Assembly (NCBI GenBank): GCA_964373715.1
Contig: CAYJVR010000003.1
Coordinates: 47,050 to 111,049, forward strand
DNA from: an uncultured Planctomycetia bacterium
GTDB taxonomy: Bacteria; Omnitrophota; Gorgyraeia; 1-14-0-20-64-10
Reading direction: 5' to 3'
DNA length: 64,000 nucleotides
The position numbers and the translations under genes were made by a program. The notes under the pieces were generated by a model. The model was not told the DNA's origin. It saw only the letters and a program-made list of their open reading frames with translations, and made no database searches. This document shows positions 1-64,000 of the stretch, one piece after another; the first letter of the stretch is position 1, and each line of letters begins with the position of its first letter.

Positions 1-443
1 AATGGAAGAGATCTGGATAATCTTTCCCGACCGCTGCTTCATCATGATCCGGCCAACCGCTTTGGCCATGAGAAAAGCGCCGGTGAGGTTCACCGAAACG
101 GCCTTGTCCCAATCCTCTTTGTTCATCCGGAAGAAGAACCCACCCTCCCACACGCCGGCGTTGTTGACCAGCACGTCGATCCTGCCGAACTCTTTGACCG
201 CCGAATCAACGATGCCCTTGACCTGCCCCTCATCCGAAACGTCGCCTGCCATAACCGCGGTTTTACGCCCTATCCCGCGAATCTGGCCGGAGATTTCCTG
301 GAGCGATTCTGCCTTCCGGGCGTTTAACGCCAGATGGCAGCCCGCTTCGGCCAGCGCGAGGGACATAGCCCGGCCAAGCCCGCGGGAAGCGCCGGTCACC
401 AACGCCACCTTGCCGGTCAGGTCAAAAAGATTTTGAATCCCCA
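1..443 (-). CDS. Short-chain dehydrogenase/reductase (FabG-like), N-terminal part. The gene runs off the 5' edge of the window.
   Basis: Reverse-strand translation from the ATG at 443 gives MGIQNLFDLTGKVALVTGASRGLGRAMS...VLVNNAGV, which contains the TGxxxGxG Rossmann motif and the NNAG motif. This partial gene is not in the ORF track because it has no stop inside the window. Confidence 0.8.
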
Positions 444-1379
444 TTAATGGACTCCCTGTTCCTGGAGGTACCTTTCACAGTCTATCGCCGCCATACATCC
501 CCAGCCGGCCGCAGTGACCGCCTGTTTGTACCGGACGTCATGGATGTCCCCGCAGCCGAAAACACCGGACACCGAAGTCTGCGTGTTCTCCTTCAGCACG
601 AGATAGCCTTTCTCGTCCAGATCCACCTGCCCTTTCAAGAAAGAGGTGTTCGGCTCATGGCCGATCGCGATGAAAACCCCTCCGCAGGCCAGGTCCGATT
701 CTTTGCCGGTTTTCAGATTTTTCAGTTTAACGCCGGTCACTTTCCCCTTCGCGGCGTCGTAGATCTCCGCGACAGCCGAGTCCCAGACCCAACTGATTTT
801 CGGATTCGATTTCGCCCGATCCTGCATGATCTTCGACGCCCGCAGGGTGTCCCGGCGGTGGACGACCGTCACCTTACTGGCAAACTTTGTCAAAAATGTA
901 GACTCCTCCATCGCGGTGTCTCCGCCCCCAACAACAACCACCTCCTGCCCTTTGAAAAAAAATGCATCGCAGGTGGCGCAGGCCGACACCCCGTGGCCGA
1001 TCAATTTCTTCTCCGACTCCAACCCGATGAATTTTGCCGACGCCCCGGTGGCGACGATCAGAGTCCTCGTCCGGACCGGTTTCCCATCAACAAAGACCGA
1101 AAAGGGGGGTTTCGAGAGGTCCACAGTTTCCGCATTCCCGGCGATAAAGCGGGTGTCGAAACGGGCCGCCTGCTTTTTCATCTGCTCCATCAGCTCCGGC
1201 CCTTGTATCCCCAGGGGAAACCCGGGGTAATTTTCGACTTCGGTCGTTATTGCCAGCTGGCCGCCCGGCATCGTCCCCTCGATCAGCAGAGGCTTTAAGT
1301 TGGCCCGCGCGGCGTAAACCGCGGCGGTCAACCCCGCGCAGCCGGACCCTAAAATAACCACGTTTTCAATCTCAGACAT
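444..1379 (-). CDS. trxB: Thioredoxin-disulfide reductase
   Basis: 311 aa with GSGxAG FAD and NAD(P) sites and the redox-active CATCD motif (ACATCDAFFF). Confidence 0.9.
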   Translation of the reverse strand: MSEIENVVILGSGCAGLTAAVYAARANLKPLLIEGTMPGGQLAITTEVENYPGFPLGIQGPELMEQMKKQAARFDTRFIAGNAETVDLSKPPFSVFVDGKPVRTRTLIVATGASAKFIGLESEKKLIGHGVSACATCDAFFFKGQEVVVVGGGDTAMEESTFLTKFASKVTVVHRRDTLRASKIMQDRAKSNPKISWVWDSAVAEIYDAAKGKVTGVKLKNLKTGKESDLACGGVFIAIGHEPNTSFLKGQVDLDEKGYLVLKENTQTSVSGVFGCGDIHDVRYKQAVTAAGWGCMAAIDCERYLQEQGVH

Positions 1380-1413
1380 CGCAATATCCTATTTTTTCCA
1401 TTATACAGCAGGA

Positions 1414-1905
1414 CTAATTCATCACCGCCTGGACCCGGGCCAAAGCCATCCACGCCGACTTGTAGCGGGGATTCTCCTTCAGCGCAGCCCGGTAACATTC
1501 ACGGGCTTTCAAGTACCTGCCCTTGATCTCCCAAATCCTGCCGAGGTTGTAGTGAGGGAACATTCTCTCCTGGTAGCGGCCCGCCTTGATCGCCCGCTCG
1601 AGCCATGGGACCGCCTCATCCAAACTCCCTCGCTCGATCAGGTAAGCCCCAATGTCGTTGTACGGGTTCCCGAAATTCGGGTCGGCAGCTATCGCTTTCT
1701 TGCACTCGGTAATCGCGTCATCCAGTTTCCCGAGCAGAGCGTAAGCCCATCCGAGGTACGTGTGCGCCTCGGCCGTCGAAGCAAATTCCAATGACTTTTT
1801 ATAGCAGCCAACAGCCCCTTTTAGGCGGCCGTTGCGCTGATTCTCGAACCCCATCTCGAAAAAGAGGTCGGCTTGTTTTCTCAGTTCGGAAAATTCATGC
1901 ATCAT
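1414..1905 (-). CDS. Tetratricopeptide (TPR) repeat protein
   Basis: 163 aa with degenerate 34-aa TPR repeats (AxxYxxLGxAY...A). It overlaps the downstream gene by 11 nt. Confidence 0.6.
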   Translation of the reverse strand: MMHEFSELRKQADLFFEMGFENQRNGRLKGAVGCYKKSLEFASTAEAHTYLGWAYALLGKLDDAITECKKAIAADPNFGNPYNDIGAYLIERGSLDEAVPWLERAIKAGRYQERMFPHYNLGRIWEIKGRYLKARECYRAALKENPRYKSAWMALARVQAVMN

Positions 1906-2719
1906 TTTTGAGATTGGCTGCTTCGTTTTTAAAGAGCGGTTTAAGGATCTTCACCAAACCCGCATGAACCAAAGGGGATCCCGCCGCGATATGACCGTCC
2001 GTCATATAAGAAGACTTCCCGAGAAAATTACTGACCCTGCCGCCGGCCTCTTCCACGATTAAAGCCCCTGCCGCCATATCCCACGGGGAAAGCCCCATCT
2101 CCCAGAAACCGCCGGCCCTTCCGCAGGCGGAATAAGCTAGATCCAGCGCCGCGGAACCGGCCCGCCGGATCGCCCCAGTCTTCATGAAAACCTCTCGGAA
2201 CGATTTCAAATAAAGGTCCAGCTGTTTCTGCGCCTTAAAAGGGAATCCGGTGGTAATGAGAGTCCCTTTGAGAGAAGTTTTAGATATGACCCGAATGCGG
2301 CGGCCGTTCAAGTAGGCCCCTTTACCCCTGACGGCCGTGAAAAGCTCCTTCCTCAGAGGATCATAGATAACTCCGACCTGCATAACGCCTTTTTTCGCCA
2401 TCGCGATCGAAACGCAGAACATCGGGAACGCGTGAATGAAATTCACCGTCCCGTCCAAAGGGTCAATGAACCATTGGCAGTCGCCGATCCTCATGTCGAG
2501 AGGCGATTCTTCGGCAACAATGATATGCCCCGGGAAAACCCCGCGGATAATCCGAAGAATGGTCTTCTCGGAAAGATGATCAATGCGGGTGACCCAGTCG
2601 GACGGCCCCTTCTGCCTGACATCGGAAACTCTCAAGCGGCCGACATGCGACGAAAGAACACGCCCTCCCGCCAAAGCCGCGCGGACCGCCACGGAAAGAG
2701 CGGCTTGGTTCGGATTCAT
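1895..2719 (-). CDS. Inositol monophosphatase family protein (SuhB/CysQ-like)
   Basis: Contains the WFIDPLDGTVNF IMPase signature. Its ATGA start overlaps the upstream Nudix gene. Confidence 0.85.
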   Translation of the reverse strand: MNPNQAALSVAVRAALAGGRVLSSHVGRLRVSDVRQKGPSDWVTRIDHLSEKTILRIIRGVFPGHIIVAEESPLDMRIGDCQWFIDPLDGTVNFIHAFPMFCVSIAMAKKGVMQVGVIYDPLRKELFTAVRGKGAYLNGRRIRVISKTSLKGTLITTGFPFKAQKQLDLYLKSFREVFMKTGAIRRAGSAALDLAYSACGRAGGFWEMGLSPWDMAAGALIVEEAGGRVSNFLGKSSYMTDGHIAAGSPLVHAGLVKILKPLFKNEAANLKNDA

Positions 2720-3147
2720 CTGCCGATCCCTTTATTAAGCAATTCCTTGATGATCGGACCACTTGCCGGCGGGAATTCGAAATCGGCCAGCTCTTTGGCC
2801 TCCACCCATCGGAATTCGGAACATTCAATCGGCTGAGGCTCCCGCCCCTCCAGGATACCGCATGAAAAACAGTGGAACCTCAGCAGGCGGTTTGGATACT
2901 GGTATTCGACAACCTGTATCTCTTCCATCACCTTCACCGGAATCCCCAGTTCCTCCCTGATTTCACGGACGAGGCAGCCCCTCATGTCCTCATCGGGATT
3001 CAGTTTCCCTCCCGGGAATTCCCACAACCCGCCGAAACTGTCCTCCGGCAGCCTCTTTGCGATAAGGAAGCGCCCATCCCGCTGGATCACGGCAATCGCG
3101 ACGATCAGCGGGGCCTCCATGGGCTGTTTTTCCTCCGGGTTAAGCAA
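2716..3147 (-). CDS. Nudix hydrolase, MutT-like (8-oxo-dGTP diphosphatase family)
   Basis: Nudix box GGLWEFPGGKLNPDEDMRGCLVREIREELGI. Collinear with E. coli MutT. Confidence 0.8.
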   Translation of the reverse strand: MLNPEEKQPMEAPLIVAIAVIQRDGRFLIAKRLPEDSFGGLWEFPGGKLNPDEDMRGCLVREIREELGIPVKVMEEIQVVEYQYPNRLLRFHCFSCGILEGREPQPIECSEFRWVEAKELADFEFPPASGPIIKELLNKGIGR

Positions 3148-3877
3148 GAAGGCGTCCTCCGTCCACCGGAATCATGGCGCCGGTGACGAAGTCCGTCCCG
3201 CAGACAAGGAAGAGTACCGCTTGCGCGATATCCTCGGGAGACCCGCATCTCTTTAAAAGGGTGCGCCGCACCGCCTTTTCCTTTTCCTTGGCCGACGTGC
3301 CCGGAGGAAAAAGAATGGGCCCAGGGGCTATGGCGTTTACCTGGACTTCAGGCGCAAGAACTTTAGCCAAACCCCGGGTCAAGACTGCCAGGCCTCCCTT
3401 GGCCGCAGAATACGGCAGGTAGTCGATCCAGGGGGAGAAAACTGAAACGTCCACGATATTGATGATCTTCCCGGCCCCCCGCCGTTTCATCGCCTTACCG
3501 GCGGCCTGCGCGAACCACCAGGGTCCCGACAGATTGGTCCGGATGCTCTCTTCCCACTGAGCCTCAGTCACGTTTTCAAACGGGGTCGGATAAAAGGAGG
3601 AGGCGTTATTGACCAGCACATCCAACCGGCGGAAGCGGAAGATGATCTGCTTCACCGCCTCTTTTACCTGGTCCGCGTCCCGCTGGTCCACCCGGTAGGC
3701 GGCCGACCTCACTCCCTGTTTCCGGATAAGGGCAACCGTCCGACCGGCCTCGGTCTCGGAGGTATTGTAGGTGATCGCCACATGGCAGCCCCGGGAAGCA
3801 AGCCCTAGAGAAACCTGCCTGCCGACCCTCTTGGCACCTCCGGTGACGAGCGCCACCTTCCCCTTGATGTTCATCAA
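3140..3877 (-). CDS. SDR family oxidoreductase, FolM/pteridine-reductase-like
   Basis: TGGAKRVG Rossmann motif, NNAS, YSAAK catalytic motif, APGPILFP. Pattern-level resemblance to E. coli FolM / PTR1. Confidence 0.6.
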   Translation of the reverse strand: MMNIKGKVALVTGGAKRVGRQVSLGLASRGCHVAITYNTSETEAGRTVALIRKQGVRSAAYRVDQRDADQVKEAVKQIIFRFRRLDVLVNNASSFYPTPFENVTEAQWEESIRTNLSGPWWFAQAAGKAMKRRGAGKIINIVDVSVFSPWIDYLPYSAAKGGLAVLTRGLAKVLAPEVQVNAIAPGPILFPPGTSAKEKEKAVRRTLLKRCGSPEDIAQAVLFLVCGTDFVTGAMIPVDGGRLLA

Positions 3878-4299
3878 AACTGCTCCAGAGATTTTCTTCC
3901 GGAAAACCCGGTTTCGATGTCATGCCAAAAGCGAACCCTATCCTCCCCCTCTTTCCAGCAGAGGTAGACCAAGGTCTCCCCGCGGGAGGCGAAAAAGTCG
4001 ACAAGCCCTTCATTGAGATCTTTCAACTCAACGCCGAGCCCATTGAACGCTTCGAGCTTCGCCTCAAAGACTTTCAGCCCCTCCTCAATGAGCTTGTCCA
4101 ACCGGGCCACCTCGGTTTCCGCCTTCGGGCTAACCGTCCCATCCTCCCGGAGCCACGAAAGCTCTTCAACCGTTTTCTTGCGCTCCACCCCGAAAATCTT
4201 CTCCCGTTGAACGCGCAGCTCCTTCAATCTCCCGGTAAGTTCCGGGATCATGCTGTTGGCCTCATCCGCGGTAAAAACTTTCAGTCCCTCATCCTTCAT
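3874..4299 (-). CDS. DUF2203 family coiled-coil protein
   Basis: 141 aa. The N-terminus MKxFTADEANSMIPELT matches DUF2203 starts. Translationally coupled to both neighbours. Confidence 0.5.
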   Translation of the reverse strand: MKDEGLKVFTADEANSMIPELTGRLKELRVQREKIFGVERKKTVEELSWLREDGTVSPKAETEVARLDKLIEEGLKVFEAKLEAFNGLGVELKDLNEGLVDFFASRGETLVYLCWKEGEDRVRFWHDIETGFSGRKSLEQF

Positions 4300-4302
4300 G
4301 GA

Positions 4303-5133
4303 TCAGACCTCCACAAACTCCAGAGGAACCGTCTTGGGCGTAAGCCCCTTCTCGGCGGACCAATCCAGCAGTTTCTGCATCGCCTTGGCGCCGTCCGGCC
4401 TGCAGTCCACGCTCCACCGGTTGACGTACATGCCGACAAACCGGTCCGTAAGCGCCGGACTCAAGCCCCTGCCGTACTGCTGGGCGTAACGGAGCGCCTC
4501 ATCCCGGTGGGCGAACGCGTAATCGAGGCTGTCCTTAAATGTGGACGCCAGCTTCTTCAGGACGGCAGCGCCTAAATCCCTGCGGACCACATTGACCCCG
4601 AGCGGGACCGGAAGGCCGGTCGTCTGTTTCCACCATTCCCCCAAATCAAGCACCTTCGAAAGCCCGCTGGAGGAATAGGTGATCTGCCCTTCGTGGATTA
4701 AAACCCCCGCGGGTATCTTCCCCTCGTGGACTGCCGGCAGTATCTGATCAAACGGCATCATCACGAGGTCTGCTTCCCCTATCGCCAGCTGCAACAGCAG
4801 CGATGCGGTGGTCAAACGGCCTGGGACCGCGATCCGGACTTTCTTAAGTTCTTCAACCGTCATCGGACTTTTGCTGACGACCAGCGGACCGTAGCCTTCG
4901 CCGACGCTGGCGCCCGTTGTCAGCAGGAGGTAGCGGTCGGCGATGTAGGGATAGGCATGAAGGGAAACCGCCGTCATTTCGAGCTCGCCGCTCATCGCCC
5001 GCTGGTTAAGCTCTTCGATCCCCTCCATGCAGTGGGTCACCGTCATCCCGCCCAGTGGGACCTTCCCGTTGGTCATCGCATAGAACAAAAAAGCATCGTC
5101 CGGGTCCGGGCTGTGCCCAATGCGGATGTTCAT
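4303..5133 (-). CDS. mqnD: 1,4-dihydroxy-6-naphthoate synthase (futalosine-pathway menaquinone biosynthesis), MqnA/MqnD family
   Basis: The N-terminus MNIRIGHSPDPDDAFLFYAM matches the MqnD SPCPNDTFIFYA motif. Size is 276 aa. Confidence 0.65.
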   Translation of the reverse strand: MNIRIGHSPDPDDAFLFYAMTNGKVPLGGMTVTHCMEGIEELNQRAMSGELEMTAVSLHAYPYIADRYLLLTTGASVGEGYGPLVVSKSPMTVEELKKVRIAVPGRLTTASLLLQLAIGEADLVMMPFDQILPAVHEGKIPAGVLIHEGQITYSSSGLSKVLDLGEWWKQTTGLPVPLGVNVVRRDLGAAVLKKLASTFKDSLDYAFAHRDEALRYAQQYGRGLSPALTDRFVGMYVNRWSVDCRPDGAKAMQKLLDWSAEKGLTPKTVPLEFVEV

Positions 5134-5151
5134 GAAAACAGCTCCTTTAAC

Positions 5152-6210
5152 TTAAGAAGGTTCTGCTTCTTCTCCGGGCTCATCAAATTCATCACCCTCT
5201 TCTTCATCGTCATCTTCCGTGAGCCCCTCAAAATCTTCATTCGGCGCCAACTCGCTGAGGAACCGTGTAAAAACCCTTTCAAGAAGCTCATCCTGCCGAT
5301 CCACGTAGATCAGGATCAAGTTCCGCAGCATGCGCGCCAGAATCTCCCGGTTGGTGACCCCATCCATGAACTCCGACTGGTAGGGGTACCCCGCTTCAAC
5401 GATAAACTGGATGCACTCCGCCCGGGTGAGGAACCGCCCCTCGTTAAAAGTATCCAGGTACATTTCTCCCCCGTCCATCTCATATTTCAGCATAAAATGG
5501 CCCGGGATGCCGACCCCTTTAATGGGGAGCTTCAAGCGGTGCGCCAAAAGCATATAAAGGACAGACAAGCTGATCGGAATTCCCAGCTTCCTGTCCATCA
5601 CCCTATTCAGAAAGCTGTTCTGGGGATCAAAATAATCATTCCAATTCCCCCGGAATCCCTCCCTCTTAAACAGGTAGTCGTTCAGGACCCCTAAATGAGC
5701 GCGCAGCTTCTCAGCCGGCTTCAGTTTGGAACGGACCTTCTCCGCCATCTCATCGAGCCGGCGCTGGTAAATCTGAGCGTCAATGTTCGGGTAACTGACG
5801 CGGGCAAGGAGAAAGACCCCCGTCTCCAAGTCGATCTGCTCATCCGGCAACGCGGAAAGGCCCCCCCACTCCGTCAACAACGAGGAGAGTTGGACCTCCC
5901 TCAGGATTTTGCCCGCCTCGACGCGGACGGCGGCGTCTTCGTGAGACTTTGACGCCTTCTTAAGGTATGGGACCGCCTGGGCCCCCATCTCAATGAGCTT
6001 CGCCCGGGCCGTCTCAACAATCTGGGGATCGTCATCAGCCAGAAGTTTCAACAGCGCCAATAGGTTAGATTCAGGTGTAAGATCGGCCATATCTGGAGGT
6101 AATTGGTCACTTAGCTTACCGGAGCCCACAAGCGATGTCAACGCCTCCCTATCGACGGAAAGAGATTGTGGTATATTTATCCTGAAGGAACAACTTGATA
6201 GATGCCTCAA
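5152..6210 (-). CDS. Transglutaminase-like/TPR protein (SirB1/UPF0162 family) with an acidic C-terminal tail
   Basis: 352 aa with helical repeats and a DE-rich C-terminus. The start is probably an internal Met. Confidence 0.45.
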   Translation of the reverse strand: MRHLSSCSFRINIPQSLSVDREALTSLVGSGKLSDQLPPDMADLTPESNLLALLKLLADDDPQIVETARAKLIEMGAQAVPYLKKASKSHEDAAVRVEAGKILREVQLSSLLTEWGGLSALPDEQIDLETGVFLLARVSYPNIDAQIYQRRLDEMAEKVRSKLKPAEKLRAHLGVLNDYLFKREGFRGNWNDYFDPQNSFLNRVMDRKLGIPISLSVLYMLLAHRLKLPIKGVGIPGHFMLKYEMDGGEMYLDTFNEGRFLTRAECIQFIVEAGYPYQSEFMDGVTNREILARMLRNLILIYVDRQDELLERVFTRFLSELAPNEDFEGLTEDDDEEEGDEFDEPGEEAEPS

Positions 6211-6981
6211 CTGCTTGATCTACGGTTGATTGTTGAAGAGGAGGCGCCTCCGCTTGAATTGGAGATGCCGAGGGTTTACCGCCGTCCTCCGATGCCCCCT
6301 CCTCCCCGCCGCAAAAAAGCGGTCCGCAAACTCGCACGGGAAGCCCGTGAGGCTTCCGGCCGATCCGACTGGCCTGCGTTCGGGTTAGCCTATGGAGAGC
6401 TGACCGTCCTTTTCCAGCCGATGATCCAGTGGGGGCTTTCCTGCTGGGAGTATCTGCTTTCCAGTGAAGGATGCCGATTCGTCTGCCGCTTGCCGGAAGA
6501 AAAAAGGTACTGCCGGGGGGATTACCGGGCCTTCTCGGAGAAAGAGTACAATTCACTTGTTTATAAGGCCTTCAAGAACTGCCTTCTCGCCTATTCTTCA
6601 CAGCGGGAACCCGGAGATTTCAGCTTGTTCGTCAGGAGAAACTTCTGGCCCGAACTCCGGGAACAGTATAAAGCGATGGAACAACCTCCGGATCCCCGGC
6701 AGAGGATGCTCACCGGCTACTCGTACCTGCGCTGCGTCCCCTATCAGTTCCTGAACGACCTGCACCATGCCCGGGTCACCAAGATAATCTCCCGCTTGCC
6801 TGAGAAGATGCGCCGGGTCATTGAGCTCTATTACCTGCGTTTCTTCACGAAAGAGGCGGCGCAGGAGGCTTTGGGGATCAACCGGCTGGCTTTCCGGCGG
6901 AGGCAGCTGGCCGCGCTGCGCTGCATCTCAGAGGAAGACCGCTTAAGCTACGTTCTTCTGCGCCAAATCGAGCGATATTAA
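6202..6981 (+). CDS. Hypothetical protein with a degenerate ECF-sigma-like region 2 and a sigma-70 region-4-like HTH C-terminus. Start uncertain.
   Basis: The C-terminal LPEKMRRVIELYYLRFFTKEAAQEALGINRLAFRRRQLAALR resembles sigma70_r4_2. There is an upstream FSLFVRRNFWPELREQYK region-2.2-like segment and a Pro-rich N-terminus. Alternative starts are at 6265, 6292 and 6421. Confidence 0.4.
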   Translation: MPQLLDLRLIVEEEAPPLELEMPRVYRRPPMPPPPRRKKAVRKLAREAREASGRSDWPAFGLAYGELTVLFQPMIQWGLSCWEYLLSSEGCRFVCRLPEEKRYCRGDYRAFSEKEYNSLVYKAFKNCLLAYSSQREPGDFSLFVRRNFWPELREQYKAMEQPPDPRQRMLTGYSYLRCVPYQFLNDLHHARVTKIISRLPEKMRRVIELYYLRFFTKEAAQEALGINRLAFRRRQLAALRCISEEDRLSYVLLRQIERY

Positions 6982-7005
6982 TAAAGGTTCCCGGCAGAAC
7001 CCGCG

Positions 7006-7950
7006 TTACATTTTTACGCCGAGGGCGTTCAGTTGATCCAACAGGGGCCCCATATCGCCGGTGAACTGATGCGTGCGGATGCCGAGCACGTCGGCCGCCT
7101 CGATCAGGTCCCGCCGGTCGTCGATGTAGAACGCGTGCGAGGCCGGGACATTCGCCAGTTCCAGCGCCCGCTTGTAGATCACCGGGTGCGGCTTCAGCGC
7201 TCCCACCTCGTAAGAAAGGGCCCATCCGGTCATCTCCCGCAGAAACGGGTACTCCTCGACGCAGAACTCGAAATGGGCCCGGTTCGTATTCGATACCAGC
7301 ACACAAGGATAGTGGGCCATCAGCTTCCGGAGCAGGAACACCATCTCGACGTTCTCCGAAAAGATCCCGTTCCAGACACAAACAAACTCTTCGTAGTTGA
7401 CCTTCAGGTCCACCAGCCGCTTTAGCCCCTCGTAGAAAGCCCTCGAAGAAATTTTGCCTTCGTCGTGCTGACGCACGAGCGGCGAATCGTAAAAAAGCTG
7501 GTACAACAACTCCGGGTTGCTGGTCGTCCGGTCGGTCACCTTCCTGGCGAGGATCATATGGTCGAAGCGAATGAGCACATTGCCAAGATCGAACAGGAAG
7601 GCCTCGACCGGGGCGGCGGATACGCCAGGATCGATGGCCTGCCCTTTCCCGGCCATCGAAGCAAGCTGCTCTTTGATGATCTGGTCCACGTCCGCCGGCG
7701 CCACATTGTGGTACCACTGATAATCCGGATAGACCATCACGTTAGCCCCTTTGGCACACTGATCCATGCAGCCGGACCCGCTTATCCGGACCTTGCCGCT
7801 GAGCCCGTTCGCTTTCACGTACGCTTTGAGCTTGGTCTTGATCTCTTCCCCATCCACGTTCGCACAGCAGGAGGTGCCGTCTTCCCGCTTGTTGATGCAG
7901 ACGTAGATGTGCTTGAGATATGGGGCATGGGCCGATTCCATGGAAAACAT
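7006..7950 (-). CDS. Fusion protein: thioredoxin-like [2Fe-2S] ferredoxin domain plus HAD-IA phosphatase (YihX-like)
   Basis: The N-terminus HIYVCINKREDGTSCCA...SGCMDQCAKGANVMV has the 4 Cys of the NuoE/Fd-like fold. The C-terminus FLFDLGNVLI...LVSNTN...YIDDRRDLIEAADVLGI matches YihX-type HAD motifs I-III. Confidence 0.65.
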   Translation of the reverse strand: MFSMESAHAPYLKHIYVCINKREDGTSCCANVDGEEIKTKLKAYVKANGLSGKVRISGSGCMDQCAKGANVMVYPDYQWYHNVAPADVDQIIKEQLASMAGKGQAIDPGVSAAPVEAFLFDLGNVLIRFDHMILARKVTDRTTSNPELLYQLFYDSPLVRQHDEGKISSRAFYEGLKRLVDLKVNYEEFVCVWNGIFSENVEMVFLLRKLMAHYPCVLVSNTNRAHFEFCVEEYPFLREMTGWALSYEVGALKPHPVIYKRALELANVPASHAFYIDDRRDLIEAADVLGIRTHQFTGDMGPLLDQLNALGVKM

Positions 7951-8214
7951 TATAACAGAGAGGGTTCGGCGATTAACGCGGGGGAGCGCCGACTCCGGCG
8001 TTCGTCACATATCAGCGCAGGATTCATGGTGTCCGCAAACAGCACACCACCGTTTACAGGAACGGTTGAAAAGCTTCGCGCCGCAGGTCGGACAGTACAG
8101 GTGGCGGGTCATTTCATCTTGAGGGCCGCCGGCAGACGGCCCGGAAAAACCGGCGGGCATCGGGCACTCGGAAGTTTCAGAGGCCGGGGCCTGTTTTTCT
8201 TGCCCCACGCCCCC

Positions 8215-8913
8215 TTAGACCCCGCCCTTCCGGATCGCGAGCTTCACCTCGCCGATCGCGCGGGTCACATTGATCCCCCGGGGACAAGCCTCGACACAGT
8301 TGAAGACGGTCCGGCAGCGCCATACCCCGTCGTTGCCGTTGAGCACGGCAAGGCGCTCCTCTTTCCCCTGGTCACGGCTGTCGAAGATAAACCGGTGCGC
8401 CTGGACAATCGCCGCCGGCCCGACGTAATCCGGGTTCGACCAAAAAGAGGGGCAGCTGGTCGTGCAGGCGCCGCAGAGAATGCACTTGGTCGTGTCTTCG
8501 AATTTGTCCAGTTCGGCGGGAGACTGGATTCGTTCCTTCTCCGGCCTCTCCGATTTCTCAACCAGGTACGGCATGACGGAGCGGTATTTCTGAAAGAAAC
8601 CGTCCATATCCACGATGAAATCCTTTAATACCGTGAAACCTTTCATCGGCTCAATCATAATCGGCTGCTTCACGTGCTTGACCAGCATCTTGCAGGCGAG
8701 ACGGTTCCGGCCGTTGATCAGCATCGCGTCGGAACCGCAGACACCGTGCGCGCAGGAACGCCGGTAGCCTAAACTGCCGTCCAGCTTTCCCTTGATCTCC
8801 TCCAATCCGTCCAAAACCCGATCGGTCGGCTCCATCTCCACCTGATACATTTCCCAATGGGGCTTCTGGTCCTTCTGAGGGTCGAACCGGAGGAGCTTGA
8901 ATGTCACCTGCAT
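8215..8913 (-). CDS. sdhB: Succinate dehydrogenase/fumarate reductase iron-sulfur subunit
   Basis: 2Fe-2S, 4Fe-4S and 3Fe-4S Cys clusters (CxxxxCxxC...CxxCxxCxxxCP). Confidence 0.9.
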   Translation of the reverse strand: MQVTFKLLRFDPQKDQKPHWEMYQVEMEPTDRVLDGLEEIKGKLDGSLGYRRSCAHGVCGSDAMLINGRNRLACKMLVKHVKQPIMIEPMKGFTVLKDFIVDMDGFFQKYRSVMPYLVEKSERPEKERIQSPAELDKFEDTTKCILCGACTTSCPSFWSNPDYVGPAAIVQAHRFIFDSRDQGKEERLAVLNGNDGVWRCRTVFNCVEACPRGINVTRAIGEVKLAIRKGGV

Positions 8914-10640
8914 CAGTATTTTCTCTCTTGTGGTTTGAATTTTGTAACGACCACCGGTTTATAGCTCAACACCACGCGGTCGCCGTCCCTGTTCGCCAGG
9001 CTGTGCCTCAGGAATTTCTCATCGTCCCGTTTCGGGAAATCTTCGCGGCAGTGCGCCCCGCGAGACTCCTCGCGGGCCAGCGCGGCGGTAACAGTCACCT
9101 GCGCGAGGTCCAGCAGGTGCCCAAGCTCAAACGCCTCCAGCAGCTCCATGTTGTAGCGGGTCCCGGTGTCCTGCAAGCGGACGCCGGCATACCTCTGCTT
9201 CAGCCCCTTCACAATATCGAGCACCTTCTCCAAATCCGGCTTCACCCGAAAGACGGAGGCCTTATCCATCATTTCCTTCTGAAGCTCCTTTCGGATGCCG
9301 GACACGCTCTCTTTGCCGCTGCCGCCGCGCAGCGCCACGATCCGAGAGCTGACCGCCTCTTCCGGGTTCGATGGAAGCGGGACAAGGGAGCCTTTCTTCA
9401 CGAACTCGGCAATCTGCTTCCCACCTTTGCGCCCGAAGACGATAATGTCCACAAGCGAGTTGGTGCCTAGCCGGTTCGCGCCGTGCACCGACACACAGGC
9501 GCACTCGCCGGCCGCGTAGAGACCCGGCATCACGGTGTTCTTCTCGTCGATCACCACCTCGGCGTTCGCGTTTGTCGGGATGCCTCCCATCGCGTAATGG
9601 GCGGTCGGCTGAATCGGAATAGGCTGCTTTGTCGGATCCAGGCCCATGTAAGTCTCCACGAAATCGGTAATGTCCGGCAGTTTCTCATGAATCACCTTGG
9701 CGTCCAGGTGGGTCAGGTCGAGATGGACGTAATCCTTGCCGTCAATCCCTCTTCCCTCGCGCACCTCGATCGCGATCGCGCGGCTGACCATGTCCCGCGG
9801 CGCCAGGTCCTTGAGCGTGGGGGTGTAGCGCTCCATGAACCGCTCGCCGCTCTTGTTGCGCAGTATCCCCCCCTCGCCGCGGGCCGCCTCGGTGATCAGG
9901 ATCCCCATCTTGTAAATGCCGGTCGGGTGGAACTGGAAAAACTCCATATCCTCAAGAGGGATCCCCCGGCGGTAAACCACCCCCATCCCGTCGCCGGTCA
10001 GCGTCAGCGCGTTGGAGGTGATCTTGAACATCCTGCCGCAGCCGCCGGTGGCGAACAGCACCGCCTTTGCGTGGAACGTGTGGATCTCGCCGGTCGCTAT
10101 CTGGATCGCCACGACGCCGCAGGCGGCCCCCTGGTTCATCAACAAGTCCACCACATGGTACTCGTCGAAGAAGGTGACCCCCTGCTTGATGCACTGCTGG
10201 TAAAGGGTCTGCAGGATCATGTGGCCGGTCCGGTCGGCCGCGTAGCAGGAGCGGCGCACCGGGGCCTTTCCAAACTCCTTCGTGTGCCCGCCGAACGGGC
10301 GCTGGGCGATCTTCCCATCCGGCGTCCGGCTGAACGGAAGCCCCATGTGCTCCAACTCATAAACCGTTTCAACCGCCTCGCGGCACATCGTTTCGATGGC
10401 GTCCTGGTCGCCGAGATAATCGCCCCCCTTGACCGTATCGAACATGTGCCATTCCCAGCGGTCCTCTTCCAGATTGCCGAGCGCAGCGCCGATGCCCCCC
10501 TGCGCCGTTCCTGTGTGGGAGCGGGTCGGATAAAGTTTCGACAGAACCGCGGTCTTCGCCCCCTCGGAGGCCTGAAGCGCGGCCATCAAGCCGGCCCCGC
10601 CGGCTCCCACGATAATCGCATCGAACTGATGGACGGCCAC
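8913..10640 (-). CDS. sdhA: Succinate dehydrogenase/fumarate reductase flavoprotein subunit
   Basis: 575 aa with an N-terminal FAD GAGGAG motif and conserved HPT/RxxxH regions. Overlaps the sdhB start. Confidence 0.9.
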
Positions 10641-10710
10641 TACCCCACCACCTGTTTAAGCATTTTCATTATAAGTTTGATGCTGTCCCCACCCAAAACA
10701 GGTGGTGGGG

Positions 10711-11100
10711 TTACATGATCTTTCCAGTTGCCGGGTTGAAAAACAGGATGACCCACGTCCCGAGGATGAGAAAAACACCTCCCACGAAGTAGATCCCCCT
10801 GATCGAGATTCCCCTCAGAGGCTGTTTCAGGTAATCGTCCGCCAGAATTCTCAAACCGTTCAAACCGTGGAGCATCGCCAGCCAAAGCATCGCCAGGTCA
10901 TACGCGCGCCAGAAAAGGTGCATGTAACGCTGCGCGACAAAATCATAGCTAATCACGTGGATGCTGTTGAAGATATGCATGATAAACATGTGCCCGACCG
11001 CCAAGAGGACCAGCACGAGGCCGGAGTAGCGCATGAAGAGCCAGGTAAACAGCTCCGAACCTCCGGAGGGCCTGGGGCGCGAACCGTAGGAGGAGCTCAC
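10711..11100 (-). CDS. sdhD: Succinate dehydrogenase hydrophobic membrane anchor subunit
   Basis: Three-TM C-terminal part of the 241-aa ORF. A GTG at 11100 overlaps the sdhC stop (GTGA). An alternative ATG start is at 11034. The upstream part of the annotated ORF is GC-rich and unlikely to be coding. Confidence 0.6.
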   Translation of the reverse strand: MSSSYGSRPRPSGGSELFTWLFMRYSGLVLVLLAVGHMFIMHIFNSIHVISYDFVAQRYMHLFWRAYDLAMLWLAMLHGLNGLRILADDYLKQPLRGISIRGIYFVGGVFLILGTWVILFFNPATGKIM

Positions 11101-11465
11101 GAATGCAAACCCTCCAGGATATGGCCGATCATGATCCAGGCCACCGGCAGAAAAACGAGGAAGAACAGGGCCATCTCGACCATAAACATCTTCTTGTAGT
11201 GGACGGTCGAGGCCGGCCAGAAATCGATGATCACAATTCGGATCCCGTTGAGCGCATGGTACAAAACGGCTGCGAAAAGCCCGATCTCCATCACACCGAA
11301 AAGAGGCATCCGGAAAATCTGCATCAGATGATTGTATCGCTCGGGGCCGAGCATGATCAGGGAGGTGTCGAGGATATGCGTGAAAAGGAACAAGAGCACA
11401 CCGACCCCCGACAACCGATGAAGGGCCCACGACCACTGCCCGATTCCCCCCTTATAAACCGTCAT
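11097..11465 (-). CDS. sdhC: Succinate dehydrogenase cytochrome b subunit
   Basis: 122 aa with 3 TM helices and a heme His in HILDTS. Confidence 0.75.
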   Translation of the reverse strand: MTVYKGGIGQWSWALHRLSGVGVLLFLFTHILDTSLIMLGPERYNHLMQIFRMPLFGVMEIGLFAAVLYHALNGIRIVIIDFWPASTVHYKKMFMVEMALFFLVFLPVAWIMIGHILEGLHS

Positions 11466-12142
11466 AACAATCTCCTCCCGTACCGGGTTGGATCTGAAAT
11501 GCCGGCAGCCTTGAAACCAGCTTTCCGTTCAGCGCATTTTTGGCAGCGGCCGCAGTGCCTCCGGTTAACCGGCCGCAGACAGGAAAAGGTTTTATCCCAC
11601 GGGACGTCGGACCATCGGTTCAGCACCTCCGCCTTTGTCCACTCCCCCAATGGGGCGGCGATCCGCAGAGGAAAGGCCAGCGCTTCCGTCAAAAGGTTCT
11701 CCATCTGCTTGATGAAACCGGCCTGAGCGTCCCTGAAGGGGTTCCCCTTCAGGATGCCGATCCAGAGGTTCGGGATCTTCCGGACACTGCAAAAGAGGCC
11801 TCCGAGGCTTAAGAGAAGCACATTCCTGCCCGGCAGGTAAACTGCGTCATCCGGAGCCCGAAAGTTCGGCGTGCCACTCTTTCCCAAGCTCCAGTGGCGC
11901 CCGTAAATCGGGGACAACGGTATGTTCAGCACCGTCAGACGGGCCAGCCCGTCCAACTCCATCACCCTGAGCAGCTTCCTTAAAGAGACCAGCTCCGCCA
12001 CCTCCCACTGGAGCTCCTTGCGGATATAGATAGGATAGACCCGCTCGTACCTCTTGAGCGCCTCTTTCAGCATCGCGGCGCTTTCCACACCGCCGCTGAC
12101 CAGCACCGCTACCGCTGTTCCTTGATCTTTCCCGCTGCTCAT
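11462..12142 (-). CDS. queC: 7-cyano-7-deazaguanine synthase
   Basis: PP-loop SGGVES and a C-terminal Zn site CxxC...CGRCQKCAERK. The stop overlaps the sdhC start. Confidence 0.8.
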   Translation of the reverse strand: MSSGKDQGTAVAVLVSGGVESAAMLKEALKRYERVYPIYIRKELQWEVAELVSLRKLLRVMELDGLARLTVLNIPLSPIYGRHWSLGKSGTPNFRAPDDAVYLPGRNVLLLSLGGLFCSVRKIPNLWIGILKGNPFRDAQAGFIKQMENLLTEALAFPLRIAAPLGEWTKAEVLNRWSDVPWDKTFSCLRPVNRRHCGRCQKCAERKAGFKAAGISDPTRYGRRLL

Positions 12143-12167
12143 CGTATGATCATTCCGTTATTCCGCC

Positions 12168-12575
12168 ATGTACAAAGTCACGAAAGAAATCCACTTCTGC
12201 TACGGCCACCGGCTCCTCAATTACGATGGCAAATGCCGGTTTCTACATGGCCATAACGCTAAAGCCGAGATCGAACTCAGTTCCGAAACACTCGACCACC
12301 GGGGCATGGTGATGGACTTCAACGAGGTTAAACGCCGTCTTCAGAGCTGGGTAGACTCCACGTTGGACCACAAGATGCTGCTCAACAAGGCCGACCCGCT
12401 TCTTCCCGCGCTGAAACCGGAAACCGAGCCGGTCGTGCTGATGGACCGGAACCCGACCGCTGAAGTCATTTCTCAAATGATCTACGATTACGCCAAGAAT
12501 CAGGGATTCCCGATCGCCGAGGTCCGGCTTTGGGAAACTCCGACATCGTTCGCGACCTACCGGCCGTCCGTTTAA
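12168..12575 (+). CDS. queD: 6-carboxy-5,6,7,8-tetrahydropterin synthase (PTPS family)
   Basis: CxxxHGH (CYGHRLLNYDGKCRFLHGHN) and ExE motifs. Sits divergent to queC with only 25 bp between the start codons. Confidence 0.8.
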   Translation: MYKVTKEIHFCYGHRLLNYDGKCRFLHGHNAKAEIELSSETLDHRGMVMDFNEVKRRLQSWVDSTLDHKMLLNKADPLLPALKPETEPVVLMDRNPTAEVISQMIYDYAKNQGFPIAEVRLWETPTSFATYRPSV

Positions 12576-12906
12576 TCTCAGCCCCTACGCTCGCAGTGCC
12601 CGGAACCGAAAACTTCCTCACCCGGACCACCGCCTCTTCCGGCCGGAACCGCCCCATCAGCTCTCCCGCAACCGCTTCAGCCAGCGCCTCCACAAGGCAA
12701 AATTGCTTTTTTTCCGTCATCTCCCGGACAATCTGGGCAACCGCCGCATAATCCACCGTCTTTTCAAACTGGTCACTCGTCCCGGCCGGTTTTAAATCCA
12801 ATACCAGCTCAATATCCACTGAAACCCGCTGTTCCCGCCCCCGTTCCTCTTCCGGGACGCCAACATGGGCCATGCACTCCAGTCCCTCAATCAAAATTTT
12901 ATCCAA
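12466..12906 (-). CDS. folB: Dihydroneopterin aldolase family protein (FolB/FolX-like)
   Basis: The N-terminal 115 aa have the ILIEGLE...GVxxEER...VDIEL...TVDYAAV FolB pattern. The C-terminal 28 aa overlap the queD 3' end convergently. Confidence 0.65.
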   Translation of the reverse strand: MDKILIEGLECMAHVGVPEEERGREQRVSVDIELVLDLKPAGTSDQFEKTVDYAAVAQIVREMTEKKQFCLVEALAEAVAGELMGRFRPEEAVVRVRKFSVPGTASVGAEIKRTAGRSRTMSEFPKAGPRRSGIPDSWRNRRSFEK

Positions 12907-13549
12907 GCTGCCTCCTGGCCCCCCCGATTAATCCCAAAAACGCATCCATGTCCTTCGCCTGAAGGAAAGGATTGACCGTTTTCTCCTCCTGAAGACGGGA
13001 AGTAGGCGCGGCGGCGTAATTGTGGCCCGGGTGAATTACCAGCCTCTCATCGAGGCCGCGTAAACGGGTCAAACTTTTGTACATCATCTCCGGGTCCCCG
13101 CCCGGCAAGTCACAGCGGCCGCAGCCGCCGATAAAGAGGGTGTCTCCGGTAATCAGGAGATCCCCCGCAGTGATGCAGATGGACCCGGGGGTATGCCCCG
13201 GGGTATGCAGGAACGAAAGCTTCAGCGGGCCAAGCGCAATCTCGTGGCCCCCTTCGATAATCTTTTTGCTCCCCTTCTCCAGCGGCAAGGCCGCGTCTTC
13301 CTTTTTATGGACCACCACCTGGGCGTCGGTCTTCTCGACCACTTCCGGCACCCCGTTGATGTGGTCGAGATGTGTGTGGGTCACAATCACGGTCGTGATC
13401 CGCATCTCGTCCTGTTTGGCGGTCTCAAGAATCCGCGGGACGTCCCAGCCCGGGTCAACGACGGCCGCTTCCCTCGTTTCGAGTGAGCCAATCAGATAAA
13501 CGAAATTCTGCAAAGGGCCCAATTCAATCTGTTTCAGGTAAATTTTCAT
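12899..13549 (-). CDS. MBL-fold metallo-hydrolase (glyoxalase II-like)
   Basis: THTHLDH metal motif and downstream His/Asp ligands. Confidence 0.8.
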   Translation of the reverse strand: MKIYLKQIELGPLQNFVYLIGSLETREAAVVDPGWDVPRILETAKQDEMRITTVIVTHTHLDHINGVPEVVEKTDAQVVVHKKEDAALPLEKGSKKIIEGGHEIALGPLKLSFLHTPGHTPGSICITAGDLLITGDTLFIGGCGRCDLPGGDPEMMYKSLTRLRGLDERLVIHPGHNYAAAPTSRLQEEKTVNPFLQAKDMDAFLGLIGGARRQLG

Positions 13550-13580
13550 GACAACTCCGTTCGCCGAACGGATAGGCTGG

Positions 13581-14567
13581 TTACTTCTTTTTTCTTTTCA
13601 CGGCGCGGCGGGCGGCCTGCGCGATATCCGCCGCCGTCAATCCGTACTTCTTGAAAAGCTCTTCCGGCTGGCCCGACTCGGCGTAGGTGTCCTGAATACC
13701 GACAAACTCCACCGGGACAGGGTGTAGCCTGGAAAGAGCCTGCGATACGGCGGACCCGAGGCCGCCCCAGACCGAGTGCTCCTCCGCCACGACAAAAGCA
13801 CCTGTCGCTTCCGCCTGGGAGACCAGCAGGCTTTCATCCAGAGGTTTGATCGTGTGCATATCCACGACAGCGGCGGAGACCCCCTCTTTCTGCAGCTGCT
13901 CAGCGGCAAGAAGCGCCTCCCAAACAAGCAATCCGTTGGCCGCAAGGGTCACATCACTGCCGCTCCTGACCAGGATCCCTTTGCCCATCTTGACCGGCGT
14001 GGAGGGGCCGTGGATCACCGGGGCCTTCGGGCGGCCGGTCCGGATGTAGACCGGGCCCTCCGTCCCACCGGCTTCGGTAACCAAAGCGCGCGTGGAATGT
14101 TCGTCCGACGGCACAATCACCGTAAAATTCGGAAGGGAGGACATCAGCGCAACATCTTCGATGGACTGCTGAGAAGATCCATCCTCGCCGACGCTGATGC
14201 CGCCGTGCGAGGTGACCACCTTCACGTTCAGCTTCGGCAGCGCAACCGCCATCCGGAGCTGGTCGTATCCCTTACAGACCAGGAAACAGGCAAAGCTGGA
14301 AATAAACGGAATCTTACCGGAAGAGGCCAACCCCCCCGCCAATCCCACCATGTTCGCTTCGGCAATCCCAACGTTGAAAAACCGTTCAGGGAAAAGCTTC
14401 GCGAAAGCAGAGGTGCGTGTGGAGGAGGAGAGATCAGCGTCTAAAACGACGATTTTCGAATTCTTCTTCCCCAACTCGGCGAGGGCTTGTCCGTAGGCAT
14501 CCCGGGTGGCGAGTCCAAGTTTCTTTTCCACGGGTCTACGCGTGACTACAGCGCCGGTCATTGCCAT
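13581..14567 (-). CDS. Transketolase, C-terminal section (split transketolase subunit B)
   Basis: Pyrimidine-binding and C-terminal transketolase domains. 328 aa. Confidence 0.85.
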   Translation of the reverse strand: MAMTGAVVTRRPVEKKLGLATRDAYGQALAELGKKNSKIVVLDADLSSSTRTSAFAKLFPERFFNVGIAEANMVGLAGGLASSGKIPFISSFACFLVCKGYDQLRMAVALPKLNVKVVTSHGGISVGEDGSSQQSIEDVALMSSLPNFTVIVPSDEHSTRALVTEAGGTEGPVYIRTGRPKAPVIHGPSTPVKMGKGILVRSGSDVTLAANGLLVWEALLAAEQLQKEGVSAAVVDMHTIKPLDESLLVSQAEATGAFVVAEEHSVWGGLGSAVSQALSRLHPVPVEFVGIQDTYAESGQPEELFKKYGLTAADIAQAARRAVKRKKK

Positions 14568-14576
14568 AAGCCGCTT

Positions 14577-15464
14577 TCATTTACTCCCCTTCTTTACCTT
14601 GCCGGCCGCAATCAGCGCCTGGGAAAGAGAGGGATCCCCGTCCAGCTCCTTCAAAGCGGCCTGGGCCTCCTCGGAGGTTGGCGCCACTCCGTGGAAATAG
14701 TTGTTATTCTCCATAAAGGAAACCCCCTTCCCCTTCACCGTGTGGGCGATGATCAGGTGCGGCTGGCCTTTATGGGCCTTGGCCTGCTCGATGGCCTGGA
14801 GCACCTGCGGGATTGAATGGCCGTCCACCTCCTGGACATGCCAGCGAAACGATTCCCACTTGGCCTTGAACGGCTCCATATCGAGGATATCCTTGAGCGC
14901 TCCATCCAACTGAAACTTGTTGTAATCCACGATGGCGATGAGGCGGTCCAGCTTATGGAAGCCTGCGAAAGCCACCGCCTCCCAGGTTTGCCCCTCCTCC
15001 GTCTCGCCGTCGCTCATCAAGCAGTAGGTCCGGTAATCCTTCTTGTCCATCACCCCGGCCAGCGCGATACCGCAGGAAACCGAAAGCCCCTGGCCGAGAG
15101 AACCGGTCGAAGCCTCCAAAGCGGGTATAAACCTCTGGTCTGGGTGCCCCTGTAAAGGAGAACCGGTCTTGCGCAGGGTGGACAGCCACTCCTGGGGGAA
15201 ATAACCGGCCTTCGCCATCGCCGCGTAAAGGATCGGGCAGCCGTGCCCTTTGCTGAGAACGAACCGATCCCGGTCTTCCCAGTGCGGATTTTTCGGGTCA
15301 TACCGCATCACGTTGAAATAAAGGGAAGTGACGATGTCGGCTGCGGACAGCGAACCGCCCGGGTGGCCGGACGCAGACTTTTCCAGCATCCGGATCACCT
15401 CTTTCCTCATCTCACGAGCTACCTCTGGAAGCTGCGAAGCAGGCACTGAAAGTGACGTGGGCAT
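14577..15464 (-). CDS. Transketolase, N-terminal section (split transketolase subunit A, TPP-binding)
   Basis: GHPGGSLS and GDG..EG motifs. Start placed at ATG 15464 (MPTSL...), because the ORF-track start at 15536 is a TTG. Confidence 0.8.
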   Translation of the reverse strand: MPTSLSVPASQLPEVAREMRKEVIRMLEKSASGHPGGSLSAADIVTSLYFNVMRYDPKNPHWEDRDRFVLSKGHGCPILYAAMAKAGYFPQEWLSTLRKTGSPLQGHPDQRFIPALEASTGSLGQGLSVSCGIALAGVMDKKDYRTYCLMSDGETEEGQTWEAVAFAGFHKLDRLIAIVDYNKFQLDGALKDILDMEPFKAKWESFRWHVQEVDGHSIPQVLQAIEQAKAHKGQPHLIIAHTVKGKGVSFMENNNYFHGVAPTSEEAQAALKELDGDPSLSQALIAAGKVKKGSK

Positions 15465-15586
15465 TGCAAAAGGATAATACCGATTTTCTTGAACTCCGTC
15501 AACCCCAGCCTCCGGATTCCTCGCAATGACAAACAATTATCCTTTTGTTATAATAACCGCTCCGTTTCATTTTCTTTACCAAATCC

Positions 15587-16078
15587 ATGACGCAAAACAT
15601 CTTTTATCTTCTCGCCGCGCTGAGTATCGCCGGCGCGCTCGGGGTCATCCTGGCGCGCAACCCGGTGTATGCCGTTTTGAGCCTGGTGGCGACGATGTTC
15701 GCCATCTCCGGCATCTTTCTCCTACTGCACGCCTACTTCGTGGCGGCGATCCAGATCCTGGTCTACGCCGGCGCCGTGCTCGTGCTCTTCCTGTTCGTGG
15801 TGATGCTGCTGGACATGGCGCCGGAGACCATGTTCCGCATGAAGATCAACACGCTGAAAATCGGCGGCGCCCTTTTCAGCCTCTTCCTTCTCTGGGAAAT
15901 CCTGACGGCAGCAGGCTTCTTCACCATCCCTTCGGCTAACGACAACTCGTCCCAGGGAACGACAGCGGCGGTAGGCAAACTCCTTTTTACCCGCTACGCA
16001 CTGCCCTTTGAGCTGGCCTCAATCCTTCTTTTAGTCGGCATCATCGGCGCCATCGTGTTGGCCAAAAAGAAACTATGA
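15587..16078 (+). CDS. nuoJ: NADH-quinone oxidoreductase subunit J
   Basis: Typical NuoJ five-TM profile. First gene of nuoJKLMN. Confidence 0.85.
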   Translation: MTQNIFYLLAALSIAGALGVILARNPVYAVLSLVATMFAISGIFLLLHAYFVAAIQILVYAGAVLVLFLFVVMLLDMAPETMFRMKINTLKIGGALFSLFLLWEILTAAGFFTIPSANDNSSQGTTAAVGKLLFTRYALPFELASILLLVGIIGAIVLAKKKL

Positions 16079-16377
16079 TCTCACTCACACATCTGCTGGC
16101 ACTCAGCGGTATCCTTTTCGTCATCGGGCTAATCGGCACGATCACTCGGCGCAACATCATCATGATCCTGCTGAGCCTCGAGATCATCCTCAACGGGGTC
16201 AATATCGCTTTCGTCGCCTTCTCCTACGCTTTAGGCAACCTGACCGGGCAAATCATCGTCTTCTTCGTCATGATCGTCGCAGCGGTGGAGGTCACGGTGG
16301 GCCTAGCAATCGCTGTGGTCCTCGTCCAACAAATGGGCCAAACAAACGCCGATGAGCTGAAGCTGCTCAAATGGTAG
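16075..16377 (+). CDS. nuoK: NADH-quinone oxidoreductase subunit K
   Basis: 100 aa with 3 TM helices and conserved Glu residues. Confidence 0.85.
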   Translation: MISLTHLLALSGILFVIGLIGTITRRNIIMILLSLEIILNGVNIAFVAFSYALGNLTGQIIVFFVMIVAAVEVTVGLAIAVVLVQQMGQTNADELKLLKW

Positions 16378-18290
16378 AGCACCAAGAAATCGCCCGCGCT
16401 GCCGCGGCGCACACGGTCGCTCCGGCCGGCTGGCTCGCATGGACGATTCTCTTCCTGCCTCTGGCCGCATTTTTGGCAATCACTTTCCTTACCCGGAAAT
16501 CCAAACTCCTCAGCACCTCTTTAGCGATCGGCTCTATGGCCATCGGCCTGGCGGCAACCGGCACTCTTCTGCTTCATCTTCTGCGCGCCGGTGAGCACGC
16601 CGCTTATCAATACACCGTGAACTGGATCACCCTGCCAGGCCTGGCGGTCGAGTTCGGCCTGCTGATCAATCCCCTCTCGGTGCTGATGAGCCTTGTGGTC
16701 ACAGGGGTAGGTCTGATGATCTTCCTCTATTCGATTGGCTACATGGCGGACGACGCGGCCTACAGCCGCTACTTCGCCTACCTCTCCCTCTTCGCTTTCT
16801 CAATGCTCGGAATCGTGCTGGCCAATAACTTCGTCACCCTCTTCATGTCCTGGGAACTCGTGGGAGCCAGCTCCTACCTGCTGATCGGCTTCTGGTACGA
16901 CAAACCGGCGGCGGCCGATGCCGGTAAAAAAGCGTTTCTTGTCAACCGAATCGCCGACTTCGGCTTTTTGGCCGGAATCCTGATGCTCTGGAGCATCGCA
17001 GGCAACCAGCTCGACCCGAAAACGCTCAACCTCATTGAGCTGGAACAGAGGATGCCGGGCCTTATCGCGCAGTGGGGCGTGAACCTGTTTTCCCCGCTCT
17101 CGATCGCGGCACTGCTGATCTTCTGCGGAGCGGTCGGCAAGTCGGCCCAGTTTCCTCTGCATGTCTGGCTGCCCGACGCGATGCAGGGCCCGACGCCGGT
17201 TTCCGCCCTCATGCATGCCGCCACGATGGTGGCGGCGGGCGTTTACATGATCTGCCGGGTCTTTTTTCTCTTCGGAGAAGTTCCCGGCGCGCTCGAAATC
17301 ATCGCGGTGATCGGCGGCTTCACCTCGATCTTCGCGGCCAGCATGGCCCTCGTGGAAAACGACATCAAACGGATCCTCGCCTACTCCACCTTGAGCCAGC
17401 TCGGCACCATGGTGATGGCGCTGGGCCTGGGCGGCTACACCGCCGGCATGTACCACCTCTCCACGCACGCCTTCTTTAAAGCGCTTCTCTTTCTCGGCGC
17501 CGGCTGCGTGATTCACGCGATGCACTCGAACAACATCTGGCACATGGGAGGCTTAAAGAAAGCCATGCCGGTCACCACAGCCCTCTTTTTCATCGGCTCG
17601 CTCGCGCTGGCCGGCATCTGGCCCCTGTCCGGGTTCTGGAGCAAAGACGAGATCCTGGCGCTGGCCTTCGGCAAATGCAAGATCCTCTGGACGGTCGGCA
17701 CAGTGACCGCCGGAATGACCGCCTACTACATGGGCCGGGTGCTCTGCGTGGTTTTCCTGGGGGAACAACGGGACCACCACGCCCACCCGCACGAAGTACC
17801 TCCTGTCATGTATATGCCGCTCATCGTGCTGGCAATTTTCTCGGTGGTTGGCGGTTTTATTGGGATCCCCTCCCTGCTCCATCACGCAAAGGGGGTCCAC
17901 GTCGAGTTTAACAAGCTGGTGGCACTGATCTCCAGCGCCGCGGCAGCCGGCGGATTGTTGCTGGCTTTCAAGGTTTACGGCAAACAACCGCAAGAGGACC
18001 CATTCGCGGTGAGGTTCAAGGGGCTCACCCGCCTGCTGACCAGCAAATATTACATAGACGACATCTACGGCTGGCTCAACACCAACATCCAGCAGAGGAC
18101 GGCATTGGTCTCCGCTTGGGTGGAGCGAAACGTCATCATGAGTTTCCTCGTCAACGGCACCGCTAAAATTACCGGCTTGTCCGGCTCCCTCTTAACCAAA
18201 TTTCAGACCGGCAAAGTGCAGGCCTATGCGTTGAGCCTGGTCGCAGGCATCGGGATACTGATCTACGTGGGATGGCGATGCATCCCGTAA
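16371..18290 (+). CDS. nuoL: NADH-quinone oxidoreductase subunit L
   Basis: 639-aa antiporter-like subunit. Confidence 0.9.
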   Translation: MVEHQEIARAAAAHTVAPAGWLAWTILFLPLAAFLAITFLTRKSKLLSTSLAIGSMAIGLAATGTLLLHLLRAGEHAAYQYTVNWITLPGLAVEFGLLINPLSVLMSLVVTGVGLMIFLYSIGYMADDAAYSRYFAYLSLFAFSMLGIVLANNFVTLFMSWELVGASSYLLIGFWYDKPAAADAGKKAFLVNRIADFGFLAGILMLWSIAGNQLDPKTLNLIELEQRMPGLIAQWGVNLFSPLSIAALLIFCGAVGKSAQFPLHVWLPDAMQGPTPVSALMHAATMVAAGVYMICRVFFLFGEVPGALEIIAVIGGFTSIFAASMALVENDIKRILAYSTLSQLGTMVMALGLGGYTAGMYHLSTHAFFKALLFLGAGCVIHAMHSNNIWHMGGLKKAMPVTTALFFIGSLALAGIWPLSGFWSKDEILALAFGKCKILWTVGTVTAGMTAYYMGRVLCVVFLGEQRDHHAHPHEVPPVMYMPLIVLAIFSVVGGFIGIPSLLHHAKGVHVEFNKLVALISSAAAAGGLLLAFKVYGKQPQEDPFAVRFKGLTRLLTSKYYIDDIYGWLNTNIQQRTALVSAWVERNVIMSFLVNGTAKITGLSGSLLTKFQTGKVQAYALSLVAGIGILIYVGWRCIP

Positions 18291-19771
18291 CCTGGGCCCT
18301 CCTCTCCCCGTTTGTTGGGGTTACCCTGCTCTTCGTGATTCCACAGTCCCGCGTGGACTGGGTCCGCCGGATTTCGGCCATCTTCGCCTTCATCCCGTTC
18401 GTAATCGCCCTTTACCTTATCTCCCACTACGACAGAACCATCGCCGGCTACCAGTGGGTCCATAAAATCCCCTGGATCAGCTCACTCGGTGTCTCCTATC
18501 AGGTCGGCGTGGACGGAATCAGCGTCGTCCTCCTGCTCCTGCACTCCATCTGCGGATTGGCGGGGGTCTTGATCTCCTACCGGATCACGGAGCGTGTCAA
18601 AGAGTATTACATCTTCTACCTCATGCTGATCGGCGGCGTCACCGGCGTTTTCGTCTCGCTCGACCTCTTCTTTTTCTACATGTTCTACGAGATGGCGGTC
18701 ATCCCGATGTTCCCGCTGATCGGCATATGGGGGTCCGGCGAAAAGTATTACGCCACGATGAAGCTGACCCTCTACCTCACCGCCGGAGCGGTGCTCGCAT
18801 TGGTCGGGCTGATGATGGTCTACATGATCAGCGGCATTTGGACCTTCGACCTGATCTTTCTGGAAAGGTACCTGGCGCAGAACCCGATCCCGGGCCACAT
18901 CCAGATCTTCCTGTTCCCGTTCCTGCTGATCGGCTTCGGTGTGATCGCGCCGATGTGGCCATTCCACTCCTGGTCGCCGATCGGCCACGCCTCGGCACCG
19001 GCCGCCGTCTCCATGCTCCATGCCGGTGTGCTGATGAAGCTCGGCTCCTACGCGATCCTCAGGGTCGCGTTCCAGATCCTCCCGCAGGGGGCCTACACCT
19101 GGATGCCCTGGGTGGCGGTGCTCTGCACGATGAACATCCTGTACGGCGGTTTCGTAGCGATGGCGCAAAAGGACATCAAGTACACGATCGGCTACTCCTC
19201 TTCGAGCCACATGGGCTACGTCCTCTTGGGCCTGGCCTGCCTGAACCCGGTCGCCTTAAACGGGGCCGTTTTCCTCATGTTCGCGCACGGCATCATGACC
19301 GCGCTGGCCTTCGCCAGCGTCGGCCATATCTACGACCAGACCCACACCCGCATCACCTCCGACTGGGGCGGCCTCTCAAAAAGGATCCCCTTCATCGCAA
19401 CGATGTTCGTGCTGGCTGCGCTGGCCTCCAGCGGTCTGCCGGGCTTCGGCAATTTCGTCGGTGAATTGCTCATCTTCTTCGGCTCGTGGGACGTTTACCG
19501 CTGGCCTGCCCTCGCGGCAATCTTCGGCATCATCACCACAGCCTTCTACATGCTACGCGCCGTAAGGACCGGTTTCTTCGGCCCACTTAACCCAAAGTGG
19601 GAGCATCTCGAAGACGCCAATACACTTTTCGAGAAAGCGCCGTACCTCCTACTCGTGGGGGCGTTGGTCGCGGTCGGCTGCTGGCCGAGGCTCCTGACCG
19701 AGATCGTCTCCGTCTCAACCGGCAATATCTTGAGCCACCTCTCTCCCTTGAAAACACTGGCGGGACTCTAA
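18272..19771 (+). CDS. nuoM: NADH-quinone oxidoreductase subunit M
   Basis: 499-aa antiporter-like subunit. Confidence 0.9.
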   Translation: MAMHPVTWALLSPFVGVTLLFVIPQSRVDWVRRISAIFAFIPFVIALYLISHYDRTIAGYQWVHKIPWISSLGVSYQVGVDGISVVLLLLHSICGLAGVLISYRITERVKEYYIFYLMLIGGVTGVFVSLDLFFFYMFYEMAVIPMFPLIGIWGSGEKYYATMKLTLYLTAGAVLALVGLMMVYMISGIWTFDLIFLERYLAQNPIPGHIQIFLFPFLLIGFGVIAPMWPFHSWSPIGHASAPAAVSMLHAGVLMKLGSYAILRVAFQILPQGAYTWMPWVAVLCTMNILYGGFVAMAQKDIKYTIGYSSSSHMGYVLLGLACLNPVALNGAVFLMFAHGIMTALAFASVGHIYDQTHTRITSDWGGLSKRIPFIATMFVLAALASSGLPGFGNFVGELLIFFGSWDVYRWPALAAIFGIITTAFYMLRAVRTGFFGPLNPKWEHLEDANTLFEKAPYLLLVGALVAVGCWPRLLTEIVSVSTGNILSHLSPLKTLAGL

Positions 19772-19774
19772 CCG

Positions 19775-21202
19775 GTGGACACACTCCTTTACCTTCTCCC
19801 TGAAGTCTGGGTGAGCCTCCTGGCTCTCTTCGTACTTTTTCTCGACCTCTCCTGGGAAAAGGAACGGCATCCCCAAATCGGCCTCATGGCGGCGATGGGC
19901 ATGATCCCGGTACTGCCGATCCTGTTCATGCAGAGACAGCTCGGCACGGTGGATCTCCTGTACGGGATGTACCGGATTGACCAGGTCGCGCTCATCTTCA
20001 AGGGGATCTTCATCTTTGCCGCGATCTTCGTGATCCTGATGACCCGGGAGCAATCCCGGACGATGGAACGGGGCCACGGGGAATTTTACTTGCTGATCCT
20101 CGCGGCGACGCTCGGCATGATGTTCGCCGCTTCAGCCGCCGACTTCCTGATGCTGTTCGTCTCGCTGGAGCTGATCACGGTCAGCTTCTACGTGATGACC
20201 TCCTACTTGAAGACGAACCTCCGTTCGCTGGAGGCCGGCGTGAAATATCTGATCCTGGGCTCGATCTCCTCCGCCTGCCTGCTTTACGGGATCGCCTTCG
20301 TCTACGGCACCACCGGCTCGGTCAATTTCTCCGAAATCCGGCATTTCCTCAAGGGAACCCCTTATTCCGCCAGCTGTCTCTTCGGCCTTTTCCTTATCCT
20401 GGGCGGCATCCTCTTTAAAGCGACGGCGGTCCCGTTCCAGCTCTGGGCACCGGATGTTTACGAGGGGGCCCCGACGCCGGTGACAGCGTTCCTTTCGGTA
20501 GGGTCCAAATCGGCCGGGTTCCTCGTGGCTCTGCGGGTTTTCCACGAGCTGTTCATGCCGGCCAGCAGCGACTGGGTGCCGCTCATGGTCTGGCTGTCGG
20601 GCCTCACGATCCTTTACGGAAACCTGGGGGCGATCTCCCAAAAGAACATCAAGCGGCTGTTCGGCTACTCCTCGATCGGGCACGCCGGCTACTTATTGAT
20701 GGGGCTGGCAACCCCCTCGAGTCTCGGCACGACCGCGGTGATCTTTTATCTCACCGGCTACCTATTCACGAACATGGCTGCCTTCCTCGTCATCATCACC
20801 TTCTCCAGCCACACCAACTCGGATGAAATTAAGGATTACGCGGGCTTGGCCAGACGCTCGCCGTTCCTGGCGATGGTGATGTTCGTCTCCCTGCTCTCGC
20901 TGGCGGGCGTGCCGCCGATGGCCGGCTTTATCGGCAAATTCATGCTGCTGTTAAGCGCCCTCTCGGAAGGATTTTTAGTGCTGGCGGTGATCGGAGCGGC
21001 AGCGGTGGTGATCTCGCTCTACTACTATCTCATGATCGTCCGGACGATCTACGCCGACACCCCGTCCGACGCCTCCCCCATTCCGGTTTCCTGGCCGGCA
21101 AAGATCGCGATGATCACCTGCCTGGCCGGCATCTTCGTGATCGGCGTCTGGCAGGAGCCGTTTTTGAACGCCTCCTTCGCCGCCGTCAAGAAACTCTTCT
21201 GA
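19775..21202 (+). CDS. nuoN: NADH-quinone oxidoreductase subunit N
   Basis: 475-aa antiporter-like subunit. Confidence 0.9.
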   Translation: MDTLLYLLPEVWVSLLALFVLFLDLSWEKERHPQIGLMAAMGMIPVLPILFMQRQLGTVDLLYGMYRIDQVALIFKGIFIFAAIFVILMTREQSRTMERGHGEFYLLILAATLGMMFAASAADFLMLFVSLELITVSFYVMTSYLKTNLRSLEAGVKYLILGSISSACLLYGIAFVYGTTGSVNFSEIRHFLKGTPYSASCLFGLFLILGGILFKATAVPFQLWAPDVYEGAPTPVTAFLSVGSKSAGFLVALRVFHELFMPASSDWVPLMVWLSGLTILYGNLGAISQKNIKRLFGYSSIGHAGYLLMGLATPSSLGTTAVIFYLTGYLFTNMAAFLVIITFSSHTNSDEIKDYAGLARRSPFLAMVMFVSLLSLAGVPPMAGFIGKFMLLLSALSEGFLVLAVIGAAAVVISLYYYLMIVRTIYADTPSDASPIPVSWPAKIAMITCLAGIFVIGVWQEPFLNASFAAVKKLF

Positions 21203-21939
21203 TGGATCTGAACCAGGAACTTTTCATCGGCCTTCCGCGGCAGGGCCCGGGCAGCAACGCCTGCACGCGGAAAGCGCTTCGCCTTTTCACCAAACTCCCT
21301 CCGACACCGGAAATCCTCGACCTTGGCTGCGGCACCGGCTTGACCTCGGTTCAGCTTGCTCACCAGACCGGGGGGCATGTCACCGCGGTGGACATCTGCA
21401 AGCCGTACCTCGACCAGCTGACGATCTACTCCCAGCTCACCAGCCTGAATAACCGGGTCAAGCCGCATCTGGGCAAAATGGAAGAGCTGCCGTTCAAGAA
21501 GGAAAGCTTTGATCTGATCTGGGCCGAAGGCTCGATCTATCTGATCGGGTTCAAGAAAGGGCTCGAGTACTGGAGGGGGTTCCTCAAGAAGGGGGGATTC
21601 GCCTGCGTGAGCGAGCTGACCTGGCTCTCAAACGAGCCGCCGGATGAGCCGAAACGATTCTGGAAGAAGAAATACCCCGCGATGAAGGACATCCGGGGCA
21701 ACCTGAAGCTGGCCGAAGAGGCCGGTTACAAGCCAGTGGACCAGTACCTGATCCCCGAACTGGACTGGTGGCAGAATTACTACGGGCCGATGGAGCGGAG
21801 GATTGTGGACCTGCGTGGGCAGTACGCCGCCGACCCGGACGCCCTGCAGAAGCTCAAGGAACAGCAGGCGGAGCTCACTTTGTTCAAGGAATACGCGAAC
21901 ATCTACGGCTACGTCTTCTACGCCCTCCAAAAATCGTAG
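21202..21939 (+). CDS. Class I SAM-dependent methyltransferase, start-overlapping the nuoN stop
   Basis: LDLGCGTG motif I and a downstream acidic motif II. Confidence 0.7.
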   Translation: MDLNQELFIGLPRQGPGSNACTRKALRLFTKLPPTPEILDLGCGTGLTSVQLAHQTGGHVTAVDICKPYLDQLTIYSQLTSLNNRVKPHLGKMEELPFKKESFDLIWAEGSIYLIGFKKGLEYWRGFLKKGGFACVSELTWLSNEPPDEPKRFWKKKYPAMKDIRGNLKLAEEAGYKPVDQYLIPELDWWQNYYGPMERRIVDLRGQYAADPDALQKLKEQQAELTLFKEYANIYGYVFYALQKS

Positions 21940-21979
21940 GAATAGGTGTGGGGCTCCTTTTCGGAATCACCCTTATGGG

Positions 21980-22006
21980 GTCCTTCGACAAGCTCAGGGC
22001 GAACGG
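21980..22006. repeat. 27-bp dispersed repeat, family R3, copy A (MTase/nuoI convergent intergenic region)
   Basis: GTCCTTCGACAAGCTCAGGGCGAACGG, identical at 26 of 27 positions to 23985-24011. Confidence 0.65.
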
Positions 22007-22039
22007 GGTACCTCCGCCACAAGGCTTTGGCGGACGCCC

Positions 22040-22097
22040 CGTGAGCGGGGCGAAAAACAAAAACCGGGCGGCTCCTGAACAGGAACCACCCGGATTT
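22040..22097 (-). terminator. Candidate rho-independent terminator for the minus-strand nuoA-I operon. An adjacent GC hairpin may also terminate the plus-strand nuoJ-N/MTase transcript.
   Basis: Minus-strand RNA: CCGGGUGGUUCCUG-UUCA-GGAGCCGCCCGG followed by UUUUUGUUUUU. It lies just 3' of the nuoI stop. A neighbouring CGCCCCG-ugag-CGGGGCG hairpin is also present. Confidence 0.5.
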
Positions 22098-22124
22098 GCC
22101 TTTACCGGGGAGGGAGAGTTGGGG

Positions 22125-22787
22125 TCAGTGCCCTTTGGACGTTAGCTCCCGCAGGCGCTTCCAACCCTCTTCGGTAATCTGCTTCCGATCCTTATTATAC
22201 ACCTGCTTCCAGTCTCCCGTCATCTCTTCTTTATGGAACGAGCATTTGTGGGGGAACTTGAGGTCGCATTTCTTGGTGGCCTTGCGCAGTTTCGGATCCA
22301 TCAGCTCATGGATGTCCAGCTTCATCTCGTCGCGGGTGTAGGCCGCCACGTCAAGGATATTCGTGTCCATCCGGATCGCGTCCTCCGGGCAGACCTCCAC
22401 GCAGTAGCCGCAATAGACGCAGACCCCCAGGTCAATATCGAACTTGACAGGGTACTTCTCCACGTTTGGGTCCGGGTGCTCGCCGGCCACGATCGTGATG
22501 CATTTGGCCGGGCAGACCGTCTCGCAGAGCATACAGCCCACGCACCGGGGGGTCCCCTCTTCGCGGACAGTCAGCCGGTGCCGGCTCCGGAAGCGGGGGG
22601 CCAACGGCCTCGGGTTCTCCGGGTATTGGAACGTCACGCCGGCCTGCACATCCTTCATCAGGCCGAACCGGTGGGCCGTGTGGATCCCCAGGTTCCGGAA
22701 GAAGTGAACGGAGGTGATATAGACCCCCCGGAAGATCTCCGGCAGGTACAGGTTTTCCCAGAATGTCAGTTCCCTCTTACGGATCAT
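22125..22787 (-). CDS. nuoI: NADH-quinone oxidoreductase subunit I with a ~60-aa Lys-rich C-terminal extension
   Basis: Two CxxCxxCxxxCP ferredoxin motifs. 220 aa versus the typical ~160-180 aa. Confidence 0.85.
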   Translation of the reverse strand: MIRKRELTFWENLYLPEIFRGVYITSVHFFRNLGIHTAHRFGLMKDVQAGVTFQYPENPRPLAPRFRSRHRLTVREEGTPRCVGCMLCETVCPAKCITIVAGEHPDPNVEKYPVKFDIDLGVCVYCGYCVEVCPEDAIRMDTNILDVAAYTRDEMKLDIHELMDPKLRKATKKCDLKFPHKCSFHKEEMTGDWKQVYNKDRKQITEEGWKRLRELTSKGH

Positions 22788-22790
22788 GCG

Positions 22791-23930
22791 CTACCAGCCT
22801 TTCGGGAAGAAGACCGCCATCACCAAAGCCGTCACCGCCACGTTCGCCAGCGCGATCGGGAAAAGGACCTTCCAGCCGAGCTTCATCAGCTGGTCGTAGC
22901 GAAACCTCGGCAAGGTCCAGCGGATCGTCATGAAGAGCCAGCAGAAAAAGATCACCTTCAGCGAGAAGGACCCGACGCCCATCAGGGCGTAGACCAGGTT
23001 ATTCACCGGCACCGACCCCCCCCAGGGAAAGTAAAACCCGCTCGGAGAAAGGAACGGCACCTGCCACCCGCCAAGGAATAGGGTGGTAAGCAGGCAGGAG
23101 ATCAGCACCGTCTCGAGGAAATCCACCATGAAGAAGATGCCGAACTTCATGCCGCTGTACTCCACAAAATAGCCGACGATCTCCGACTCCCCTTCCGGGA
23201 GGTCGAAGGGAATCCTTTTGGTCTCGGCGAGCGCCGCCGCCATGAAGACGAAGAAGGCGACCGGCTGGAGGAATATCCCCCACATCGGCAGAAAGCCGAA
23301 CAGATACCTGCCCTGCGCCCTCACCATCTCCTGCAGGTCGAGCGTGCCGTAGAGCATCACGAGGCCGATGATCGAGATCCCCAGCGCGATCTCATAGGAG
23401 ATCATCTGGGCCGAGGCCCGCAGGGAGCCGAGGATCGCGTAGTTATTTTTTGAGGAGAAGCCGGCCAGGATCACGCCGTAGACCCCGAGCGACATCATCG
23501 CGAAAACGTACAAAAGGGCGATGTCAATCTTGGCGATCTGCAGGTCGATCACCTGCCCGCTTAAGACCAGCCGGTCGCCGAACGGAATGCCGGCGAACGC
23601 CACCAGCGCGAAAAACATCGAGAGGAACGGGGCCAGCGTGTGGAGGAACCGGTCGGCGTTGGCCGGAATGAAATCCTCCTTGGTAAACATCTTCACAGCA
23701 TCGGCGACCGGGTGGAACAGCCCGAGTACATTGAGCGGCCTCAGCAACCAGTTGATCGGCGCCGCCCATTTCCAGGGTAGACGGATATAGGCCCGGTTTG
23801 CGCCAATCCGGTCCTGCATCAGGGCCGACTGCTTGCGCTCGACCCAGGCATGCAGACCCCCCAGTTGGAGCACGAAACCGAGAATAAAGGCCCCCGCCAG
23901 ACCGGCCTTGACCGCAATCACGGAGATCAT
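22791..23930 (-). CDS. nuoH: NADH-quinone oxidoreductase subunit H
   Basis: 379-aa polytopic ND1-like protein. Confidence 0.9.
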   Translation of the reverse strand: MISVIAVKAGLAGAFILGFVLQLGGLHAWVERKQSALMQDRIGANRAYIRLPWKWAAPINWLLRPLNVLGLFHPVADAVKMFTKEDFIPANADRFLHTLAPFLSMFFALVAFAGIPFGDRLVLSGQVIDLQIAKIDIALLYVFAMMSLGVYGVILAGFSSKNNYAILGSLRASAQMISYEIALGISIIGLVMLYGTLDLQEMVRAQGRYLFGFLPMWGIFLQPVAFFVFMAAALAETKRIPFDLPEGESEIVGYFVEYSGMKFGIFFMVDFLETVLISCLLTTLFLGGWQVPFLSPSGFYFPWGGSVPVNNLVYALMGVGSFSLKVIFFCWLFMTIRWTLPRFRYDQLMKLGWKVLFPIALANVAVTALVMAVFFPKGW

Positions 23931-23952
23931 CGGGCGGCCACCTCGATCTCAC

Positions 23953-25623
23953 TCATGGTGAGCCTGTCGAACCATGAGCAGCGCGTCCTTCGACAAGCTC
24001 AGGACGAACGGTGGTTAATTGCGCACCCTGCAGGCCGATCTTGTCGTGCGAAAGCCCTTCGAAAGCCGGATTCTCGGCCGCCAGCTTCGCAAAGATCTCT
24101 TCAGGCGACGCAAAGGGGGCCGGGATCTCCAACAGATGGAACAGCTCCAGAAGTGTTTTCCAGTCGGGGCGGGCCTCCCCCAGAGGAGCGAAGGCCGGCA
24201 GTATCCGCTGTACCCTGCCGTGGCAGTTGACGAACGTACCGTTGTTTTCCGCGAAGACGGCGCTCGGCAAAACCCAGTGGGCATGCTTCGCGGTGCCGTT
24301 CTCGTTCGGCCCCTGGAACACGAACACCTCCAGCTTGTCGGCCAGCGTTTTCACCTTCTCTTCGCCGATCAGATTGACCAGGTCATGGCCGAAGACCCAG
24401 AGGGTCTTGATCTCGCCGGCCAAAGCCTTCTCGATGATCGCGCCGGAAGCGCTGGCCCCGTTGCCCGGCTTGGCCGGCGCGGAAGCCCCCGGGAAACCGA
24501 CCAGCGTGGCCCCGAGCGTGTTCGGATTCTTGTCCCCCTTGATGAGGAAGTCGTCGGAAGAGCCGGGCTGGCGCGGCACCTGGATGTCGCAGTGGCCGAT
24601 CCCCAGAGATTCCTTGAACAGCTTGCGGACCAGATAAAGCTCCTCGTTGGTCTGCTGGGCCGACGGAAGCACACCGACCTGCCCCTGCTTCCCTTCCGAT
24701 TTCGCGCGGCTGAGCGCATCGGCGAGCCCGCTCAGCGCCTGGTCCCAGGTAGTTTCACGCCCCTTCTGCCGGACCTTCAGTATCCGGTCCTTATCAATGA
24801 ACTTGTAACCGTAGCGGCCCTCGTCGCACATCCACCACTGGTTCACCTCTGAGTTGTACCGGGGCTTGACCCGCATCACGCGGGCGCCGTCGGCCAGGTG
24901 CGGCCGGTCGGTGACGTAATGAAGATCAATGTTGCAACCCTGCGAACAACCGGTGCAGACCGACGGGGCCGTTGAAAGATACCAGACCCTCGCTTTGAAC
25001 CGGAAATCTCGGTCGGTCAGGGCTCCAACCGGGCAGATGTCTACCACGTTGCCGGAGTAATTGTTTTCGAGCACCTTGCCCGGATAGAGACCAACTTCCG
25101 CCTTGTCTCCCCGGTTAAAAATCCCCAGTTCGCCGGTCTTGCTCACTTCATCGGTGAACCGGGTGCATCGGGAGCAGAGAACACACCTCTCGGCGTCCAG
25201 CATCACGGTGGGGCCAAGAGGCAGAGCCTTCGCCTTCTTGACCTTCTGCTCCTGGAACCGTGAATCGTACAGCCCGTACTGCATGTAGAAATTCTGCAGG
25301 TCGCACTCCCCCGACTGGTCGCAGACCGGGCAGTCGAGAGGATGGTTGATCAGCAGGAACTCAAGCACCGACTGCTGGCCCTCGGTCACTTTCTGGGAGT
25401 TGGTGCGGACTACCATCCCCTCGGCGACCGGTGTGTTGCAGGCAATCTGGAGTTTCGGGGCTTTCTCGATCTCCACGAGGCAGATCCGGCAGTTGCCGGC
25501 AATCGAGAGGCCCGGGTGATAGCAGTAGCGGGGCACGAAGATGCCGAGTTTCTCCGCCGCCTGGATCACCGTCGTCCCGGGCGGGACCTCGACCTCTTTT
25601 CCGTCAATCGTCAGTTTAGGCAT
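23953..25623 (-). CDS. nuoG: NADH-quinone oxidoreductase subunit G (short form)
   Basis: The N-terminal 2Fe-2S and 4Fe-4S Cys motifs are present. The last ~17 codons are encoded by a dispersed 27-mer repeat. Confidence 0.85.
   Translation of the reverse strand: MPKLTIDGKEVEVPPGTTVIQAAEKLGIFVPRYCYHPGLSIAGNCRICLVEIEKAPKLQIACNTPVAEGMVVRTNSQKVTEGQQSVLEFLLINHPLDCPVCDQSGECDLQNFYMQYGLYDSRFQEQKVKKAKALPLGPTVMLDAERCVLCSRCTRFTDEVSKTGELGIFNRGDKAEVGLYPGKVLENNYSGNVVDICPVGALTDRDFRFKARVWYLSTAPSVCTGCSQGCNIDLHYVTDRPHLADGARVMRVKPRYNSEVNQWWMCDEGRYGYKFIDKDRILKVRQKGRETTWDQALSGLADALSRAKSEGKQGQVGVLPSAQQTNEELYLVRKLFKESLGIGHCDIQVPRQPGSSDDFLIKGDKNPNTLGATLVGFPGASAPAKPGNGASASGAIIEKALAGEIKTLWVFGHDLVNLIGEEKVKTLADKLEVFVFQGPNENGTAKHAHWVLPSAVFAENNGTFVNCHGRVQRILPAFAPLGEARPDWKTLLELFHLLEIPAPFASPEEIFAKLAAENPAFEGLSHDKIGLQGAQLTTVRPELVEGRAAHGSTGSP
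23985..24011. repeat. R3 repeat copy B (encodes the C-terminal tail of nuoG)
   Basis: GTCCTTCGACAAGCTCAGGACGAACGG. Read in the nuoG frame it encodes ...VRPELVEGRA... Confidence 0.65.
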
Positions 25624-27489
25624 TTAGGCGTGGACCTCTGTCCTTGCCAGATCGCACTTCCCGGTGGCGACGTGGTGCTCGAACTCGCTCCGGAACTTGT
25701 TGATGTAGCTCTGCACCGGCCAGGCCGCCGCGTCGGCGAAAACGCAGATCGTTTTCCCCTCCATGTTGGAGGCGATCGAGAGCATGTTGTTGATGTCGGC
25801 GGGCCGTCCTTGCGCGTTCTTCACCCGGTCCATGATCTTGAGAATCCAGCCGGTCCCCTCCCGGCACGGGGAGCATTGGCCGCACGACTCGTCGGCGAAG
25901 AAGTGGGCGGCGCTCTGCAAAGCGTCCACCATGCAGGTGGTCTCATCCATCACGATTACGCCGGCCGAACCGGCCATCGTGCCGGCCGCCATCAGCGAAT
26001 CGAAGTCCATGCCGACCTCTATCTCATCAGCCTTCAGGATCTTCGCGGAGATGCCTCCCGGCACCACCGCCTTGAGCTTCTTGCCCTCCCGGATGCCGCC
26101 CGCGTATGTCGCGGAGTAGATCAGTTCTTTTAATGAGACGCCGGCGGAGGCCTCGTAAAGGCCGGGCCGGACCACGTGGCCGGAAACAGAAAAAAGCCGC
26201 GTGCCCCCCTGCTTCGGGGTGCCCAGCTTGGCGAACCACTCGGGGCCGTTGCGGATGATCGGCGGCACAGCGGCGAGGGTCTCCACGTTGTTCACGATCG
26301 TCGGACACTTGAAGAGGCCGGAGATCGCCGGGAACGGCGGCTTCAGTTTCGGGAAACCCTTGCTCCCTTCGAGCGAGGAAAGCAAAGCCGTCTCCTCCCC
26401 GCAGATGTAGGCGCCGGCCCCCTTGTGCACCACGAGCTCCAGGTCAAAACCGGATCCCTGGATGTTCTTGCCCAGCCACCCTTTGGCGTACGCCTCAGCG
26501 ACCGCCTTGCCAAAGCGCTCGATCGAGCGGTCGTATTCGCCCCGGATGTAAACATAAGATTTATGGGAACCGATCGCGTAGGCGGCGATGATGATCCCTT
26601 CGATTAAAGAGTGAGGGTCCCTCTCGAGGATATACCGGTCCTTGAAGGTGCCCGGCTCCCCCTCGTCGGCGTTGACCACGAGGAACTTCGGCTTCGGGGA
26701 ATTCTTCGGGATGAACGACCACTTCTTGCCGGTCGGAAAGCCGGCGCCGCCGAGGCCGCGCAGATTCGCCTTGCTGACCGTGTCGATCACCTGCTCCGGC
26801 TTCATCGTGCTCAACACCTGCTTCGCCGCCTGATAGCCCTTGTCGGCCGTGTAGGCGTCGAACCAGGCGCCGGCCACGCTCTTGAAACGGCTCGAGATCA
26901 CCGGCCCCTCTGTGGCAATGTGAAGCGCCGGTTCCGGAACGTTCAGACTCCCGCCCGGGCCGCTCCGGGTCTGCTGGATCACCGTCTCGAAGATGGTTTT
27001 ATCGGTCAGGCAGCCGACGTATTGCTTGTTCACCTGAGCGCAGGGGGCCGCCTCGCACGCGCAGAGACACTCGACCGTGGAAAGGGTCACCTGCCCGTCC
27101 GGCGTGGTCTCTCCGGGAGATATCCCGTACCGCTCCTTCATCTGGGCGATCACGTTCTTCGACCCTTTAAGGAGACACGGCAGGGAGACGCAAACCTGGA
27201 CGTTGTATTTGCCGACTGGCTTCGTGTGATAAAGGGTGTAGAAGGAAACCACCTCCCGGACATGGACAATGCTGGTCTCCACCTTGTCAGCCACCCATTG
27301 TTCCGCTTCGGGGGTAAGATAACCGATCGAATCCTGCGCGAGCCACAACAGAGGCAGGGTCGTGGCTCGCTTCTCCTCGTACTTCTCGAGGATCTCGTTC
27401 GCCTGGGCTTCCAGTTTTTGGAAGTCGAATTTTCCGTGCCCCATGCCCCCCGCCCCTTGTCCCTTATCTCCTGCTCCCTGTCCCATCAT
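25624..27489 (-). CDS. nuoEF: Fused NADH-quinone oxidoreductase subunits E and F (24-kDa 2Fe-2S domain plus 51-kDa FMN/NADH/4Fe-4S domain)
   Basis: The N-terminal ~170 aa have the NuoE Cys motifs (CVSLPC...CLCACEAAPC). The remainder is NuoF, with GLGGAGFPTGKKWSF, a GEPGTFKDR segment and the 4Fe-4S CGQCSPCREG motif. The N-terminal leader is Gly-rich. Confidence 0.85.
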   Translation of the reverse strand: MMGQGAGDKGQGAGGMGHGKFDFQKLEAQANEILEKYEEKRATTLPLLWLAQDSIGYLTPEAEQWVADKVETSIVHVREVVSFYTLYHTKPVGKYNVQVCVSLPCLLKGSKNVIAQMKERYGISPGETTPDGQVTLSTVECLCACEAAPCAQVNKQYVGCLTDKTIFETVIQQTRSGPGGSLNVPEPALHIATEGPVISSRFKSVAGAWFDAYTADKGYQAAKQVLSTMKPEQVIDTVSKANLRGLGGAGFPTGKKWSFIPKNSPKPKFLVVNADEGEPGTFKDRYILERDPHSLIEGIIIAAYAIGSHKSYVYIRGEYDRSIERFGKAVAEAYAKGWLGKNIQGSGFDLELVVHKGAGAYICGEETALLSSLEGSKGFPKLKPPFPAISGLFKCPTIVNNVETLAAVPPIIRNGPEWFAKLGTPKQGGTRLFSVSGHVVRPGLYEASAGVSLKELIYSATYAGGIREGKKLKAVVPGGISAKILKADEIEVGMDFDSLMAAGTMAGSAGVIVMDETTCMVDALQSAAHFFADESCGQCSPCREGTGWILKIMDRVKNAQGRPADINNMLSIASNMEGKTICVFADAAAWPVQSYINKFRSEFEHHVATGKCDLARTEVHA

Positions 27490-28817
27490 CGATCCAGCTC
27501 CCCGCCGATCATGTTGACCGACCCAAAGGTCGGGACCACGTCGGCCATCTGGTCGCCGTTCAACAAGAGAGGCAGCGCCCCCATGATAGTAAAGCAGGGG
27601 GGCCTCACCCGGACCCGGTAGGGGTTCTCGGTGCCATCGCTCACGATGTAGAAACCGAGTTCCCCGTTGGCCCCTTCGACCGGCACGTACGCCTCACCCT
27701 TAGGCGGGCGTATCCCGTGGCCGACCATCACCAGCTTGAAGTGGTTCATCAGCCCTTCGATGTTGCCGTAGGTGTCCTCTTTTGCCGGCAGGAAAACCCT
27801 CTTCTCCGGCGCGGCGATATCTTTCCAGACCGTTTTGTCGGTCCCCTGCAAAGTGGGGTCCACCTCCGCCATCTTGCCAGCGATCTCCCGGATCTTGCCC
27901 ATCTTGGCCTCGTCGATCATTTCGGCAGCCGGGATCGGCTCGAGCGCCTCCGGCTTGACCGGCAGGCCGGTCTCCGGGTCCACCGCAACGTGCCCGCCGG
28001 GGATATCCTTCAGGCATTGTTCAATAATCCGGATGGACTGCTCCATCTCCTCCATCCGGCAGTAGTAGCGGTCCAGGTTGTCGCCGTGCGAACCGAGCGG
28101 AACATCAAACTGAAGCCGGTCATAAATCGAGTAGGCGCAAGCCTTGCGCACGTCGTAATTGACGCCGGTACTCCGCAGGAACGGCCCGGTGATTCCGTAG
28201 GAGATGGCATCCTTCTGGGAGATTTTGCCGGTCCCCTTCATTCGGTCCACGAAGATCCGGTTGCGGGTCAAAAGCTTGTCGCACTCCGCAATAACGTCGC
28301 GCACATCCTTCAACGCTTTTCTCGTCTTCTCCTCGAAACCGGGCGGCAGGTCGGCCTTCACGCCGCCGACGCGGCAGTAGGAGACGGTCAGCCTCGCGCC
28401 GGTCACCATCTCCACCAACTCCCAGAGGTACTCGCGCGCCTTGATCATATAGAGGAAGACGGTGAAGGCTCCGAGCTCCATCGCGGAGGCGCCGACACAA
28501 GTGAGGTGATCGGTGATGCGCGATATCTCCGAAACGATCACCCGGATGTATTCGCAGCGCTCCGGCACCTTCAGGCCGAGCAGTTTCTCGACCGCCATCG
28601 CGTAGCCGACGTTGTTGATGAGCGGCGAGACGTAGTTCAAGCGGTCGGTGTACGGGAAGACGCCGTTGTAGGTGACCGTCTCCGACATCTTCTCGAATCC
28701 CCGGTGCAGGTAACCGATCTCGACGTCCGTGGAGCGGATCGTCTCCCCTTCCAGGCCAACGATGATCCGGATGATCCCGTGCATCGCCGGATGGGCAGGG
28801 CCGACATTCAGCAGCAT
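27486..28817 (-). CDS. nuoD: NADH-quinone oxidoreductase subunit D (49 kDa) with a ~40-aa internal insertion
   Basis: Start placed at ATG 28817 (MLLNVGPAHPAMHG...). The 31 upstream codons of the ORF (to the GTG at 28910) lie inside a copy of the 48-bp dispersed repeat and are probably non-coding. Confidence 0.8.
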   Translation of the reverse strand: MLLNVGPAHPAMHGIIRIIVGLEGETIRSTDVEIGYLHRGFEKMSETVTYNGVFPYTDRLNYVSPLINNVGYAMAVEKLLGLKVPERCEYIRVIVSEISRITDHLTCVGASAMELGAFTVFLYMIKAREYLWELVEMVTGARLTVSYCRVGGVKADLPPGFEEKTRKALKDVRDVIAECDKLLTRNRIFVDRMKGTGKISQKDAISYGITGPFLRSTGVNYDVRKACAYSIYDRLQFDVPLGSHGDNLDRYYCRMEEMEQSIRIIEQCLKDIPGGHVAVDPETGLPVKPEALEPIPAAEMIDEAKMGKIREIAGKMAEVDPTLQGTDKTVWKDIAAPEKRVFLPAKEDTYGNIEGLMNHFKLVMVGHGIRPPKGEAYVPVEGANGELGFYIVSDGTENPYRVRVRPPCFTIMGALPLLLNGDQMADVVPTFGSVNMIGGELDR

Positions 28818-28880
28818 CTCCTTCGTCTGCAAAGAAGACGCGTCATCGCGAGACCCCGAAGGGGTCGTGGCAATCTCGTT

Positions 28881-28928
28881 GGTGCTTTCCGTATGAGATT
28901 GCTTCGTCACTTCGTTCCTCGCAATGAC
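28881..28928 (-). repeat. R1 repeat copy 3 (inverted orientation) at the nuoD 5' end
   Basis: Reverse complement reads GTCATTGCGAGGAACGAAGTGACGAAGCAATCTCATACGGAAAGCACC. Partial 11-mer copies also occur at 15499-15516 and 38729-38742. Confidence 0.65.
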
Positions 28929-28938
28929 GCGTACCGCA

Positions 28939-29541
28939 TCAATTCACCGGGCCAATTAAGGGCTGGCGCTTACTGACAGGATAATCCTTGCGCAATGGGT
29001 GCCCCTTGAATTCCGAATACAGCAAAAGCCGCTTCAGGTTCGGGTGCCCCTTGAATTTGATCCCGTACATATCCCACACCTCCCGCTCGAACCAGTTGGC
29101 GGATCCCCACAAATGGGCCACCGAATCCACCTGGGGATTCGACTCCTCGACCGGGACTTTTAAGCGGAGCCTATGGCCAAGAGGCAGAGAAAAAAAGTGA
29201 TAGACCAGCCCGAACCGGGCTTTCGCCGCCGTACCCGGCCAGGGAGATCCGTCCTCGATGTGGCCCGGCGGTTTGGCCGCAACACCTGCGTTGAAATGGG
29301 CCGCCTTGGCCGGCGGGGTCGCGGCAAACGTGAGGTAATCCACCGCCGTCAGATCGATCAGAAAATTCATCTGGAACGAGGAATTCTCTTTAAGGAAATT
29401 CGCCACGTCGAGAACATACTCCGGGCGGATCGTGGTGGTGGCGTCACCCCTGTAGGTATGGGTCGAGATGACCGCCGCGGCAAAACGCCGGGAGATCAGA
29501 TCGAAGAGGGCGGGGTCAGACTGAGAAAGATTTTCCGGCAT
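28939..29541 (-). CDS. nuoC: NADH-quinone oxidoreductase subunit C (30 kDa) with a ~35-aa Ala/Pro-rich insertion
   Basis: The NuoC core (LIDLTAVDY...FGLVYHFFS...) is interrupted by TFAATPPAKAAHFNAGVAAKPPGH... Confidence 0.8.
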   Translation of the reverse strand: MPENLSQSDPALFDLISRRFAAAVISTHTYRGDATTTIRPEYVLDVANFLKENSSFQMNFLIDLTAVDYLTFAATPPAKAAHFNAGVAAKPPGHIEDGSPWPGTAAKARFGLVYHFFSLPLGHRLRLKVPVEESNPQVDSVAHLWGSANWFEREVWDMYGIKFKGHPNLKRLLLYSEFKGHPLRKDYPVSKRQPLIGPVN

Positions 29542-30025
29542 GATACATCTGCGCTTTCGGGAACTCTTTTCCGGAATGCTGAAGCTGGATCTTTTCCTGA
29601 AGCTTCATCAGGCCGTCCAACACATACTCAGGCCTGGGGGGACAGCCGGGAATGTAAATGTCCACAGGGATAATCGTGTCGATCCCCATCACGGTGGCGT
29701 AATTGTCGTAGAAACCGCCGGTGCAGGTGCAGACGCCGAACGCGACGACCCACTTCGGTTCGGTCATCTGGTCGTAGATCTTCTTCAAAATCGGCGCCAT
29801 CTTGTGGCTGATCGTGCCGACCACGAAGAGGACGTCGGCCTGCCGGGGGGAAAAACGCGGGAGACCCGCCCCGAACCGGTCCACGTCGTAGTGGGAGCAG
29901 GCGGTGGCCATGTACTCCATGCCGCAGCAAGCGGTGACAAAAGGGTACTGGAAAATCGAGTACTTGCGGGCCCACCCGATCGCCGATTCCAGCTTGCTGG
30001 TAACGAAGTTTTCTCCGCCGAACAT
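29516..30025 (-). CDS. nuoB: NADH-quinone oxidoreductase subunit B (PSST)
   Basis: CCxxE...C...CP 4Fe-4S (N2) motif. SD GAGGT upstream. Confidence 0.9.
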   Translation of the reverse strand: MFGGENFVTSKLESAIGWARKYSIFQYPFVTACCGMEYMATACSHYDVDRFGAGLPRFSPRQADVLFVVGTISHKMAPILKKIYDQMTEPKWVVAFGVCTCTGGFYDNYATVMGIDTIIPVDIYIPGCPPRPEYVLDGLMKLQEKIQLQHSGKEFPKAQMYHAGKSFSV

Positions 30026-30042
30026 ATTTACCTTACCTCGCC

Positions 30043-30090
30043 GTCATTGCGAGGAGCATAGCGACGCGGCAATCTCATCGCAGAATCACC
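30043..30090 (+). repeat. 48-bp dispersed repeat, family R1, copy 1, between the nuoB start and nuoA
   Basis: GTCATTGCGAGGAGCATAGCGACGCGGCAATCTCATCGCAGAATCACC. The partner motif GCCACGCTCCACTCGCAATGACAC at 30115-30138 carries the inverted 11-mer. Confidence 0.7.
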
Positions 30091-30147
30091 CAAGATAACT
30101 TTGCATGAGATGGCGCCACGCTCCACTCGCAATGACACATAATGCGT

Positions 30148-30516
30148 TCACTGCCATTCGAGAGCACCTTTGCGCCAAGCATACACAAAGCCGATCAACA
30201 GGACCCCCAGGAAGAGGGCCATCGTCGTGAACCCGGGCAGGCCCAGATGCCTGTAAACGACCGCCCAGGGGAACAGGAAGACCAGCTCAACGTCAAAGAG
30301 AATAAAGAGCATCGCGATCAGGTAAAAGCGGATCGTCATCTTGCCGGTCGGCAGGCTGAACGGCCTCTCGCCGCATTCGAACGGTTCGCTCTTGGCGGCT
30401 GAAGGCTTCTTCGGGCCGAGGATCGAGGAGAGCAGGATGAAAACCCCTGCGATCCCGCCGGCCAGAATAAATGTGACTAGGATACCGAGATATTCGCTCA
30501 TGGATAAGACGCTCAT
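30148..30516 (-). CDS. nuoA: NADH-quinone oxidoreductase subunit A
   Basis: 3-TM ND3-like protein. ATG at 30516 with a GGGAG SD. The ORF-track start at 30528 is a TTG. Confidence 0.8.
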   Translation of the reverse strand: MSVLSMSEYLGILVTFILAGGIAGVFILLSSILGPKKPSAAKSEPFECGERPFSLPTGKMTIRFYLIAMLFILFDVELVFLFPWAVVYRHLGLPGFTTMALFLGVLLIGFVYAWRKGALEWQ

Positions 30517-30556
30517 TATAACAATCAAGCTCCCGAATTTCTACTTATCCATCTCT

Positions 30557-30603
30557 GTCATTGCGAGAAGCGTAGCGACGAAGCAATCTCATGCAAAATC
30601 AAC
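30557..30603 (+). repeat. R1 repeat copy 2, in the nuoA/thyA divergent region
   Basis: GTCATTGCGAGAAGCGTAGCGACGAAGCAATCTCATGCAAAATCAAC, with the partner GCCACGCTCTGCTCGCAATGACAC at 30691-30714. Confidence 0.7.
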
Positions 30604-30740
30604 TTACGGTTAGCCGGTTTGCGAGTTTGCGAGTTAACCGGTGAACCGACTAACAGGCCAACTGGCCAACGCTTTGTTCCAGGACGAAATGCCACGCTCT
30701 GCTCGCAATGACACGGCAAGACCCGTATAATGATGAACCT

Positions 30741-31535
30741 ATGAAAGCCTACCTGGATCTTATACGCCACATCATTGACAACGGCGCCAAAAAAACCGAC
30801 CGGACCGGCACCGGAACCTTATCCGTTTTCGGCTACCAGATGCGGTTTGACCTCACTCAGGGCTTCCCTCTGGTCACCACGAAGAAGATGCACACCAAAT
30901 CGGTGATCCATGAACTGCTCTGGTTCCTCCGCGGCGACACGAACGTGAAGTACCTTCACGACAACGGCGTCACGATCTGGGACGAGTGGGCCGACGCTCA
31001 AGGAGAGCTTGGGCCGGTCTACGGACATCAGTGGCGCAGTTGGCCGATACCCGAGGGCGGAACGATCGACCAGACCAGCCAAGTAGTCGAGATGATCAAA
31101 ACAAAGCCGGATTCCCGGCGGCTGATCGTCTGCGCCTGGAACGCGGCCGACATTGACAAGATGAAGCTGCCCCCCTGCCATTGCCTGTTTCAATTCTACG
31201 TGGCGGACGGAAAGCTCTCCTGCCAGCTTTACCAGCGCAGCGCCGACGTTTTCCTCGGCGTGCCGTTCAATATCGCCTCCTACGCTCTGCTCACGATGAT
31301 GGTCGCGCAGGTAACCGGCCTGAAGGCCGGCGAATTCATTCACACATTCGGCGACGCCCATCTTTACCTCAATCACCTGGAACAAGCGAAGCTTCAGCTC
31401 TCAAGGGAGCCGTTCCCGCTCCCAACAATGAAGCTGAATCCCGCAGTCAAATCAATCTTCAACTTTAAATACGAGGACTTCACTTTGGAGAATTACCAGT
31501 CCCACCCAAGCATTAAGGCCCCGATCGCCGTCTAA
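30741..31535 (+). CDS. thyA: Thymidylate synthase
   Basis: Start at [11 protein letters not shown]. Active-site PCH motif and the DRTGTGT region. Confidence 0.9.
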
Positions 31536-32077
31536 TGACCGTTTCCCTCATCGTCGCAGTTTCCCAGAACGGGGTGATCGGCGCCGACAACAAACTCCCC
31601 TGGCAGTTGACCGAGGACCTCAAACGGTTCAAGGAGATCACGATGGGCCACCCAATCGTCATGGGCAGAAAAACCTTCGAAGCGATCGGCAAACCCCTAC
31701 CCGGCCGAACCAACATCGTGATCACCCATCAAAAGGATTTCGCCTGCTGCGGCGTTCTGGTTGCAAACTCACTTGAACAAGCATTGGAAATCTGTGACCG
31801 TCGAGCGACCGCGCAGCGGTCGGAGGAAATAGTCGCGCATCCAATGAGCGCGGACCGCGCCGATCAGGAGGAGGTCTTCGTGATCGGCGGCGCCAGCATC
31901 TTCGAGCAGGCGATGCCTCTGGCCGACAACCTGTACCTTACGCTAATCCACCAGGATTTCGACGGGGACACCTTCTTCAAGTGGGATAAAACGCAGTGGA
32001 AGCAGGTCTCCCGAGAAAACCGGCCAGATCCGATCCCCTTCAGCTTCATCCTGCTCAAAAAAAGGAAAACACCTTGA
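31535..32077 (+). CDS. folA: Dihydrofolate reductase, with a ~20-aa insertion
   Basis: LIVAVSQNGVIG...LPW..DL..FK..T.G..IVMGRKT pattern. TAATG overlap with thyA. Confidence 0.85.
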   Translation: MTVSLIVAVSQNGVIGADNKLPWQLTEDLKRFKEITMGHPIVMGRKTFEAIGKPLPGRTNIVITHQKDFACCGVLVANSLEQALEICDRRATAQRSEEIVAHPMSADRADQEEVFVIGGASIFEQAMPLADNLYLTLIHQDFDGDTFFKWDKTQWKQVSRENRPDPIPFSFILLKKRKTP

Positions 32078-32133
32078 AAACGGCCGCGGCCCTTGTTTTC
32101 ATGCTGGCCTTCGCCCGCGTCAAAATCTAGAAA

Positions 32134-32433
32134 TCAAGCAGGCTGGAGAATCTCGGCGAGCTTTTCGGGATGGAGACGGCGCAATTCTGGAATCCTATAC
32201 TCCTCCGCCAGTTGTGCAAGCTTTCGATGTACCTGGACTGTGACTTTTCGGGGACGAACCCATAGAAGCTCTATTCCAACAAGATCCCCTTTGCTGTCCA
32301 AATCAAGATTCACAAAATCAGCATATTCTACAGTCTTCGAAACAGACTTCTCGCTCAAAGCGATATAGCTGGCTTTTGCTTGCGGATCATACGTTATCTC
32401 TAATATTTTAATCATCTTATGGAATCCACCCAC
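32134..32433 (-). CDS. DUF2283 domain protein (antitoxin-like partner of DUF4258)
   Basis: 99 aa, MKILEITYDPQAKASYIAL...GDLVGIELL pattern. Local GC clearly below the flanks. Confidence 0.6.
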   Translation of the reverse strand: MGGFHKMIKILEITYDPQAKASYIALSEKSVSKTVEYADFVNLDLDSKGDLVGIELLWVRPRKVTVQVHRKLAQLAEEYRIPELRRLHPEKLAEILQPA

Positions 32434-32651
32434 CCTGCAGTGATAACAATGATATTATCTCTATCCAATTCTACTACAGCAAAACAGGTTCTGCTTCCTA
32501 TTTCCTTCCAAAATTTCATTGTTCTGAGGAGCTTCCCAGGACTCTTTTTATCTGAATAACGCACTGTAGCGCGGATATGGTCGGGCGTTACCCCTCTCTG
32601 TTTCATTCTTTTATGAACGTGGTGGGTATAAATGAATCGCTGCATGACCAC
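32412..32651 (-). CDS. DUF4258 domain protein (toxin-like)
   Basis: 79 aa with a conserved HVxxRMxQRGV-like N-terminus. Overlaps the DUF2283 gene by 22 nt in an AT-rich island. Confidence 0.55.
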   Translation of the reverse strand: MVMQRFIYTHHVHKRMKQRGVTPDHIRATVRYSDKKSPGKLLRTMKFWKEIGSRTCFAVVELDRDNIIVITAGWVDSIR

Positions 32652-32757
32652 ATTATATCATGCAAATATATTGCAATAAAACATAATACCCGTATTGACA
32701 ACAACCCCCTTTCTACAACTTTCCTGTATTCAAACCTTCAGTTATACTATTAAGTCT

Positions 32758-34230
32758 ATGGCTAAGACACTGTTTGAAAAGGTGTGGGACCCGCACGTCG
32801 CGGTGCAGAACCCCGACGGCACGGTCCTGCTTTACATTGACCGCCACCTGGTGCATGAGGTCACCTCGCCGCAGGCCTTCGAAGGGCTGCGCCTGACCCA
32901 CCGGAAAGTGCGCCGGCCTGAGCTCACGTTCGCCACGATGGACCACAACGTGCCGACCTCCGCCACAGAGCGAGGCGGATCCGCCTCAGGCGGAAACGAC
33001 CGGATGAATATCGCCGACCCAATCTCGAAGGCGCAGATCGACGCCCTTTCAGAAAACTGCCGAGAGTTCGGTATTACCCTCTATGACTTGAAATCGGATA
33101 AACAGGGGATCGTCCACATCATCGGGCCGGAACTGGGGATCACCTTGCCCGGCTCAACGATCGTCTGCGGAGACTCCCACACCTCGACGCACGGGGCGTT
33201 CGGCACGCTGGCGTTCGGGATCGGCACCTCCGAGGTGGAACACGTGCTGGCCACCCAAACCCTGCCCCAGAAACGGCCGAAGACCTTTAAAGTGGAATAT
33301 ACAGGCACCCTGAAAGCCGGCTCAACTCCCAAGGACATGGTCCTGAAGATGATCGGGTTGATCGGCACCGCCGGCGGAACCGGCTACGTGATCGAGTACG
33401 CGGGCGAGGCTGTGCGGAAACTCTCGATGGAACAGCGGATGACGATCTGCAACATGACGATTGAGGCGGGAGCGCGGGCCGGCATGATCGGGCCGGATGA
33501 GACCACGTTCCAGTACGTCGCCTCCGGCAACCGGCCGTTCGCGCCGAAAGGGGCGAATCTCGAAAAGTCCCTGGCCTATTGGAAGACTCTGCCCTCCGAC
33601 CCGGAGGCGAAATTCGACCGGACGCTCTCTATCAACGCCTCGGAGATCGCACCGCAGGTCACCTGGGGGACAAACCCCGGCATGGTGATGGATGTGACCG
33701 GGCGGATCCCGGAACCGGACAAGGTGCCAGGCTACTCCCGGAAGGATGTCGAGCAGGCGCTCGCCTACATGGGGCTTACCCCCGGCACCCTGATCACCGA
33801 GATCAAGCTGGACCTGGTCTTCATCGGCAGCTGCACCAACGGCCGGATCGAGGATCTGCGGAGCGCGGCGAAGATTTTCAAAGGGAGAAAGGTGGCCAAA
33901 GGGATCAAAGTGCTGGTGGTCCCCGGCTCCGAGCAGGTGCGCAAGCAAGCGGAGAGCGAAGGGCTCGACAAGATCTACAGGGAGGCCGGCTGTGAGTGGC
34001 GGTTCGCCGGCTGTTCGATGTGCCTCGGGATGAACCCGGACCAGCTGAAGTCCGGCGAACGGTCGGCTTCGACGTCAAACCGGAACTTCGAGGGGCGGCA
34101 AGGCAAAGGGGGGCGCACCCACCTGGTCTCGCCGGAGATGGCGGCCGCCGCCGCGATCGAGGGGCATTTCGTGGACATCCGCACGTGGAATGAAAAACGA
34201 AAGGAAACCCTTACCCTTCCCTCTCCCTGA
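32758..34230 (+). CDS. leuC: 3-isopropylmalate dehydratase large subunit
   Basis: Aconitase-family Cys ligands and the [11 protein letters not shown] start. The stop codon sits in the loop of a GC-rich palindromic repeat. Confidence 0.9.
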
Positions 34231-34252
34231 GGGAGAGGGTTAGGGTGAGGGG
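34208..34252. repeat. GC-rich palindromic repeat, family R2, copy a (the leuC stop is in its loop)
   Basis: CCCTTACCCTTCCCTCTCCC-tga-GGGAGAGGGTTAGGGTGAGGGG, a near-perfect ~20-bp-arm hairpin. Confidence 0.7.
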
Positions 34253-34260
34253 AAACCAAG

Positions 34261-34872
34261 ATGCTGCAGCCGTTGAAATCGCACAAGGGACTCATCGCCA
34301 CGCTGGACAAGGCCAACGTGGACACCGACCAAATCATCGCGAAGCAATTCCTGAAATCGATCAAACGAACCGGCTTCGGGGAATCCCTCTTTTTCGACTG
34401 GCGCTATCTGCCCGACGGCAAGCCGAACCCCTCTTTCGAACTTAATGACCCGCGGTTTAAAGGGGCCTCCATACTCGTCACCCGGAACAATTTCGGCTGC
34501 GGCTCCTCGAGGGAACACGCGGTCTGGGCGGTGGTCCAGTACGGCTTCAAAGCGGTGATTGCCCCGAGTTTCGCCGACATCTTCCGGAACAACTCGATGA
34601 AGAACGGCCTTTTAACGATCGAGTTGGAGGAACCGGAAGTGGAGGAGATCTTCCAGATGACCGGCCGCTATAAAGGACTCGAGGCAACGGTGAATCTGGA
34701 AGAACAGCGGATCACTTTGCACACGACGGAAGAGATTTCATTTCACTTCGAGATCGAACCTTCTGTGAAGGACCATCTGGTCCGGGGGTTGGACTCCATC
34801 GGACTAACGCTCAAGCAGGAAAACCAAATCGCGGCTTTTGAAAAGAACCACGACACCCAACTCTACCGCTGA
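34261..34872 (+). CDS. leuD: 3-isopropylmalate dehydratase small subunit
   Basis: 203-aa aconitase swivel domain. Confidence 0.9.
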   Translation: MLQPLKSHKGLIATLDKANVDTDQIIAKQFLKSIKRTGFGESLFFDWRYLPDGKPNPSFELNDPRFKGASILVTRNNFGCGSSREHAVWAVVQYGFKAVIAPSFADIFRNNSMKNGLLTIELEEPEVEEIFQMTGRYKGLEATVNLEEQRITLHTTEEISFHFEIEPSVKDHLVRGLDSIGLTLKQENQIAAFEKNHDTQLYR

Positions 34873-34875
34873 CCC

Positions 34876-37800
34876 TTACGCGTACATCAAGATGAAGTGG
34901 GCCCTTCCCTCCAGATCGGTAAAAAGTATCCCCTGCACATTCTGCGATGGGGGGATATTCAGCGTGTTTCGGAAAATCAGAACAAGCATCTGGACAGGGT
35001 CCAGGGCGGACACCGCCTCGGCTGTCGGATAAACGCGCACAGAGGCCATTTTCTCTGGCTTTACCTTCAGAGAATCCAGCATTTCGTTTTCGAGGATCAA
35101 GCCTATCTCTCCCCAGTTAAACCTGCGGAGCTCCTCTTCGGTCTCCGGAAGGACGGCCAACCGGAACGCAACACCGGCCAGAGGACCGGGCAGATGCTCC
35201 TTCGCTACCTTGTACAGTTCGGAACTTTGGACGTAAACGGGAACAACCGTCAAATCGAGCGTTGCCGTCACCGCCCGAGCTCCCTGCCTCCCCATGAACT
35301 CCTCTATCCTGTTCTGCTGTTTCTCAGTTAAGCGGCTGGAATATTCCGGCAGATAACTTTCCAAAATAGTTTTGGCGGTATGAATCTCTATGCCTTGAAT
35401 CGTCAGCGGCACAGCGGATATCTCTTTCCGGAAGGCGCTGCCGCCGACTCCGGTTTGCTTAAAATCAAACCTGCCTGCAATCCGGGCCATTTCACCGTTG
35501 TCCGACGAGTCGTTCACCCGTACCTCCTGCACCCCCGGTACCACCATTAAAGACCACAGAAGCTCCTGAAATATCCTCGCGCCTATTCCGACGGTCTGCA
35601 GGTCCTGTTGGACAGTAAATTCCGATATCCGCCCAACTGAAGGGGCCTCAGCATCGATCTCCGCGACCCCGAACCCAATAAGATCACTTCCCCGTCGCGC
35701 CCCCACGGCAAAACGTCCGTCTGCCTGAGACAACAGCTCCACGACGGCCTGGATGGGGGAGGGGTTTTCTTCCAAACTGGGAGCCAATCCGGCCGGCCCG
35801 CCCCGCAAGACCGGCTTCGGGAGATCCACCCTTCTCAACGGAAGCTTCATGACTTCTTGATTCTTCGCGTAGGAATACCACCGCATAGGAACCGCCAGAT
35901 ACTGCGCCTCCGATACGGAGCTGGCATGGACCATCACCACCTCGTTCATCCAAAGGGAGGGCTCAAAAGGCCCCCCTTCGTCCCACCGGCCGAAATTCAC
36001 CCTCAAGTTGTATTCGGAAAGATCCGGATAAACGAACTGCACAATCTCCGGCGTTGCGGCGTACACGAGAAAATTATTGCCCCGCGCCCAATCGGCAATG
36101 AGATCAATAGCTCCGCGTCTCCAAACATCCAGAGTACGGCACTGCAGCTGGTTGAACTTTTTATAGCCGTCGCCCGGCCGGGCTTCCTGAATCAAGACGG
36201 CAATCCGACCCTGTTTTGTCAAATAGGTGCTGACGAGAATCTGGCCGAACGCGCCTGGAGCCGCGGCGTAGTCCCCTCCTCCGTTAAACTGAAGAACCTG
36301 CAGCTCGGGATGGCTCTGAAAATCGCCGTAGGGAAAAACCTGGACTCTGTCATACTGACCTACCTGCATCTGGGCTTCCATGTTCCCGTACCGCTCTGTC
36401 TTCCAGCTAAATCTCCCGTTGGTCTTCAGCCAGCCCGCCAGATTACGGGAGAACACTCCCGGCACTTCAACCCCGCGCAACTCCGTCACAAACCCTCCGG
36501 GGCCGGCGGCAAACTCCGGCCTGAGAGCCCGCCAATAACGGCTCGGGAATAGCACTCCCGGCACCGGTTCATAACCCAGACTGCGGGCGGCGGCAACAAT
36601 CGGCTCATCCGGGTCATCGGCGCTCACTAAAGAGATCCCAATCCCCTGCTTTTCGAAATGGGCCTGGGCGGAGGCAAGCAGATTTCGGCTGGTTTTCGCG
36701 TCACGGTACGCCGGCAAAAGGACAAGCTCTGAAATTTGTCCGATCGATGCCGGGAAATCTTTCAGCGCACGAACGCGGACCTCGGCGAGCGCGTAACCCA
36801 CCACCCGGCCGGAACCTTCGTTCGCCACAACCAAAACCCCGAGGTCCGGGTTGCGGATCATCTCCCGGAAAAATCCCTTGCCCCCATCCTTGCCGGACTG
36901 TTTTGTCTCTAGCCCGGCTTGCTGTCTGAGTTGGATAACTTGGCCGAGGATCGGCTCTAAAACACTGTCGTCCCGGTTCTGAACGGGCCTGACCCCAATC
37001 TCTTCCAGGCCTGCCTCCGGCCCATTTGGGACCACCGGCTGCTGGGGCTCTGCCGGCAACTGCGCGGCGGCTGGAGGCTGCGCCGGCCGGCCGATATAGC
37101 GGTACCAGTTGAACTCTTTTGATTCATCGGTAAAATGGGATCTGCGCAAAATAAGAGGAACCGTTTCCCACCGCCGCGGCTCACGATCGGCCACCGGTAA
37201 ATAATAGTTGTACTGGATTGTCTTTTGCCGGATATCCGGCCGCTGTCCGCGCGCCTGTTCCGGCCGAATCAGATAGACCTCCATCCCCTGGCGCTTTCCC
37301 CATTCGCCGATGGCTTCAATGATTTCAGAGCGGATCTCGATTTCGTCCGGATGCTCCAAATTCAGCGGCCCGGCCAAGATCTGAACCCTTTCGATCACGA
37401 TGGCATCCTTGCCCTGCTCATCCTCATACCGGTCTAAGTAAACATGAACAAGCGCCCTGCCCAAATGAAAGTAATTTTGCCAAAGAAGGTTCCGCACCAA
37501 AAAATCATTTAACTCCGGACTGGTTTCAACCCACTCATTCAGGGCAATAGCGCCGATGATATTAAACGGCTTATCCCTGTCCACAAACCGGAGCGCAACC
37601 CGGGCCCGCCCATAATGTTCCGTATCCCTCTGAATCTCGCCGTACTGGATAAGGTACTGGTCCAGTTTGTCGGCCAAATCTCCCATCTTCACACGCATGA
37701 GGACCGGCGCCTTGGAAACCTCTGGTTCCTCCATGCCAGCCTTTCCTTTATAGAGAAACCAGAAGGCTTCCCCCTCCAACGTTGTGAGCAATGAGCCTGA

Positions 37801-38577
37801 AATCTTCAGAGGGGCCGATTCCCACGCCGCCCCATCGACAGACTCTTCATAGTTGCGCAGTCTGGTTGCCTCCCTCATATTGGGAAGGACCTTTTGAATA
37901 AGATCCGGCTGTATGAGATGTACAGGAATGCCGCGCGCTCTGCCCCACTCCCCGATCGCCTCCAGCAGAAGCGAGAGCCTGCCGGAAATCTCTTCCGAAT
38001 GATCCAAGCGGTCCACCCCGGCTAAGACCTCCACCCTTTCAATAAGCAGATGGTCTTTCCCTTCGGCCGTCTGGTAGCGGGCCAGCGACACCTGGACAAG
38101 CCCAGGGCCCAGATCCTCATAATTCCAGTTTGGAAGAACAACCAGATTCCCCTGGAGAACAGGCTGTGCCGACACCCATTCCCATGCCCCCAAAAGGGCC
38201 GCGGTGCCGGTAGCCTCGTCGTTCTGCACTATCCGCATGAAAACTCTCGCCTGGCCGTAGGCGGCCGTATCAAACCGGCTCTCTCCCCTCCGGGTCAACG
38301 CCTGGTCGAGATCTTCGGCAAGATCCCCTAAGGGGACCCGTTTCAAAACAAGCGGTTTTCCTTGCCGGACGGAAGGAGATTTTGGCCTGGAGATTTCCAG
38401 GGTAGCCGGCTGGGAGACGCCCGGAAGGCTGGACTTTGACTGGGGCACATCCACCAGGGAGTTGACGAGCTGCTGATCGAGACTCGCCCCTTCCGACGCG
38501 TTAGTTTGGCGCATCGCGAAGGCAGGCGAAGGTGTGGCAAGCAATAAGCTTAAACCAACGCTTATTGCCCGGCGCAT
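34876..38577 (-). CDS. Large secreted hypothetical protein: signal peptide, tandem duplicated ~200-aa domain of unknown function, then two GNAT-like acyltransferase-fold domains
   Basis: Signal peptide MRRAISVGLSLLLATPSPAFA. Residues ~85-290 and ~300-510 are clear paralogous repeats (VLKRVPLGDLAEDLDQ... versus VLMRVKMGDLADKLDQ..., both carrying an IERVxxLAG...EAIGEWGxxxG motif). There is a GNAT motif-A-like VQQDLQTVGIGARIF near residue ~1000 and a degenerate GNAT around residue ~650. The ORF track starts it 11 codons further upstream (38610). Confidence 0.6.
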   Translation of the reverse strand: MRRAISVGLSLLLATPSPAFAMRQTNASEGASLDQQLVNSLVDVPQSKSSLPGVSQPATLEISRPKSPSVRQGKPLVLKRVPLGDLAEDLDQALTRRGESRFDTAAYGQARVFMRIVQNDEATGTAALLGAWEWVSAQPVLQGNLVVLPNWNYEDLGPGLVQVSLARYQTAEGKDHLLIERVEVLAGVDRLDHSEEISGRLSLLLEAIGEWGRARGIPVHLIQPDLIQKVLPNMREATRLRNYEESVDGAAWESAPLKISGSLLTTLEGEAFWFLYKGKAGMEEPEVSKAPVLMRVKMGDLADKLDQYLIQYGEIQRDTEHYGRARVALRFVDRDKPFNIIGAIALNEWVETSPELNDFLVRNLLWQNYFHLGRALVHVYLDRYEDEQGKDAIVIERVQILAGPLNLEHPDEIEIRSEIIEAIGEWGKRQGMEVYLIRPEQARGQRPDIRQKTIQYNYYLPVADREPRRWETVPLILRRSHFTDESKEFNWYRYIGRPAQPPAAAQLPAEPQQPVVPNGPEAGLEEIGVRPVQNRDDSVLEPILGQVIQLRQQAGLETKQSGKDGGKGFFREMIRNPDLGVLVVANEGSGRVVGYALAEVRVRALKDFPASIGQISELVLLPAYRDAKTSRNLLASAQAHFEKQGIGISLVSADDPDEPIVAAARSLGYEPVPGVLFPSRYWRALRPEFAAGPGGFVTELRGVEVPGVFSRNLAGWLKTNGRFSWKTERYGNMEAQMQVGQYDRVQVFPYGDFQSHPELQVLQFNGGGDYAAAPGAFGQILVSTYLTKQGRIAVLIQEARPGDGYKKFNQLQCRTLDVWRRGAIDLIADWARGNNFLVYAATPEIVQFVYPDLSEYNLRVNFGRWDEGGPFEPSLWMNEVVMVHASSVSEAQYLAVPMRWYSYAKNQEVMKLPLRRVDLPKPVLRGGPAGLAPSLEENPSPIQAVVELLSQADGRFAVGARRGSDLIGFGVAEIDAEAPSVGRISEFTVQQDLQTVGIGARIFQELLWSLMVVPGVQEVRVNDSSDNGEMARIAGRFDFKQTGVGGSAFRKEISAVPLTIQGIEIHTAKTILESYLPEYSSRLTEKQQNRIEEFMGRQGARAVTATLDLTVVPVYVQSSELYKVAKEHLPGPLAGVAFRLAVLPETEEELRRFNWGEIGLILENEMLDSLKVKPEKMASVRVYPTAEAVSALDPVQMLVLIFRNTLNIPPSQNVQGILFTDLEGRAHFILMYA

Positions 38578-38747
38578 TGAGAGTGGCGTGTAGGCAGAAT
38601 CTATGATCATCTTATCTTTACAATCCAGTCAACCTATTAAGAAGTATGTCTGAAACAGGGCTAGAAATACAAGGGATAAAACAAGATTTATATTCCTTTA
38701 CTAGCTGAACGTGGGATTATTGTCATTGCGGGGGTTTACGCTGGCTT

Positions 38748-39878
38748 CTAGGAGAGTTCGAGGAACTTCGGGAAGGAGGTTAAGATTTCACAACCGGTTT
38801 CGGTAACCAAAACATCATCTTCGATCCGGATGCCGCCTACCCCGGGATAATAAAGCCCCGGCTCCACCGTGACAATCTGCCCTGCTTGGAGAATATCACT
38901 GACCCCGCCGATCCGGGGAGCTTCATGGATCTCCAGCCCCAAACCGTGACCGGTGCCGTGAAAGAAGCCGGTCATCCGGCCGTTTTTCTCGCCGGTTTTG
39001 AACCCTTCCTTATCGAAATAATCCAGAATCGCCTGGTGGATCTTCTGCCCGTCCTCGCCGGCCTTGACCCTATCGAAGCCGATCTGCTGGCCGTGCTGAA
39101 CAGCGGCGTACATCCGCTTAACCTCTGGGCTCGCGGTGCCGCGCAAAACGGTGCGGGTAATGTCTGCGTAGTAGCGGCTCTTCTGAGAAACAGGAAACAC
39201 GTCCAGCACGATCGGCATATGGGCCTTGAGCGGCCCGAACCCAATGCAGTGGGGATCGCAGGCCTGGTTGCCGCCGGCGATGATCGTTTCCCTGGCGAGG
39301 CAGTCGGAACCCATGAGACTCAGGTGCATGTATTTCCGGAGCAGTTCGGAGGTCAACGGCTGGCCTTTCAGCCACAGTTCGCCGTTCTTGATCTCCGACT
39401 GCTGGATCAGCCCGATCGTGGATTTCAGCGCATCTTCCGTCATGCGGATTGTTTCGCGGACGGCATCCACTTCCTCTTTGGTCTTGATCATCCGCTGAGG
39501 CAGAAACGGCTCTGGGCCGACAACCAGCTCGTATCCTTTGGCGCGGAGCTTATCGGCCAGCACCACCGGAAAAGTGGCCGGCACCTTGAGAGAAACGACG
39601 GAATTCTCCTTAAGAACCAGGTCCAGCGCGTCGAGCATGCCGGGATTGGCGACGCCATCAGCCTTCGCTTTCGCCAGAAGCCGGGAAACGGAAAGGACTT
39701 CATCCACCGATGATTCCGCCCTGGCCCGGTCCACCTCCAGGTCGCTCATCAAAAGAAATTTGCGGCCGGCGATCTGAACGAAGACAAACGGATCCGGCGC
39801 CCAGAAATGGGTGGCGTAGTAGAGGTTGGCGTCCTGCTCGCTCGCCGCGATGATCAACAGAGTCTCTTTACCCGCCAT
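38748..39878 (-). CDS. M24 family metallopeptidase (Xaa-Pro aminopeptidase/dipeptidase)
   Basis: Creatinase N-terminal domain plus a pita-bread domain with HGxGHxxGLxxHE and an EPG motif. Confidence 0.85.
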   Translation of the reverse strand: MAGKETLLIIAASEQDANLYYATHFWAPDPFVFVQIAGRKFLLMSDLEVDRARAESSVDEVLSVSRLLAKAKADGVANPGMLDALDLVLKENSVVSLKVPATFPVVLADKLRAKGYELVVGPEPFLPQRMIKTKEEVDAVRETIRMTEDALKSTIGLIQQSEIKNGELWLKGQPLTSELLRKYMHLSLMGSDCLARETIIAGGNQACDPHCIGFGPLKAHMPIVLDVFPVSQKSRYYADITRTVLRGTASPEVKRMYAAVQHGQQIGFDRVKAGEDGQKIHQAILDYFDKEGFKTGEKNGRMTGFFHGTGHGLGLEIHEAPRIGGVSDILQAGQIVTVEPGLYYPGVGGIRIEDDVLVTETGCEILTSFPKFLELS

Positions 39879-40368
39879 AGTGCCATCCTGTCTCTTGAAG
39901 CGTTAAGGGGTCCACGTCCCTGTGCAGTCCGACATTCACCACTTCCCCGACCACGATCCCATGATCCCCTCCGGGATGGATGCCGCGGACCTCGCACTCA
40001 ATATAAGCGGCCGCCTCCTCTAAAACAGGGGCGCCGGTCCTCTCGCCTAGCCTATACCGAATCCCTTGAAGCTTGTCGGCCCCCAAATGGGCGGGTTTAA
40101 GAAAATGCTGAGCAAGCTGCTTCTGCCCTCTTTCTAGGATGTTGATAACGAAAACCCTGCTCTCCTCGATCATACGAAAGGAGACCGATTCCTTGTTCAC
40201 GCCGAAAACGATGAGCGGAGGCTTGAAAGAAATCTGGGAAATCCAGGTGGCCGTAAAAGCGTTAAGTTTATTCTTGTCTTTAACGCCGGCCACATAGACC
40301 CCGTGAACGATCTTCCGCAAAACCTTCTTTTTAAGTTCTTGATCCATGTCCTGGACATTATCGTACAA
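39868..40368 (-). CDS. Flavin reductase family protein (FMN-binding split barrel)
   Basis: 166 aa with the conserved NAFTATWISQISFKPPLIVFGVNK region. Confidence 0.7.
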   Translation of the reverse strand: MYDNVQDMDQELKKKVLRKIVHGVYVAGVKDKNKLNAFTATWISQISFKPPLIVFGVNKESVSFRMIEESRVFVINILERGQKQLAQHFLKPAHLGADKLQGIRYRLGERTGAPVLEEAAAYIECEVRGIHPGGDHGIVVGEVVNVGLHRDVDPLTLQETGWHYGG

Positions 40369-40386
40369 AGAAGATTATTTGTCTCC

Positions 40387-41616
40387 TCATTGCAAGCGCC
40401 CGCCTAAGGCGGGTCCGCCTCCGGAGGACAACGCCGTCTCGTTTTTTAGCCGAGACGCGAACACCAGAGAAACAAGCGCGATCAGGCATCCCGTCCAGTA
40501 AGGGGCGGCCCCCATAAAAGAGCCGGAATGGGAAAAATCAAGGTCCAAGAGCCAGCCGCCCAAAACAGGGCCGATTATTCTCGCGAAAGAGGCGGAGGAC
40601 TGCATCGCCCCTAAAACCCTTCCCTGGAACAACGTGCCGACCGATTTGGAAGCAAGAGAGTTCAATGGAGCCGCTACAAAACTGTGCCCAACGGCAATCG
40701 CGCCGGTCGCCCATAAGAGAAGAACATGCGTCGAACTGAACGGCAGCGCAAGAAAACCAGCCGAGAGGACAACCGCGCCGAGAACCGTCAATCCCTTATC
40801 ACCGAGGATCTTAACGAGCGCGCCAAGCATACCCCCCTGTATCAGAGCACTCACGAGTCCCAACCCTGCGAAGATGTAGCCTATCTGCAGCGCGCTGTAG
40901 CCAAAGCGGTGTGCAGCGAAAAGCGGGTATGTCGCCGTCAGCATCGAGAAAGCAACCGTCACAAAGAAGTAAGTCGCCAGCACAATCTGGACGTTGCCTC
41001 CTTTAGACTCCCGGAGAATCTGCGTAAGCGCGGGCCCTTTTTGGGCGGCCCCCCGGTGTTCGGCGGAAAGGCTCTCAGGCAGGAAGAAATAGACCAAAAG
41101 GGCATTGAGGAGGGCCAGGCCGGCGGCAAAAAAGAATGGGGCAGATAGGGAAATCCGGCTCATTACGCCGCCGATCGCCGGGCCGAAGATGAACCCAAGG
41201 CCGAAAGCGGCGCCGATAAGCCCCATTCTTTTGGAACGCTGCTCAGGGGGCGTGATGTCGGCGATGTAAGCCTGGGCGGTGGAAACATTGCCTCCGGTAA
41301 TGCCGTCAATAATCCTGCCGGCGAACAGCAGCGGAAGCGCTTTTGCCGCACCCATCAGTACAAAACCGGCTGCGGTACCAGCGATGCTTAGGAGCAGGAC
41401 CGGCCTCCGGCCCACCCGGTCGGAAAGCTTTCCGAGAACGGGCGCGAAAACCACCTGAGCGATCGAGTAGACCGCCACGAGGAAACCGATCACAAGAGGG
41501 CTGGCCCCGAAACGCTGAGCGTACAAAGGCAGAACCGGTATGACGATGCCGAAACCAATCAGGTTAATAAAAACCGTGGCGAAAATAAGCCCCAATTGAG
41601 AGCGCTGGCTATTCAC
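40387..41616 (-). CDS. MFS transporter
   Basis: 12 TM helices and the GKLSDRVGRRPVLL MFS signature. Confidence 0.85.
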   Translation of the reverse strand: MNSQRSQLGLIFATVFINLIGFGIVIPVLPLYAQRFGASPLVIGFLVAVYSIAQVVFAPVLGKLSDRVGRRPVLLLSIAGTAAGFVLMGAAKALPLLFAGRIIDGITGGNVSTAQAYIADITPPEQRSKRMGLIGAAFGLGFIFGPAIGGVMSRISLSAPFFFAAGLALLNALLVYFFLPESLSAEHRGAAQKGPALTQILRESKGGNVQIVLATYFFVTVAFSMLTATYPLFAAHRFGYSALQIGYIFAGLGLVSALIQGGMLGALVKILGDKGLTVLGAVVLSAGFLALPFSSTHVLLLWATGAIAVGHSFVAAPLNSLASKSVGTLFQGRVLGAMQSSASFARIIGPVLGGWLLDLDFSHSGSFMGAAPYWTGCLIALVSLVFASRLKNETALSSGGGPALGGRLQ

Positions 41617-41623
41617 GAAGAAT

Positions 41624-42520
41624 TCACCATCCCAAAAAACCGGCCTTCACCCGCTCCTTGAGCCAGAGCGCTATCTCAGGGCTCGGCAGCAAGGTCTCCC
41701 CGCTGAAAACATAGTCCAGACCGGCAAGCCTCTCGGCAATCTTCTTTTCGATCCCCCCTTTCGAAATCAACAGGGGAATAATAATCACCCTGTAAGAGGC
41801 GCTCAGTATCCGCACCTGTTCACGCAGTTTTTGGGTCGCGGCGTTTCGGATCTCCCCCGGGGCATCATCCTGAAGGGTCGCCAACTCCAAAACGGGGTAC
41901 CGCCCCTTCTCTTTAACAAACAACCCGAGCGATTCCATCTCAGAAAGCCAAGCCCTATTGTCCTCCTCCGTTTCAGGGCCGTGCGCCACAAGGACTACGG
42001 CCTCCTCGGCCGGTTTTCGGCTCAAGCGCCTGACCCGCTTTAAAAGAACTCCGGCCACGTAAGGGGAATCATCCAGCGCGGGACTCATCTGAACTCGGAT
42101 CCCCGGCCGGACATTCACCGGCGCGACAGGATGATGCTCCGGCCAGGAGGGGTCCTTCCTCAAACCCAAAAGATATTCGTACTGCCTATAGACGCTTGAG
42201 TGAGACGAAACAAGCAGAGGGATCGCGAGGATCTTGGTTACCCCGGCCTCCTGCAACCTGTCAACGGCCGATTGAAGAGCGTTGACCTCTTCGGACATCA
42301 TCCCCATGCCAAAGGAGATTTCCACCGGCAGAGTAATGCCCGCCTCTTTGACCGTTTCCTTGATCTGGGCATTCCAACCGGCAGTTCCGCCGTGCGCGAG
42401 GATCAGTACCCCGCTGTGCTCCGTTTCCGTAAACGTAGGAGAAACCCAGAGAACGACAAAAACGGCGGCAAGAAAGCGGACGCTTGCAATGACGGGATAT
42501 TTATTTATGAACCGTTCCAT
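41624..42520 (-). CDS. CbiX/SirB-type sirohydrochlorin chelatase family protein (duplicated-domain long form) with an N-terminal hydrophobic anchor or signal
   Basis: Two repeats with LILAHGG... and LVAHGPE... Confidence 0.65.
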   Translation of the reverse strand: MERFINKYPVIASVRFLAAVFVVLWVSPTFTETEHSGVLILAHGGTAGWNAQIKETVKEAGITLPVEISFGMGMMSEEVNALQSAVDRLQEAGVTKILAIPLLVSSHSSVYRQYEYLLGLRKDPSWPEHHPVAPVNVRPGIRVQMSPALDDSPYVAGVLLKRVRRLSRKPAEEAVVLVAHGPETEEDNRAWLSEMESLGLFVKEKGRYPVLELATLQDDAPGEIRNAATQKLREQVRILSASYRVIIIPLLISKGGIEKKIAERLAGLDYVFSGETLLPSPEIALWLKERVKAGFLGW

Positions 42521-42524
42521 GAAA

Positions 42525-43307
42525 TCAGCGGGCCTCTTTCAGCAAGCGCGCGTACGCTTTAAGCATTTTATTCCTGACCTGCACCGCTAACAAATGGATG
42601 GAGCGCGGATCACTGTCCTTCGGATAAACCGGCGGAAGCACTTCGATATAAAGGGTGGTGCCGGCGCGGAAGATCCAGCTCCTGCGAGGCAGCATCTGTC
42701 TTGCCCCAACGACAACAACCGGAACAATCGGGATCCCGGTCGCCACCGCCAGTCGGAATCCCCCGGTCTGAAACCGGGAAAAAAGTCCCGTACGGCTACG
42801 GGTCCCCTCCGGAAAAATAAAGACCGAAACACCCCGGGAAAGCCACTCTTTCGCCTGCTCCAGAGAGCGGATGCCGTCTTTTGGGTTCCCCCGGTTGACT
42901 GGAATATATCCCGACATCCGCATCGCCCACCCAAAAAATGGAATATGGAAAAGACCGGCATCCGCCATCCATTTAAAATGACGCCGAACGTGGAAAAGAA
43001 GAGGGACATCCACATAACTTTGATGGTTCGCCATGAAGATAACGGGGCCCTGCGTAAGAACAGATTCCGCACCGGTTACCTTCACGGAGGAACCCGGAGC
43101 CAGCGCCACGAGGTTACGGCCCCACATCGAGGCGAAACCATGGGCCAACTCCAGCCGAGGATCAACAACCCGCCGGAGCAGGAAAACGACCGAGATCGGA
43201 ACGCACCAGAAGACCGTCACGAACGAGATCCCCATCCAGGCACCGGCTGAAAGAACCGTTTCAACCAGGTTTGGTTTCCTCCCTGCACAGGAAAGCCCTG
43301 AATTCAT
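42525..43307 (-). CDS. plsC: 1-acyl-sn-glycerol-3-phosphate acyltransferase
   Basis: HxxxxD motif (NHQSYVD) and FPEGTRS motif. N-terminal TM. Confidence 0.85.
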   Translation of the reverse strand: MNSGLSCAGRKPNLVETVLSAGAWMGISFVTVFWCVPISVVFLLRRVVDPRLELAHGFASMWGRNLVALAPGSSVKVTGAESVLTQGPVIFMANHQSYVDVPLLFHVRRHFKWMADAGLFHIPFFGWAMRMSGYIPVNRGNPKDGIRSLEQAKEWLSRGVSVFIFPEGTRSRTGLFSRFQTGGFRLAVATGIPIVPVVVVGARQMLPRRSWIFRAGTTLYIEVLPPVYPKDSDPRSIHLLAVQVRNKMLKAYARLLKEAR

Positions 43308-44686
43308 GAGCGGTCATCCGAACGCTGGAGCGGAAACTCACGCTTCACCCACGCACCCGCTTCTTCAAAAGAGGAGAGCTCCCCCTCCAATTGACGTTCC
43401 TCCACGGATTTTAAAATCGCGCCGATCAACGGCCCTTCCTGATAGCCCATCCCAAGCAGGTCTTTCCCATTCATCAGGGGGTTCGGCTTGATCTCCTCGA
43501 CCGATAATTCTTTCTGCTTCGCCTTAAGAAAAGTCCAGTTGGTCAAATCTTTATGCGACGCCAAGCAATCGGCTCTGTGCAACTTCATCTGATCAGCAAA
43601 CGTCGGCGCAGCCATAAACCGCTTCAGCGTCGAGAGGCGCATGTTCCGGACATCCTTGAACCGCATGTGGTCCGCTACGAGCTCCGTGATTTCCTCCGTT
43701 TCAACGTTGGAAAATTTCAGGCGCCGGCAGATCTTCGTCGCCATCGAGGCGCCGACCCTGTCATGGCCGTCAAAACGGATCCTTTCAGCCACCTTGAAAG
43801 TGGGCGGCTTGCCCACATCATGCAGAAGACCACCGATGGCCAAAACCGTTGAGGGGCCTTTCAAGTGGTCGAGCAAAAGCTTCGTGTGGATGAACACGTC
43901 CCCCTCCGGGTGGAATTCCGGCGGCTGAGCCACCCCCTTCATCACCGATACCTCCGGAAGGATCACCGGCAGGAGCCCGCTCTCATCCAGCAGAGTCAAT
44001 CCCCGTCCCGGATGAGCCCCCGTAAACATCTTGACGAGCTCGTCCCGCACCCTTTCACTGCTGACATCGGTAATCTCTTTCGCCGCCTCCCGGACCGCCT
44101 GGAAAGTGGCCGGATCAATCGAGAAATCGAGGACGGTGGCCAGACGGACCGCACGAAGCATCCTTAAACGGTCCTCTTTAAAACGATGAGCCGGATCCCC
44201 TATAGCCCGGATAACTCTCTTCTTTAAATCGGCCTGCCCGCCAACGTAATCAATCACCCTCTCCTTCAACGGGTCAAAAAAGAGACCGTTGACCGTGAAA
44301 TCTCTGCGCAGCGCGTCTTGCTTCGGCGTTGAAAAGACAACCCCTTCGGGACGGCGGCCATCCTTGTAGGCAAGGTCGGTGCGGAAGGTCGCCACCTCAA
44401 ACGGGTGCCCACCTTTTAAAACGATCTGAACCCCGAACTGGGCACCGACCGGTATCGTCTTTTGGAAAATGGACGCCACCTGCTCAGGCAAAGCGCTGGT
44501 GGCGATATCAAAATCTTTCGGCGCGCGCCCCATTAAAAGGTCCCGGACGCAGCCGCCCACCAGCAGGGCTTCATGCCCAGCGGCATGGAGCTTTTTAACC
44601 AGCTCAACCGCGGCCTTGTAGGGAGCTGTTTTTTTAAAAACCGGTTTCTTCTTCACGGGAACTCGCATAGCTCGCCATTTTAACAC
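43304..44686 (-). CDS. cca: CCA tRNA nucleotidyltransferase (Pol-beta NT domain plus HD domain)
   Basis: GGxVRD motif, RRD motif, and a C-terminal HD region (LHDVGK). Confidence 0.85.
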   Translation of the reverse strand: MLKWRAMRVPVKKKPVFKKTAPYKAAVELVKKLHAAGHEALLVGGCVRDLLMGRAPKDFDIATSALPEQVASIFQKTIPVGAQFGVQIVLKGGHPFEVATFRTDLAYKDGRRPEGVVFSTPKQDALRRDFTVNGLFFDPLKERVIDYVGGQADLKKRVIRAIGDPAHRFKEDRLRMLRAVRLATVLDFSIDPATFQAVREAAKEITDVSSERVRDELVKMFTGAHPGRGLTLLDESGLLPVILPEVSVMKGVAQPPEFHPEGDVFIHTKLLLDHLKGPSTVLAIGGLLHDVGKPPTFKVAERIRFDGHDRVGASMATKICRRLKFSNVETEEITELVADHMRFKDVRNMRLSTLKRFMAAPTFADQMKLHRADCLASHKDLTNWTFLKAKQKELSVEEIKPNPLMNGKDLLGMGYQEGPLIGAILKSVEERQLEGELSSFEEAGAWVKREFPLQRSDDRS

Positions 44687-45065
44687 GGAGGTCCTGCTAT
44701 ACAGCAGCTACTACATCATTCGCTTCGGCCTCCGCCGGGGGATATCTCCTCGGGTCGCTTGTCCGGCCCTGCGAGCCGGACTGTGCTCGACGGACTCGCT
44801 CGCTCTTCCCCTTGGGAATCCATGCCCGCTCACATCGTCCAACGTCCCTCGGAGACACCCCCCGTCGTAGCCCTTCACAAATGTCGAAGGGGCTGAGGGG
44901 ATGGTTTCGAAGGCAATAGGAGTCCCGGACGGGCACGGATCCCGCCAAAGGCGGGAGAGGCAGGGCCGACTTTTAGTGAGCCGGACTCGCAGGGGACGGC
45001 GAACGGCCTGAGAGACTTTCCCCTCGGCCCCGGATGCGTGCAGCGATAAGACTCGAAGGGAATAA

Positions 45066-46721
45066 TCAGGCGGGGCGGCGGAGGGCTTTAACCCCTTCGA
45101 AGAGCAGGCCGAGGCCGAGGGCAAACAGCAGAAGCGAGGCGACCGCGGTCGGATCGGCAACCGGCCCGCCGGCGGCGAGCTTCACACGCCAGCTACCCAG
45201 AAGAATCGCGAGCGCCCACAGGGTCATCCCCATCATGAATAAGCACGGGACGCCGGCGAACCACCAATGCTTGCCCGATTTCTTGAGCCAAACACTCAAC
45301 CCCAAAAGGGTCAGCGCGGCAAGCAACTGATTGGAGGTTCCGAAGACCGTCCAAAAAGCCTTCCATGCCGGTATCTGCCTGCCGGAGGGATCGGTAACGC
45401 TGACCGTTACGAAAAAAGCCGGCAGAACCAGTGTCAACAAGGTGGCCCGTTTCCTCCCCTTCTCCCCCTCAAACCCAAAAATCTCCTGCAGGATGTAGCG
45501 TCCTAGCCGGGTGGCCACATCCAGCGTGTCGAAAATGAAGGTCGCGAAAGCCAGCAGCACGAACGACATGGCCAATTCCATCGGCACACCCAGCTTTCCG
45601 ACAAAAGAGGCCAGCCCCTGCGCGTAGATCCTGTCCGGCGAAAGCTTCGCCGCCGGATCGGAAGGAAGGAGAATCATCACGGTGGCCAGCGCGATCAGCG
45701 CCACAACCCCCTCGAGCAGCATGCCGCCGTACCCGATCAGCCGGCAGTCGGTCTCCTTGGCCACCTGTTTGGAGGTGGTGCCGGAACAAACGAGCCCGTG
45801 GAAACCGGAACAGGCACCGCAGGCAACCGTCACGAAGAGAATCGGGAACAGAGGCATACCGGAAGTGCTTGTGAACCCGATAAACGCCGGGTACCGGATC
45901 GTCGCCCCGCCCATCGCCAGCCCGAGTATCCCGGCAATCAGCGAGACATAAAGGAAAACACCCCCCAGGTAACCGCGCGGCTGGAGCAAAATCCACACCG
46001 GCAGCACCGAGGCGATAAAACAATACCCCAGAATGACGGCGTTCCACAGCAGAGCCGGACTCACCCCCTGGACCGCCGGAAGGATGACCGGGATCCCCGG
46101 GCCGATCCAGACCACCATCGCCAACAGCGGCATAAAAAGAGCGGTGGCCGGCCCCAGCGGCATTTTAAAACGGTTCATGCAGACCCCCATGGCAGCCGCC
46201 AGCGCAAGATAAAGAATAGAGGAGGAGGCCACCCCTCCCCCGGAGAGGGGATCGGCGAAAGAGCTCGACGTCAAATCGGTGAAAGCGGTAATCACGTAAA
46301 CAAGAGACAGCCAGATGAAGAGAAGGAACAGCAGGTAGGCACGCCGGCCGACGTATTCCTGGATGATCTGAGCAACCGACTGTGCCTTGTGGCGGACCGA
46401 CCCGAACAAGCTCGAGAAATCATGCACGGCTCCAATGAAAATCGCGCCAAGCACGATCCAGAGAAGTGCCGGCAGCCAGCCGAACACCAATCCGGCCAGA
46501 ATCGGGCCAACAATGGGGCCCGCCGCGGCAATCGCTGAAAAATGCTGGCCAAGAAGAAACGGCGCCTTCGCCGGGATAAAGTCAATGCCATCGGTCATCG
46601 TGACGGCCGGGGTGGGATTAGCGTCGGTCAGGCCGAGCCGTCGGGCGATAAAACGGCTGTAAGCGGTGTAGCCCAGGAAGAAAACAACGAGAACAACCGC
46701 GGCGATGAGGGTTAAGCTCAC
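45066..46721 (-). CDS. cstA: Carbon starvation protein A family transporter
   Basis: 551-aa polytopic protein typical of CstA. GTG start. Confidence 0.85.
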   Translation of the reverse strand: MSLTLIAAVVLVVFFLGYTAYSRFIARRLGLTDANPTPAVTMTDGIDFIPAKAPFLLGQHFSAIAAAGPIVGPILAGLVFGWLPALLWIVLGAIFIGAVHDFSSLFGSVRHKAQSVAQIIQEYVGRRAYLLFLLFIWLSLVYVITAFTDLTSSSFADPLSGGGVASSSILYLALAAAMGVCMNRFKMPLGPATALFMPLLAMVVWIGPGIPVILPAVQGVSPALLWNAVILGYCFIASVLPVWILLQPRGYLGGVFLYVSLIAGILGLAMGGATIRYPAFIGFTSTSGMPLFPILFVTVACGACSGFHGLVCSGTTSKQVAKETDCRLIGYGGMLLEGVVALIALATVMILLPSDPAAKLSPDRIYAQGLASFVGKLGVPMELAMSFVLLAFATFIFDTLDVATRLGRYILQEIFGFEGEKGRKRATLLTLVLPAFFVTVSVTDPSGRQIPAWKAFWTVFGTSNQLLAALTLLGLSVWLKKSGKHWWFAGVPCLFMMGMTLWALAILLGSWRVKLAAGGPVADPTAVASLLLFALGLGLLFEGVKALRRPA

Positions 46722-46798
46722 CCCACCACCTGCACTTGTTTCACGGGAAGAGCTTGCACCTGCAGCGAATCAACAGGTGGTGGGGTCATGGGGTCCGC

Positions 46799-47206
46799 TT
46801 AGAAGCTGGTGCTGTCGCTTAAAAGTTCGAGCGTGCGGTCCAGTTCATCGGTCCGGAGGATCAGGCTGCCCGCCTCCTGATGGGGTAAGGCGGTGCAGTA
46901 GGCGTATTCGATGTTGACGTCGGCACGGGCCAGCTTACGGGCCACCTCACCCAAAGAACCGGGTTTGTTGCCGAGCTCATAGACCACAACGTCCGATTCG
47001 AGGATATAGAGACCAAGCTGTTCCAGCAAGAGAAGCGCCTTCACCGGGCGGTCGCACAAAAGACGGATGATCGCATGATCCACAGTATCGTGGATAGTCA
47101 GCGCCAGGATATTAATATCGGCTTCGGCCAAGGTTCCGCATATCTTGGCCAGGCCGCCCGGCCTGTTCTCCAGAAAGATCGACAGCTGTTTCTCCACCTT
47201 GACCAT
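46799..47206 (-). CDS. Tandem ACT-domain protein
   Basis: 135 aa with two beta-alpha-beta-beta-alpha-beta ACT-like halves (IFLENRPGGLAKI... and YELGNKPGSLGEV...). Confidence 0.6.
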   Translation of the reverse strand: MVKVEKQLSIFLENRPGGLAKICGTLAEADINILALTIHDTVDHAIIRLLCDRPVKALLLLEQLGLYILESDVVVYELGNKPGSLGEVARKLARADVNIEYAYCTALPHQEAGSLILRTDELDRTLELLSDSTSF

Positions 47207-47210
47207 CAGT

Positions 47211-47741
47211 TCACTCCTCGTCCCAGTAGCGAGAATACTCAGCCAAATAGGTCAACGTCTTCAAATCCGGCATCCGGTCCAGGTAAACATTCCCCTGGAG
47301 GTGGTCCCACTCATGCTGGATGACCCGTGCATAAAACCCATCCGCCTTGAAATGGATCTTCTCTCCCTTTGCATTATACGCCTCCACCCCAACGGAACGC
47401 CAGCGGGGAACCCTTCCCCGCAAACCCTCCACCGAGAGACAACCCTCCCAATCTATCTCCTTCTGAGAGGAAGCCTGCTTGATCTTCGGGTTGATCAGCA
47501 CAATAAGGGGGATCTTAGGAGCCTTGGGGTAACGCTCACTCTCCTCAATACCAATAACAGCAAGCTGCAGCGAAACATGCACCTGCGGGGCGGCAACCCC
47601 CACTCCCGCATACTCATGCATCGTGTCAATCATATCCTGAATCAGGCTGTTCAGTTCGGGGGTACCGATCTTATCCACCGGGACAGGATCCGCCTTCTTT
47701 CGAAGCACAGGATGCCCTAAGCAGGAGACTTTCAGGATCAT
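47211..47741 (-). CDS. def: Peptide deformylase
   Basis: GVGVAAPQ, EGCLS and HEWDHL motifs. Confidence 0.9.
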   Translation of the reverse strand: MILKVSCLGHPVLRKKADPVPVDKIGTPELNSLIQDMIDTMHEYAGVGVAAPQVHVSLQLAVIGIEESERYPKAPKIPLIVLINPKIKQASSQKEIDWEGCLSVEGLRGRVPRWRSVGVEAYNAKGEKIHFKADGFYARVIQHEWDHLQGNVYLDRMPDLKTLTYLAEYSRYWDEE

Positions 47742-47809
47742 TGTTTCATTACCCCTTTCTTTGAAAAATTACTGTACCAAATTGCTTGTCCCTAAGCAAG
47801 TTCCGACAA

Positions 47810-47931
47810 TACATGACAAAATAGTCATGTTTTAAGCTATTTTAGGGTAAAATTAGAGTAGGGGACAGTGTCAAGTCTATATGGTGCTAAGACAGGAAGC
47901 TATAGTTGACAAATTAGTCATGTATCTATAA
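47810..47931 (+). promoter_or_regulatory. suf operon control region: two Rrf2-operator-like palindromes and a promoter
   Basis: Perfect inverted repeat ACATGAC-AAAATA-GTCATGT at 47810-47829. A related site TTGACAAATTAGTCATGTA at 47905-47923 overlaps a TTGACA -35 and TATAAA -10 (47926-47931). AT-rich, immediately upstream of the Rrf2 gene. Confidence 0.55.
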
Positions 47932-47975
47932 AATAAAGATTCTTCATGGGAATTTACCCAAAAACAGGTGTCAAG

Positions 47976-48476
47976 ATGAAGATAAGCGCTCAAGAAGAAT
48001 ACGGGTTACGGTGCCTCCTTCAGCTGGCCAAAGCCGGTGAAAACGCCGGCCTGACGGTCAGAGAGATCGCACATCGGGAGGGGCTTTCCCCCGCCTATGT
48101 GGAAAAACTGCTGAGGGTCTTAAACAAGGCCGGTCTGACTCAATCGGTCAGGGGAATCAAGGGGGGGTACCACCTCACTAAGAAACCTCAGGAGATCAAC
48201 CTATCCATGGTGGTGCGGGCCATGGGAAAAGTTCCCTCGGCGCAGGAGATCTGCGAGCGCTACACGGGCAACCAGAAGAGCTGCGTCCATATTGACAGTT
48301 GCTGCGTCCGGTCGGCATGGTCCAGCCTGACGCAGGTTATGGAAGAGTTCCTCGAAGGGATTTCCCTTTTGGATCTTTTAGGGTCGGAAACGAAAATGAA
48401 CCAGCTTCTCAGCCAACGGATCGCGTTCGGCGGGAAGCCATCCACAAATGAACATGGAGCCGGATTCAAAATATGA
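47976..48476 (+). CDS. Rrf2 family transcriptional regulator (IscR/SufR-like, 3-Cys cluster ligands)
   Basis: N-terminal w[21 protein letters not shown]. Cys cluster [11 protein letters not shown]. Start chosen at the internal ATG 47976. Confidence 0.8.
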
Positions 48477-49243
48477 GCGCGCCGCTGCTTGAAATTAAAG
48501 ATCTTCACGCCACGATCGATGGGAAGGAGATCCTCAAGGGAATTTCCCTGACCCTCGAAAAAGGACAGGTCCATGCTTTAATGGGCCCGAACGGTTCGGG
48601 GAAATCGACCTTATCCAACACGCTGATGGGGCACCCAAAATACCAGGTGACAAGCGGGCAGATCCTCTACAACGGCCAGGACATCACCGGCTGGAAAACG
48701 TATGAGAGAGCGCGGGCCGGCATCTTCCTGGCCTTTCAGTACCCTACCTCCATTCCGGGCGTGAGCGTCGCCAATTTCCTGAGGACAGCCATGAAAGCCC
48801 GTTTCGGCGACGCTTTCCAGGCAAAGGAGTTCCGGAAACAGTTGAAGGCGACGATGGCCGAGCTTGGAATAGACGATTCCTTCGCCACCCGGTACGTGAA
48901 CGACGGATTCTCCGGAGGAGAGAAGAAACGGCACGAGGTGCTGCAGCTGTCCGTGATGAAGCCGGAGCTGGCCATTCTGGATGAAACCGATTCTGGCCTC
49001 GACATCGACGCTCTGCGGACGGTGGCCGAAGGGATCAACCGCCTGAAGGGCCCGCAGTTGGGGATCCTTCTGATCACCCATTACCAAAGAATTTTGAATT
49101 ACATTCAGCCGGATGTCGTCCATGTCTTTATGGACGGGAAAATTACACGCTCCGGGGGGAAAGAACTCGCCCTGGAGCTGGAACAAAAAGGCTATGCCCC
49201 TTACGAGGCGCAGCGGAAAGCACAAGAACCGGTGAGAACATGA
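48473..49243 (+). CDS. sufC: Fe-S cluster assembly ATPase
   Basis: Walker [13 protein letters not shown] signature FSGGEKKR, Walker [11 protein letters not shown]. Confidence 0.9.
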
Positions 49244-50649
49244 GCTCAAAAATCGATATCGGCAAAAACTACGAGCAGGAATACGGCTTCCACGATCCGG
49301 AGAAGTTCGTCTTCAAAGCCAAGAGAGGCCTGACCGTGAAAGGGGTAGAAGAGATCTCCTGGATGAAGAACGAGCCGGAATGGATGCGCTCGTTCCGCAT
49401 CCGGGCCTTCGAGCATTTCAACCGCAAGCCGATGCCCGCGTGGGCCGACATGAGCATCCTCTCCCAGATCGATTTCGACAACATCTTCTATTACCTGAAA
49501 CCGACCGATAAAGAAGGCCGGAAATGGGAGGATGTCCCAGAGGATATTAAAAAGACCTTCGACAAACTGGGGATCCCGGAGGCGGAACGGAAATTCCTCT
49601 CCGGCGTGACCGCCCAGTACGAAAGCGAAGTGGTTTACCATTCGATCCGGGAAGACCTCACGAAACAGGGGGTGATCTTTCTCGGGATGGATGAGGGTCT
49701 CAAGCAACACCCCGAACTGGTCCGCAAATACTTCGGCACCGTGATCCCCTCGGCGGACAACAAGTTTTCCGCCTTGAACTCGGCGGTCTGGTCCGGCGGC
49801 AGCTTCATCTACGTGCCCAAGAACGTCAAAGTGGAGATACCGCTGCAGGCCTATTTCCGCATCAACGCGGAGAACATGGGCCAATTCGAGCGGACGCTGA
49901 TCATCGCGGACGAGGGCTCGAGCGTGCATTACATAGAAGGGTGCACCGCTCCTGTCTACGCGTCGGACAGCCTTCATTCGGCGGTGGTGGAGCTGATCGC
50001 TCTTCCCCATTCCCACATCCGCTACACGACGATCCAGAACTGGTCGAAGAACGTCTACAACCTGGTGACCAAGCGAGCGATCGCTCACGAAAACGCGATC
50101 GTGGAATGGCTGGACGGGAACCTGGGAAGTAAGCTGACGATGAAATATCCCGGCGTCTACCTCGTTGGACGCAAGGCCCGAGGAGAAGTGGTTTCCGTCG
50201 CTTTCTCCGGCAAGGGCCAGCACCAGGATGCAGGAGCCAAAATGGTCCACGTCGCGCCCGAGACGAGCTCCACGATTGTTTCCAAGTCCATCTCAAAAGA
50301 CGGCGGGAGAACAACCTACCGGGGGCTGGTGAAGGTCTACCCGCAGGCCGAGAACGTGAAATCCTCCGTGCGCTGCGACGCGCTGCTGATGGACGAGATC
50401 TCCCGGTCGGACACCTATCCGACGATGGAGATCGACGCCAAGCGCGTGCAAATCGGTCATGAGGCGACGGTCAGCAAAGTGGGCGAAGAACAGCTCTTTT
50501 ATCTCATGAGCCGCGGCCTGAAGGAACAGGAAGCCACCACGATGGTGGTCAACGGTTTCTTCGAGGCGTTTGCCAAGGAGCTTCCCCTGGAATATGCCGT
50601 GGAGTTAAACCGCCTGGTGGCCTTAGAGATGGAGGGGTCGGTCGGCTGA
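49240..50649 (+). CDS. sufB: Fe-S cluster assembly protein SufB
   Basis: 469-aa SufB/SufD fold with conserved C-terminal Cys. Confidence 0.9.
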
Positions 50650-50685
50650 CCCGTTACAGGGAAAGCGGTTCCGGCACACACGGCC

Positions 50686-51924
50686 ATGGCACTGTCCACA
50701 TTTGATTTTCTCACTCCCGAAACAGTCGAAACGCTCGGCCCTAAATCTTCTGCACGCTTAAAAGAACTCCGGCGCGAAGGGTGGGAACATTTTCAGTCCC
50801 TTCCCTGGCCCGTCAAGACCGATGAGGAATGGCGGCGGACCGATCCGGCTCAATTCACCCTTTCCGAAGCGCAGTTGCAGCCGGCGGATGACTCTCTGCG
50901 CATCGGGTTCGACCCGGTCGCGCCCGAGCTCATCCATGCAGGCGTTATCTTAAGCGACATGCAAACCGCTTTACGCCAATTTCCAGCGCTGGTGGAAAAA
51001 CATTTGTTTAAAACCGGGCCGCCGAAGGGCCTTTTAAAATACGCTTTCCTGCACCAGGCTTTCTGGAAGCAAGGTCTCTTCCTGTACGTCCCTGAAGGGA
51101 TTCGAATCGAAACCCCTCTGAACGCCTGGATCGAATCCTCCTCTTCCGGGCCGGCGGTCTTCCCGCACACGCTGGTGGTCCTCGAACGCGGAGCCGCGGC
51201 GACTCTGGTGGCCGAACACCGGTCCGCCGGAGCTCACGCCGGTCCCGTCGTTTCGAACCAAATGACCGAAATCGTGCTCGAAGAAGCTTCCGACTTCCGC
51301 TACCTGCACATCCAAAGATGGGGCTCCTCTACGGCCGAGTTGCTCATCCAGCAGGCCTCCCTGGAAAAAGAGGCGCATTTCTTGAATGTCGCGGTCGCTT
51401 TGGGCGGACGCCTTACAAAAGCGCATGTAGAAACGGCTCTTAGGGGACAGGGCGGCCGCGCGGACCTTCTCGGGGCCATCTTCGGCTGCGATAATCAGCA
51501 TTTCGACTTCCATACGGTCCAAGACCATCAGGCGGAGAGAACCTTCAGCGACCTGCTTTACAAAAGCGCTCTGAGGGACAGCGCCAAAGCGGTTTACACC
51601 GGCTTGATACGGATCGAAAAGGCGGCCCAAAAATCGGACGCGTACCAAGCCAATCGGAATCTTCTCCTGGACGATGGGGCTTCCGCAGATTCGATCCCCA
51701 TGCTGGAAATACTTGCCGATGACGTGCGTTGCACGCACGGCGTCGCGGTCGGTCCCGTCGATGAGGACCAAACTTATTACCTGATGACGCGGGGACTTTC
51801 TCCTGAAGAAGCCCAGCGGATCATCGTAGGCGGCTTCTTCGAGCAGGTGCTCAAGAGGATACCGGTAGAGACAGTCAACGAACGGCTGATGGACGAACTG
51901 ACCCAGCGGCTGGAAAAAAGATGA
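50686..51924 (+). CDS. sufD: Fe-S cluster assembly protein SufD
   Basis: 412-aa SufBD family protein downstream of sufB. Confidence 0.85.
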   Translation: MALSTFDFLTPETVETLGPKSSARLKELRREGWEHFQSLPWPVKTDEEWRRTDPAQFTLSEAQLQPADDSLRIGFDPVAPELIHAGVILSDMQTALRQFPALVEKHLFKTGPPKGLLKYAFLHQAFWKQGLFLYVPEGIRIETPLNAWIESSSSGPAVFPHTLVVLERGAAATLVAEHRSAGAHAGPVVSNQMTEIVLEEASDFRYLHIQRWGSSTAELLIQQASLEKEAHFLNVAVALGGRLTKAHVETALRGQGGRADLLGAIFGCDNQHFDFHTVQDHQAERTFSDLLYKSALRDSAKAVYTGLIRIEKAAQKSDAYQANRNLLLDDGASADSIPMLEILADDVRCTHGVAVGPVDEDQTYYLMTRGLSPEEAQRIIVGGFFEQVLKRIPVETVNERLMDELTQRLEKR

Positions 51925-52229
51925 GCGAATGGGTCAAAGTGGCCCGGACAGAAGAGATACCTGCCGGCAAGGTGAAGGTGGTCGACGCCAAAGGGCGCCG
52001 GCTGGCGCTGGCCAATGTCGGCGATTCCTACCATGCCGTGGAGGACTTGTGCACGCATGACGGCGGCCCGCTGGGCGAGGGGGAGCTGGCGGGCGATCTG
52101 GTGGAGTGCCCCCGGCACGGGGCCCGGTTCAACGTAAAAACCGGCGAGGCGGTCACCCTGCCGGCGGTGGTGCCGGTCAAAAGTTTTCAGGTGAAGATTA
52201 ACGGAAACGACATTCTTGTCGAGCTATAA
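51921..52229 (+). CDS. Rieske [2Fe-2S] ferredoxin
   Basis: CTH...CPRHG Rieske motifs. 102 aa. Confidence 0.85.
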   Translation: MSEWVKVARTEEIPAGKVKVVDAKGRRLALANVGDSYHAVEDLCTHDGGPLGEGELAGDLVECPRHGARFNVKTGEAVTLPAVVPVKSFQVKINGNDILVEL

Positions 52230-52244
52230 AAGGAGGAGAAACAG

Positions 52245-52568
52245 GTGATCACGTTAACGGAGAAAGCAGCGAAGAAAGTTCAAACACTGCAGGAATCGGA
52301 AGGCAAACCCGGATACGCGCTGCGGATCAAAGTGGTCGGCGGAGGATGTTCGGGCTATTCCTACGCGATGGATTTCGAAAAGGAACCGGCTCCGGAAGAT
52401 GCCATCTTCGATACCCAAGGGGTCAAACTGCTGGTGGACCCGAAATCTCTGCCGATGATTGACAATACGGAGGTGGATTGGGTTGACGCCATGACAGGGG
52501 CCGGCTTCACGCTCCAGAACCCGAACGCGAAGGGGTCGTGCGGCTGCGGCCATTCGTTCTCAGTCTAA
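52245..52568 (+). CDS. Iron-sulfur cluster insertion protein, A-type carrier (SufA/IscA/ErpA family)
   Basis: GGGCSG ... C-terminal SCGCGHSF motifs. Confidence 0.9.
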   Translation: MITLTEKAAKKVQTLQESEGKPGYALRIKVVGGGCSGYSYAMDFEKEPAPEDAIFDTQGVKLLVDPKSLPMIDNTEVDWVDAMTGAGFTLQNPNAKGSCGCGHSFSV

Positions 52569-52582
52569 TGATTTGATGAGGG

Positions 52583-52628
52583 CCCTCACCCTACCCTCTC
52601 CCTCAGGGAGAGGAGAAAGGTGATGGGG
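52583..52628. repeat. R2 palindromic repeat copy b (between sufA and sufS)
   Basis: CCCTCACCCTACCCTCTCCCTCAGGGAGAGGAGAAAGGTGATGGGG, a degenerate copy. Confidence 0.6.
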
Positions 52629-52656
52629 AATTTGAGTGAACTAAAGCGAGAATATT

Positions 52657-53895
52657 ATGCTTGATGTGAAGAAGATAAGAGAAGATTTCCCGATCCTGGG
52701 GCGGATGATAAAGGGCAAACCCCTCGTCTACCTGGACAACGCGGCCACTTCCCAAAAACCAAAAGTGGTGGTGGACGCCCTGGTAGACTATTACACCCAG
52801 CACAACGCCAACGTCCACAGGGGAATCCATTCCTTGAGTGAGGAGGCGACTGCGCTGTACGAAGGGGCCAGGGAAAAAACGGCCCAGTTCATCGGCGCCC
52901 CGAAACCGGACATGGTCATCTTCACCCGAAACACAACCGAAGCAATCAACCTGGTCAGCCACGGGTGGGGCCTAAAGCATATCAAGAAAGATGACGAGAT
53001 CCTGCTGACTGAGATGGAACACCATTCAAACCTGGTCCCCTGGCAGGTGCTCGCCCAGCGACAAGGGGCCCGTTTAAAATTCATCCCGGTGACAAAAGAA
53101 GGTACGCTGGCTCTCGAAAAACTGCCGGGGCTCCTGACCGACAGGACAAAGCTTGTTTCGGTGACCCTTATGTCAAACGTGCTGGGGACGATAAACCCTG
53201 TCAAAGAGATCATCCGGGCAGCGCACGCCAAAGGGATACCGGTGCTGGTGGACGGCGCCCAGGGGGTCCCTCACCTGCCGGTGAACGTGATGGACTTGAA
53301 CTGCGATTTCCTGGCATTCTCTTCGCATAAGATGCTCGGGCCGACCGGCGTGGGCATACTTTACGCGAAAGAGGCGATCCTTGATGAGATGGACCCGTTC
53401 CTCTTCGGAGGGGACATGATCAAGGATGTCTGGCTCGATCACTCTACATGGAACGACCTGCCCTGGAAATTCGAGGCGGGGACCCCGAACATCGCGGATG
53501 TGATCGCCTTCGGCGCGGCGGTGGATTACCTCCGTAAAATCGGCATGGATGAGATCCGCCGGCACGAGGAACATCTGACCGGGTACACTCTCGACGCCCT
53601 GCGCAAGATAGAGGGCATTACGATTTACGGACCGCTCGACCCGAAGATCCGCGGAGGGGCCGTTTCCTTTAACATCCAGAACGTGCACCCACACGACCTG
53701 GGGCAGATATTAGACGACGCCGGGGTAGCCATACGGGCCGGGCATCATTGCTGCAAACCGCTGATGCGCATATTAGGGGTCGTCGCTACGGCCCGCGCCA
53801 GCTTTTACCTGTACAACACGAAAGAAGAGGCAGACGCGCTCGTCGATGCCCTTCACAAAGCAAAGGAGCTATTCTCCGTTGTCTCTCACAGATGA
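52657..53895 (+). CDS. sufS: Cysteine desulfurase, SufS subfamily
   Basis: PLP Lys region (SSHKMLGPTG) and a C-terminal catalytic Cys loop (RAGHHCCKP). Confidence 0.9.
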   Translation: MLDVKKIREDFPILGRMIKGKPLVYLDNAATSQKPKVVVDALVDYYTQHNANVHRGIHSLSEEATALYEGAREKTAQFIGAPKPDMVIFTRNTTEAINLVSHGWGLKHIKKDDEILLTEMEHHSNLVPWQVLAQRQGARLKFIPVTKEGTLALEKLPGLLTDRTKLVSVTLMSNVLGTINPVKEIIRAAHAKGIPVLVDGAQGVPHLPVNVMDLNCDFLAFSSHKMLGPTGVGILYAKEAILDEMDPFLFGGDMIKDVWLDHSTWNDLPWKFEAGTPNIADVIAFGAAVDYLRKIGMDEIRRHEEHLTGYTLDALRKIEGITIYGPLDPKIRGGAVSFNIQNVHPHDLGQILDDAGVAIRAGHHCCKPLMRILGVVATARASFYLYNTKEEADALVDALHKAKELFSVVSHR

Positions 53896-54730
53896 CCTTT
53901 ACAGGGAAATTATCCTGGAGCACTTTAAAAACCCCAGAAACCAGGGGCATCTCGACCACCCCAATCTGACGGCGCAGGGGGCAAACCCCTTTTGCGGCGA
54001 TGAACTGGACCTGACTATTTCGATAGAGGCAGACGAGATCCGGGACATCCGCTTCCAGGGCAAGGGCTGCTCCATCAGCCAGGCCTCCTCCTCCATGATG
54101 ACCGAGGCCGTTAAAGGAAAAACCACGGCGGCCGCCAAAGCGCTGATCAAACAGTTTAAAGGGGTGATGCTCGAGTCGGCCCCGATGGTGTTCCCGGACG
54201 GGCTGGAAGATCTGGAAGCGCTCGAGGGGGTTAAGAAATACCCGGTCCGGATTAAATGCGCGATCTTAAGCTGGAACACTCTGCTGGATGGGCTTGATGC
54301 CCGGGAAAAGGGAGAGACCCAGGCTTCCCATGTAGAAGGAGAAGCAGGAATGGCTTCGGACACGAATAAATTCCCCCATTCGGCGAAGATCGAACCGGCG
54401 GCGGAACCCGCGGCCCCATTGGACAGCCCCGATGAACAGGTCCGGACGGCCCTGAAAACGGTGATTGACCCGGAGCTCAACATGAACATCCTGGATCTCG
54501 GCCTGATCTACGGCGTTGAAGTCCGCCCGGATGCCGGGGCCGTGAAGGTCACTTACACGCTAACCTCGCCAGGCTGCCCGCTCGGCCCCGTGATCAAGGG
54601 CCAAATGGAAGGGGCCTTAAGGAAAATCCCCTGGGTGAAAGAGATCCAGCCGGAACTGGTCTGGTCCCCGCCCTGGGACCCTCAGACCATGGCCTCCGAA
54701 GAGGCAAAATCGGAACTTGGAATCTGGTAA
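53846..54730 (+). CDS. SufU-like Fe-S scaffold fused to a C-terminal SufT/MIP18 (DUF59) domain
   Basis: The N-terminus DLYREIILEHFKNPRNQG...CGD...GKGCSIS...IKCAILSW matches B. subtilis SufU. The C-terminus VIDPELNMNILDLGLIYGV...LTSPGCPL...LVWSPPWD is MIP18/DUF59. The start may be the TTG at 53877. Confidence 0.75.
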   Translation: MPFTKQRSYSPLSLTDDLYREIILEHFKNPRNQGHLDHPNLTAQGANPFCGDELDLTISIEADEIRDIRFQGKGCSISQASSSMMTEAVKGKTTAAAKALIKQFKGVMLESAPMVFPDGLEDLEALEGVKKYPVRIKCAILSWNTLLDGLDAREKGETQASHVEGEAGMASDTNKFPHSAKIEPAAEPAAPLDSPDEQVRTALKTVIDPELNMNILDLGLIYGVEVRPDAGAVKVTYTLTSPGCPLGPVIKGQMEGALRKIPWVKEIQPELVWSPPWDPQTMASEEAKSELGIW

Positions 54731-54786
54731 ATGCTGAAAGAGCGCGGGACACAAGAGAGAGGCTTAAGGAGGAGCTCGTTATCTCG

Positions 54787-55974
54787 ATGAAGAATTCTGG
54801 AAGCAATAACCCGAAGGAAACCGAAACACCCGTCACTCTGAGCCACGACGAGGTGAAGCGCTACAGCAGGCACTTGATCATGCCCGAAGTGGGCGTCGAG
54901 GGGCAAAAAAAGCTGAAGGCCGCCTCCGTGCTCCTGATCGGGACCGGGGGCTTGGGCTCCCCTCTCGGGCTTTACCTGGCCTCGGCCGGGATAGGCCGGA
55001 TCGGCATCGTGGACTTTGACGTGGTGGACTTCACGAACCTCCAGCGCCAGGTGATGTACACGACCCAGGACGTGGGGAAACCGAAGGTCCAGACGGCGAA
55101 GGAACGGATGCTGGCGATCAACCCGTACATCTCGGTGGAAGCGCACGAAACCCGGCTCTCGTCCGAAAACGCTCTGGAAATCCTCAGGAATTACAACATC
55201 GTGGTGGATGGGACCGATAATTTCCCCACCCGGTACCTGGTCAACGACGCCTGCGTGCTGCTTGGAAAACCGAACGTGTACGGCTCTATCTTCCGGTTCG
55301 AGGGGCAAGCCTCCGTCTTCGACTCCTCGCAAGGGCCCTGCTACCGGTGCCTTTATCCGGAGCCCCCTCCCCCCGGCCTCGTCCCCTCATGCGCCGAAGG
55401 AGGCGTGTTGGGAATACTGCCCGGGATCGTGGGAACCATCCAGGCCACCGAAACAATCAAACTGATCCTCGGCAACGGCGAGCCTCTTATAGGCCGGCTG
55501 TTGCTTTTCAACGCCTTGAAAATGAAGTTCCGGGAGCTGAAGCTGCGCAAGAGCCCGACCTGCCCCCTGTGCGGCCCCAACAAGACAATCACAAAACTGA
55601 TCGACTACGATGAGTTCTGCGGCATAGGCCGAGGGCAGGAGGATGGGGGAGCCGGCGTCCAGGAGATCGAGCCGGAAGAACTGCAGGCGTTGCTGGAGAA
55701 AAACCCCGGCCTGAAGCTGGTTGACGTCCGGGAACAGCATGAATACGATATCTGCCACATCGACGGAGCGCGGCTGATCCCAACTTCTGAATTCGCCCAC
55801 AGGATGGGGGAATTGGATTCCGCGGATGAGCTGGTGCTCTACTGCCACAAGGGAGTCCGCAGCCGGAAGGCGGCTGAACTGCTGAAGACAGCCGGGTTCA
55901 AGAAGATCAAGTCCCTCACTGGCGGCGTGGACGCCTGGGCCGAGAGAGTTGATCCGGAAATGCCGAGGTATTAA
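54787..55974 (+). CDS. moeZ: Adenylyltransferase/sulfurtransferase, MoeB/ThiF E1-like with a C-terminal rhodanese domain
   Basis: GxGxxG (LIGTGGLGS), CxxC pairs, and a C-terminal rhodanese with CHKGVRS. Confidence 0.8.
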   Translation: MKNSGSNNPKETETPVTLSHDEVKRYSRHLIMPEVGVEGQKKLKAASVLLIGTGGLGSPLGLYLASAGIGRIGIVDFDVVDFTNLQRQVMYTTQDVGKPKVQTAKERMLAINPYISVEAHETRLSSENALEILRNYNIVVDGTDNFPTRYLVNDACVLLGKPNVYGSIFRFEGQASVFDSSQGPCYRCLYPEPPPPGLVPSCAEGGVLGILPGIVGTIQATETIKLILGNGEPLIGRLLLFNALKMKFRELKLRKSPTCPLCGPNKTITKLIDYDEFCGIGRGQEDGGAGVQEIEPEELQALLEKNPGLKLVDVREQHEYDICHIDGARLIPTSEFAHRMGELDSADELVLYCHKGVRSRKAAELLKTAGFKKIKSLTGGVDAWAERVDPEMPRY

Positions 55975-56273
55975 TGTTGTTGACCGGCAAGAGGCTTTCC
56001 GACGCTGAGGTTTCCTCTTCGCTAAAGGAGCTGCCGGGCTGGGAGCTGAAGGACGGGACGATCTGCAAGCTCTTCACATTCGAGAACTTCGGGGATGCGG
56101 TCTCTTTCGTGAACGAAGTGGCCGACCTGGCCGAGGAACTCGACCACCACCCGGACATCCTGATCCAGTACAACAAGGTAACCCTAACTCTTTCCACTCA
56201 CTCCGCCGGCGGCCTGACGGACAAGGATTTCTTCCTCGCAAAAGAGATAAACACCCCCGAAAACCCGACCTGA
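55974..56273 (+). CDS. phhB: Pterin-4-alpha-carbinolamine dehydratase
   Basis: EE..HHPD motif (AEELDHHPDI). 99 aa. Confidence 0.8.
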   Translation: MLLTGKRLSDAEVSSSLKELPGWELKDGTICKLFTFENFGDAVSFVNEVADLAEELDHHPDILIQYNKVTLTLSTHSAGGLTDKDFFLAKEINTPENPT

Positions 56274-56554
56274 TGGAAGTCCTTCACGACGAGGAGGCTC
56301 ATCGCTTCACCATCGCTCTAGAAAACAACCTTCAGGCATTCGTCGAATACAGGCGGATGGACGGAGCGATTGATCTATGCCACACCTATGTGTCTCCTGA
56401 AACGAGAGAGCGAGGGCTTGCCGAAAAGGTGGTCGAGGCGGCATTCCGGTACGCGCAGAAAAACAACCTGCAGGTCATCCCCTCTTGCAGCTATGTTTCG
56501 GGGCGGTTCCTCCAGAAGAGGACGGAATTCCTTTCGCTCGTCAGGAACCCCTAA
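56273..56554 (+). CDS. Small GNAT-fold N-acetyltransferase (Acetyltransf_CG-like)
   Basis: 93 aa of GNAT-core size, translationally coupled (ATGA) to the preceding gene. Confidence 0.5.
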   Translation: MEVLHDEEAHRFTIALENNLQAFVEYRRMDGAIDLCHTYVSPETRERGLAEKVVEAAFRYAQKNNLQVIPSCSYVSGRFLQKRTEFLSLVRNP

Positions 56555-56566
56555 GAAACCCTCCGC

Positions 56567-57766
56567 CTAGCAGTGGGACCGGAAAACCTTGCCGAAGAGC
56601 CCCCACACCGATTCACGCCGGCCCGGGACGCTGAAAAGCATGATCAGCGTCAAAACAACGTACAGACCGCCGAAGGCATACCTGACCTCGGGAGACGGGA
56701 ACATCAGCTGCGCGCCGAAAAGACTCAGTAAAACCAGCGCCTCGCGTATGGAAAATTTGAAGTTGGCGATAACAGCAACCGCAAAGAGGGACTGAGCCGA
56801 GGTCAAGAAAATCTCTTCCACCTGCCTGGCATCCAGATGCATCGGAGCTATTCTCCCCGAAGAAAGAATGTAAACCAGCGGCAGCATTCCGACCAAAAGG
56901 GTCCACTGGTTGACCTTCGAAGAAACCAGCGTTCCCAAAGAAGCGCCGGCAAGTCCCCTGAGTGCGAACAAAATCGCCACGATGAATTCCGGGGACTCCG
57001 ATGCCAAAGGGGCCAGCCACTGCACCAGGATAAACTCCTCAACACCGAAAGAACGCCCGGCGGAGAGCAAACCCTCCGCGAACGGTTCGGCCGCCTGAAA
57101 AATTGCGACCCCGGCCAGAGCGAAAAGCCCCAGCATCGCCATACGGCGGGCAGACCTCTTCCACTGAGCGATCCATTCCGCCGGCCCGCCCAACTCCGGC
57201 TCAACATGTTCCGACCGGCTCGCGAAAACCATGTAGACCGCAAAGAGAGAGAGCATGAAGACGGTGTCAATCAGAGAGAGTGTGCCTTTTAGCGGAATAA
57301 CGAAGGAGTAAAGGGTTACAACAAAGAGGATACCTATCGCGATTCCCTGAGATGTTTCCAACTCCACCACTTTCTTGCGCGTCCCAAACCAATAGGCAAA
57401 CAAGACGGTGGGCCAGCCGATGCCAATGAGGAGCCGGTTCGCACCGGTCATATTGGCGGTAACGTACTGAATATAGACAGGATCCTTGCCGGCCTTCCAG
57501 GCGAAATACATGTCCACCGCATACTCCGGCAGCACAGCGATCAGCGCGAGGAGAGCCAGCGCAAGGGCCTGGGGAATCTCCAACTGGGCCAATTCCGCCG
57601 CCCAGGAAAGAAGGAAGGCGGCGCCGAATATTCCCAACCCCGGCAAAATAGCGTTGAACGGAACAGGCAGGTGAACACCCGACAGATGGAGAAGTATCCA
57701 CTGCCCCGCCAGCATCACAGCGCCGACCAAAGCAATCTGACTCTTGAGCTTTTCTTCAGATTTCAT
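56567..57766 (-). CDS. Sodium/calcium exchanger (CaCA family) membrane protein
   Basis: Two alpha-repeat regions with Glu-containing motifs (AVLPEYAVD and LASESPEF). ~10 TM helices. Confidence 0.7.
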   Translation of the reverse strand: MKSEEKLKSQIALVGAVMLAGQWILLHLSGVHLPVPFNAILPGLGIFGAAFLLSWAAELAQLEIPQALALALLALIAVLPEYAVDMYFAWKAGKDPVYIQYVTANMTGANRLLIGIGWPTVLFAYWFGTRKKVVELETSQGIAIGILFVVTLYSFVIPLKGTLSLIDTVFMLSLFAVYMVFASRSEHVEPELGGPAEWIAQWKRSARRMAMLGLFALAGVAIFQAAEPFAEGLLSAGRSFGVEEFILVQWLAPLASESPEFIVAILFALRGLAGASLGTLVSSKVNQWTLLVGMLPLVYILSSGRIAPMHLDARQVEEIFLTSAQSLFAVAVIANFKFSIREALVLLSLFGAQLMFPSPEVRYAFGGLYVVLTLIMLFSVPGRRESVWGLFGKVFRSHC

Positions 57767-57769
57767 GCA

Positions 57770-58126
57770 TCATCCCTCATCAAGAAGACTCGGCCTGCAG
57801 GCCTCACAGCCGCAGAGAGATCTCAGGTATTCATAAGAATAAATCCCGGTCGCATGCCCATCGCTCCACCGGATGGTCAACGCGTAACGTCCGACAGGCT
57901 GGATCTCCTGCGGCCGCACATCAGCGAAAGATCGCCCCCTCACCCTGCCCTCTCCCCCTTCAGGGGGAGAGGGATCGGGTGAGGGGATCTCGCCGCAAGC
58001 GGCGCAGGGGCATGCGGCGCGCAAATAATCCCACACATAGAGACTTTCATGGCCATCCGCCCAAACGACCTTCAACGCGGTCTGCCCGACCCGCTCCACG
58101 CTCGCTGGCTCATGGCTTAAAAGCCC
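57770..58126 (-). CDS. Tandem DUF971 (gamma-butyrobetaine hydroxylase-like N-domain) protein. Start uncertain; the ORF extends to 58282.
   Basis: Two copies of the VxWxDGH...YLRxxCPCAxC module, joined by a linker that is encoded by a GC-rich palindromic repeat. Confidence 0.5.
   Translation of the reverse strand, partial: GLLSHEPASVERVGQTALKVVWADGHESLYVWDYLRAACPCAACGEIPSPDPSPPEGGEGRVRGRSFADVRPQEIQPVGRYALTIRWSDGHATGIYSYEYLRSLCGCEACRPSLLDEG
57935..57986. repeat. R2 palindromic repeat copy c (in-frame inside the tandem DUF971 gene)
   Basis: CCCTCACCCTGCCCTCTCCCCC-ttca-GGGGGAGAGGGATCGGGTGAGGG. Confidence 0.7.
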
Positions 58127-58144
58127 CATGCTACAATAACCCTC

Positions 58145-59134
58145 ATGGAAAAATCCGACATTCATTCCGGACGGATACAGGCCGTCCGCGCTAGCGCAGG
58201 CCTCTTGACCGAATTCCCTCGCCGATTTATCGCGGCGCGGGGACCCGACCGGGTCCAGTTCCTTCACAACATGGTGTCCCATGATATCAAAGGCCTATCA
58301 CCCGGACAAGGCAAACCGGCCTGCCTGCTCGATAGGCAGGGAAAGATACAGGCCTCCTTCCTCATCCATGCCCGGCCCGAAGAGCTGGTCCTGGAGATGG
58401 AGGAGCGGGACCTTTCCCCCGCATTGGCCCTGCTTGGAAAATACCGGATCTCCGAGGCGGTGGAATTCACAGAGATCACGGATTCGTTCAGTACCACCGC
58501 TCTGCATGGGCCTAAATCCGGGGAGATGCTCCGCGCCCTCTTGCCGGGGATCAGCCTGCCCGGAAACAACCTTTCTGCCGAGGAAACCCCCGCAGGATTC
58601 CCGGAAATCCTCCGAATCACCCGCTGGGATCTCTTCCGGATCCCCGGCTACCATGTATGGCTAAAAAAGGATGCGAAAACTGGCGCGGAACGCCTGCTTC
58701 TGGAAAAAGGGGCTGAACCCGTAGACCGGAAGATGTTCGACATCCTCAGGATTGAGGCTGGCGTCCCCTGGCCCGGTTCGGAAATCACCCCATCCGTCAT
58801 CCTCAACGAGTTGGGAAGCGACGAGATGGTGAGCTTCACGAAGGGCTGCTATGTCGGGCAGGAGACCGTCGCGAGAATCAAGTACCGGGCGCACCCTCCC
58901 CGGCTTCTGAGAAATTTTCGGAGTGAAGGGCCCGAGCCGCCTGCCGTCCCGGCGCCGATTTTCGCCGGAGAGAAAGAGGCCGGGACCCTCACCTCCTCCT
59001 GCTGGTCCCCGACGCTCAAGTCAGTCATAGGGCTGGGATTTTTAGCTTTCGGAACAGAAGAGAACGGCCTCACCATAGAAGACCGGGGAACACGGAAAGC
59101 TGCTTCCCCTTACACGCCCCCTATCGAGACCTGA
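58145..59134 (+). CDS. ygfZ: YgfZ/CAF17 family folate-binding Fe-S cluster repair protein
   Basis: GcvT-like fold with the KGCYVGQE signature motif. Confidence 0.8.
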   Translation: MEKSDIHSGRIQAVRASAGLLTEFPRRFIAARGPDRVQFLHNMVSHDIKGLSPGQGKPACLLDRQGKIQASFLIHARPEELVLEMEERDLSPALALLGKYRISEAVEFTEITDSFSTTALHGPKSGEMLRALLPGISLPGNNLSAEETPAGFPEILRITRWDLFRIPGYHVWLKKDAKTGAERLLLEKGAEPVDRKMFDILRIEAGVPWPGSEITPSVILNELGSDEMVSFTKGCYVGQETVARIKYRAHPPRLLRNFRSEGPEPPAVPAPIFAGEKEAGTLTSSCWSPTLKSVIGLGFLAFGTEENGLTIEDRGTRKAASPYTPPIET

Positions 59135-59777
59135 CAACCCCGGTTTTAGCGCAATAACGCTCGACAGGGCAGCGGCTGCACCACGGGGAGGTCGGGTGGC
59201 AAATTGTCTGGCCAAAAGCAACCAGCAGATCGTTATACGGAATCCAGTATCTCTTCGGCAGCTTCCCACGAAGAACCATCTCCGTCTTCTCCGGTGTCTT
59301 TGTGGCCACGTAGCCTAACCGGTTGGAAATCCGGTGGACGTGGGTATCCACGCAAATTCCAAGCTTCCCGAAACCGACCGTCAGCACCAGGTTGGCCGTT
59401 TTCCGGCCGACACCCGGCAGAGTGAGCAGCTGATCCAAATCATCCGGTACCCTGCCGCGAAACCGCCCGATCAGATGCTGGCAAATTTGATGGATACGCT
59501 TTGCTTTCGTCTTGTAGAAGCCAACCGGATAGATGATCTTCCGAATAGTCACCAACGGAAGGCTTAACATCTGCTGCGGGGTCCGGGCCCTGTCGAATAA
59601 ACGGGCCGACGCCTGCATTGTCACTTGGTCTTTCGTTCTTAAAGAGAGAAGGCAGGAGATCAAAACGAGGAACGGATCGCGGGTGCGCAGACCTACCTGG
59701 CTCACGGACGGCAGAACCCAGCCGCGGGAGGCCCCCTTCAACACCCTTAAGACACCGGAAATATCGGAATCCTTCAT
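59121..59777 (-). CDS. nth: Endonuclease III
   Basis: HhH-GPD motif (LPGVGRKTANLV) and a C-terminal 4Fe-4S motif (CxxxxxxCxxCxxxxxC). Confidence 0.9.
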   Translation of the reverse strand: MKDSDISGVLRVLKGASRGWVLPSVSQVGLRTRDPFLVLISCLLSLRTKDQVTMQASARLFDRARTPQQMLSLPLVTIRKIIYPVGFYKTKAKRIHQICQHLIGRFRGRVPDDLDQLLTLPGVGRKTANLVLTVGFGKLGICVDTHVHRISNRLGYVATKTPEKTEMVLRGKLPKRYWIPYNDLLVAFGQTICHPTSPWCSRCPVERYCAKTGVVRSR

Positions 59778-59796
59778 GGCCGGCCGCTGGCGGCGG

Positions 59797-60024
59797 TCAC
59801 CTTAAAACAAGTTCAGTATCTGTCGCCCGGATGCCATCCAATTTCCGCATTTGGGACACAACCTTCGCCAACTCATCGTAGGGATTGGTGTCAACGAAAG
59901 CGATCATGTCATGGGCGCCTGTCACCTGATAAACAAACTTAACCCCTTTCATCTTGCCGATCGCCCGCTGTGTTTCAGCTTCACGGCCCGGAAGGACATC
60001 AATCATCACAAATGCCTTTGGCAT
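59797..60024 (-). CDS. Lrp/AsnC ligand-binding (RAM) domain stand-alone protein
   Basis: Start at ATG 60024 with a strong AGGAGG SD. A 75-aa RAM fold. Confidence 0.6.
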   Translation of the reverse strand: MPKAFVMIDVLPGREAETQRAIGKMKGVKFVYQVTGAHDMIAFVDTNPYDELAKVVSQMRKLDGIRATDTELVLR

Positions 60025-60105
60025 AAATCCTCCTGTGGTGGGTGAAACAACGCCCAGTCTACCTGCCGGTAAACTGGGCGTCAAGAGAAGCCTACCCGCG
60101 GGACA

Positions 60106-60753
60106 TCAAATTTGGCGGAAAAGGCCTACCACCTTCCCTAATATCTGGATCGTCTTATCCCGGGGATGGACGAAGATCGGCTCCATCGCCGGGTTCTCCG
60201 GCTGGAGACGGACCTTGCCGCCCCTCTCCTGGTAAAATTTCTTCACGGTCGCCTCGTTATCCACAAGGACCGCTACGATCTCCCCGTTCTGAGCGGTCGG
60301 CTGCTGGCGAACCATCACAAAGTCCTTGTCCATAATCCCAGCGCCAATCATACTGCTGCCGTGAATGCGCAACGCGAAACAGCCGGGTCCGGGAACCCAT
60401 CGGGGGTCCACCGCGAGACGGCCTTCGACATGCTGCTCGGCCAAAACAGGCTCACCGGCAGCTATCCGGCCGAGAATCGGGATATAAACCGGCTCGATTT
60501 CAGCCAGCATCTCCTGGTCATCGGAACGGTCCCGGACAACGTTCGTCAATCGGATGCCGCGCGCCTGCCGACTCCGGTCAATGAATCCTTTACGAACCAA
60601 AGCATCCAGATGCACCGTAACACCACGAAGCGATTTCAACTTTAAACCCTCCCGCAGTTCGCGAATCGTGGGGGGAGCCCCTTGGCGTACCATATGGCGC
60701 CGGATCAGCTCCAGCACCTGCTTCTGCCTTTCAGTGAGAGTTTTTTCAACCAT
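60106..60753 (-). CDS. lexA: LexA repressor
   Basis: N-terminal wHTH. S24 Ser/Lys dyad (GSSM ... K) and an AAG cleavage site. Confidence 0.9.
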   Translation of the reverse strand: MVEKTLTERQKQVLELIRRHMVRQGAPPTIRELREGLKLKSLRGVTVHLDALVRKGFIDRSRQARGIRLTNVVRDRSDDQEMLAEIEPVYIPILGRIAAGEPVLAEQHVEGRLAVDPRWVPGPGCFALRIHGSSMIGAGIMDKDFVMVRQQPTAQNGEIVAVLVDNEATVKKFYQERGGKVRLQPENPAMEPIFVHPRDKTIQILGKVVGLFRQI

Positions 60754-60754
60754 G

Positions 60755-60788
60755 ACCCGACTATACTAGACAGGTGTCTACATGTCAA
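60755..60788 (-). promoter_or_regulatory. lexA promoter with an embedded palindromic operator candidate
   Basis: Minus strand: TTGACA-17 nt-TATAGT. The spacer contains the inverted repeat TAGACA-CC-TGTCTA. The -10 ends 6 nt before the ATG, which implies a leaderless or very short leader. Confidence 0.55.
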
Positions 60789-60803
60789 GGCAAAAAAAAG
60801 AGA

Positions 60804-61499
60804 TTAGAACTTGGCCCGGATGCCGGTTTCAAACTGGTCGGTATCATTCAGATGGACGAGATCCACATGGCGCCATCCTATGAACAACCCGACGGAATGC
60901 TTCTCGACCAAAGGAATCTTCACGCCGGCCGCAATCTCATTCCGGATCGTCCTTCCCTGGTTCAAGTCAACGATGTACTCATCAAGAGCGTACAGTCCCA
61001 GCGGATGGGACTTTATCGCCCAGGGGATAGGGATATCGAAGAGGAAACGGCTCTCCCATTCGGTATGCGTGGCCCCCGGAAAGATGTGCTCGAGAGTTTC
61101 CGCCGACTTTGCCGGGGTTTGCGAAATCTCCGGCTTAAGCCAGCGCTGGTAAACGGCTTGGCCGAAATAGAACCAGGTCAGGGGCTTCGTGTACCAATTG
61201 GCCTCGAGCTCTTCCTGCCACCAAGAGAAAGGCTTTACCCCTGCTTCGGCGCCAAGCTCAACGCGCGAGAAATCGGAATCATCAAAGCTGTACCGCGTTT
61301 CGACGAACGGCGTAAACATCCAATGGGGATGGTTCGGCAACAACAGCACGTCAATCCGGCTCAACAGCTCGCTGGGGACGCCGTCCTTCGAACGAAGCGA
61401 AACCCTGCCGGCCGCGGTCAACTCGATCTCGGGCCGCTCGGCCCATGCCCACCCGGCCAACGTAAGCAGCATCAATGCAGCAGCGAGTATCTTCTTCAT
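60804..61499 (-). CDS. Exported hypothetical protein, putative outer-membrane beta-barrel (DUF2490-like)
   Basis: Signal peptide MKKILAAALMLLTLAGWAWA. Alternating amphipathic strands and a C-terminal Phe. Start overlaps the ispH stop. Confidence 0.4.
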   Translation of the reverse strand: MKKILAAALMLLTLAGWAWAERPEIELTAAGRVSLRSKDGVPSELLSRIDVLLLPNHPHWMFTPFVETRYSFDDSDFSRVELGAEAGVKPFSWWQEELEANWYTKPLTWFYFGQAVYQRWLKPEISQTPAKSAETLEHIFPGATHTEWESRFLFDIPIPWAIKSHPLGLYALDEYIVDLNQGRTIRNEIAAGVKIPLVEKHSVGLFIGWRHVDLVHLNDTDQFETGIRAKF

Positions 61500-62716
61500 T
61501 CGGCAACTCCAACGGTCTCCAGGGAATAGCCTCTGGCCCGAAGGATCCTCTCGATCGCGTCACCGATCACCCGGTTCGGGGTTGAAGCCCCAGCCGTAAC
61601 ACCAATAGTCACGTTTCCTTTCGGGAGCCAGTCCTCCGTCACAACCGGCTCATGCTTGCCCGCCGGTTTATGCCGGATGCTCGAGGCTGACAAGATGCAG
61701 TCGGCCTCATCGATATGGTACGCGGGGCAGTACTGAGAAGCTATTTCGCACAGATGGTTCGTGTTGCTCGAATTGAAACCTCCGATCACAACGACGAGGC
61801 TAACATCCTGCCGGACAAGGGACATGATGGCATCCTGACGGTCCTGCGTCGCACTGCAGATCGTATCAAAATTTCTGAAATGCTCCTGGAGATTCCCCGC
61901 CCCGTACCGGTCGGTCATCGCCTCTTTCAACATCTCCCCAATCTCCAGGGATTCGCTGGAAAGCATCGTCGTCTGGTTGGCGACCCCGACCCTCAGCAGA
62001 TCCTTCTCCGGATCAAAACCGGGGGAGGATTTCGCGGAAAAGTGCTTCAAGAACGCGGCCGGATCGCCGCCGCTGCGAATATAATCGCAGACCAATTTGG
62101 CTTCAGGCTTGTCCCAAACAACGAGATACCTGCCCTTCGGAAACTGGGTGGCGCGGGAACTGGTCGCACGGGTCTCTTCATGCTTGTAGTTGCCGTGGAT
62201 GATCGCGGTGAACCCATCCCGGCCATACTGCTCAACCCTCTTCCACACCTGGATCACCGAACCACAAGTGGCGTCCACCAGGACACATCCCTTGGATTTC
62301 AGAACCTCCATCTCCTCCACGCGGGTGCCGAAAGCGGCAATGATCACAACATCGTTCGAGGTCAGGGCTTCAATAGGCTTATCAATCTGACCCGGGCCGT
62401 TGAGAAAGCCTATCCCCATCTCCCGAAGGCAGTTGTTGACGCGGGGGTTATGGATAAGCTCGGTCGTAAGATAGATCGGCCTGTCGGGGAACTGTTTGCG
62501 GGTTTCGTACGCATAATCCACCGCCCGCTCGACCCCGTAGCAAAAACCGAACTCCTTGGCCAAACGGAGGGTCAAGTCGCCCACTACGAAAACGTTGTCA
62601 TGGGCCCGGATCTCCTCGACAAGAAGGGAGCGGTAATCCTGGTCCAACTCTCCCGCTACCTGCTCTTTGAGCCCAAAACCTCTGCGGAATATCTGGATCT
62701 CTTTTATCTCGCTCAT
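61496..62716 (-). CDS. ispH: 4-hydroxy-3-methylbut-2-enyl diphosphate reductase (long form)
   Basis: FGFCYGVERA, ICSATQDRQ and NSSNTNHL motifs with the three Cys ligands. Confidence 0.85.
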   Translation of the reverse strand: MSEIKEIQIFRRGFGLKEQVAGELDQDYRSLLVEEIRAHDNVFVVGDLTLRLAKEFGFCYGVERAVDYAYETRKQFPDRPIYLTTELIHNPRVNNCLREMGIGFLNGPGQIDKPIEALTSNDVVIIAAFGTRVEEMEVLKSKGCVLVDATCGSVIQVWKRVEQYGRDGFTAIIHGNYKHEETRATSSRATQFPKGRYLVVWDKPEAKLVCDYIRSGGDPAAFLKHFSAKSSPGFDPEKDLLRVGVANQTTMLSSESLEIGEMLKEAMTDRYGAGNLQEHFRNFDTICSATQDRQDAIMSLVRQDVSLVVVIGGFNSSNTNHLCEIASQYCPAYHIDEADCILSASSIRHKPAGKHEPVVTEDWLPKGNVTIGVTAGASTPNRVIGDAIERILRARGYSLETVGVAE

Positions 62717-62866
62717 TTCTGTTGATTATAAGGGCTTGGAGCGAAAGAATCAATGCGGTATAATGCTCATCTAGCAATAGCAATTCGCTCGTTTTCTCCA
62801 GATATTTTCCAACCGTTTCTTTTTGAAAACTGCATGAAGCGCAACTCATTTGGGGGATCATAAGAA

Positions 62867-64000
62867 GTGAAAGCACAGCTCTTCCGTTCGTTGATGCAGG
62901 GGGGAAACCCCATCGTTTTAGCCGGCGCGCACGACGCGATCAGCGCCAAACTCGTGGAAAAAACAGGCTTCGACGCCGTCTGGGTGTCGAGCTTCGGACT
63001 TTCGGCCGCGCAGAAATCGATGCCGGACATGAACGTCCTGACAATGACCGAGGTCCTTGATGTCGCCAAGAACATCAACACGGCGATTAAAATCCCGGTC
63101 ATCGCCGACTGCGATAACGGGTACGGAAACGCGATCAACGTCATGAGGACAGCAGAAGAATTTTCCTCCGCTGGAATCGCCGGAATGTCCATCGAAGACG
63201 CAACGTTCCCGAAGCGTTGTTCCCTTTACCCGGGACGGCACGACCTGGTCGACATGGATGAATTCGCCGGCAGGATCCGGGCCGCCAAGAAAGCTGCCGT
63301 CTCCCCCGACTTTGTCGTGATCGCACGAACCGAAGCGCTCATCAACGGCCTTGGTCTGGAGGAGGCCATGAAGAGGGCCTCGGCTTACACCGCCGCCGGC
63401 GCAGACGCCATACTGATCCACTCGAAATCAAAATCTTCCCAGGAGGTCCTGGCTTTCGCGAAGCAGTGGGACGGCAAGGTCCCGCTGGTCGTAGTACCCA
63501 CGATGTTTCCCTCTGCAAGCGTGGAGGAGCTGGCGCAGGCCGGCTTCAAGATCATCATCTTCGCGAACCACGCGCTGAGGGCCGCGGTGGCCGCGATGAG
63601 CGCCCAGCTCAAGATATTGAAGAAGGAAGGCCGGGCGGAGGTGCTGGACGGCAACATCGCCACCCTCCAGGAGGTGTACGACCTGGTAGGCGTTCCGGAG
63701 TTCCAGGCGATTGAGACCGAATTCATCCCGGCGGAGCAGGAACCGGCCACCGCCGTCATCCTGGCGGCCGGGTTCGAGGAAGAGCTGCTTCCCCTCAACG
63801 AGGACCGGCCCAAGGCAATGATCGAGATCAAGGGCCGCTCAATCTTGGAAAGACAGCAAAATCTCCTCCGGTCGGCGGGTATCAACAACATCGTCGTTGC
63901 GGCCGGTTACAAAGCCGAGGCGGTCAATATCCCGAACGTTCAGGTCTTCCAGAACCCCAACTACCAGACAACCGGCATCGCCGCTTCCCTCTTCGCCGCG
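62867..64000 (+). CDS. PEP mutase/isocitrate lyase-superfamily enzyme (PepM-like) fused to a C-terminal sugar-phosphate nucleotidyltransferase domain. Partial: runs off the 3' edge.
   Basis: GTG start with a GGGGGA SD. The PepM-like core is LAGAHDAISAKL...VIADCDNGYGN...ARTEALINGLGLEEAMKRASAYTAAGADAILIHSK...VVVPT. At the PepM signature position it reads EDATFPKRCS instead of EDKxxxxxNS. The C-terminus VILAAGFEEELLPLNEDRPKAMIEIKG...IVVAAGYK is NTP_transferase-like. It has no stop in the window, so it is absent from the ORF track. Confidence 0.75.
   Translation, partial: MKAQLFRSLMQGGNPIVLAGAHDAISAKLVEKTGFDAVWVSSFGLSAAQKSMPDMNVLTMTEVLDVAKNINTAIKIPVIADCDNGYGNAINVMRTAEEFSSAGIAGMSIEDATFPKRCSLYPGRHDLVDMDEFAGRIRAAKKAAVSPDFVVIARTEALINGLGLEEAMKRASAYTAAGADAILIHSKSKSSQEVLAFAKQWDGKVPLVVVPTMFPSASVEELAQAGFKIIIFANHALRAAVAAMSAQLKILKKEGRAEVLDGNIATLQEVYDLVGVPEFQAIETEFIPAEQEPATAVILAAGFEEELLPLNEDRPKAMIEIKGRSILERQQNLLRSAGINNIVVAAGYKAEAVNIPNVQVFQNPNYQTTGIAASLFAA

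What the first reader, a model, noticed from the sequence alone, without database searches (positions are those of the whole stretch)
34876..38610. 1244-aa secreted protein with a tandem novel ~200-aa domain and two GNAT-like domains
Reading through the protein shows a signal peptide, then two clearly homologous ~200-aa modules. Both begin VL(K/M)RV(P/K)(L/M)GDLA(E/D)(D/K)LDQ and both contain ...GQARV.(M/L)R.V..D...IERV..LAG...E..GRLS/IRSE.IEAIGEWG..(R/Q)G. Pro/Gln-rich linkers separate them from a C-terminal half containing two acyl-CoA N-acyltransferase-like cores: one degenerate near residue 650, and one with an intact motif A (QQDLQTVGIGARIF) near residue 1000. An exported protein carrying paired GNAT-like folds is reminiscent of aminoacyl- or acyl-transfer architectures (FemX/MprF-C-like double GNAT) rather than cytosolic acetyltransferases. 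The N-terminal repeated domain matches nothing I recognise. It sits alone between leuD and a peptidase operon, with its own AT-rich upstream region. It is a candidate for a new envelope- or exopolymer-modifying enzyme family.
Basis: seen in the sequence. Interest (0 to 1): 0.7.

Follow-up and report, generated by a model that had tools for sequence, protein, structure and literature searches.

The report
Secreted multi-GNAT modular Omnitrophota protein
A 1,244-residue exported protein of an uncultured Omnitrophota bacterium is built from five acetyltransferase-fold modules, three of a rare unclassified type, plus a conserved tail; short 'AGLEE' linker motifs separate most modules, and the gene sits in a fast-changing genomic slot, so it belongs to an undescribed family of modular secreted enzymes.

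Summary
Window 34876-38610 (-) encodes a 1,244-aa protein with a Sec-type signal peptide, two homologous ~205-aa modules (41% identity, E 1.7e-46) and two Pfam-supported GNAT domains. GNAT1 has a degenerate CoA loop and GNAT2 an intact QxxGxG.

Three points are new. A third, divergent copy of the repeat (X3, residues 705-929) lies between the two GNATs. The 'novel' repeat has no sequence match in Pfam, NCBIfam or PDB, but its model is a divergent GNAT fold, closest to the M. tuberculosis ICL2 acetyl-CoA-sensing domain and to NatD. The C-terminal 179 aa form a separate conserved alpha/beta domain (D).

The repeat family is very rare: 37 clusters among 1.84 billion representatives. The host is Omnitrophota. 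Most relatives share an AxA|LR signal peptide. Many also carry an [SA][ASTG]GLEE motif at module boundaries (67 observed, about 3 expected) and fuse X to methyltransferase, GNAT, kinase, HATPase or SecA-like modules.

In close relatives the leuD|M24 slot holds this gene, two unrelated family members, or nothing.

The FemX/MprF reading is not supported. Most likely this is an exported multi-module acyltransferase that acts on or in a partner cell. That function is inferred, not shown.

The parts
34876..38610 (-). Whole gene, 1244 aa plus stop codon
   Evidence: An ortholog at 85% identity occupies the same slot in L004. dN/dS is 0.20.
38515..38610 (-). Signal peptide, residues 1-32 (n-region RR, h-region ISVGLSLLLA, c-region TPSPAFA|M)
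   Evidence: This is the only hydrophobic segment. It is conserved in L004, dN/dS 0.165. The same AxA|(L/M)R leader occurs in about 15 family members.
38353..38514 (-). Low-complexity spacer, residues 33-86. It holds a degenerate leader motif: SLDQ at 43-46, which reads GLEQ in the ortholog.
   Evidence: It is 66% identical to the ortholog, with dN/dS 0.30.
37738..38352 (-). X1, type-a divergent GNAT-fold module, residues 87-291
37726..37740 (-). AGMEE boundary motif, residues 291-295 (AGLEE in the ortholog)
37069..37704 (-). X2, type-a module, residues 303-514
   Evidence: 41% identical to X1, E 1.7e-46. It is 34-50% identical to the X modules of P0006-P0012.
36976..37068 (-). Pro/Gln-rich linker, residues 515-545, containing AGLEE at residues 533-537 (nt 37000-37014)
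36499..36975 (-). GNAT1, residues 546-704, with a degenerate CoA loop R636-x-x-K-x-S
   Evidence: PF00583 at residues 581-680. Motif read. It is 45% identical to the N-terminus of P0011.
35824..36498 (-). X3, type-b module, residues 705-929, with the loop QEARPGDGYKKF (808-819) at the beta4-alpha3 position
   Evidence: No boundary motif lies between GNAT1 and X3. The GNAT-X pair recurs in P0011.
35767..35778 (-). SLEE, a degenerate boundary motif at residues 945-948 (DLEE in the ortholog)
35416..35763 (-). GNAT2, residues 950-1065, with intact motif A Q1005-T-V-G-I-G1010 (nt 35581-35598)
   Evidence: PF13673 at residues 964-1036. Motif read.
34879..35415 (-). D, conserved C-terminal alpha/beta domain, residues 1066-1244. 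It is preceded by QGIEI (1072-1076), which aligns with GLEE in relatives.
38611..38747 (-). Upstream intergenic region (137 nt) between the M24 peptidase gene and the start codon
   Evidence: It is conserved with L004 only, not with L009 or L017. No convincing promoter was found.

Best explanation
The gene encodes a Sec-exported, soluble, modular protein of an Omnitrophota bacterium. Its layout is signal peptide, X1, X2, [GNAT1-X3], GNAT2, D.

All five central modules have the GNAT (acyl-CoA N-acyltransferase) fold. Only GNAT2 keeps the canonical QxxGxG acyl-CoA loop, so it is the likely catalytic acyl-transfer module. GNAT1 and the type-a X modules lack that loop. They most likely act as non-catalytic ligand- or substrate-binding lobes, as in tandem-GNAT enzymes and in the ICL2 acyl-CoA sensor domain. 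X3 (type b) carries its own conserved Gly-rich loop, QPGDGYR in the family consensus, at the same structural position, and may bind a nucleotide-containing cofactor.

The protein belongs to a lineage-restricted family of secreted modular proteins. Family members share an AxA|LR signal peptide and [SA][ASTG]GLEE motifs at module boundaries, and some share a common C-terminal domain D. The other modules fused in this family need SAM, ATP or acyl-CoA, which are cytoplasmic cofactors. The locus also turns over quickly between close relatives. For these reasons the most likely site of action is on or inside a partner (host or prey) cell, that is, an effector-like protein-modifying or small-molecule-modifying enzyme.

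Shown: the anatomy, the folds, the family, the motif enrichment, the locus variability and purifying selection. Inferred: export beyond the inner membrane, which module is catalytic, the target, and any processing at AGLEE.
For: Anatomy and domains:
- Anatomy and repeats.
- GNAT domains and motif states.
- In ICL2 this domain binds acetyl-CoA or propionyl-CoA as an allosteric sensor (PMC6788997).
- In characterised tandem GNATs (MshD, VipF) only one lobe is catalytic, and VipF is a translocated effector (PMC10936415).

Family:
- 37 hits among 1.84 billion representatives.
- Fusion partners are class-I methyltransferases, GNAT, HATPase_c, Ser/Thr kinase, SecA-like ATPase with HTH_8, trypsin-like peptidase, NAGPA and NTP transferase.
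- Most members have an N-terminal signal and no other hydrophobic segment.
- G[LM]EE occurs 67 times against 2.9 +/- 1.6 in shuffles.
- Stretches between consecutive motifs often equal exactly one X module.
- Motif codons differ between copies, so the constraint is on the protein.

Host and locus:
- Among the 120 listed LeuC hits, the first 60 are 76-85% identical, and every one that names an organism (8, at 77-80% identity) is Candidatus Omnitrophica/Omnitrophota. One X-bearing locus is an Omnitrophota MAG.
- Omnitrophota are inferred to be host-dependent or predatory, and their long proteins carry the same domain set (PMC10066038; 10.1101/2023.11.21.568195; 10.64898/2026.06.07.730766).
- Flanking genes are 56-84% identical between the window and L009. 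The leuD|M24 slot holds this gene (window, L004), a 1155-aa GLEE protein without X or D (L017), a 410-aa leader-helical-D protein (L009) or nothing (L016).
- All modules are under purifying selection.
Against: - No experiment or structure shows acyl-CoA binding or catalysis by any module.
- The GNAT Pfam scores are modest, and each domain scanned alone is near or below threshold.
- Export is inferred from sequence features only. A few leaders have an RR pair, so Tat export cannot be excluded.
- No secretion system, partner-cell marker or dedicated protease is encoded next to the gene.
- The host-dependent lifestyle of this particular organism is assumed from the phylum. The window encodes ordinary biosynthetic genes (leuCD, thyA, folA).
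- The X model rests on a 6-sequence alignment, and its TM-scores to known GNATs are low (0.3-0.37).
- The giant X-bearing proteins (P0014, P0017, P0031, P0035, P0037, L008) lack GLEE, so the motif is confined to a subclade.
Confidence: 0.4

Rival explanations
1. Polyprotein precursor. After export, a trans-acting protease cuts at the AGLEE-type motifs. It removes a short N-terminal propeptide and releases X1, X2, GNAT1-X3, GNAT2 and D as separate proteins. This is compatible with the best explanation and differs only in what the working unit is.
For: - The motif is 23-fold enriched and its flanks are unconserved and rich in Pro, Ser and Ala.
- It occurs 10-25 aa after the signal-peptide site and at module boundaries, whatever module follows.
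- Codons vary between copies.
- Cleavage of Omnitrophota long proteins has been proposed, but no cleavage points are known (10.1101/2023.11.21.568195).
Against: - There is no evidence of cleavage and no candidate protease.
- In the window protein two of the five boundary motifs are degenerate (SLEE, QGIEI) and the leader copy is SLDQ.
- Conserved linker motifs can also be docking sites, modification sites or structural caps.
Confidence: 0.3
2. One reading: a periplasmic or surface enzyme that acylates or aminoacylates the producer's own envelope or an exopolymer, possibly from a non-CoA donor.
For: - The protein has a signal peptide and no membrane anchor.
- GNATs in Omnitrophota giant proteins have been speculated to act on cell-wall sugars (10.1101/2023.11.21.568195).
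- The X modules lack a canonical CoA loop, so they could use another donor.
Against: - GNAT2 has a canonical acyl-CoA loop, and no acyl-CoA is expected outside the cytoplasm.
- No polysaccharide, peptidoglycan or lipid genes lie nearby.
- No similarity to Fem, MprF or other envelope acyltransferase families was found.
- The slot is empty or holds unrelated modules in close relatives, which is unexpected for a core envelope function.
Confidence: 0.15
3. The protein is not exported. The N-terminal hydrophobic segment is an uncleaved tether or is non-functional, and the protein is a cytoplasm-facing regulatory multi-GNAT protein. This matches the 'signal-transduction/regulatory module' reading of Omnitrophota long proteins.
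For: - Every enzymatic module type in the family needs cytoplasmic cofactors.
- The 2026 preprint groups methyltransferase, HATPase and GNAT as a regulatory module.
- The closest structural analogue of X is an intracellular acyl-CoA sensor (PMC6788997).
Against: - The leader has a positive n-region, a short h-region (hydropathy 1.53, below transmembrane level) and an AxA site. This pattern is conserved across the family and under purifying selection.
- The positive-inside rule predicts that the C-terminal bulk is translocated.
Confidence: 0.15
4. A non-enzymatic binding or adhesion scaffold. All five GNAT-fold modules are pseudoenzymes reused as ligand-binding units on a secreted or surface protein.
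For: - Four of the five modules lack the canonical CoA loop.
- Omnitrophota large proteins are often interpreted as adhesins (PMC10066038).
- The locus is hypervariable.
Against: - GNAT2 retains an intact motif A.
- Type-b X modules have many conserved charged or polar residues typical of an active or cofactor site.
- dN/dS is low across all modules.
Confidence: 0.1

Closest known systems
GNAT superfamily (Pfam Acetyltransf_1 PF00583, Acetyltransf_10 PF13673)
   Same: GNAT1 and GNAT2 score above the Pfam gathering thresholds, and GNAT2 has QxxGxG. X1 is modelled with the GNAT core, beta4-alpha3-beta5-alpha4-beta6-beta7.
   Different: X modules have no detectable sequence similarity to any Pfam, NCBIfam or PDB GNAT. 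They are about 205-225 aa, longer than a typical GNAT. Their beta4-alpha3 loops are their own: type a has ..LAGP..LEH.., type b has QPGDGYR.
C-terminal GNAT-like acyl-CoA-sensing domain of M. tuberculosis isocitrate lyase 2 (ICL2, Rv1916; PDB 6edw, 6ee1, 8g8k)
   Different: Identity is only 7-12% and TM-score about 0.35. ICL2 is cytoplasmic and fused to a lyase. No CoA binding has been shown for X.
Tandem-GNAT enzymes (MshD, GlmA, Legionella effector VipF)
   Same: They have several GNAT folds in one chain with only one canonical catalytic lobe. VipF is delivered into another cell, where acetyl-CoA is available (PMC10936415).
   Different: This protein has five GNAT-fold modules, not two. They are separated by linkers and boundary motifs, so it is unknown whether they pack into one pseudo-dimer. 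It has a Sec signal peptide rather than a type IV secretion signal. No sequence relationship was detected.
Long and giant multi-enzyme proteins of Omnitrophota ('Archaeovorin' and 'Dockerin' types; Pfam 'Module 1' of methyltransferase, HATPase_c and GNAT)
   Same: The phylum is the same. X-bearing relatives carry the same partner domains: methyltransferase, HATPase_c, GNAT and SecA-like. Some X-bearing relatives are themselves giant, at 6,720 aa and at least 6,843 aa.
   Different: This protein is only 1,244 aa, has a signal peptide and no transmembrane helices. It belongs to a GLEE-delimited subclade that those papers do not describe: 'GLEE' has 0 occurrences in the 2026 preprint, the one of the two that was searched for the term, and a library-wide search for AGLEE/GLEE-motif terms returned nothing relevant among the 20 papers listed.
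MARTX toxins and polymorphic toxins (modular secreted multi-effector proteins with conserved inter-module or pre-toxin motifs)
   Same: This is an analogy only. Both have variable enzymatic modules, constant ends, short conserved boundary motifs, and locus-level variability between close relatives.
   Different: There are no RTX repeats, cysteine-protease domain, Rhs, PAAR, VENN or immunity gene. No homology was detected. Cleavage at GLEE has not been shown.
FemX / MprF C-terminal double-GNAT aminoacyl transferases
   Same: They contain more than one GNAT-type fold.
   Different: No Fem (PF02388) or LPG-synthase C (PF09924) hit appeared even at E up to 10, and none of the listed structural neighbours was described as FemX or MprF. 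Those enzymes work on the cytoplasmic side with aminoacyl-tRNA, whereas this protein has a signal peptide.

Membership tests
GNAT superfamily (canonical acyl-CoA N-acyltransferase domain) | Sequence match to a GNAT profile above the curated threshold | tested here: met
   In the full-length protein PF00583 scores 33.6 bits against a cut-off of 20.7 (residues 581-680), and PF13673 scores 28.6 against 23.6 (residues 964-1036). Scanned alone, GNAT1 passes PF00583 (21.6 bits) and GNAT2 falls just below threshold (19.9 against 23.6).
GNAT superfamily (canonical acyl-CoA N-acyltransferase domain) | Motif A pyrophosphate-binding loop (Q/R)-x-x-G-x-(G/A) after beta4 | tested here: met
   GNAT2 has Q1005-T-V-G-I-G1010, so the feature is met. 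GNAT1 has R636-D-A-K-T-S641, so it is not met. X1 and X2 do not meet it. X3 has a different Gly-rich loop, P812-G-D-G-Y.
GNAT superfamily (canonical acyl-CoA N-acyltransferase domain) | GNAT fold (beta4-alpha3-beta5-alpha4 core with a beta-bulge cofactor cleft) | tested here: met
GNAT superfamily (canonical acyl-CoA N-acyltransferase domain) | Acyl-CoA binding and acyl transfer | not testable with these tools
   This needs biochemistry: thermal-shift or calorimetric binding assays with acyl-CoAs, and transfer assays.
FemX / MprF-C double-GNAT aminoacyl transferases | Sequence or structural similarity to FemABX (PF02388) or LPG_synthase_C (PF09924), with two adjacent GNAT lobes forming one cleft | tested here: not met
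Tandem-GNAT enzymes (MshD/VipF type) | Two directly fused GNAT domains packing as a pseudo-dimer, one of them catalytic | tested here: inconclusive
   GNAT1-X3 are contiguous, have no boundary motif between them, and recur together in P0011. X1-X2 are adjacent but separated by AGMEE.
X-domain family (defined here: divergent GNAT-fold module, types a and b) | Full-length match to the X profile, ending in the W-x-Y strand | tested here: met
   The protein has three copies. Thirty-five other clusters match (E 1e-80 to 5e-4), plus two marginal ones, among 1.84 billion representatives.
GLEE-delimited secreted modular proteins (defined here) | AxA|(L/M)R signal peptide, plus [SA][ASTG]G(L/M)EE shortly after it and at module boundaries | tested here: met
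   The window protein has AFA|MR, AGMEE (291-295) and AGLEE (533-537), and degenerate copies SLDQ (43), SLEE (945) and QGIEI (1072). Family-wide there are 67 motifs against 2.9 expected.
Omnitrophota giant proteins (Archaeovorin / Dockerin types) | Length above 10,000 aa, many transmembrane helices, glycoside hydrolase, dockerin or C39/S8 peptidase domains | tested here: not met
   The protein is 1,244 aa with no transmembrane segment beyond the signal peptide and no such domains. It shares only the phylum and some partner-domain types.
Known anti-phage defence systems (PADLOC) | Match to a PADLOC model | tested here: not met
   No hits at E up to 0.01.

The most novel reading that the evidence does not exclude
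The AxA|LR leader, the AGLEE boundary motif and the shared C-terminal domain D define an undescribed secretion-and-processing system of Omnitrophota. In this reading, Sec-exported polyproteins are cut at AGLEE by a dedicated protease into individual enzyme modules: X-type GNAT folds, methyltransferases, kinases and ATPases. These modules are then delivered to a host or prey cell, where their cytoplasmic cofactors are available. The leuD|M24 slot would be one hot spot where such effector cassettes are exchanged.
Probability: 0.2. Interest if true: 0.8.

Novelty: new variant of a known kind. Interest (0 to 1): 0.6.

Why it matters
Omnitrophota are widespread, uncultured, ultra-small bacteria thought to live off other cells. 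Their long multi-enzyme proteins are a current puzzle. Published work says it is unknown whether, or where, those proteins are cut and what the modules do.

This locus offers a small, tractable member of that world with four useful features:
- a defined module grammar: a shared leader, a 23-fold enriched boundary motif, and a tail domain (D) shared by some members;
- a new GNAT-fold family found in only about 35 clusters among 1.84 billion representatives;
- a single likely catalytic module;
- a syntenic slot whose content differs between close relatives.

Together these turn vague ideas into concrete tests. The boundary motif can be searched for in existing metaproteomes as a cleavage site. 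Modules can be expressed one by one using the motif as natural domain borders. The X domain can be added to domain databases, so that large unannotated stretches of Omnitrophota proteins become readable.

Tried and rejected
- Whole-protein word-indexed search found only the protein itself and one 85% ortholog.
- The same tool run with a 28-sequence X alignment returned nothing, not even the query's own protein. I treat this as a limit of the tool, not as absence.
- The first genome-contig scan, with the whole protein, found nothing.
- A metagenome-contig scan with type-a X found nothing. Alignments A6 and A9 were too divergent to seed scans.
- The afdb50 fold library was unavailable.
- Profile searches of X and D against PDB sequences gave only chance-level hits. 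GNAT1 and GNAT2 against PDB gave nothing below E 0.1.
- hhalign of the X profile against D gave no relation. Against GNAT1 it gave a non-significant alignment in the expected beta4-alpha3-beta5 register.
- Rfam found no RNA family in the window.
- The promoter and terminator scan showed nothing convincing upstream or downstream. The upstream 110 nt are conserved only with the close ortholog.
- Neighbourhoods of other X-bearing genes (L006, L007) are unrelated housekeeping genes. One T2SS/T4P ATPase lies nearby in L007, but it is not recurrent.
- PADLOC gave no hits.
- A literature search for AGLEE or GLEE-motif terms returned nothing relevant among the 20 papers listed. The accession numbers were not found in the library.
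- Artefact or pseudogene was considered and rejected, because dN/dS is 0.10-0.30 for all modules.
- Recombination-site DNA as the cause of the GLEE motif was considered and rejected, because the codons differ between copies.

Full report
**1. The observation**

The window has an ATG-started ORF at 34876..38610 on the minus strand, encoding 1,244 aa.

Residues 87-291 (X1) and 303-514 (X2) are 41.4% identical over 210 aa, E 1.7e-46.

Residues 705-929 (X3), between the two GNAT cores, are a third copy. X3 is 21-22% identical to X1 and X2 (E 2.5e-6 and 6.5e-6), and all three align end to end, finishing in a shared W-x-Y strand.

Pfam supports both GNAT cores:
- PF00583, 33.6 bits against a cut-off of 20.7, at residues 581-680;
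- PF13673, 28.6 bits against a cut-off of 23.6, at residues 964-1036.

NCBIfam adds only a sub-threshold RimI match. GNAT1 has R636-D-A-K-T-S641, a degenerate loop. GNAT2 has Q1005-T-V-G-I-G1010, an intact QxxGxG.

The N-terminus, MRRAISVGLSLLLATPSPAFA|M, has the n/h/c layout of a Sec signal peptide. It is the only markedly hydrophobic stretch in the protein, and no transmembrane segment follows it.

The gene converges on leuD with 3 nt between the stop codons, and it lies 137 nt downstream of an M24 peptidase gene. GC is 0.50 in the 500-nt window spanning the gene's 5' end and the upstream gap (38500-38999), against 0.53-0.60 in windows along the rest of the gene, so the upstream region is only mildly AT-rich.

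**2. The gene is real and constrained**

Only one other cluster in 5.8 billion proteins matched the full-length query. It is an 85%-identical ortholog in the same leuD|M24 slot of assembly GCA_023248015.1.

That record's gene call starts at the equivalent of residue 89. However, the ORF extends in frame to an ATG, and the signal peptide is conserved there. The deposited start is therefore probably wrong.

Nei-Gojobori dN/dS between the two genes is 0.20 overall:

| Segment | dN/dS |
|---|---|
| Signal peptide | 0.165 |
| X1 | 0.16 |
| X2 | 0.15 |
| GNAT1 | 0.20 |
| X3 | 0.19 |
| GNAT2 | 0.30 |
| D | 0.10 |
| Linkers | 0.3-0.4 |

Every module is under purifying selection.

**3. What the 'novel' repeat is**

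X matches nothing in Pfam, NCBIfam or PDB sequences, whether searched as single sequences or as profiles.

The secondary-structure order of the model places the conserved block 'LLIERVEVL - AGVDRLDHSEEISGR - LSLLLEAIGEWGRA - VHLI' on beta4, the loop, alpha3 and beta5. This is exactly where GNATs bind the pyrophosphate of CoA.

The protein therefore contains five GNAT-fold modules. The similarity scores are modest and the model rests on a shallow alignment. I treat the fold assignment as well supported. Any statement about cofactor binding remains inference.

**4. The X family and its two subtypes**

A profile of X searched against 1.84 billion representative proteins found 37 proteins at E up to 1e-3, of which 24 were at or below 1e-10. 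Two of the 37 are marginal. This is a very rare family.

An alignment of 28 copies separates two types:
- Type a (X1, X2): '..LIERVQILAGP..LEH..ELEIRSE.IEAIGEWG..'.
- Type b (X3), the commoner type: 'GAFGQ ... LIEEIQPGDGYR.L ... R..LD.WR ... WA ... TPE ... YE..KNY.EPF ... W'.

The type-b Gly-rich loop sits at the same beta4-alpha3 position, and many charged residues are conserved around it. That looks like a cofactor or active site, but it does not match the canonical QxxGxG.

**5. The C-terminal domain**

Residues 1066-1244 (D) have no Pfam or PDB sequence match. D recurs at the extreme C-terminus of several family members:
- P0011, 54% identical;
- P0034 and P0009, about 28-30% identical;
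- the L009 protein.

P0011 is a fragment or homolog of the whole C-terminal half: GNAT1, X3, a remnant of GNAT2, then D.

**6. The family grammar: leader, boundary motif, variable modules**

The relatives show three shared features.

First, most begin with a signal peptide ending AxA|LR(P/S/Q/N), for example 'LPAPSFA|LRNETTEGAGLEE'.

Second, many carry a motif [SA][ASTG]-G-(L/M)-E-E. It occurs once 10-25 residues after the signal-peptide site and again at inter-module boundaries. There are 67 copies in 35 proteins (50,367 aa), against 2.9 +/- 1.6 in composition-preserving shuffles, with a maximum of 8 in 200 shuffles. The flanks are unconserved and rich in Pro, Ser and Ala.

The stretch between two consecutive motifs is often exactly one X module, 220-241 aa, in eight different proteins. 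The motif also precedes unrelated module types: D, methyltransferase and GNAT.

In the window protein the boundary positions are as follows:

| Residues | Window | Ortholog |
|---|---|---|
| 43 (leader copy) | SLDQ | GLEQ |
| 291-295 | AGMEE | AGLEE |
| 533-537 | AGLEE | AGLEE |
| 945-948 | SLEE | DLEE |
| 1072-1076 | QGIEI | QGIEI |

Codons differ between copies, so the constraint is on the peptide and not on the DNA. No motif separates GNAT1 from X3, which suggests that this pair works as a unit.

Third, the modules fused to X elsewhere are class-I SAM methyltransferases (the most frequent), GNATs, HATPase_c, a Ser/Thr kinase, a SecA-like ATPase with HTH_8, a trypsin-like peptidase, NAGPA, a nucleotidyltransferase and HEAT repeats. 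Most of these proteins have an N-terminal hydrophobic segment and nothing else that looks membrane-spanning.

The very large X-bearing proteins (2,800-6,800 aa) lack the GLEE motif. The motif therefore marks a subclade of the family.

**7. Host organism**

Among the 120 listed relatives of the window's LeuC, the first 60 are 76-85% identical. Every one that names an organism (8, at 77-80% identity) is 'Candidatus Omnitrophica/Omnitrophota bacterium'. The only GTDB representative genome found to encode an X module is an Omnitrophota groundwater MAG. A TrxB next to another X-bearing gene is 64% identical to the window's TrxB. The window therefore comes from an Omnitrophota genome.

Published work describes this phylum as mostly ultra-small cells with host-dependent, possibly predatory or parasitic traits and many giant ORFs of unclear function (PMC10066038).

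Two preprints report methyltransferase, GNAT, HATPase_c and SecA-related domains on Omnitrophota long proteins. One suspects proteolytic processing and states that the cleavage points are unknown (10.1101/2023.11.21.568195; 10.64898/2026.06.07.730766). 'GLEE' has 0 occurrences in the 2026 preprint, the one of the two that I searched for the term, and a library-wide search returned nothing relevant among the 20 papers listed.

**8. A hypervariable slot**

I used LeuC orthologs to fetch syntenic loci. The flanks stay collinear: nuo, thyA, folA, leuC and leuD on one side, and M24, flavin reductase, MFS, PlsC and the CCA enzyme on the other. Flanking genes are 56-84% identical between the window and L009. 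The gene between leuD and M24 differs:

| Locus (LeuC identity to window) | Content of the leuD\|M24 slot |
|---|---|
| Window and L004 | This 1,244/1,257-aa protein |
| L017 (85%) | 1,155-aa protein with the same kind of leader, seven GLEE motifs and one GNAT (30% identical to GNAT1), but no X and no D |
| L009/L010 (81%) | 410-aa protein: leader, AGLEE, a ~200-aa helical module, SGLEE, then a D domain only 23% identical to the window's |
| L016 (80%) | Empty; leuD abuts M24 |

In more distant Omnitrophota the synteny is gone. Across about 227 kb of fetched loci, GLEE-rich ORFs occur only in this slot. The same family occupies the slot, but its content is different or absent even where the flanks are well conserved. 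This pattern is expected for genes involved in interactions with other cells, and unexpected for a core envelope enzyme.

**9. How it most likely works**

Shown: the module anatomy, the folds of X1 and D, the state of the CoA loops, the family, the motif enrichment, the host phylum, the locus variability and the selective constraint.

Inferred:
- The protein crosses the inner membrane by the Sec pathway. A few leaders have an RR pair, so Tat is not excluded.
- GNAT2 is the catalytic acyl-CoA-dependent module.
- GNAT1, X1 and X2 are non-catalytic lobes that bind substrate or ligand. This follows the rule seen in characterised tandem GNATs, where only one lobe is active (PMC10936415), and the precedent of the ICL2 GNAT-like acyl-CoA sensor (PMC6788997).
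- X3 may bind a cofactor through its own Gly-rich loop.

Acyl-CoA, SAM and ATP are cytoplasmic, yet the whole family is signal-peptide-bearing and soluble. I therefore favour action on or in a partner cell, in the manner of an effector. My confidence in this is about 0.4.

The AGLEE motif is best explained as a site recognised by a common trans-acting factor. A processing protease is the most attractive candidate, which would make these proteins polyproteins. A docking or modification site is equally compatible with the data.

**10. Rivals**

- A cytoplasm-facing regulatory protein is weakened by the conserved, constrained signal peptide with positive charges on its N-terminal side.
- A purely non-enzymatic scaffold is weakened by the intact motif A of GNAT2 and by the conserved polar residues of type-b X.
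- An artefact or pseudogene is excluded by the dN/dS values.

**11. Novelty and verdict**

The GNAT domains are ordinary. The repeat is a new, very rare sequence family within the known GNAT fold. The leader, boundary motif and tail grammar, and the variable slot, are not described in the literature I could search.

I rate the finding a new variant of a known kind, with interest 0.6. It is not a new fold or a new chemistry. It does give a compact, testable entry point into the unexplained multi-enzyme proteins of Omnitrophota.

Noticed in passing
Window 37726-37740, 37000-37014, 35767-35778 and 35383-35397; relatives P0006-P0038; L009 11997-13229 (-); L017 3034-6501 (-): An [SA][ASTG]G(L/M)EE motif marks module boundaries in many X-domain proteins. 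It follows a shared AxA|LR signal peptide. There are 67 copies against about 3 expected. It may be a processing or docking site, and I found no description of it in the literature searched.
   Followed up: partly
Window 34873-38747, compared with L004, L009/L010, L016 and L017: The leuD|M24 intergenic slot is hypervariable among close Omnitrophota relatives. It holds this 1244-aa gene, a 1155-aa GLEE protein with different modules, a 410-aa leader-helical-D protein, or nothing. The flanking genes stay 56-97% identical.
   Followed up: yes
L004 3559-3822 (GCA_023248015.1, JAHFFH010000035.1): The deposited gene call for the ortholog (P0002, 1169 aa) starts 88 codons too late. It omits a conserved in-frame signal peptide, and the ORF from the ATG at 3559 gives 1257 aa. 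A Logan assembly carries the 1257-aa version (P0003).
   Followed up: yes
L008 2-20530 (+) (Ga0209515_10003393): A single ORF runs across the whole 20.5-kb locus, at least 6,843 aa. It contains a type-b X module and has no GLEE motif. It is one of the giant Omnitrophota proteins, and X could help annotate such proteins.
   Followed up: no
Leaders of the window protein (MRRAIS), L009 (IRRFLA), P0009 (IRRLLV), P0034 (FRRFLR) and P0030 (WRRCL): About a third of the family's signal peptides have an RR pair followed by hydrophobic residues, which resembles a Tat motif. The others do not. Sec and Tat export could not be told apart with the tools available.
   Followed up: no
Window 32695-34230 (+): The mechanical leuC ORF (TTG start, 511 aa) is about 45 residues longer at the N-terminus than its roughly 466-aa homologs, which cover only 93% of the query. 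The true start is probably further downstream.
   Followed up: no
L009/L010 8796-9236 (+): A HicB/HicA-like toxin-antitoxin pair and an O-methyltransferase lie between folA and leuC in the relative. The window has no gene of 100 aa or more in the corresponding gap (32078-32694). This is another small indel in an otherwise collinear region.
   Followed up: no
Window 38611-38747 compared with L004 3450-3558: About 110 nt upstream of the start codon are nearly identical between the two orthologs (for example TTTGTTTTAYCCCTTGTATTTCTAG ... GTTTCAGACATACTTCTTRATAGGTTGA). The identity is as high as or higher than in the adjoining coding sequence (85% at the protein level). The region is not conserved in L009 or L017. 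It may be a promoter or regulatory element.
   Followed up: partly
P0008 793-935, P0019 2540-2668, P0022 2059-2187: A second recurrent C-terminal module ('..ALFSRAQE..'), distinct from D, follows a GLEE motif in three family members. This suggests alternative tail domains.
   Followed up: no
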